From contig CAYRPF010000021.1 of NCBI GenBank assembly GCA_964426185.1, positions 8,777-40,776 of the forward strand: 32,000 nucleotides of DNA. Direction: 5' to 3'. Both the position numbers and the translations under genes were made by a program. This document shows, in pieces, positions 1-32,000 of this stretch (the first letter of the stretch is position 1; every line of letters begins with the position of its first letter). Below the pieces are notes generated by a model. It saw only the letters and a list, made by a program, of their open reading frames with translations, was not told the origin of the DNA and ran no database searches. Source of the DNA: an uncultured archaeon (GTDB lineage Archaea; Asgardarchaeota; Lokiarchaeia; Sigyniarchaeales; Promethearchaeaceae).

Positions 1-1
1 T

Positions 2-1045
2 TCGAATCAACCTCTTTTCGCCTGTTTGACATGTAATCGCTGTATGATGTATTGTCCCACCTCAAAGGAGAATGAAGGGATGAATTTTGCTGCTTTAATT
101 CAAAGATTGCGCAGCTATGCATACCATAATCAGATTCAACCCAAAGATTTCGGTGAATTTCCAGGTATTGGCACAATTTTGATACATCCATCTGATTTTA
201 CTTCGAAAGATCTTAGTATCAAGGAAATTCCTGATGTAGATGTAATTTCCATGTTAGATAATTCATTAAAAAGCAAAATCGCCACCGAAGGAAAGATTGC
301 TTACTTTATCGATGACCTTCCGCTTTATATTCAAAAGTATCCTCAATATAAAGCCGACTTGATAGAAATCCCACGTAGTGTAATTCACATCTTAAATCAA
401 GTGGGAATCAAGCCGGTGGTTCTAAATTTGAAACCTTTGGGTCATGATGATTTTTGGGCTGGCTTTACCGATCAATTTCAAATGTTGGCCAAGGCTAATG
501 TTGCTTATTATAAAGCTGCAGGAGTGAAGCAAATTATAGTGGAATCTGCAGAAGCTTATAGAACTTGGAAATATGATTATCCTACAGTAGTTTCCGACTG
601 TGATTTTGAAGTATATCATTTAAGCGAGTATTTAGAAAAATTTCACCTAAGTCCCAAGTTGGTTTTTGATGCAAATATATCGATTTCGGTGACATTTCTT
701 GATGCTGCCAGGTTGGGCCGAATGGGAGGAAGAATATATGAGCCACCTCGAAAAATTTTGAAAAAAGCTAAAGGAATTAAATTGAAGGATTTGGAGTTTA
801 ACCGTGGTGATGCTTATGATTGCTCTCTTACCATCCATTTTCCGGAGAATGAGGAAACACAGAGAATGCGCTCCCAGCTCTTAGATGAAATTCGGGAGGC
901 AAGCGTGGAATATGTAGTTAGCACTTCCCCCAAGCAAATTATCCATTATCTTTATGCTGTAAATAATTTGGGTTCTGAAGGAAATTCAATGCCGATCATT
1001 CATGATTGGGCGGTTATGCTCTTCCGATTACTGAGGATTCATTAG
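2..1045 (+). CDS. HdrD/GlpC-like Fe-S protein (4Fe-4S motif plus two degenerate CCG domains), 5'-truncated by window edge
   Basis: Frame is open from base 2 (SNQPLFACLTCNRCMMYCP), giving a full CxxCxxCxxxCP motif, so the TTG at 26 is not the true start. Downstream layout matches CCG domains (YFID..., AGVKQIIV, DYP, FEVYHLSEYL, VTFLDAARLGR, IYEPPRKIL). Confidence 0.8.
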   Translation, partial: SNQPLFACLTCNRCMMYCPTSKENEGMNFAALIQRLRSYAYHNQIQPKDFGEFPGIGTILIHPSDFTSKDLSIKEIPDVDVISMLDNSLKSKIATEGKIAYFIDDLPLYIQKYPQYKADLIEIPRSVIHILNQVGIKPVVLNLKPLGHDDFWAGFTDQFQMLAKANVAYYKAAGVKQIIVESAEAYRTWKYDYPTVVSDCDFEVYHLSEYLEKFHLSPKLVFDANISISVTFLDAARLGRMGGRIYEPPRKILKKAKGIKLKDLEFNRGDAYDCSLTIHFPENEETQRMRSQLLDEIREASVEYVVSTSPKQIIHYLYAVNNLGSEGNSMPIIHDWAVMLFRLLRIH

Positions 1046-1407
1046 AATGTAATGATATGATAACCCTTTTCAATATATGTATGTATTGAAGGATGTCCGT
1101 TCATATCTCCTTTGATTGGGAGTTTTTCAGCTCGAGCAGATTCGATTGCACCCATCTTAGTTGCACATGCTTTGCAAACAGCTGAGATAAGACCTGCTTC
1201 TTTAACTTTTTTGTAAAGACTATAATATGGATTATCGTGCTCTTCATGGAAAGTTTTAATCAATTTTGTGGCTGTTCCCTCAATAACAATAGTCACGTCG
1301 TAATCTTTCGAGCGCAAATGCAGAGCATTTAATAACGCGTGGGTAAAGCATAACATTTCTCCGTTAAAAGCATAAAGACAATATTTCAGAATACCCATAA
1401 TACCCAT
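1042..1407 (-). CDS. DsrE/DsrF-like family protein
   Basis: FTHALLNAL...VTIVIEGTATKL...AVCKACATKMG...GHPSIHTYIEKGYHIITF is a typical small DsrE-like pattern. Start could be 1407 or 1398. Converges on the upstream gene with a 4-nt overlap. Confidence 0.75.
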   Translation of the reverse strand: MGIMGILKYCLYAFNGEMLCFTHALLNALHLRSKDYDVTIVIEGTATKLIKTFHEEHDNPYYSLYKKVKEAGLISAVCKACATKMGAIESARAEKLPIKGDMNGHPSIHTYIEKGYHIITF

Positions 1408-1533
1408 AATGTTTTTGATCTTGATAAATATTATTTATTTAAAGTCGGTGGAATGCTTAAATTCATGCTTACCTTAATTAATTTAATAAATATCTTAAGA
1501 ACGGATATTTTTTGGTAGAAGAGGTAAAATATT

Positions 1534-2568
1534 ATGAATTCAAGAGATGTGGTTATTAAACTTGACAATATTACAAAAAATTTCGGAAAATTTACCGCAG
1601 TCGATAATTTGACCTTAGAAATTAAAGAAGGTGAAATTCTCGGGTTTTTGGGACCTAATGGTGCGGGAAAATCTACCACCATGAAAATGTTGGCATATCT
1701 TCTTCGACCCACCAAGGGAGTAATTCATATTCGGTCAAATGGAACATTGGTAACTTTAACGGAATATAATAAGGATAATCTTTTAGACAAAATGGGATTT
1801 TTGATTGAAACGCCGTTTTTTTATAAGAATGCAACTCCCCGTCAGATCCTTTCTTATTTTGCTAAGTTAAAGGGTTATCCCCGTGAAGAGATTTCCAAAC
1901 GCGTGGAAACCATTGTAATGAAAATGGGTTTATTTAAATGGATTGATGAGAAATTAGGGAAATTTTCTAAAGGAATGCAACAAAAAATTGGCATTTTAAG
2001 TGCGATAGTTCATGATCCTGAAGTAATCATCCTTGATGAGCCATACACCGGTTTAGATCCAGCTGCCCGTAGAGAAGTTCGTGATTTTATTCTAAAATTG
2101 AAAGAACAAGGTAAAACCGTGTTTTTAAGCAGTCATCTTCTTTATGAAGTAAGTGAAGTGGCTGATCGGATAGCGATTATCTCTCATGGGAAATTAATTG
2201 CATGTGATACTCTAGAAAATTTAGAACAACAGGCAAAAAGTAGCACCATTAATTTGGAAGTTCTTAATATGCCGGCCTTGAAAACGACCCTTATTCCGGA
2301 GTTGTATAAAATTTTAAATGAGTTTATCGATCTTAATTCAATTCATTACGTTGAAGATGGAAATTATTACACCATTGAATTTGACGGTAATCCTGAAAAA
2401 CAGCACCAAATCTTGAAGGCTTTGATGGATAATGGCATTAAAGTGTTGGAATTTTCAGTTCCAAAAGCAGGTCTTCTTGAGGCTTTGTATATGAGTTATA
2501 TTTCTAAAAGTGAAAGTGAATCACTGGATTCCCAGAAAAGATCAATAAAGGTGGAGGCGATTCTCTAA
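1534..2568 (+). CDS. ABC-2 type exporter ATP-binding protein
   Basis: Walker A GPNGAGKST, signature FSKGMQQK, Walker B IILDEP, H-loop SSH; GAGGT ribosome-binding site upstream. Confidence 0.95.
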   Translation: MNSRDVVIKLDNITKNFGKFTAVDNLTLEIKEGEILGFLGPNGAGKSTTMKMLAYLLRPTKGVIHIRSNGTLVTLTEYNKDNLLDKMGFLIETPFFYKNATPRQILSYFAKLKGYPREEISKRVETIVMKMGLFKWIDEKLGKFSKGMQQKIGILSAIVHDPEVIILDEPYTGLDPAARREVRDFILKLKEQGKTVFLSSHLLYEVSEVADRIAIISHGKLIACDTLENLEQQAKSSTINLEVLNMPALKTTLIPELYKILNEFIDLNSIHYVEDGNYYTIEFDGNPEKQHQILKALMDNGIKVLEFSVPKAGLLEALYMSYISKSESESLDSQKRSIKVEAIL

Positions 2569-3422
2569 TGCAGAAATCTGAGTTAATAAATCCATCCAAT
2601 GATAAGGAATTTCGCTATCAACGGAGATTCAGTCAAATAATTGACACTTTGATTTTTGATCTTCAAATGAATTGGCGAAAAATCTTGATTTTAAGCTCGG
2701 TAGCGGTAGTAATTTTCGCTCTTTCCCTATTATTGGGTGTATGGCAGATTAATCGAAATTCACAAGCTTTTCCCACGGTAGAAGCTTATATTCAAAATTA
2801 TTTCTCCTTTATTAGCTTATTCATTTTAATTTTAGCCGTAAGCTACGGTTCCAACATGTTGGTTGTTGATTTTCAAGAACGTACCGGAAATTTACTTTTT
2901 CCAAAAATATCAAAATCGCGTCTATTTATAGGAAGATATCTCAGCGGTCTGATTCAAGGAGGGATAATTCTGGTTTTCTATTATTGGTTAGTGGTTATTC
3001 CTGTATTTCTTGAGTTTGATGTCATTCCTTTAAGCTTCTGGAAAAGTCTTGGTTTTGCAGTGTTGTATTATATCGCTCTTCTGAGTTTCTCAATTTTCTT
3101 CAGTTCCATTGTAAAAAGAAGCAGTGGGGCAGTAATCACTACTTTACTTCTGATCATCATTGCATTTCCGATTATAAATTCCATATTTTCGTTATCTACA
3201 TCTGTTGAACCGCTCTTTTTGCTTGATTATTATGGAAATATCATATCAAATATTTTAAATATGCCTGATCAACGATTTATTAAATTAGATATAGAAGGAT
3301 TAACCATATATACTTGGTTTACCCCTTCAGAATCTGCGGCTTTAATCGGTTTGATTATATATATATTCATTTTCACGATCATTGCTTACCTGATTTACCG
3401 ATTTCGCCAAATTGAAGATTAA
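2568..3422 (+). CDS. ABC-2 type exporter permease
   Basis: About 6 hydrophobic helices, DFQERTG...PKISKSRLFIGRYL motif, TAATG stop/start overlap with the ATPase gene. Confidence 0.88.
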   Translation: MQKSELINPSNDKEFRYQRRFSQIIDTLIFDLQMNWRKILILSSVAVVIFALSLLLGVWQINRNSQAFPTVEAYIQNYFSFISLFILILAVSYGSNMLVVDFQERTGNLLFPKISKSRLFIGRYLSGLIQGGIILVFYYWLVVIPVFLEFDVIPLSFWKSLGFAVLYYIALLSFSIFFSSIVKRSSGAVITTLLLIIIAFPIINSIFSLSTSVEPLFLLDYYGNIISNILNMPDQRFIKLDIEGLTIYTWFTPSESAALIGLIIYIFIFTIIAYLIYRFRQIED

Positions 3423-3535
3423 TTAGCTTTTTCAAAATTCTCAATATAAAATTAGAAATTTTTTAACTTTTTTATTAGATTTATTCCCAGAATTTTTTCA
3501 AAACCTTTTTATATAATGCCTAAAGAAATAATGTC

Positions 3536-3560
3536 GTGGCCTTTGGCCGCTTTCTTCTTC
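3536..3560 (+). terminator. Short GC hairpin followed by pyrimidine tract, possible terminator of the ABC operon
   Basis: GTGGCC-TTT-GGCCGC then TTTCTTCTTC, about 115 nt after the permease stop; the only GC-rich patch in this spacer. Confidence 0.3.
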
Positions 3561-3726
3561 CTCTTTATATTAACTCAATAATATTTCTATCTTTAATAAA
3601 ATATTTATTTGAGCAAAGAATTCTCATTTTTCTGGAATGTTGGAAACATTCGAATTAGAAATCTTAAATACCTTCCATTTCTTTTGGTATTATATAATTA
3701 AGCCATAATCACTAGAGTGAACATCT

Positions 3727-3993
3727 ATGAATCCACTTCTAAAGCGTAAATTAGCTAAGGCAGAAGAAAAAAAGGAACAAGAACTTCATTATTTATTAGA
3801 TAGTTTTAAGTCAGAATTGGAAGAAATGCAAAAAAAACTAGATAATTTAAAATATCAAATTGAATTTTTTGGGGCGACACCTGAACTTATTGAAAAAAAG
3901 AAAGATTGTAAAGTTATGATGCAGTGGATTCAATCACAATTTGAAGAAATTAAGCAATCTTTATCCAATCATTCCAAACCACTTTCTGCTTGA
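3727..3993 (+). CDS. Small coiled-coil hypothetical protein
   Basis: 88-aa ORF with GAGTGA ribosome-binding-like site, upstream TATA-like elements and heptad-patterned charged helices; stops 2 nt from the convergent pepT. Confidence 0.7.
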   Translation: MNPLLKRKLAKAEEKKEQELHYLLDSFKSELEEMQKKLDNLKYQIEFFGATPELIEKKKDCKVMMQWIQSQFEEIKQSLSNHSKPLSA

Positions 3994-3995
3994 TT

Positions 3996-5243
3996 TTAAT
4001 TGGTGAATTTTTCTACATAGAGTTCAATTATTTTTAGAATTACTTCAACTGCTTTTTCCATTGCAACGATAGGAATAAACTCCTTTTTACTGTGAAAATT
4101 ATAACCTCCAGTAAAGATATTTGGAGTAGGCATCCCATCATACGAAAACCGGGCACCGTCTGTTCCACCTCTTATAGGTTCTTCTATTACTTCCAATCCC
4201 ACAGATTCAATGGCTTCTTTCGCGATGGAAACAACTTCAGGATACTGATCTAAAATTGATTTCATATTTCGATATCCTTTTTTTATTTGTAATTTGATTG
4301 GAAAATCTGAATAGTGTGCTTGAATTTGGGCTACCCCTTCTTCAATATGTTTAATTTGGCGGTCTAAATCTTGTTCGTCAAAATTTCGGAGTATAAATAC
4401 CAATTTGGTTTCATCGGTTGTTGACACTAAGTGAACAGGATAGTAATATGGTTCATAATCTTTGGTGTTTTCAGGAGTTTGATCAGGAGGAAACAAGTTT
4501 AATAATTCTGGAACCAATTTCATGCTATTCTTCATTTTTCCGAACGCAAAACCAGGATGAACTGAATATCCCTTAACAGTAACAGTTCCACTGGCAGCAT
4601 TGAAATTTTCGATCTCAATACTTCCCATTCTGCCACCATCGATGGTGTAACCAAATTGAGCACCAATTTCTTTCACCGAAATTGAATCCGCTCCTTTACC
4701 AACTTCTTCGTCTGGAGTAAAAACAATTTTTAAATTTCCATGGGGGATCTCGGGATTAGAAGAGAGATGTGAAAGTGCTGTCATAATTTCAGCAATTCCG
4801 GCCTTATCATCTGCTCCCAATAATGTTGTTCCATCTGTGATGATTAAATCTGTATTAATAAACCTTTGAAAGGTGGGTATTTCTTGAGGATTTATTTGCA
4901 AGTCTGGATTTTTTTCTAAGGAAATAGGTTCCCCCTTAAAAGTGACAATGCGCGGTTGTACATTTTCGCCAGGAGCTGATGGTGCAGTATCCATGTGGGA
5001 ATTAAAACATATAATGGGAATTTTACTTGCTTGTTCAGGTGGTAGATTACTGGGAATATTGGCAATAACTACACCATTTTCAGTTACCTTGACATCTTGG
5101 TAACCTAAGCTTTGAATTTCTTTTAGGAGTAAATGAGCCAAATTTAATTGTCGCGCCGTACTTGGTATTTTATCTACTCCTTCCTTACTCGTCGTATGAA
5201 TTTTAACATATTTTAAAAATCGCTCAACCACTTCTGAATTCAT
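3996..5243 (-). CDS. pepT: Peptidase T (tripeptide aminopeptidase, M20B)
   Basis: SHMDT, TDGTTLLGADDKAG, FTPDEEVG, ENFNAA, PIRGGTDGA, PNIFTGGYNFHSKKE motifs. Confidence 0.95.
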   Translation of the reverse strand: MNSEVVERFLKYVKIHTTSKEGVDKIPSTARQLNLAHLLLKEIQSLGYQDVKVTENGVVIANIPSNLPPEQASKIPIICFNSHMDTAPSAPGENVQPRIVTFKGEPISLEKNPDLQINPQEIPTFQRFINTDLIITDGTTLLGADDKAGIAEIMTALSHLSSNPEIPHGNLKIVFTPDEEVGKGADSISVKEIGAQFGYTIDGGRMGSIEIENFNAASGTVTVKGYSVHPGFAFGKMKNSMKLVPELLNLFPPDQTPENTKDYEPYYYPVHLVSTTDETKLVFILRNFDEQDLDRQIKHIEEGVAQIQAHYSDFPIKLQIKKGYRNMKSILDQYPEVVSIAKEAIESVGLEVIEEPIRGGTDGARFSYDGMPTPNIFTGGYNFHSKKEFIPIVAMEKAVEVILKIIELYVEKFTN

Positions 5244-5305
5244 GATTGAACAAAAAGAAAAGATAGTAAAAAAAGTTTTATTTAGAAATTAACGAGAAGT
5301 TCCAT

Positions 5306-6313
5306 TTATGCTGAAGGAATTTTCTTTAATTCTCGTTTCTTATCTGATTTTTCCTTTTTTTCGGCTTTTTCTTTGGATGATTTTTTATTTGTATTTTTTT
5401 TTTTTTGGTAAATTTCAATTCCTTGTACTTGATTATTCTTGCAGTAAATCCGGAGCAAATTTGATGCAATATCAATATTTCCATCAGGTATATTTTCCAT
5501 TTTTGACCATTTGATTTCTTCCACTTCCTTGCCGAATAACATAGAAATCATCCGTTTTGGTGAATAAACTGAATTTCCGATAATGATATTCATTCGATTC
5601 AGATTTTCTGGAGGCTGTGTTTCTAATATCAAATCCAAAATTTCATTTTCAATTTCTTTATTCAAATTGGGAGATTCATGTTTTTTCGAGAAATAAGATG
5701 GACTGTGTGATTTTCGTTTCGGAATTGGATTTGAGATGATGGTTTTCTCTTTACGATGGGATGTTTTTTTCGTAGAGCCATCTGATTCACTAGATCCTTG
5801 GAATGCTGCTTTCTTCATCTTTTCCATTTCTTTTAGGTGCTTCTGTTCTTCCAATAGTGGGCTCCAATATTCTTGTTCTTCTTTCTTTTTTGATTTAGTT
5901 CCTTTAAGCAATTCTTCTTCTTCGAGTTTTCGTCTTTCTTCATTTCGTAAGTAATACATATCTTCTGGCTTTTCATTTTCTGATACTTCATAAGATTGAA
6001 GATTAAATGCACGTAAAAACTCTAATGGTTCATCACCAGCATCTACACTCACAATCTTTAGATGTCTACCGAATTTTGCTGATTCTTCTTGTATTTTTGA
6101 TCCAACTCGAGAACTAATAAATCTTTTACGAACAGGTGATCTTGGACCTTTCCAGATAAAAATACGTCGGATATCATAGCGAACTAATAGAAATACTCCT
6201 TCACTAGTGAATAAATCCTTAACATCTTCAATAGAAATGTCAATTTCTTCGCTATCTCCTTCATTCGTTAGCTGGAAAGCACGGAATTCTTTATATTCTT
6301 GATCTAATGACAT
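5306..6313 (-). CDS. Gelsolin/villin-like domain protein with charged linker and unknown C-terminal domain
   Basis: N-terminal ~105 aa: LFTSEGVFLLV...RIFIWKGPRSP...SVDAGDEPLEFLRAF matches the gelsolin repeat consensus (L.s.dvFiLd...ifvW.G..s....v.qG.Ep..F...F). Confidence 0.8.
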   Translation of the reverse strand: MSLDQEYKEFRAFQLTNEGDSEEIDISIEDVKDLFTSEGVFLLVRYDIRRIFIWKGPRSPVRKRFISSRVGSKIQEESAKFGRHLKIVSVDAGDEPLEFLRAFNLQSYEVSENEKPEDMYYLRNEERRKLEEEELLKGTKSKKKEEQEYWSPLLEEQKHLKEMEKMKKAAFQGSSESDGSTKKTSHRKEKTIISNPIPKRKSHSPSYFSKKHESPNLNKEIENEILDLILETQPPENLNRMNIIIGNSVYSPKRMISMLFGKEVEEIKWSKMENIPDGNIDIASNLLRIYCKNNQVQGIEIYQKKKNTNKKSSKEKAEKKEKSDKKRELKKIPSA

Positions 6314-6438
6314 AGGTTTTCTCCCGTTATTGATTGGTAATTCTATATGTATATGTTGCTAAGTGATCTTAAAAAATTGCTTTTTTTTTAAAATCTTGGA
6401 AAAAAATAAGAAAATCTGTGGGAATTTTTCCAACTTTT

Positions 6439-7017
6439 TTAACATATTTTTTGAAAGATTGAATTAAAAATGGTATAATCATCATCAGAAAATAAGCAAA
6501 CCCGCACATCTAAAAATTTTGTTGAATTTTTCAGAAATTTGATTAATTCGGAAAGAATAACTTTTGCTGCTCTTTCTTTAGGAAAGCCAAAAATTCCTGT
6601 TGATATTGCAGGGAATGCAATCGATGTGAGATTTAATTCAACCAATTTATTACTGCTCTGAGTAATTGTGGACCTGAGTAATTCATCTGCTTTTTTAGGA
6701 GAATACATATGGAACTGTGGACCTACAGCATGAAAGATATATTTTACTTGTTTAATATTTCCAGCTGAGGTAATGGCAATTCTTCCCACTGGGGTATATC
6801 CAATCCTATTGCACTCTTCTTGGATACCAAGGCCGCCTTTACGACGAATGGCTCCTGCTACTCCAGTACCTAAAATCAATTGTTCATTAGCTGCGTTTAC
6901 TAAAACATCAACAATCTGATTTGTAATATCCCCTTGAATCAACGTTAGTTTCGATTTATTTGGGTTTTCTGAAAAAATGAATTGGTTTGATTTTTCTTCT
7001 TTCATCATTCCACACAT
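6439..7017 (-). CDS. Macro domain protein (MacroD/YmdB type ADP-ribose hydrolase)
   Basis: QGDIT, VNAAN, GTGVAGAI, HAVGP, SIAFPAISTGIFGFP. Start may be 7008 or 7005. Confidence 0.93.
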   Translation of the reverse strand: MCGMMKEEKSNQFIFSENPNKSKLTLIQGDITNQIVDVLVNAANEQLILGTGVAGAIRRKGGLGIQEECNRIGYTPVGRIAITSAGNIKQVKYIFHAVGPQFHMYSPKKADELLRSTITQSSNKLVELNLTSIAFPAISTGIFGFPKERAAKVILSELIKFLKNSTKFLDVRVCLFSDDDYTIFNSIFQKIC

Positions 7018-7019
7018 TC

Positions 7020-7724
7020 TTACTTAATAATTGAGAAACCATTATCTAGTTGAATTTTCTGTCTTTTGTTAATTTCTTGTAAAATTGGATTTGAACGGGG
7101 TAAATTATTTTCTATTAACAATCGTTCTTGAAGATGGGATTCATAAATTAAACGCTCCCTTTCAAATTCCTCCAATTTTTCCCCTTTTCCAAAACGATAT
7201 GCCAATTCAATTGTCGGATCTCGATAATATCCGTAGACTTTTTGGAGTGCTTCAAAAGAATATTGCTTATTTTTACAATACAAAAAATATTTTTGGGCAA
7301 TCGGGGGGAGTTGTTCCAATAAAAAAGAATCTTTGGTTATTAGTCTAATAATAAATGGCATATATTCATGTTTTTTAGCATTAATCTCATGAAATTTGGA
7401 ATTATTCAATTTTTTATGAGAAACTAGATCGAATTTTGTGGCAAGAATGAGGCATTTAAACCATGTATAAGGTAAAATAAAAAGATATAATCTTAGAAAG
7501 AATATATCTACACTGTAAAAACGCCTAATACTAAAGATTATAAATTTAATTAACGAAAATCCTCCAACAAGAAAAATTGATAACAACCATAAAGGAATTT
7601 TGATATATCCAAATGAGTTTTTCAAATCGTTTATAATGAAGAATAATAGAATAATTAGAAATATATTAATTAGATTTGAGAAGAAATTTTGCTTGATTCG
7701 TTCTTTTATATAAATTATTCTCAC
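7020..7724 (-). CDS. Hypothetical membrane protein
   Basis: 234-aa ORF with GTG start preceded by GGAGA, 2-3 N-terminal hydrophobic segments and a soluble helical C-terminus; ends 2 nt before the macrodomain ORF. Confidence 0.65.
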   Translation of the reverse strand: MRIIYIKERIKQNFFSNLINIFLIILLFFIINDLKNSFGYIKIPLWLLSIFLVGGFSLIKFIIFSIRRFYSVDIFFLRLYLFILPYTWFKCLILATKFDLVSHKKLNNSKFHEINAKKHEYMPFIIRLITKDSFLLEQLPPIAQKYFLYCKNKQYSFEALQKVYGYYRDPTIELAYRFGKGEKLEEFERERLIYESHLQERLLIENNLPRSNPILQEINKRQKIQLDNGFSIIK

Positions 7725-7882
7725 GATTCCAGTCTCCGTAAAATTTTATCGTAATATTTTTATTATCTGTAAAAAAAAAAAGAAATTCTATACAAATAAG
7801 GATTTGTAATTATTTGAATTTTCGAGAAAATAGAAACGAATTTTTTAATAAAATGATAGATTAACAAAATGCAAGATTAATT

Positions 7883-8677
7883 ATGCTAAAAAATCTGAAG
7901 CTTAAGGATTATGCAACTTTACTAGGGACAATGTGCGGTGCAATTTCTATTTATTTAACTATTTCACCATTTCGAGCATATCGAGGAGCGATGTTTATGA
8001 TTTTTCTAGGTGTAATCGCTGATTTGTTTGATGGTTTTATCGCCCGAAAGACCAGAGAGATTAACGAATTCGGTGTTCAATTAGATTCTCTTAGTGATGC
8101 TATTGTTTTTGGGGTTGCACCTGCAATACTGTTATTTATGAATTACACTGAACCTGATGCTGTTGTAATAAATCCCACCTATCCAAATTGGGTAATCTTG
8201 ATTTCAGCAATTTTATTGATTTGTGCGGGAATTATCCGTTTAGCATGGTTCAATGTTTCCCATGATAATCCTGTTTACCAAGGTATGCCTATTCCTATGA
8301 CGGCAACTGCACTCTGTTTGCTTGTTTTCAGTGATTATTTTGCTTGGGCGATTAATCAGAAAATAACATTATATAATAGAATCATCTATTGGAGTATGCC
8401 TATTATTATTGTTTTTTTCGCTTGGACAAATGTTACCAATAAAATTCGTTTTGGAGAAATTTTTAGGAAAAAGACAGGATATATAAAGTGGATTTATCGA
8501 TTTTTAGCGATCAGCTTGTGTATTCTTACTATATTGGTTTTTGTCGATAGATTTCGGTTTGCTGTGATTATTTTTATTGCTTCTTGGATCTTTTTAGGAA
8601 TGTATATCTATTTTCTCGTAGTTGGTTTTAGAACAGCAAAGAGAAAAACAAATTCAATATCGCAAATTTCGAATTAA
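7883..8677 (+). CDS. CDP-alcohol phosphatidyltransferase, PssA/archaetidylserine synthase-like
   Basis: DLFDGFIARKT...FGVQLDSLSDAIVFGVAPA signature; RLAWFN and YQGMPIP resemble the PssA RLARFN and F.GLP.P motifs. Confidence 0.88.
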   Translation: MLKNLKLKDYATLLGTMCGAISIYLTISPFRAYRGAMFMIFLGVIADLFDGFIARKTREINEFGVQLDSLSDAIVFGVAPAILLFMNYTEPDAVVINPTYPNWVILISAILLICAGIIRLAWFNVSHDNPVYQGMPIPMTATALCLLVFSDYFAWAINQKITLYNRIIYWSMPIIIVFFAWTNVTNKIRFGEIFRKKTGYIKWIYRFLAISLCILTILVFVDRFRFAVIIFIASWIFLGMYIYFLVVGFRTAKRKTNSISQISN

Positions 8678-8689
8678 AATTGATTTATT

Positions 8690-10417
8690 CTATTCAAGAG
8701 AAGCGAATAAATCTCTTCTTTTTTTCAAGGTAGAAACGATTTTGGAGAATACTGGACTATTATTCCTAATGTAGATTTCTCCTTGTTTATTTAGTGTTGC
8801 TGAAAATATTAGATTACCATTAGCATAGAAATTTACATATTGATTTGATAAAGAAGGATCTACTGAAATTACATAAGCCTTCTTTCTGCGGTATATTTCG
8901 CAAGGAATCATATCATCGGCCCCATAATATTTAGATTTGCCATTTTTACTTCCGCTTAAAGGCGGATATGATTCTTTTATGCGTCTTTTATTAGATCTCT
9001 TTTTAGATCCTACGGGTGCAACTATTACATCAGAACCGAATGCATAAATTTCATAATACAATTCGTTAGTAAGAAAATTACGCACTTCAATAACTGGTCG
9101 CGAGAGATCTTTATCTGTGAATCCACTGGGTTTTTTAACAGTCATTTCTAAACATAATACTTCTGCTACTTGTCCTGCATCAATAAAAATTATGGTATCA
9201 ATTATGTTTGGAATAACTCCAAGCTCAACTCGGCGAATAAAACGTTGCACAGCATCAACTGGGCGGGAAGCATGAACAACTCCCACCAAACCTATACCTG
9301 CTAGCCGCATATCCGCAAAAATCTTAAAATCCGATTCAACTCGTACTTCATCAAAAATGGTGAAATCCGGACGAATTAAAAGAATAATATCAGATGTTTG
9401 CTCTAGACTACCATTTAGCGGTGCATATTGAGAAACTTCTGGAGGGACATCTAAATCCCGTACACTTTCTAAGGTTTTTACCAGCTTATTTTTTTCCAAA
9501 TAGTAGCGCGATAAAGCAGCAATAAATGTGCTTTTTCCGGCTCCCGGATTTCCAGCAACAAGGATACCTTCTGCAATCTCTAACCGATCATAAATTTTTT
9601 GCGGTAAATGATAATCTTCTAAACTTAGTTGAACGAGCGGTTTAACTGCAGTGATTTCATATGAATTACTGAAAGGTGGGCGGCATATTACAATTCGATA
9701 TTTCCTTAGTTGGATAACGGTCACCCCCGCCTCATTTCGTTCAATAAAGGATTGTTCGTCATTCTTTGCCGTACGTATAATTCTATTGGCAATTTCAGCT
9801 ATGGAAAATGGTTCCATAGGTTCTGATGTTATTGGTTCAAGTTTCCATTCTCCTGGTTTTCCCCGTTTAGCCATTGGAAGACAATGCCCTCGTAGATGGA
9901 CTGACATGGTGTGATCATCAAAAAATTCTTCAATTCCCGCTTCATCAGATTCAGCGGATTGTTCTTTTTGATTTTCGGGAAGATTCATGGTAAACAAAAC
10001 ATCGATCCCTTGAACCAATGCTATAGAAGATTGAACTTCATCAGCGGTTACTAAAATGGCTTTTGCATCAAATGCATCCTTTCGAATTAGAGCATCTAAT
10101 TCTCCACCCGGGTTGAGTTTAATTTGTTCTAAGGTGGGGCGTTTGCCGAAAGTTTCAATATGAATTTTTTTCTGTTTCATCAAGGCATATAATTCTTGGA
10201 GTACCTCAAGTCCTACATTTTCTTGAGGTTTAGTTTGATTTGCTTGATTTTCTACTTCGGCTAACATGACTCGTGACAGAATAATGGTAATTTTTGGCAC
10301 TTCGGTAACGTGATCTAATTCAATCGGTTGATATTCGGCTAAAGTGCTATCTTGGATAAAATCTATGATTTTACGATTATATATAACTGATGTATCAGGT
10401 AAAAAGGTAAAGGGCAT
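8690..10417 (-). CDS. PINc/VapC-family ATPase (PINA-like)
   Basis: N-terminal PIN domain (PDTSVI, EVENQAN, GELDALI, TADEVQ); ATPase GNPGAGKST, RPDFTIFDEVR, ADMRLAGIGLVGVVHA; DLSRPVIEV...YEIYAFG. Confidence 0.92.
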   Translation of the reverse strand: MPFTFLPDTSVIYNRKIIDFIQDSTLAEYQPIELDHVTEVPKITIILSRVMLAEVENQANQTKPQENVGLEVLQELYALMKQKKIHIETFGKRPTLEQIKLNPGGELDALIRKDAFDAKAILVTADEVQSSIALVQGIDVLFTMNLPENQKEQSAESDEAGIEEFFDDHTMSVHLRGHCLPMAKRGKPGEWKLEPITSEPMEPFSIAEIANRIIRTAKNDEQSFIERNEAGVTVIQLRKYRIVICRPPFSNSYEITAVKPLVQLSLEDYHLPQKIYDRLEIAEGILVAGNPGAGKSTFIAALSRYYLEKNKLVKTLESVRDLDVPPEVSQYAPLNGSLEQTSDIILLIRPDFTIFDEVRVESDFKIFADMRLAGIGLVGVVHASRPVDAVQRFIRRVELGVIPNIIDTIIFIDAGQVAEVLCLEMTVKKPSGFTDKDLSRPVIEVRNFLTNELYYEIYAFGSDVIVAPVGSKKRSNKRRIKESYPPLSGSKNGKSKYYGADDMIPCEIYRRKKAYVISVDPSLSNQYVNFYANGNLIFSATLNKQGEIYIRNNSPVFSKIVSTLKKRRDLFASLE

Positions 10418-10473
10418 ATTATTTCACTTTGTTTTATTTTGTTTATTTGCTTTTTTTAATTAATGTAAAAAAT

Positions 10474-11121
10474 TTACCAATTTTTAAGTTTATTTTTATT
10501 TATTGATAGTTGAAATTGTTCTAATTGATAGTAGGTAATATCTCCTAAGCGATCCACCGTTGCAAGAATTAAAATTTTACGAGAGTTGACGGATTGCTTT
10601 GTTATTTTATCTAATAAATCTAATCGGACCGCATTGTCTTCTTCTAAAATAAATATAAAATATTTCGCAATATCTGTTTGTGGATTCGCTCCTCGGGAAA
10701 ATATGCGAAAATGAATTTCGTCTCCATATCCTAATCTCACAATATAACCTCTTTGACGGAGATCACGGTAAACTAAGTAGCGAATCCAGATTTGTGGATC
10801 TTTTTGAGCAATCGTATTAAGAATTTCATCACTTCTTAATGGATTTCTTTCAAGTGTCATAATTTTTAGACGATTACGCTCCATTAATAAAAGACCTTCA
10901 ATAATGCTGAATTCATATTTATTATTCGGTAATTGTAATCCAAAAAAGTTTTTTTCATGAAGATCTTTTGCGGTTGGTGAATTTTCCACAATAATCTTGT
11001 CGTTTTGTAATATTCCTGTTAATATTTCAAGTTCTAAGTTAGAATCCGAATCTTTTTCTTTAATTTCGAGTTCTTCCTTCATTATATCTTCATCTTGAAA
11101 ATCAAATTTGTGGGAATTCAT
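10474..11121 (-). CDS. endA: tRNA-splicing endonuclease subunit, probably non-catalytic (structural)
   Basis: FSIIEGLLLMER, YLVYRDLRQRGYIVR, SRKILILATVDRLGDITYY; expected catalytic Tyr and His appear replaced. Confidence 0.85.
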   Translation of the reverse strand: MNSHKFDFQDEDIMKEELEIKEKDSDSNLELEILTGILQNDKIIVENSPTAKDLHEKNFFGLQLPNNKYEFSIIEGLLLMERNRLKIMTLERNPLRSDEILNTIAQKDPQIWIRYLVYRDLRQRGYIVRLGYGDEIHFRIFSRGANPQTDIAKYFIFILEEDNAVRLDLLDKITKQSVNSRKILILATVDRLGDITYYQLEQFQLSINKNKLKNW

Positions 11122-11307
11122 TAAAATCTTCTCATACTTTCTAAAATATTTTATAATGCTGAACCTACTGCATTTTTCAAAACAAATTAATAATTCAAAC
11201 GCAAAAAACTTTGCTTTTATAAAGAAATTTGCTTAAATTCCTACAAATAACTATAGAAGGAAAAAATTTCTGAAAATTTTTATACTTCGGAGTAAAAAAT
11301 ATAACAA

Positions 11308-12354
11308 ATGTCGAATAATGATGTTCAGCGAAAAAACAATATTTCGCGACTTTTTCCTCAAGGTGTGCCGCTCTTATGGTGTCCCCCCCTAACTCATTAC
11401 CGCTCGGATAAATCTATTGATTTTGAGCGGATGAAAAAGCATATAAACCACATCGCCCCATATATTAATTCCTACTTAATTCCGGGAAGTACTTCGGACG
11501 GATGGGAAATATCCTTTGAAGAATACAAACAGATTCTGAATTTTGTATTTAAAGAATTCATACCGGATAGCGAAATTAATGTATTAATTGGGCTTTTACG
11601 GACAGACTCTTCAGATGTACGCAAATTTCTCGATTATGCTGTTAAATTTTTGCAAGAGAACAATATTGAAACCGATATGGATAATTATCGTTCTTCTCGA
11701 TTTAAGGGATTTGTATTATGTGCTCCGAAAGGAGAAAATCTCACCCAACAAGAGATTAAAGATGCTATCGTTCCCATATTGGAAAAAAAATACCCGATTG
11801 TGCTTTATCAACTGCCCCAAATCACTCAGAATGAGATTAGTCCTGAAATAATCAGTGAGTTGGCGGAAAAATACCCCAATTTTTACATGATGAAAGACTC
11901 CAGCGGGCAAGATAAAGTCGCTTATGCTGGATTGGACTACCATGATATGATTCTTTTACGAGGTGCTGAGGGGAATTATCACAAATACCTTAAAGCTGCA
12001 GGAGGTCCATATGATGGCTTTTTACTCAGTACAGGAAATACATTTGCTAAGGGATTGAAATTCATTGTTGATCAAGTGATATCTGGTAATCTATCCGATG
12101 CTGAAAAAGAATCAACTGAGCTGACTAAAATTATTGATGAAGTATTTACAATTGCTTCTACTATTCCATTCGGAAATGCATTTACTAATTCGAATAAACT
12201 ACTCGATCACATTTTTGCTCATGGAAAACAATGGTTGAAGGCGTCAGCACCGTTGACCCATGCCGGAGAGATTCTAAGTCAAGAAATTTTACAGAAAATT
12301 GACGAAATACTCCAGAAAAGTTCATATTATCCTAGCAAAGGATATCTCGAATGA
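11308..12354 (+). CDS. Dihydrodipicolinate synthase-like class I aldolase/lyase, divergent
   Basis: PPLTHY...IDF, PGSTSDG (GxxGE equivalent), VLYQLPQIT (catalytic Tyr), PNFYMMKDSSG (Schiff-base Lys). Confidence 0.82.
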   Translation: MSNNDVQRKNNISRLFPQGVPLLWCPPLTHYRSDKSIDFERMKKHINHIAPYINSYLIPGSTSDGWEISFEEYKQILNFVFKEFIPDSEINVLIGLLRTDSSDVRKFLDYAVKFLQENNIETDMDNYRSSRFKGFVLCAPKGENLTQQEIKDAIVPILEKKYPIVLYQLPQITQNEISPEIISELAEKYPNFYMMKDSSGQDKVAYAGLDYHDMILLRGAEGNYHKYLKAAGGPYDGFLLSTGNTFAKGLKFIVDQVISGNLSDAEKESTELTKIIDEVFTIASTIPFGNAFTNSNKLLDHIFAHGKQWLKASAPLTHAGEILSQEILQKIDEILQKSSYYPSKGYLE

Positions 12355-12383
12355 TATTTTTTTTCAGAATGGTGAAGAAAACT

Positions 12384-13640
12384 ATGAGCTTACAAAATAA
12401 ATTAAGAATTACTGAAGAAAATTTAAAGTCGATTAATGATTTTTTGCTGGACCCTTCAAACCCACTTATTCAGAAATTCATGGCAGTGGTTGAAAAATAC
12501 GGAAGTCCAGAAGAAATCAATGAAAAAGCAGCTAACGCACGAAAGTTAGACAATTTGATGGAAAAATTGAAAGTGAAGAAACCCGAATATGTGAAAGATT
12601 TGGAATGGCTTATTGAACAACGCGATGCAGGAAAATTTATCAAACTTGAAAATTATTACAAAAAGGTTTTAGGGGAAAATTATGATCCCGCCGCTATGAA
12701 AAATGATTTTGCTGTTACTTTAGAATTAAGTGCGCTTCAATATTTTCCCTTCTTGATTGAACAAGCGAAACAAGCTATCAATAAGCAAGAATTAATGCCT
12801 GGGCGAATAATTCGGGTTAGAAAGATGAAAGAACAAGTAGAAGACGGAGATATTTTGGCAGTAGCTGCTGCTATGAATATTATCGGTGCTTCCTATGTTG
12901 AAACATTAGATACTAAAGGAACAGACGGTTCTAATGTGCATTTAGGTGGCCCTGAAACAATTACTGGTTATTTTGGAGGGGTAGGACAGCCAAATCATTA
13001 TCCTATTAAATGGTTGGATGAATTTCTCTATTATTATACCACTTATGGGGTTCGACAAGTTCTAAATGTAAATCCTGGAACCGTTTTACTGGGATATTTT
13101 CTCCATAAAATCGGAGTAGATATAGAGTTTAAAATATCTGTTTATATGGGAAATGATAATCCATACAGCGTATTGTGGACTTTAATGACTGCAAAATTAT
13201 TCAGTCGTGACGATAATACGACCTCATTAATTGGGTTTAATTTTTCAAATTCGGTCAATAATGAAACCATCGAATTGAGCGCAATTCCTCGGAAAGCGTT
13301 TGGATTTGAAGATGTAGTGCGGTTTGAACATCATATTACCGAAACCTACAAATCGATTGTTCGCCAACCTTATAATCGTCGGGATGAATTAATAGAAGTA
13401 GCAGCCAAAGTCAAAAACATCAGTGCCAAGCATGAAGGTGCCGATCCAGAACTTGATGAAATTCGCGAACATCCTTCGGATATTTTAGATTATTTTATGG
13501 ACAAAGAGGATGTAATTAAACAGAACTTAATGGATAAATTATTACGCAACTATTTAGATAAACACGATGCAATAACTAAAACTGCGAACGCCTTGATTAA
13601 AAATCATATTCCAGTTATTCCTGCCAGAAATCTGCATTAA
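12384..13640 (+). CDS. Uncharacterised soluble protein, probable TIM-barrel enzyme
   Basis: Long ORF; start at 12384 (MSLQNKL) preferred because GGTGA lies at 12371-12375. Regular beta/alpha alternation and a Gly-rich loop DTKGTDGSNVHLGGPETITGYFGGVGQPN. Confidence 0.75.
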   Translation: MSLQNKLRITEENLKSINDFLLDPSNPLIQKFMAVVEKYGSPEEINEKAANARKLDNLMEKLKVKKPEYVKDLEWLIEQRDAGKFIKLENYYKKVLGENYDPAAMKNDFAVTLELSALQYFPFLIEQAKQAINKQELMPGRIIRVRKMKEQVEDGDILAVAAAMNIIGASYVETLDTKGTDGSNVHLGGPETITGYFGGVGQPNHYPIKWLDEFLYYYTTYGVRQVLNVNPGTVLLGYFLHKIGVDIEFKISVYMGNDNPYSVLWTLMTAKLFSRDDNTTSLIGFNFSNSVNNETIELSAIPRKAFGFEDVVRFEHHITETYKSIVRQPYNRRDELIEVAAKVKNISAKHEGADPELDEIREHPSDILDYFMDKEDVIKQNLMDKLLRNYLDKHDAITKTANALIKNHIPVIPARNLH

Positions 13641-13704
13641 ATTGCTTTTTTCTTTTCTTTATCTTTTTTCGATAAATTCTTAATCCGATTTGTATTATTG
13701 GTGA

Positions 13705-15114
13705 ATGAGATATTCAATGCGGAAAGATTATTTCCTTTTAGGGTTAGGGTTTCGCGTAATAATGCTCTTTTTCTTTATTCAATTAAATGAAACCAACCAC
13801 TACAATGATGCCTCCCTAATTATTTACAAAGGCTTCTTGCATATTTTAAATGGTGAGAACCCTTATTCATTTATCTATGAACTTCCATGGGGAACTGGAA
13901 CATTTTACCAGCCATTAAACTACGGGCCGCTGGTTTTCATTCTTTTCCTTCCAGCCATGTTTATTCCTATTTGGTATCATGATTTATGGATTGGAATGGC
14001 AATAATGATTAATCTTTATAGTTTTGGGATTGCTGAGATCCTCTCAAACATGGGCTCTCGAGACGCTGAATTTCAATCAAAGATTCCTAATTCTAATCCC
14101 GATAAGGATGTATTTAGTAATAAATTGTCAAGTTTGTTATATTACGGTGGAATTCTTTTCTGGTTGGTACCCTTCGGCACAACCGTAATTTCCGTCTTCA
14201 TTTATGCACCAATTTTTCTCACTACATTAGCTTTTATATATCGGAAAAATCCCATTCTTTCCGGATTCTTTTTAATGATCGGTGCGCTAACTTATCAGTT
14301 AGTTCTTCTGCTAGTTCCTATCTTTGGTATATATTATTTAAAACAGAATTGGTCTGCTACTTTTAAATTTGTGCTTGGGTGCATTCCTGCATTGATTGTT
14401 TTATGTTTCTTTATTTTTTGGCAGTATCCTGCAGGAACAATTGATAACCTTTTTCTTTATACTTCAAGAATGCCTTATATAAAATGTGAAACTTGTGGAA
14501 GTGATCTAGATCGTTTTTCTTTCTTTTCTATTCCCCATTTGCTCTATATCTGGAGCAATGGCAACATTCAAGTCGGGAATTATTTTCGCCTGGGTGTTGT
14601 GGTAATTTTAGGAATATATTGCCTATTGTTGCTCTTTCAAAAAAAAGAATCGAAGGAAATGGCCGTTTCAATTATCAGATATCAAATCCTTTCCGTAATT
14701 CTTTTTACTCTAACCACGAATTATGGACAAATGCATTATTTATTTTTCACCATAATTCCAATATTCTTTTTGCTTCAATATAAAAAACCGAATTGGTCGA
14801 AAAGCAAATCAATTAATCCCGAAGCCCCCAGAAGGATATCCGATCTTTCCGATGAAAAAATTGCCCTTTCATTGATATCAAAGACGATAATAAGCATTGT
14901 AATTCTTTTTTTTGCATTATTTGGGCTCCATTTTGGTATTCCGGGTTATTTTTTAGAGTTTCAAATTGTTAGTTATCAATATCATGGTTGGGTAAAATGG
15001 GTTATTTTTATTGTAGCTGTTCTAATGATATTGATTGGTATCATAACCATAATTTATCGGCGTTCAAAGCCATCATCTCAAAATCAAAAATCAGTTATTC
15101 CAGGAATGAAATAG
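13705..15114 (+). CDS. Polytopic membrane protein, GT-C fold glycosyltransferase-like (GT87/PIG-M-like)
   Basis: After TM1: YND...LNGENPY...PLNYGPL, resembling the D...G.nPY...YpP loop of GT87-type enzymes; about 11-12 TM segments. Confidence 0.6.
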   Translation: MRYSMRKDYFLLGLGFRVIMLFFFIQLNETNHYNDASLIIYKGFLHILNGENPYSFIYELPWGTGTFYQPLNYGPLVFILFLPAMFIPIWYHDLWIGMAIMINLYSFGIAEILSNMGSRDAEFQSKIPNSNPDKDVFSNKLSSLLYYGGILFWLVPFGTTVISVFIYAPIFLTTLAFIYRKNPILSGFFLMIGALTYQLVLLLVPIFGIYYLKQNWSATFKFVLGCIPALIVLCFFIFWQYPAGTIDNLFLYTSRMPYIKCETCGSDLDRFSFFSIPHLLYIWSNGNIQVGNYFRLGVVVILGIYCLLLLFQKKESKEMAVSIIRYQILSVILFTLTTNYGQMHYLFFTIIPIFFLLQYKKPNWSKSKSINPEAPRRISDLSDEKIALSLISKTIISIVILFFALFGLHFGIPGYFLEFQIVSYQYHGWVKWVIFIVAVLMILIGIITIIYRRSKPSSQNQKSVIPGMK

Positions 15115-15117
15115 AAA

Positions 15118-15960
15118 ATGGTAATTGAAATCTCAGAAGAATCTATAAAACATGCACAAATTACATTTTCACTTATAATAATTAATGTTTTGTCATTCAT
15201 CATAGTAAATCTCATTTTAGGGACTACTTGGGTTCTTTTTTTTGCTCAATCTAATCATCTGATAATCCACGGGAAAGAAATTTGGGGGCTTATCACTTCA
15301 ATTTTTATGCATGCAGATGTTGCTCATTTAATTTTTAATATGATATCCTTATTTCTATTCGGTGTATTTGTGGAAAATAACTATACCAAAGTTCAATTTA
15401 TCTTAATTTACATTGGTTCAGGCTTGGTGGGCTCTCTTTTTTCATTATTGTATTATATTTTGATTTCTCAAGGGATTTACTATCCAGTTTATGGATTGGG
15501 AAGTTCTGGTGCAATTTACGGCTTGATGGCTGCAACTTTTGTGAAAATTCCCCGTTCCAATAAGTATATGTATATTTATGGAATAATATTTGTGGGATAT
15601 CAGTTATTAACCTCTTTGAATAATTGGGCTCACATATTCGGTTTTGTGGCTGGTTTTGCAATTGCTCGACTTATAAAACACCAGGTTGAACATCAATCAC
15701 GGCAAAATTTAAAATATTCAAAAGAATCTGAAAAAATAGCTCTGGAAAAGAGTATTTTTAATCGATTTTGCAGATTATTGCAGATCGAAAATCCAATGTT
15801 ATTAACCCAAATGGCAGAATATTTACAAATAGATGAAATTGAATTGATGAAAAGACTGATAATTTGGAAGCAAAAACTGCCATTCACAATTCGGCATGAT
15901 AGAATTTACATTCCGAATATGGATGAATTTCTTAGAGCTCTCGATCGGATTCCCTCTTAA
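15118..15960 (+). CDS. Rhomboid intramembrane serine protease with C-terminal winged-helix-like domain
   Basis: WGLITSIFMHADVAHLIFNM, GSSGAIYG (catalytic Ser), AHIFG (catalytic His); about 85-aa soluble tail. Confidence 0.92.
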   Translation: MVIEISEESIKHAQITFSLIIINVLSFIIVNLILGTTWVLFFAQSNHLIIHGKEIWGLITSIFMHADVAHLIFNMISLFLFGVFVENNYTKVQFILIYIGSGLVGSLFSLLYYILISQGIYYPVYGLGSSGAIYGLMAATFVKIPRSNKYMYIYGIIFVGYQLLTSLNNWAHIFGFVAGFAIARLIKHQVEHQSRQNLKYSKESEKIALEKSIFNRFCRLLQIENPMLLTQMAEYLQIDEIELMKRLIIWKQKLPFTIRHDRIYIPNMDEFLRALDRIPS

Positions 15961-15983
15961 ACTATGGGATTTTATATACAATT

Positions 15984-17489
15984 ATGGTATTAGAAAATCT
16001 TAAACCCCAAGTAGTTTGGGATATTTTTGAACAAGTATTTCTGGCAACTCCTCACGAGTCAAAACATGAAGAATTAATCCGGAAAAAAATAAAAGAATGG
16101 TTACAAACGAACGTCATTCCTTCTCACCCCGAAATTATAATAAACGAAGATAATATTGGGAATATTTTAATCCGTGTTCCTGCCACGCCCGGTTATGAAG
16201 AAGTTCCTTCACTCCTTCTACAAGGACATATGGATATGGTTTGTGTGGCTAATGAACCATTTGATTTTCAGAAAGATCCCATTACTCCAGAAATTGAAAC
16301 TAATGGAGATTGGGTTACAGCAAAAGGAACATCTCTAGGGGCCGACAATGGTATTGGTGTGTCAATGGCATTAGCCCTTTTAGTTGATCCCGAATTTCCA
16401 CCTCATGGACCTTTGGAAATTTTAATTACGGTTGATGAAGAGACCGGTTTAACCGGTGCATTTGAACTTGATGTCGATAAACTTCAAATTCAAAGCCGTT
16501 TACTGATAAACGTGGATTCTGAAGAACTTGGGATGATTACAGTTGGATCTGCTGGTGGAGGAGATTCATTGATGGAAAAAGCCCTATATCGTTTTTCAGA
16601 TTATTCCAATTATTCTACATTTTATCAATTAGAAGTGAGTGGATTGCTCGGAGGTCATTCTGGTGGAGATATTCACCTACCTCGTGCGAATGCGAATAAA
16701 TTAATTGCCAGAATAATGAGTAAACTCACAATTGCGAAAATTCCAATCGTTATTTCTGATTGGAAAGGTGGCACAAAACATAATGCAATTCCACGTAAAT
16801 CAATTATTTCATTTGGATTTCCGGCTGAAAATAAGGCTGAAGTTGATTCACTTATCGAAAGAGAGCGGGCAGCCATATTGTCATACTATCATAAAGGAGA
16901 AAACCCATTTGAACCAGATCTGAAAATTGAAATCACCCCAACAAAGCCTGCATCATATTTTTCCCTTGAAGAAAGTCGATTGATTATTTCAACTGGAAAT
17001 ATTATTCCAAGCAGAGCAATCGTGCCTTCTCCGACTATTTCTGGGCTAACAGAAACATCGAATAATTTTGCCATAGTAGTATCTAGCGATACTGGAATAC
17101 TTTTTCATTTATCCAGCCGTAGCTCCGTGCAAGCAGAATTAGAATGGCTAAGAGATCAATTGGAACAATTAGCCTATACTGCAGACTGGAAATACAATCG
17201 TGAAGATGCCTATCCAGGTTGGAATCCAGATCTCGAAAGTCCATTTTTGGCTTATGTGAGAAGGGTTTATGGTGAAGAAATTAATCGGGAAGTGGAAGTT
17301 GGTGCCGTTCATGGGGGTTTGGAAACCGGACTAATTGGAGACAAGATTCCTGGAATTGAAATGGTATCGATTGGACCAGATATTCAAAATCCTCATTCTC
17401 CAGATGAGCGTGTGAATATTTCCAGTGTGGAGAAGATGTATTCCATTTTAAAGCGTCTCATTCGCGATTTGAATCGATACCATGCATAA
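15984..17489 (+). CDS. pepD: Aminoacyl-histidine dipeptidase (M20C)
   Basis: LQGHMDMV, TSLGADNGIG, TVDEETGL, NVDSEE, GGHSGGDIH, YPGWNP, HGGLETG, PHSPDE. Confidence 0.93.
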   Translation: MVLENLKPQVVWDIFEQVFLATPHESKHEELIRKKIKEWLQTNVIPSHPEIIINEDNIGNILIRVPATPGYEEVPSLLLQGHMDMVCVANEPFDFQKDPITPEIETNGDWVTAKGTSLGADNGIGVSMALALLVDPEFPPHGPLEILITVDEETGLTGAFELDVDKLQIQSRLLINVDSEELGMITVGSAGGGDSLMEKALYRFSDYSNYSTFYQLEVSGLLGGHSGGDIHLPRANANKLIARIMSKLTIAKIPIVISDWKGGTKHNAIPRKSIISFGFPAENKAEVDSLIERERAAILSYYHKGENPFEPDLKIEITPTKPASYFSLEESRLIISTGNIIPSRAIVPSPTISGLTETSNNFAIVVSSDTGILFHLSSRSSVQAELEWLRDQLEQLAYTADWKYNREDAYPGWNPDLESPFLAYVRRVYGEEINREVEVGAVHGGLETGLIGDKIPGIEMVSIGPDIQNPHSPDERVNISSVEKMYSILKRLIRDLNRYHA

Positions 17490-17512
17490 GTGTGCAAGCG
17501 AATCATAATATT

Positions 17513-18778
17513 TTATGGTTTCACGATGGGATCATTTTCTTGAACATAGGATTTTACCGAATTCGAGCTATTGGTTGAATAATATTTTACCAATAAAGGT
17601 AAAATCACCGCTGCAAAAAATATGCTAAAAATTAAAAGCAGTGTTTGCATCGGGCTTAATCCAAACAACCTAAATCTATCCAAAGCAAGGCCTATAAGTA
17701 GAGCTAAACCGCTATATATCAAATTCAGTGCAAAATTTATGATTGAAAGAACGGTTGCTCTCTTATCTGAAGGAATATGATCATTGGTATATTTATCCAT
17801 TACACTCCAAGTATAATCACGCGTGAAGAACAGCAGAAATAAGAAGAGTACACCTATAGGTCTTAATATTAATGCCATTAGCAGGAACATCGCGGCGAAA
17901 ATTCCTACAATTAAGAAAAAAGAACCTTTCTCTCCAATTTTTTGCTCTATCTTATAACGTAAAGGGCCAAAAAATCCGATTAAACCTCTGGTACAAGCAA
18001 AAATTACCCCAAAATATATAACTGGAACCATAGATTGCCTTAAATAAGGCTGTTCCATTATATTGACAAATATCATAGGGATCATCAACACTAGAATATT
18101 CACAATTAGAAGAAATCGTACTTTTTTTGTTTTCCAAGTAAAAGAGAGTGAATGGGTGATCAGTTCAATTTGGCCGGTGATAGTTTTAGGTGATTCCGAT
18201 TCTGTAGGCTCCTTCATACTGAAAATAAAAGCCGCAGCAATCAAACTCGCAATTCCATGGGCATATAACGGGAGCGAAATATTAATTGTATAAAGAAAAC
18301 CGCCTGAAATAGAAGCAATAATAATAGAGAATGCTCCAAAGATATCCTTTCTTCCCAAATACTTTAGATACAATGATTCTTGTTTTAACTCTTTTAAAGT
18401 ATCATAAAATAATGCCTTTTCAGCACCAGAAATCAAAGAATCACTCAATCCCATCATAATTCCAGCAAAAAAATACACCCAAAAATGAGTTGAGATGCCT
18501 GTCAATATTAAACTTAAACCCCATATGGTAAATCCTAATCCCACTGAGAGTTTACGACCGAAAATATCTGCGAAAGCGCCACTGGGGATATCAGTTAAAA
18601 TTACAACCACTGCGATAATCGCTTCAATAGATCCCATTTGGAAAAAAGTAATTCCACGATCAAGGTAATATAGGACCGCAATTGGCATAGATATCCATAA
18701 ATTTCTGAAAATTGTGGCTAAATAATATAAAGGGATATTCTTCTTTAGTTGCTTTGCCATGTGCAAATTTTTTTTCAT
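17513..18778 (-). CDS. MFS transporter
   Basis: About 12 TM helices; motif A PSGAFADIFGRK; SGAEKALFYD; IPSDKRATVLS. Start may be 18760 (MAKQL). Confidence 0.9.
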   Translation of the reverse strand: MKKNLHMAKQLKKNIPLYYLATIFRNLWISMPIAVLYYLDRGITFFQMGSIEAIIAVVVILTDIPSGAFADIFGRKLSVGLGFTIWGLSLILTGISTHFWVYFFAGIMMGLSDSLISGAEKALFYDTLKELKQESLYLKYLGRKDIFGAFSIIIASISGGFLYTINISLPLYAHGIASLIAAAFIFSMKEPTESESPKTITGQIELITHSLSFTWKTKKVRFLLIVNILVLMIPMIFVNIMEQPYLRQSMVPVIYFGVIFACTRGLIGFFGPLRYKIEQKIGEKGSFFLIVGIFAAMFLLMALILRPIGVLFLFLLFFTRDYTWSVMDKYTNDHIPSDKRATVLSIINFALNLIYSGLALLIGLALDRFRLFGLSPMQTLLLIFSIFFAAVILPLLVKYYSTNSSNSVKSYVQENDPIVKP

Positions 18779-18957
18779 AATAGAAATAAAAAACGATTTA
18801 ATTTTAAGTTCTTATAATTTTGAAAATATATTTCCACGATGTACTGAAAATCAAATATTTTAAGCTAAGTGGTTGATATTAATCAATTATGTTCCAATTT
18901 TAGAAGCAAAAATGATTATTTTTTAATAGAATGGTTTCTGAATTTTCATGATCAGCG

Positions 18958-19758
18958 GTGACAAAAAAGGGCGAGCAAATTAAAGAACAAATACTTCGAT
19001 ATTTAGAACGGAACCCAGACGGATTGCGTATCGGACAACTTACAAATCTATTAGGTGTTTCTCGAAATTCTGTCTATCGATACGTTCAAGAATTAGAAGA
19101 AAATGGGAAAATTAAAAAACATCATCCGAAAATTTGGCGGCTCACTAAACCTTTCAAGCCTCAAACTATTCTTGGATATCAATACCAGGCATTGCTTCAA
19201 GGATTACGCCGCATCGGAGGCGAAATGTGGGATATAAAAACGGAAAATGGGCGAAATAATTTTAAAAATTTGGGAAAATACATTTCTCCTCGGATGAAAG
19301 AATCTTCTAAGTTGGATTTAGAACGTCTTAGGCAAAAAACCCATTATCTTCAAGATATTATTGAATATGGAATGAAATTAGTCGAAGAAGCCAGCTCGGT
19401 AGAACCTTTTAAGACTTCCTTTTCTCTTGATGATAATGGATTTCCCAACGAAAACACAAACATAGCTGCTATAGTTAGTTTTCACGGAGGATATGTTCAG
19501 ACATCAAAAGTGAAAGGAAATGGATTCGCTCATTATTATATCATAGCTGGAATTATTGAAGCCAATATGGAGCAGATAATTCCTACAATTTATGGGGGAA
19601 GAGTAGTGGTCGATGTTATTAAAATGGATGAGGAAAACCAGAATGTGGAGTTGGGATTGTTTGTTTATTTTGATAAGGAGACACCTTTTATCGATCCTTA
19701 CTCTAAACGCCGAATTCCTCATCCGCAGCGAGAAATAAGGATCCATGGGCATTATTAA
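18958..19758 (+). CDS. Winged-HTH transcriptional regulator with V4R-like C-terminal domain
   Basis: ILRYLERNPDGLRIGQLTNLLGVSRNSVYRYVQELEENGKI is a wHTH; FKNLGKYI and YIIAGIIEA resemble V4R/HNOX-fold landmarks. GTG start. Confidence 0.72.
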   Translation: MTKKGEQIKEQILRYLERNPDGLRIGQLTNLLGVSRNSVYRYVQELEENGKIKKHHPKIWRLTKPFKPQTILGYQYQALLQGLRRIGGEMWDIKTENGRNNFKNLGKYISPRMKESSKLDLERLRQKTHYLQDIIEYGMKLVEEASSVEPFKTSFSLDDNGFPNENTNIAAIVSFHGGYVQTSKVKGNGFAHYYIIAGIIEANMEQIIPTIYGGRVVVDVIKMDEENQNVELGLFVYFDKETPFIDPYSKRRIPHPQREIRIHGHY

Positions 19759-19801
19759 TGAAATTTACATTAAAAAAGGAAGAGAAATGTTGGTAAAAGG
19801 G

Positions 19802-19839
19802 AAAAAAAGGGTGGAAAATTGTGTGAGTTCTTCCACCTT
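19802..19839 (-). terminator. Hairpin plus U7 tract downstream of the CoADR fusion gene
   Basis: GGTGGAA (19810-19816) pairs with TTCCACC (19831-19837); inner AATT/AGTT stem; A7 at 19802-19808 reads as U7 on the minus strand. Confidence 0.5.
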
Positions 19840-20056
19840 AAGGATGTGTGATGGTTAACTTCTAATTTCTAAATTGGTTAAAATTATTTCTATTCTTAAT
19901 TTGATTTTTATACATTTGAAAATGCACACTATAATCATCTTCTCTGAATATTATCCAATATTAGATAAATATTTGAAAAAATGCCAGAATAAGATAATAA
20001 GCAAGAAAAAAAGATAAAATTAGATGAAAAAAAATTACCGAAAAAATCGCAAAGGA

Positions 20057-22549
20057 TTAAATAAATAGCGACATATTTGACCGATCGGAGGCTCCAAGCA
20101 TGGTAGCCACTCCGCCGATCTCCACTCCATCAATCAATTCCTCTTTCTTTATGCCCATCAAGTCCATGGTCATTTGGCAAGCAATCAGTTTCACGCCGTT
20201 TTTCTGCGCCGAGTCAATTAATTCCTGTAGTGAAGCCATGTTATAAGATTTCATTAATTTTTTAATCAATTTAGTTCCCAAGCCGCCCATGTTCATTTTT
20301 GAAATGGTTAGTCTCTCTGTTCCTCGAGGCATCATCTTCCCAAACAAACGTCCGATGAATGATTTCTTTACTCGGACTTTTTTAGGTTTACGCAATATAT
20401 TCAAACCCCAGAAGGTGAAAAACATATTAACCTCTTTTCCCATGGCTACTGCTCCGTTGGCAATAATAAACGAAGCAATGGCTTTATCCAAATCGCTACT
20501 GAAAACAATCATGTTTTTTCCATCAGGAAGATTGAAACCGGTTGGGGAAACCGCAGATTTTTGCTTGGGAATTTCTTTTTTAAGGTAGGCAACAATGGTA
20601 CCTTTCTCTCGTTCAATTTTCAGCAATTTATTTTGAGTAGATTCTGCCCATGTCTGTACATCGTTGTAAAATCCTGGATCGGTGGCAGTTACCTTCAAGA
20701 CTTCTCCAAAATTGAGGCTTTTGATATGTTTAGAAACTTGCATTATAGGTCCTGGACAGGCTAAACCACATGCATCAATTTCGATAGCTGCCTGAGAATC
20801 GGGAGCTTTTTCCACACTTAATTTACTTTGGGCTGCATGGATAACATCATTCACTCGAATGCTTAAATCATCGAAAATTCCTTCATTTGTCTGCTTCTCT
20901 TTTATAATTGTATATGCTTTGTATCCACCGCTTAAATTTTTAACTTTAAATCCATTTTGTACCAATACTCGTTCGGCATAATACCCGCGTTGACCGGCTT
21001 GGCAGAATAACCAAATCTCTTTTGAGTTATCCAGCTCTTCTAACCGTTCTCTTAGTTGATCCAGCGGAATATGAACGGATTTGGGAATTGTTCCCAGTTT
21101 AACTTCTTCATCAGTTCTTACGTCTAAAAGCATTATCTTTTTAAAGTCAATTGAATCAACATCCTTTGGGTAAAATATTTCCATGTCCCCCTTCAAAATA
21201 TTGGATGCCACGAACCCTGCAATATTTACAGGATCTTTAGCACTTGAGTAGGGTGGTGCATAAGCAAGTTCTAATCCTTCCAAATCAAAGACTGTGAGAC
21301 CCGCTCGGAGTGCAGTGGCAAGAACATCAATCCTTTTATCAACACCTTCGTAACCAACAATCTGTGCTCCAAGAATTTTACCTTCATCCGGGGAAAACAG
21401 AAGTTTAATGGCCATAGGAATGGCATTCGGGTAATAGCCCGCATGGGAGGAGTTCTGGGTAAAAGATTTTACATATGGAATATTCAAACGCTTTAAGGTT
21501 TTTTCATTACTACCCGTGGTGGCTATAGTGAGATCGAAAATTTTGGCTATTGAAGTACCTTGGGTTCCCTTATACTGTTCTTTTCTACCTACAATGTTAT
21601 TTGCAGCAATTCTTCCTTGCTTATTGGCTGGTCCTGCTAAAGGAATGAGTGATTTATTACCGGTTACGAAATCTTTAACTTCAATAGCGTCTCCTATGGC
21701 ATAAATGTCTGGATCAGATGTTTGTAAATATTCATTCACCAAGATTCCATCACGCTCACCGATTTTCAATCCTGCTTCTTCCGCTAATTTTTTTTCGGGT
21801 TTCACTCCTATCCCCAAAATAACCATATTGCTCTCTAAGATTCTTCCACTCTGCAGTTGTACACGGATTTCGGTGTTTGAGATTCTTTCAAAGGATTTTA
21901 CTCCATCAGAAAGATAAAGCTCTACATTATGCTGCTTCAAGTGTTGGTGAACATAGGCGGCCATTTCAGGATCTAAAGGCGTCATAACTTGAGGTGCAAG
22001 TTCATTTACAGTGACTTTTAACCCCGCAAGTGATAAATTTTCGGCCATTTCCAAACCGATAAAACCACCGCCTATTACAGTAACATGAATTGGATGATAA
22101 TTTTCAATGAAATTCTTAATCGCTCTCATATCTGGAATATTCCGCAACGTAAAAATATTGGAAGCATTAATGCCCGGAATGGGAGGGCGTAATGGCTGAG
22201 CACCTGGGCTTAGTATTAATTTATCGTATTTTTCTTCATATTCATTATTATTGGTCAGATCTTTTAATATAACCACCTTATCTTGAGGTTTGATCTGAAT
22301 CGCTTCAGTTTTAATTCGGACATCGATGTTGAAGTTATTTCGCAAATTTTCAGGGGTTTCAACCAATAACTTAGATTCATCTTTAATTACCTCTCCAATG
22401 TGGTAAGGTAAACCACAATTAGCAAAGGAAATATATTCTCCTCTTTCAATCATGATAATATTGGCGTGTTCATCCATACGACGCAAGCGGACTGCAGCCG
22501 AGGCACCACCTGCAACACCACCAATAACAATATAAGTCAAGTTAGACAT
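20057..22549 (-). CDS. CoA-disulfide/persulfide reductase fused to rhodanese, TusA/SirA and DsrE2 domains
   Basis: GGVAGG FAD motif, SFANCGLPY active Cys, GGGFIGLE, LAYAPPY; rhodanese LDVR...FCQAGQRG...NLSGGY; TusA DACGLACPGP; DsrE2 FFTFWGL...IACQMTMDLMG. GGAGG 7 nt upstream. Confidence 0.93.
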   Translation of the reverse strand: MSNLTYIVIGGVAGGASAAVRLRRMDEHANIIMIERGEYISFANCGLPYHIGEVIKDESKLLVETPENLRNNFNIDVRIKTEAIQIKPQDKVVILKDLTNNNEYEEKYDKLILSPGAQPLRPPIPGINASNIFTLRNIPDMRAIKNFIENYHPIHVTVIGGGFIGLEMAENLSLAGLKVTVNELAPQVMTPLDPEMAAYVHQHLKQHNVELYLSDGVKSFERISNTEIRVQLQSGRILESNMVILGIGVKPEKKLAEEAGLKIGERDGILVNEYLQTSDPDIYAIGDAIEVKDFVTGNKSLIPLAGPANKQGRIAANNIVGRKEQYKGTQGTSIAKIFDLTIATTGSNEKTLKRLNIPYVKSFTQNSSHAGYYPNAIPMAIKLLFSPDEGKILGAQIVGYEGVDKRIDVLATALRAGLTVFDLEGLELAYAPPYSSAKDPVNIAGFVASNILKGDMEIFYPKDVDSIDFKKIMLLDVRTDEEVKLGTIPKSVHIPLDQLRERLEELDNSKEIWLFCQAGQRGYYAERVLVQNGFKVKNLSGGYKAYTIIKEKQTNEGIFDDLSIRVNDVIHAAQSKLSVEKAPDSQAAIEIDACGLACPGPIMQVSKHIKSLNFGEVLKVTATDPGFYNDVQTWAESTQNKLLKIEREKGTIVAYLKKEIPKQKSAVSPTGFNLPDGKNMIVFSSDLDKAIASFIIANGAVAMGKEVNMFFTFWGLNILRKPKKVRVKKSFIGRLFGKMMPRGTERLTISKMNMGGLGTKLIKKLMKSYNMASLQELIDSAQKNGVKLIACQMTMDLMGIKKEELIDGVEIGGVATMLGASDRSNMSLFI

Positions 22550-22556
22550 GTTGTTT

Positions 22557-22630
22557 CCTCCATTTGAACATAAAGTTCATAATTACATTAATGAAACCTT
22601 TATAAAAGGTATTGTGATTCTGGTGCACAA
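22557..22630 (-). promoter_or_regulatory. Promoter region of CoADR fusion gene: RBS, TATA box and inverted repeats
   Basis: GGAGG at 22557-22561 (minus); TGAAC-N5-GTTCA at 22565-22579; TTTATAAA within ACCTTT-ATA-AAAGGT at 22596-22610; TTGTG-N9-CACAA at 22612-22630. Confidence 0.5.
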
Positions 22631-22778
22631 CTAAAACTCAAATTCCATTTACTTCTCATAATTGTCAGTATTGAACATAATTTCGAAGAAAATGTTAGAA
22701 ATTGCACTTTTTTGAAATAAATTTGATCAAAATTAAAAAAAAAATTTCAATATTTTCAATATTTTTGTCAATTCGCTT

Positions 22779-23768
22779 TTATCCCCTTATATATGCTCCG
22801 GCACATCCTAAAACTTCTGCATTTTTTCGCTTCATCATTTTAATCAATTCATCCCTGGCTGGACCCAAATATTTCCGTGGATCAAAGACCTTCGGTTGCT
22901 CCTTTAAAATTTTGCGAATCATAGCCGTCATTACCAATCGACCATCAGAATCTATATTTACTTTCGCCACGCCATGTTTGGTTGCTTCACGAATTTGATC
23001 TTCCCGAACTCCGAAAGCTTTTTCTAGATTTCCACCGTTTTCATTGATAATTTTAACATATTCTTGTAGCACAGAAGACGAACCATGCAAAACAATTGGA
23101 TATTTGCGACCTAATTTTTGCCTGATATCTTTCAAAATATCAATTCGGAGAGGTGGTACGTCTTCTAATCTGTCTACCTTAAATTTATACGCTCCATGAG
23201 AGGTTCCAATTGAAATAGCAAGAGAATCGCATCCAGTTCGAGTTACAAAATCAACTACTTGATCAGGGTCTGTATATGTACTTTTTTCGGCTTGCACTTC
23301 ATCTTCTATGCCGGCTAACACCCCTAGTTCCGCTTCCACCGAAACTCCGCGAGCATGGGCGTATTCCACCACTTTCTGGGTTACTTTAATATTCTCTTCG
23401 TATGGTAAGGAAGATCCATCAAACATTACACTGGAAAAACCCGAGTCGATGCATGCTTTACATATTTCAAAATTTCCACCGTGATCTAAATGTAATGCAA
23501 TGGGAATATCTGATTTCAATTCTTCTCTAACCATTTTTACCGCACCTTGTGCCATATACGTAAGCATGGTGCTGTTGGCATAAGTACGGGCACCTTTAGA
23601 TACTTGTAAAATTACGGGGGAACCTGTTTCTGCACAAGCAGTAACAATTGCTTGGAGTTGTTCCATGTTATTGAAATTGTATCCCGGAACAGCAAAACCT
23701 TCATCTAATGCTTTATCAAACATGGCTTTAGTGTTTGATAAACCCAATTCTTCGTATTTATAAGGCAT
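22779..23768 (-). CDS. fba: Fructose-1,6-bisphosphate aldolase class II
   Basis: AVPGYNFNNMEQ, ALHLDHG, GFSSVMFDGS, VEAELG, SIGTSHGAYK, VLHGSS, KVNIDSD, DPRKYL. Start moved to ATG 23768 (MPYKYEELG), which removes the overlap with the upstream gene. Confidence 0.95.
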   Translation of the reverse strand: MPYKYEELGLSNTKAMFDKALDEGFAVPGYNFNNMEQLQAIVTACAETGSPVILQVSKGARTYANSTMLTYMAQGAVKMVREELKSDIPIALHLDHGGNFEICKACIDSGFSSVMFDGSSLPYEENIKVTQKVVEYAHARGVSVEAELGVLAGIEDEVQAEKSTYTDPDQVVDFVTRTGCDSLAISIGTSHGAYKFKVDRLEDVPPLRIDILKDIRQKLGRKYPIVLHGSSSVLQEYVKIINENGGNLEKAFGVREDQIREATKHGVAKVNIDSDGRLVMTAMIRKILKEQPKVFDPRKYLGPARDELIKMMKRKNAEVLGCAGAYIRG

Positions 23769-23808
23769 AGTATAATTTATAAGGAATAGTCCAATTTGAA
23801 TTCTAGGG

Positions 23809-24246
23809 CTATGCCTTATTAAGCCTATCATAAAGCCAAGGATATGAATCTTCTTGTCGAAAATAAAAAAGATGGGAATCACAATCGCAATCTGAACTCC
23901 CAAATTTCAGAACGGTGTTATCTGCATGTTCAAGCAAGATATTTGCTAAAACGCATTCATATCGATCCTTTGATGGTATAAGATAAATTTTCTTTATTAC
24001 TAAAATTGGTAGACTTAGTGCAAGCAGATAATCAATATGCCAGTGAATTTTTTTTTGATAACTTGGTTTCACATGCCGAAGAACGCGTGAGTATAGATTT
24101 CCATTCATTGCAGAGCCAACATACATGTATTCACCTTGTTTGAATTCAATATCATCTAATGCTCCAACACTTACGATTTGAGTTTCTCTCAACCGAAATG
24201 AGAGGAGATATGTTCCTGAAATTCGTGGGAAAATTTTTTTCTTCAT
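23809..24246 (-). CDS. GIY-YIG/Uri superfamily nuclease (DUF123)
   Basis: GTYLL, YMYVGSAM, RVLRH, HWHIDYLL, EC, FGSSDCDCDSHLFY. Confidence 0.88.
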   Translation of the reverse strand: MKKKIFPRISGTYLLSFRLRETQIVSVGALDDIEFKQGEYMYVGSAMNGNLYSRVLRHVKPSYQKKIHWHIDYLLALSLPILVIKKIYLIPSKDRYECVLANILLEHADNTVLKFGSSDCDCDSHLFYFRQEDSYPWLYDRLNKA

Positions 24247-24418
24247 AATAATTCATCAGTGACAAATATTTCGATTCGGATTATTTCTTCTTACTTCAAG
24301 GGTATCTCTTGTATTAATGAAAATGTCAATTCTAATAATCTTTTACTCCAAATCTGGGTGAAATTCTCGCAGTTATTATAGATGATGCTATCTTAATCAT
24401 TGGAGGTGAACTTTTAAA

Positions 24419-24787
24419 ATGCTCACAAAACCACAGCAAGCAACTCGCAATACTGCTTCTTTCAAAGAGGATAAAGAAATTCTTGAAAATTTGGCCAGTT
24501 ATGTGGAAAATTTTGAAAATTTCCAGTCAGGTAAAGAACTTAAAAAAGCGAAAAAAGAAAAATTAGAAAGGAAGAATGCATTGAAGAATATAGAGAAGTT
24601 TTCTCCCAACCAACTCCAAAAATTATCAAAACCAGAGTTGGTTAAGTTAATTTTTCAAGCTAATTGCCAATTCGTAGATAACTTCTTCCGTAAAGATTAT
24701 TACGATAATCTTATAAAATTATCAAGGGAAAAATTAAAGAATATGGTCATTAATATTAAGCGACAAGCAGAATATCTCCTTTTGTGA
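24419..24787 (+). CDS. Hypothetical helical protein
   Basis: 122-aa ORF with a perfect GGAGGTGA ribosome-binding site at 24402-24409 and a downstream hairpin/T tract. Confidence 0.72.
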   Translation: MLTKPQQATRNTASFKEDKEILENLASYVENFENFQSGKELKKAKKEKLERKNALKNIEKFSPNQLQKLSKPELVKLIFQANCQFVDNFFRKDYYDNLIKLSREKLKNMVINIKRQAEYLLL

Positions 24788-24851
24788 TTGAAAAAATAAA
24801 ATTGCTTTATATCTTTTTAGTTGTAGAAAATTCTGCTTATATTTCTCCATT

Positions 24852-24884
24852 ATGGGCAATGACACACCATTTGCCCATTTTTTT
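24852..24884 (+). terminator. Hairpin plus T7 tract
   Basis: ATGGGCAA (24852-24859) pairs with TTGCCCAT (24871-24878), followed by a T run to 24884; 65 nt after the stop of 24419..24787. Confidence 0.55.
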
Positions 24885-25045
24885 ATAAAATATCTTTGAT
24901 GATGTTCTTCTACGAGATACAATTTACGTAAGATATTTGTTTTAAATCAAAAATTAAGTAAGAGGTCTGATCCTGATTTTATAATCATTATAAATAAAAA
25001 AATCACGAGCTGAAGTAGAAAAAAGCTTTAATTATGATACAAGGC

Positions 25046-26407
25046 CTAATTCAAATTTTTGCGCGCTACATTTGCAGCGATCAAAATTGGATCCCATACA
25101 GGAGCAAAAGGTGGGGCGTAACTTAAATCCAAACGCTGTATATCATCTATCTTCATTTTTGCCGCTAAAGCTGTAGCGAAAACATCTATTTTTTTGGCTC
25201 CTAAAGTGCTTGGAGCGGTAATTTCTGCACCTAATAACAGATGGGAAACTTTATCATAAATCAGCATTATCGACATTTTTTGAACATTAGGATAATAATG
25301 GGCGATTTCATTATTGACAATCAGTGTGCTTCCAGTATTATACCCTGCTTTTTTAGCTTGGATTTCTGAAAGACCAGTTCTTGCACAATATAGGTCAAAA
25401 ACCTTAAAGATTGATGTTCCTACTATTCCGGGAAAAGGATCTGGATTTTTTCCCGCGATATGTTCACCTGCAAGTCGTCCTTGTTTATTTGCGATTGGAG
25501 CTAAGGGAAGATAGACATTTGAATTTAATAAGGTATGAAAAGATGTTGCACAATCTCCCGCTGCATATACTTGCGGGATGTTTGTTCGGCAGTATTCATC
25601 AATAACGATGGCACCATTTGGTAGCATTTCTAATTCTGAATTATGGAATATATCCGTGGCGGGTAAAACACCAATCGATAACTGAACAGCATCTGTTAAA
25701 ATAACTTCTCCATTATTGAGAGTTAATTTTAGTTGTGTTTCAGAATGTTCTTCAATCTTTTGGACTCGAACTTTTATTTTCATGTTAATATGGTGTTTTT
25801 CCAATTCCTTTTGAATGAATTCTTGACTTTTTGAATCAAAATTCAATCGTGGTCCTATTAATGTAATATTCTTAACTCCTTGGGCTTCATAAGCTTCCAA
25901 CATTTCTAACCCAATATATCCACTTCCGATTACAACTACATTCTCAATTGGAGTCGTTGTTAAGAAATTTTTTAACTTCTTAGCATGGTCCAAAGTATGA
26001 ACGCGAAAAACTCGAGGATGATTTAATAATTCTTTGGGGATGTGAACTTTTTCAATATTTGATTTTCCTCCCACTGCAATTACTAAATAATCATATTTTT
26101 TAACGAATGATTGCTGTGTTTTAACATTTAAGATAGTAACTTCTTTCTGAGAAAAATTTACACTGGTTACTTCATGAAAGAGGTTAACCGGGATTTTTCT
26201 TTTCTTCTCTAAAATTTCAGGTGTCAATGTCATTAATTTATCAAGAACTTTGACTTCATCTGCTACAAAGTATGGAATTCCGCAAGACCCATAAGAAATA
26301 TATTCTCCTTTCTCGTAAACATCAATATTCCAATCAGGATGTGTTTTTCGAATAGCACTAGCAGCGCTGAGTCCTGCAGGATTACCACCAATTACGATTA
26401 TTTGCAT
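25046..26407 (-). CDS. CoA-disulfide reductase / NADH oxidase family flavoprotein
   Basis: GGNPAG, SYGSCGIPY, GSGYIGLE, YAAGDCA, ANKQGR, AHYYP, LSYAPPFAPVWDP. ATG at 26407 or TTG at 26416. Confidence 0.9.
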   Translation of the reverse strand: MQIIVIGGNPAGLSAASAIRKTHPDWNIDVYEKGEYISYGSCGIPYFVADEVKVLDKLMTLTPEILEKKRKIPVNLFHEVTSVNFSQKEVTILNVKTQQSFVKKYDYLVIAVGGKSNIEKVHIPKELLNHPRVFRVHTLDHAKKLKNFLTTTPIENVVVIGSGYIGLEMLEAYEAQGVKNITLIGPRLNFDSKSQEFIQKELEKHHINMKIKVRVQKIEEHSETQLKLTLNNGEVILTDAVQLSIGVLPATDIFHNSELEMLPNGAIVIDEYCRTNIPQVYAAGDCATSFHTLLNSNVYLPLAPIANKQGRLAGEHIAGKNPDPFPGIVGTSIFKVFDLYCARTGLSEIQAKKAGYNTGSTLIVNNEIAHYYPNVQKMSIMLIYDKVSHLLLGAEITAPSTLGAKKIDVFATALAAKMKIDDIQRLDLSYAPPFAPVWDPILIAANVARKNLN

Positions 26408-26451
26408 AATTTTCAACTCGTTTTTTTGTTACCTAAAAAAGAACATGTCTA

Positions 26452-26922
26452 TTATTGATTAATTTTCACCCTATAGTCATTTATAATTTTAGTTTTAACC
26501 GAGTTGGCTAAGGGACATCGTTTTTCAGCAATTTCTAAAATTCTTTGTGCTTTCTTTGGATTGCTCCCCGCCGGTATGGTTAAAGTTATTGTCTGGTGAA
26601 TTTCCGTCATCATTTTGACATCGTCCACTACATCCATTATACCTTCTGTTTGAATCTCTAAATTATCGTATCGAAAATTGGAATTGGATGCAACTACACT
26701 AAATGTGGTGAAAAGACACCCCGAAAGAGCTCCCAAATAAAGATCTTCCGGTGTGTGATAGATTTCTAATCCTTCATCATTTTTTGGGCCATTATATCCT
26801 ATTGGAAGTTGTATTGTTATAGGTTGAAGATCATTTCTAACATATATTGTGTTTACTCGATTCAACACGTTCTCAGAGGGTTGATCCGTTATATTCTGAT
26901 GCATTGTAATATGAAATTTCAT
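26452..26922 (-). CDS. OsmC/Ohr family protein
   Basis: TPEDLYLGALSGCLFTTF and AEKRCPLANS carry the two conserved Cys. Confidence 0.88.
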   Translation of the reverse strand: MKFHITMHQNITDQPSENVLNRVNTIYVRNDLQPITIQLPIGYNGPKNDEGLEIYHTPEDLYLGALSGCLFTTFSVVASNSNFRYDNLEIQTEGIMDVVDDVKMMTEIHQTITLTIPAGSNPKKAQRILEIAEKRCPLANSVKTKIINDYRVKINQ

Positions 26923-27096
26923 AAATCATCGGGAAGCGAAAGGTGCACACCATTTAAGAAAATTACTTTTACAAGTTAAAATTGAAAATGGTTAGAATCC
27001 CAATATTTTTATCGTTATATTTAGATTTCTCGAACAAATAGAATAAATGAACAAAAAATTTTAATAAAATGCACATATTTCTTATTCGATTTCATT

Positions 27097-27984
27097 ATGG
27101 GCTTTGACTATGCGAATGATCCAAAAGAAACCTATCCTATTATCAAATGGGATATTATTGTAAATATCTTGTTCTTCTCTGCTTGGATGTGGTTTAAAGG
27201 TAATTTAATTTTCCAAATTGTGGCTGTTTTCCTCTTTTTACAAGCTTATATTGTTTCATACTATATATTTCACTATTATAAGTACGATATTCCAATAGTC
27301 TTAGTTTTAATCAGTATTTTTCTATGGCTTATTTTTTTTGTATTAAATTCTCTACTTGGAGAAGTGTATAACGCATTTCTTTTTATTTGTATTGCATTTA
27401 CTATTTATGCGGTGTTTAGTTTTGTTATTCGCAGTAAGAATTATAAAGCCTATCTTAAAGCCAATGGTCCACAACCTTGTCCTATTTGTGGAATGGAAAA
27501 ATGGGAGCATGTGTTTCATTTAGGTCAAGATATGTGTAGAGATTGTTTTGAAAAGCGAGCATTATCTCAAGTTTATTACCATGATTCATTAATTTTTCAA
27601 TGGGACTATGATGTATTAATGTTTATTGAAAAAGAATTGGGGAAGGAAATTCCTGCTTTAGATCCGGTTTTAAATTATACAAACCCGACACAAATTAATC
27701 CCGATGAATTATTCGGATTTGTGTTAGAAGATCGAAATATCACCCGCCTTTACTTGAATAATCAGAAACTCAGACATCTTCCTCCATTTATTGGTCTTCT
27801 TATTGATTTGAGGGAACTTCACTTAAAAAATAATAAATTAGCTTCTCTACCTTCTTCAATATTTGATTTGGTCCGCTTAAGATTACTTGATTATCGTCAA
27901 AACCCAATCAAATTTCGAACAGGTGAAATCGAACGAGCTTTGTTAAATCTCATGAAGCGGGGTTGTGAAATTTTAGAAGATTAA
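27097..27984 (+). CDS. Membrane protein with CxxC-CxxC zinc finger and C-terminal leucine-rich repeats
   Basis: Four N-terminal hydrophobic helices; CPIC...CRDC; ITRLYLNNQKLRHLP, LRELHLKNNKLASLP, LRLLDYRQNPI. Confidence 0.82.
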   Translation: MGFDYANDPKETYPIIKWDIIVNILFFSAWMWFKGNLIFQIVAVFLFLQAYIVSYYIFHYYKYDIPIVLVLISIFLWLIFFVLNSLLGEVYNAFLFICIAFTIYAVFSFVIRSKNYKAYLKANGPQPCPICGMEKWEHVFHLGQDMCRDCFEKRALSQVYYHDSLIFQWDYDVLMFIEKELGKEIPALDPVLNYTNPTQINPDELFGFVLEDRNITRLYLNNQKLRHLPPFIGLLIDLRELHLKNNKLASLPSSIFDLVRLRLLDYRQNPIKFRTGEIERALLNLMKRGCEILED

Positions 27985-28021
27985 TTATTTGTTGCTCTAA
28001 AATAAGGAAAGATTAAAAAAA

Positions 28022-28765
28022 TTATTGCTTTGCTTGGTTTGCTACTTTTTTAGTTGCTTTTTCAATCTCTGCTTGATCACCTAAATAATAATGGCGAATT
28101 GGGTGTAAATTTTCATTCAATTCATAAACCAATGGAAATCCAGTAGGAATGTTGAGATGTGGAATTTTTTCTTCACTAACATTATCTAAATACTTAACAA
28201 TTGCCCTTAGACTATTTCCATGGGCAACAATTATCAATTTTTTATTTTTTTTGATTTCTGGCACTATCACATCATTCCAATATGGTAAAACTCGCGCAAC
28301 CACATCTTTCAAACATTCAGTAGCTGGAAGATTTTCCTTTGGAACATCAGCATACTTCGATTCATGGATGGGATGTCGTTTATCATCAAAATCTAATGGT
28401 GGTGGAGGCACATCGTAACTCCGTCGCCAGATGAAAACTTGATCTTGACCATGCTTCTTAGCAGTTTCAGATTTATTCAATCCTTGCAAAGCACCGTAAT
28501 GTCGTTCATTTAATCTCCAGTGACGGATTACAGGAACCCACATCAAGTCTAATTCATCCATAACTAACCACATGGTTCTAATTGCGCGTTTAAGGACCGA
28601 AGTGAACATAATATCGAAAGTGAACCCAGCTTCTTTTAAAAGATTTCCAGCCCGTTTAGCTTCCTCGTATCCATTGGTCGATAAATCAACATCAGTCCAC
28701 CCAGTAAATTTATTTTCCAAATTCCAAGTTGACTCTCCATGTCGCAAGAAAACAATTTTATACAT
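28022..28765 (-). CDS. gpmA: 2,3-bisphosphoglycerate-dependent phosphoglycerate mutase
   Basis: [47 protein letters not shown]. Confidence 0.97.
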
Positions 28766-28901
28766 TGTAAATCCAAATAAAAAAAGGAATTAAAGGGCTA
28801 TAATTTTTATCTTCACACATTTATTGAAGTAATTTCAGAATACAATTTTTTTTTCTAGAACCACAAAATTTTTCAATTATATAGGTTAACTTATCCTATA
28901 G

Positions 28902-29912
28902 ATGGAAACTAAAAAAGTTAAAGATCATGAAACACAAATTCAATATTCAAGTGATTCTCTAGTTCGTGATGATTTCCATAAGCGTGAAGATATAAAAAAT
29001 AAGATTTTTTCCCTATCTGAGCGGAATCTTTTTTCTATTTTAGTTTTTTTCTATCTTGGATGGATATTTATAAGCGCATTTTTATTTGCACATCCGCTGA
29101 TACTATTAAGTTTTCTTCTAATTCTCTTAATCTTTGTAAAAATAATGCGAATTGGTAGAAAAGTGGCTTGGGTCAGTAAAATGATCGCATATATTGCCGT
29201 TTTCATGCTGATAATCAATGTATTATTGAATCCATTTGGCGATCATTTAGTTTTACTTATTTGGCAACCGAATAAATTCCTTCCTGAAATGAATATCACA
29301 ATTGAAAACTTGATTGGATCCTTCATAAATATCCTAAGGTTGACGATAGTAATCTATTCCTTTGCAATATTCAATATTTTAGTCAATAATGATGATCTAC
29401 TTCGCATTCTGCTGAAATTTAGATTCCCACCTAAATTAATAATTTTGATAACTCTTTCTCTGAAATTTTTTCCCCTAATGACCAGAGATTATGAGCATTT
29501 ATATGAGATATCTAAACTAAATGCAAGATCTGAAGAATATAACTATAAATCTAAACGTGCAAAGATAAATCTTCAAGGTGAATTATTACTTCCCTTACTT
29601 ACTAATTCCTTAGAACGCTCTATTCAAGTGGCTCAAGCCTTGGATATACGGGCTTTTGGATTTTCTAAAAATAGGACTAGTTTTATCAAATTTCGAGTAA
29701 ATAAATGGGATATCTTAGTAATATTTGGTATAATTATTCAAATATCTACTACATTTTATTTTCTTATCGATAATTGGGAGAATTACCCTATCTATCCAAA
29801 TTATTTAACAAATCTTATTTCTATTGAAATTGGTATAATATCTATTGCATTTTCTCTGCTAAACTTGCTGATAGTATTTTCTTTTACAAAATCCAGGAGG
29901 GATTCGAATTGA
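28902..29912 (+). CDS. ecfT: ECF transporter transmembrane (T) component
   Basis: HPL near N-terminus, LKFFPLM, NARS, PLLTNSLERS...ALDIRAF (two Arg motifs); adjacent to the ECF ATPase. Confidence 0.82.
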   Translation: METKKVKDHETQIQYSSDSLVRDDFHKREDIKNKIFSLSERNLFSILVFFYLGWIFISAFLFAHPLILLSFLLILLIFVKIMRIGRKVAWVSKMIAYIAVFMLIINVLLNPFGDHLVLLIWQPNKFLPEMNITIENLIGSFINILRLTIVIYSFAIFNILVNNDDLLRILLKFRFPPKLIILITLSLKFFPLMTRDYEHLYEISKLNARSEEYNYKSKRAKINLQGELLLPLLTNSLERSIQVAQALDIRAFGFSKNRTSFIKFRVNKWDILVIFGIIIQISTTFYFLIDNWENYPIYPNYLTNLISIEIGIISIAFSLLNLLIVFSFTKSRRDSN

Positions 29913-31624
29913 TAGAAATCCAAGATTTCTCATTTAAATACAATAATTGCGAATCCACCATCTTGAATCATTTAAATATTACAATCAAGCCAGGAGAATT
30001 TATTTTAGTTTTAGGTTCTTCAGGTAGTGGAAAATCTACACTACTTCGTGCCTTAAATGGATTAATTCCACATTTTTTCGGAGGAATTTATGAAGGAGAA
30101 ATAATTATTAATGGGAAAAATCCAGGAATAATTCCCCCCCATAAGCTTGCAAAAGAGGTTGGATTTCTATTTCAAAATCCGGAAAATCAGATTCTCATGG
30201 ATAAAGTTTATTCTGAATTAATATTCGGATTAGAAAATCTGGAGATACCTAGAAATGAAATAATTTCCCGGTTAGAAGATGCCGTATCCGTGTATAATTT
30301 GGAGCCTTTAATGGATAAGATTACATTTACTTTGTCCGGTGGTCAAAAACAGTTAGTTGCGTTAGCCTCGGTTTTATCTATGCAACCGAAAGTTCTTTTA
30401 TTGGATGAACCGACATCGGAGCTGGATCCGTTTGCGCGTGAGAAATTCTTGAAATTTCTTGTAGAGCAGCAAAAATTGCACAATTTCACGATTATTATGG
30501 TAGAGCACAACATAGAAAATATTATCTCTTATGCAACTCGTATTATTTATTTAAACCGAGGAAAGATTGCTTTTGATGGTTTTCCCGAAGAATTTTTCAG
30601 GTTATTTTTCCAAAATCCGAGTATTCCCAAACCTCCAGTGCTTGAATTAGTCCATCGAATTAGGCAAATAGAAAGATTTAATTTAATAGATTTAGACAAA
30701 GAAGATCAATTTCTCCCCTTATCAGCACAAGACTTTGCCAGCCAATATAAAAATCTTAAACATTTAACCCCACTTCTTAAATTTATTGAGAAGACCTCAA
30801 TCGATTCAGTAAATTCTTGTTTGGAGAATTCCAAATCAACTCCTATACTTGAAATTAAGAATTTAGCCTTTGCTTATGACCCAGATAACTTAGTGTTGTC
30901 AGATATCTCATTTTCATGTATGGAAGGCGATGTAATTTGTTTAATGGGTAGAAATGGTTGCGGAAAAACCACTCTGCTAAAAAATATAGCGGGAATCCTC
31001 CATCCAAATAACGGAAAAATATCTATGGGTCCCAAAAATGCATATGAAGAAAAGCAAAAAACTAATTATCATCCAATTGGATTTGTTTTTCAAAATCCGA
31101 CAATGCAATTTTATCGAGATACCGTTTTTGAAGAATTAGATGCCCGGGTGCATAAATCTATTAAAAATAAAAGAAAAAGAGATGAAAAAATTAAACATAT
31201 TCTGGAATTTTTTCACTTAAGCCAATATATCCGTCAATATCCAAGATTCCTTTCTTTAGGGGAACAACAGAGATTAGCTCTGGCTTGTGCGCTAATAAAT
31301 GAACCTTCCATTCTTCTATTAGATGAACCCACCCATGGTATGGATTTTGAACAAAAAAATCGCCTTATTCACTACATTCAGAAAATTCAGAAAGAGAAGT
31401 GCACCGTTATAATTGCCACTCATGAAATTTCTTTGGTAACTTCACTTAAGTCTCGGGTTTTATACATGGATGAAAACACCATTAAATGGAAAGGTTTACC
31501 TCGAGAAATTCTACCTGAACGAACTCCTTTTAAAACTCAGATAAATATAGCCATGAATTTAATTTTTGAAAAGCAAACTCCGTTTTTGACGGTACAAGAT
31601 GTAATGGAGGCAATAGAAAATTAA
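29909..31624 (+). CDS. ECF transporter fused dual ATPase
   Basis: Two ABC domains: GSSGSGKST/FQNPENQ/LSGGQKQ/LLLDEPT and GRNGCGKTT/FQNP/LSLGEQQR/LLLDEPT; TTG start 8 nt after GGAGG. Confidence 0.92.
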   Translation: MIEIQDFSFKYNNCESTILNHLNITIKPGEFILVLGSSGSGKSTLLRALNGLIPHFFGGIYEGEIIINGKNPGIIPPHKLAKEVGFLFQNPENQILMDKVYSELIFGLENLEIPRNEIISRLEDAVSVYNLEPLMDKITFTLSGGQKQLVALASVLSMQPKVLLLDEPTSELDPFAREKFLKFLVEQQKLHNFTIIMVEHNIENIISYATRIIYLNRGKIAFDGFPEEFFRLFFQNPSIPKPPVLELVHRIRQIERFNLIDLDKEDQFLPLSAQDFASQYKNLKHLTPLLKFIEKTSIDSVNSCLENSKSTPILEIKNLAFAYDPDNLVLSDISFSCMEGDVICLMGRNGCGKTTLLKNIAGILHPNNGKISMGPKNAYEEKQKTNYHPIGFVFQNPTMQFYRDTVFEELDARVHKSIKNKRKRDEKIKHILEFFHLSQYIRQYPRFLSLGEQQRLALACALINEPSILLLDEPTHGMDFEQKNRLIHYIQKIQKEKCTVIIATHEISLVTSLKSRVLYMDENTIKWKGLPREILPERTPFKTQINIAMNLIFEKQTPFLTVQDVMEAIEN

Positions 31625-32000
31625 GAAATCCTATTATTTATTGGTTTTACTGGTAATTTATAGCGTTTTACTATTGATTTTTCCCGAACTAGTTACTTGG
31701 CAATTTATCGGTTTATCTTCTCCCCTTCTTGGTGTAATTTTAAACGTAATACTATATTTTTTTCTGATTCTGATTGGTATCTATTTCAGATTAGAGGAAA
31801 CAGCATTAACCTCCAAAGAAATTACTTTAATCGCAATTTACAGTGCGTTTACGGCTGTAGCTCGTATTCCATTTGTAGCATTACCTAATGTACAACCTTG
31901 TTCATTTCTCATTTTTTCAGCAGGTATTGCCTTTGGACCATTAATAGGGTTTATGATCGGCGCGAATACTGCTGTAATATCAAATATGTTTTTAGGTCAG
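31620..32000 (+). CDS. ECF transporter substrate-binding (S) component, CbrT-like, 3'-truncated
   Basis: Not in the ORF track because it runs off the window. My translation: ...TSKEITLIAIYSAFTAVARIPFVALPNVQPCSFLIFSAGIAFGPLIGFMIGANTAVISNMFLGQ. Start is ATT 31620 or TTG 31641. Confidence 0.82.
   Translation, partial: MKKSYYLLVLLVIYSVLLLIFPELVTWQFIGLSSPLLGVILNVILYFFLILIGIYFRLEETALTSKEITLIAIYSAFTAVARIPFVALPNVQPCSFLIFSAGIAFGPLIGFMIGANTAVISNMFLGQ

Follow-up and report, generated by a model that had tools for sequence, protein, structure and literature searches.

A Lokiarchaeal gelsolin-family protein of the 1DGelX/GelX type with a confidently modelled domain X and a conserved C-terminal peptide

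The ORF at 5306..6313 on the minus strand of the window, which is the whole 32,000-nucleotide stretch analysed here (contig CAYRPF010000021.1 of assembly GCA_964426185.1, from an uncultured archaeon of the Sigyniarchaeales), raises the question of what a protein with a single gelsolin-type domain, a second compact domain and a lysine-rich tail may do, and which of these parts would contact actin. An earlier note had read it as a two-site actin regulator with an architecture that could not be matched to the characterised Asgard gelsolins, and had pointed to possible actin-binding motifs in the tail. Based on our comparisons, the 335-aa product (stop codon at 5306-5308) is placed with the Lokiarchaeal orthologues of the 1DGelX/GelX family, which spans the Asgard archaea and has already been described. 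A two-site actin regulator remains plausible for this protein, and the better candidate for the second site would be domain X and not the tail.

The gene is judged to be real and under selection because 430 homologues were found at E<=1e-3, every one of them in Lokiarchaeia/Promethearchaeota, together with 181 related loci among species-representative genomes, of which the closest named one is from Ca. Harpocratesius repetitus (72%). The N-terminus of the ORF lines up with the starts of its homologues in the alignment, and orthologues are present in the cultured L. ossiferum (UYP44381.1, 56% identity to the ORF) and in P. syntrophicum MK-D1 (DSAG12_02979, 49% identity). When the accessions of the orthologues were searched in the full-text literature, no match was obtained. 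The source genome encodes a Lokiactin (432 bits) and four Gel-X genes, and the terminal tail peptide is carried by the 5306-6313 gene only. A Macro-domain gene sits directly upstream of the gelsolin ORF. A functional tie between the two genes was considered and rejected, since they are adjacent in only 6/72 loci, all from close relatives. From the AF2 model and the alignment of 38 homologues, the overall layout of the protein is a gelsolin-type domain, two charged helices, a disordered Ser/Lys stretch, a second compact domain and a tail modelled with low confidence.

The N-terminal domain (aa 7-105; 5999..6295, minus strand) is a true gelsolin fold. In the gelsolin-homology fold, a mixed beta-sheet lies between one long and one short helix, and the AF2 model has a beta/alpha gelsolin-type fold at aa 10-103 with a pLDDT of about 90, in which the order of strands and helices fits. 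When this domain was compared with the PDB using Foldseek, the best 50 matches all belonged to the gelsolin family, and the top one was Thor ProGel in complex with actin (7c2f_B; E 3e-6, TM 0.88, rmsd 2.0 A). The model and this match bear out the gelsolin repeat that had been placed at about aa 1-105 in the earlier note. The family profile of the domain gave the same picture against the PDB, with villin at 3e-18, 2DGel3 (Thor) at 2e-16, ProGel at 1e-15 over its full length and Loki 2DGel at 8e-15. The invariant residues of the domain are W54-K55-G56, R62, F65, I66, E95 and F99. It has been reported that a D...W-x-G ('DWG') motif separates the gelsolin fold from the cofilin fold (10.1101/768580). 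Across 32 family members, W54 and G56 of this signature are invariant, and the Asp position (47) is occupied by D in 17/32 and by E in 7/32. The HMM check with PF00626 that had been suggested earlier gave no match on the ORF itself at E<=10, and likewise the Pfam search of the whole 335-aa protein returned zero matches even at this threshold. Homologues scored 17.8-24.8 bits against the PF00626 cut-off of 21, which one of them (P0093) passes, and the shortfall on the ORF was regarded as a detection limit and not as a structural criterion.

The residues around the start of the long helix bear on Ca2+ control. In Ca-binding gelsolin domains, the Glu at this place belongs to the type-2 Ca2+ site, and the segments VDEKF, AREKF and PKERK of these domains align with VRKRF (K63) in the ORF. 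The acidic type-2 Ca2+-site residue of 2DGel and of eukaryotic gelsolin and villin was thus not found in the ORF. V-R-K-R-F is invariant at this site, Lys also occurs in the Ca-free ProGel, and position 63 is K, Q or S and never acidic in 32/32 family members. Because the type-2 Ca2+-site Glu is replaced by Lys63, we infer that the gelsolin domain is Ca-independent.

Between the two compact domains lies a long linker, for which the earlier description as charged, helical and S/K-rich holds well, with AF2 helices at aa 124-140 and 152-171 and disorder at aa 173-215. It begins with a D-M-x-Y-x-R-N segment that runs into the first charged helix (aa 118-140; 5894..5962, minus strand; from the alignment and AF2), in which D118, Y121 and N124 are invariant within the Loki subfamily and the helix itself is modelled at a pLDDT of 63-67. 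In the cross-lineage alignment, relatives from Thor, Odin and Hod do not have this segment. The second charged helix (pLDDT of about 72) opens with an E-Y-[W/Y/F]-S-P-x-L-E-E motif (aa 148-171; 5801..5872, minus strand; from the alignment and AF2). This motif is found in 122 homologues, with Y149, S151 and L154 invariant, and the alignment identifies it as a second subfamily-specific element beside the terminal peptide. The remainder of the linker (aa 172-216; 5666..5800, minus strand) is Ser/Lys-rich and predicted to be disordered (pLDDT <50); it is unalignable and varies in length, and the homologues differ in the spacing from the gelsolin domain to domain X, which runs from 65 to 154 aa (median 100 aa).

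Domain X (aa 217-304, 88 residues; 5402..5665, minus strand) is compact. The alpha/beta domain at about aa 218-303 in the earlier note was recovered almost to the residue, as the full-length AF2 model places it at aa 219-304 with a pLDDT of 85-90, and when it was folded alone with a 118-sequence alignment, a pLDDT of 95.4 and a pTM of 0.83 were reached. The model begins with a single helix of 13 residues, after which five strands form a beta meander. With the 118-sequence profile, domain X was detected in 186/201 of the Asgard genomes searched and in 85/88 of the high-quality ones, with 3-6 copies per genome in the source order (Sigyniarchaeales) and 1-2 elsewhere. Domain X has no Pfam family and no sequence relative in the PDB, and no match at E<=1e-3 was obtained by Foldseek against solved structures. 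As modelled, it appears to have no convincing relative in the PDB, and no structural relative that would hint at filament binding. The idea that it might be a cryptic second gelsolin domain was also considered and discarded, as the hhalign probability was 0.3% and the strand order differs. Domain X is sometimes duplicated in homologues. The database entries that contain X only are N-terminally truncated fragments, and no longer fused forms of Gel-X were found, which is weak evidence; taken together, domain X is thus found only alongside a gelsolin domain. Earlier work termed domain X a coiled coil or disordered, and what is new here is a confidently folded domain with precise boundaries, which is near-universal in Asgard archaea and, as far as the entries above indicate, always coupled to a gelsolin domain.

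The arrangement of one N-terminal gelsolin domain followed by a non-gelsolin domain X is the arrangement that defines the published 1DGelX class, so that the family of Asgard actin regulators proposed in the earlier note is supported, and its statement that the architecture is unmatched among characterised Asgard gelsolins is wrong. The class was described as a single gelsolin domain plus domain X, and similar architectures were stated for Lokiarchaeota (Akil et al. 2020, PNAS, PMC7444086). Lokiarchaeal members were later counted, MK-D1 being credited with two 1DGelX and Loki GC14_75 with three (Akil et al. 2022, PMC9433394). The Thor 1DGelX binds rabbit actin with a Kd of 7.7 uM, compared with 337 uM for ProGel, nucleates at low ratios, sequesters at 1:1, and severs without Ca2+ dependence (PMC7444086). 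According to the same study, crystallisation of 1DGelX failed, X could not be produced alone, and the I-TASSER model of X was a coiled coil.

The link between the ORF and the characterised Thor 1DGelX (SMTZ1-83) rests on an architecture census of Thor genomes. The largest non-Loki family with domain X is Thorarchaeota, according to the NCBI names of two of its member proteins. Another protein, P0170, was rejected as a Thor anchor: it is labelled "Thorarchaeota" by its submitter, but its nearest genomes belong to another family, at 42% identity. In five Thor genomes of 97-99% completeness, exactly one gelsolin gene with a frame of 326-344 aa was found in each, and that gene carries domain X; the other gelsolin genes in these genomes are of ProGel size (frames of 91-114 aa) or of 2DGel size (199-222 aa, with two matches). 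The X of the Thor gene with a gelsolin domain and an extension is homologous to that of the ORF, with HMM E-values of 1e-13 to 1e-15. Since the sole Thor gene of this form carries the same X, the published Thor architecture and the ORF share both domains. The Odin and Hodarchaeota proteins also share the Gel-X core.

Compared with its known relatives, the ORF has clear likenesses and differences. The Thor 1DGelX likewise has an N-terminal gelsolin domain without the Ca2+-site residues, a long linker and domain X, at a similar size of 315-340 aa, but its linker is Pro-rich, and X is followed by an amphipathic helix (L.DLI.FFK) and a KKKLVAK end, whereas the linker of the ORF holds charged helices that carry DMxYxRN and EYWSP, and its polybasic tail closes with R-x-L-x-x-I-P. 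The biochemistry belongs to the Thor protein only. Two recent sources describe gelsolin-homology proteins of L. ossiferum: nine of them are given in the Asgard crawling motility study, five being enriched in a Lokiactin co-IP (Nature 2026, PMC13716822), and one of them, B35_GelX, is reported to co-immunoprecipitate with Lokiactin and to cluster with Thor GelX (10.1101/2025.11.30.690169). B35_GelX is Lokiarchaeal like the ORF and, like it, joins a gelsolin-homology domain to domain X through an extensive linker, and its domain X is described as disordered and of unknown function (10.1101/2025.11.30.690169; PMC13716822), while the searchable text of both sources contains no mention of the C-terminal motif. 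B35_GelX may be UYP44381.1, the 56%-identical orthologue, or another Gel-X paralogue. Thor ProGel and the Asgard 2DGel proteins (7C2F, 7C2G/H, 7WHF/G) have the same gelsolin-homology fold as the ORF; however, ProGel is a bare domain, 2DGel consists of two gelsolin domains with Ca2+ sites and a WH2-like LRRV/LKDV linker, and neither of them has domain X or the tail.

The tail consists of a polybasic low-complexity stretch (aa 305-325; 5339..5401, minus strand; pLDDT of about 40), which includes the non-conserved KKEK, and of a C-terminal linear motif, K326-R-E-L329-K-K-I332-P333-S-A335, defined from the alignment (5309..5338, minus strand). The two parts are very different in their conservation. 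In 38 diverse sequences, L329 and P333 are invariant and I332 is nearly so, and the surrounding Lys-rich region is unalignable. Using 135 tail-bearing homologues, the family consensus was derived as [KR]-R-x-L-[P/K/N]-x-I-P-[S/T/K]-[G/A/N], with R in 126/135 and I in 125/135 (otherwise V), and with P in 82, K in 32 and N in 16 sequences after the L. The motif always stands 2-4 residues from the C-terminus and is followed by 0-2 Asp/Glu/Asn, and the 30 aa before it are on average 31% K+R and 14% D+E in these homologues. The flexible spacer from X to the tail has a median of 33 aa, and the AF2 confidence of the full-length model climbs from about 40 to 60-64 across the last 15 residues. The conservation check proposed in the earlier note came out positively for the tail as such: among the complete orthologues taken from species-representative genomes, 76/77 carry the motif. 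In the proteome of the source genome the motif is unique (1/3114 ORFs, with about 0 expected from shuffles), and on the Gel+X tree its presence is clustered: it changes 9 times, against about 44 times when the labels of the single-X tail group are shuffled. Conservation of the tail lies far beyond chance. That the Loki orthologue group ends in such a short and nearly constant peptide is a new finding.

The tail is also one of several C-termini attached to a common core. In the cross-lineage alignment, the Gel-X core is conserved and the C-termini are exchangeable between lineages. For example, the Thor, Odin and Hod proteins have an amphipathic helix (L.DLI.FFK) followed by a basic end, the Thor proteins terminating in ...KKKLVAK. 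Some Loki paralogues close with an HeH/SAP module whose Pfam scores exceed the cut-offs, and in some tail-bearing proteins an HeH is inserted between X and the tail. The polybasic stretch with the terminal R-x-L-x-x-I-P peptide belongs to the subfamily of the ORF, and this tail is confined to that one Loki subfamily.

What might read such a peptide was considered from its form. The consensus of class I SH3 ligands is +xPhiPxPhiP, and the majority tail form, R-x-L-P-x-I-P, fits it exactly (82/135 homologues). The tail of the ORF, R-E-L-K-K-I-P, is without the first Pro; its nearest relatives, those of L. ossiferum and MK-D1 among them, likewise carry K or N at this place. The source genome, which is 92% complete, yielded no SH3_1, SH3_2, SH3_9, WW or WH1 domain, and short divergent domains of this kind are easily missed. 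A docking signal common to the proteome was rejected, as no other ORF ends with the motif. Because of this uniqueness, the reader of the tail would be either dedicated to the family or part of the actin/Gel-X system.

Most likely, the protein would be a Ca-independent severing and nucleating factor for Lokiactin, and its tail a targeting or regulatory peptide. More specifically, we consider it rather probable that the ORF encodes an actin regulator of the pan-Asgard 1DGelX/GelX type with the tethered X as a second contact and the tail as a localiser or gate. In such a protein, the gelsolin domain would bind the cleft between subdomains 1 and 3 of Lokiactin, and the engagement of actin would escape Ca2+ control, with Lys63 in place of the type-2 Glu as in ProGel. 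Domain X, tethered at a distance, would give the second contact, for which the side of the filament is the most likely place, and this contact would turn a weak monomer or end binder into a nucleating and severing factor, as in Thor 1DGelX. Because the C-terminal module is interchangeable between lineages, the most likely task of the tail is to localise or gate the Gel-X core, which could occur via a putative reader and/or a polyanionic surface, and the primary actin-binding site probably lies elsewhere.

Two other explanations give the tail a different task. Following the logic of eukaryotic gelsolin, which has a C-terminal latch helix, the terminal peptide could be an intramolecular latch on the gelsolin domain or on X that keeps the protein inactive until a signal arrives and replaces the missing Ca2+ control. 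The uniqueness of the motif in the proteome would agree with this, as the reader could be the protein itself, and so would its fixed distance from the C-terminus after the flexible spacer, the rise in AF2 confidence over the last 15 residues, and the co-occurrence of the tail with the subfamily-specific YSP and DMxYxRN motifs in the same protein. However, this co-occurrence is confounded by common descent, and even the raised pLDDT is still low, and we hold the latch to be unlikely. Alternatively, as the earlier note proposed, the second actin site could lie in the tail itself, where LKKI would serve in the manner of WH2 and KKEK in that of the villin headpiece, so that two actins would be bridged, leading to bundling or tethering. 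The strong conservation of the tail and the WH2-like LRRV/LKDV between the domains of 2DGels speak for it, and polybasic stretches are in general able to bind acidic F-actin. But the likeness to WH2 and to the villin headpiece lies in the literal strings of the ORF only. KKEK occurs in 6/135 homologues, no headpiece fold and no VHP Pfam match were found, and the pLDDT is below 50 at aa 309-321. The form L[KR][KR][TVI] occurs in 14/135 homologues, so that the LKKI string fails the conservation check that the tail as a whole passes, and it is a minority spelling of R-x-L-[P/K/N]-x-I-P, for which L-P-K-I-P is the majority form. WH2 requires a hydrophobic amphipathic helix upstream of LKK[T/V], and such a helix is absent here, as the upstream 20 residues (positions -22 to -3 before the tail motif) contain a mean of only 1.8 hydrophobic residues; none is present in 39/135 homologues, and none except Ala in the ORF itself. 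In addition, the tail is found in one Loki subfamily, and the Thor protein that severs actin has another C-terminus. The reservation in the earlier note that the tail motifs could be chance is therefore right for KKEK, a chance string in Lys/Glu-rich sequence, but not for the end of the tail, which is itself conserved, and we consider a second actin site in the tail to be quite unlikely.

An explanation of another kind leaves actin aside. In Sec23/Sec24, a gelsolin-like domain is not used for actin, and if this were so here, X and the tail would do the work of the protein in a different process. When GFP-1DGelX was expressed in human cells, it associated weakly with filaments and was concentrated at the nuclear-envelope/ER region (PMC7444086), and some paralogues carry the HeH/SAP modules, which are nucleic-acid-binding. 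Nevertheless, the nearest structures and sequences are actin-bound ProGel, 2DGel, villin and gelsolin and not Sec23/24, in vitro work on the Thor 1DGelX showed actin binding, nucleation and severing (PMC7444086), and a GelX co-immunoprecipitates with Lokiactin (10.1101/2025.11.30.690169). A role apart from actin thus seems very improbable to us, and the actin regulator with a tethered X as its second contact and a localising or gating tail is the explanation that we prefer.

In conclusion, the ORF adds two defined parts to a known family. What domain X does has been a question since 2020, and a confidently modelled X together with a defined terminal peptide now makes this question experimentally approachable. 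As both cultured Lokiarchaeia, L. ossiferum and MK-D1, have an orthologue, peptide pull-downs, truncations and Lokiactin assays are directly feasible, and such assays could show by what means Asgard cells direct actin severing to particular sites. A joint proposal, which we hold to be unlikely, is that X is a structurally unassigned, Asgard-wide actin-filament-binding fold to which a single gelsolin domain owes its severing and nucleation, and that the near-invariant Loki tail, with its class I SH3-ligand pattern in the majority form, is a short linear motif that recruits this factor to a dedicated reader. If this joint proposal were true, motif-based wiring of the actin cytoskeleton would predate eukaryotes.

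Directly upstream of the gelsolin gene (5306-6313) and on the same strand lies a Macro-domain gene (6439-7017, minus strand; PF01661, 119 bits). Of the 72 orthologous loci, only 6 pair a Macro-domain gene with the Gel-X gene, those of L. ossiferum, MK-D1 and Harpocratesius among them; this is a case of local synteny. A 234-aa ORF (7020-7724, minus strand) has several hydrophobic helices and gave no match in the Pfam search; its slot is filled by a LOR-family (PF04525) gene in L. ossiferum and MK-D1.

The source genome encodes three additional paralogues of 253-279 aa combining a gelsolin domain with domain X (L006, G000:C4:22958-23221; L007, G000:C20:26472-26726; L008, G000:C70:8392-8649). Neither the YSP motif nor the R-x-L-x-x-I-P tail was present in any of the three, and domain X forms the immediate C-terminal end of one. 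In the biochemically studied Thorarchaeota branch (loci L127-L131; for example P0274, L131:934-1905, plus strand), the terminal peptide differs from the Loki R-x-L-x-x-I-P tail but is equally conserved: every Gel-X protein examined there ends in K-K-K-L-V-A-K, preceded by an amphipathic helix, E-M-K-E-R-L-x-D-L-I-x-F-F-K.

As for actin-related genes in the source genome, a 553-aa open frame (L003/L004, G000:C5:73220-74776, minus strand) with an actin-family match of 214 bits is far longer than Lokiactin and may represent an extended actin-related protein. G000:C35:27724-28815 holds a third gene of the actin family. The sole profilin-like match (L009, G000:C13:19314-19664, minus strand) scored 23.3 bits, slightly below the Pfam cut-off, and the open frame around it, at 223 aa, is longer than a plain profilin.

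Among the homologues, about 29 tail-bearing proteins (including P0044, P0047, P0057, P0076, P0083, P0086, P0093, P0108 and P0120) carry a tandem duplication of domain X, and proteins with the duplication grouped together in the tree (2 changes). One Gel-X subfamily (P0140, P0142, P0144, P0156, P0158, P0161-P0163 and P0168) ends in a nucleic-acid-binding module of HeH/SAP/Rho_N type, which in P0140 scored 41 bits for HeH and 39 bits for SAP, each above the cut-off. In P0094, P0098 and P0102, domain X is followed by the HeH module and then by an R-x-L-P-K-I-P tail. Such HeH modules in Gel-X proteins may tie actin regulation to DNA or RNA.
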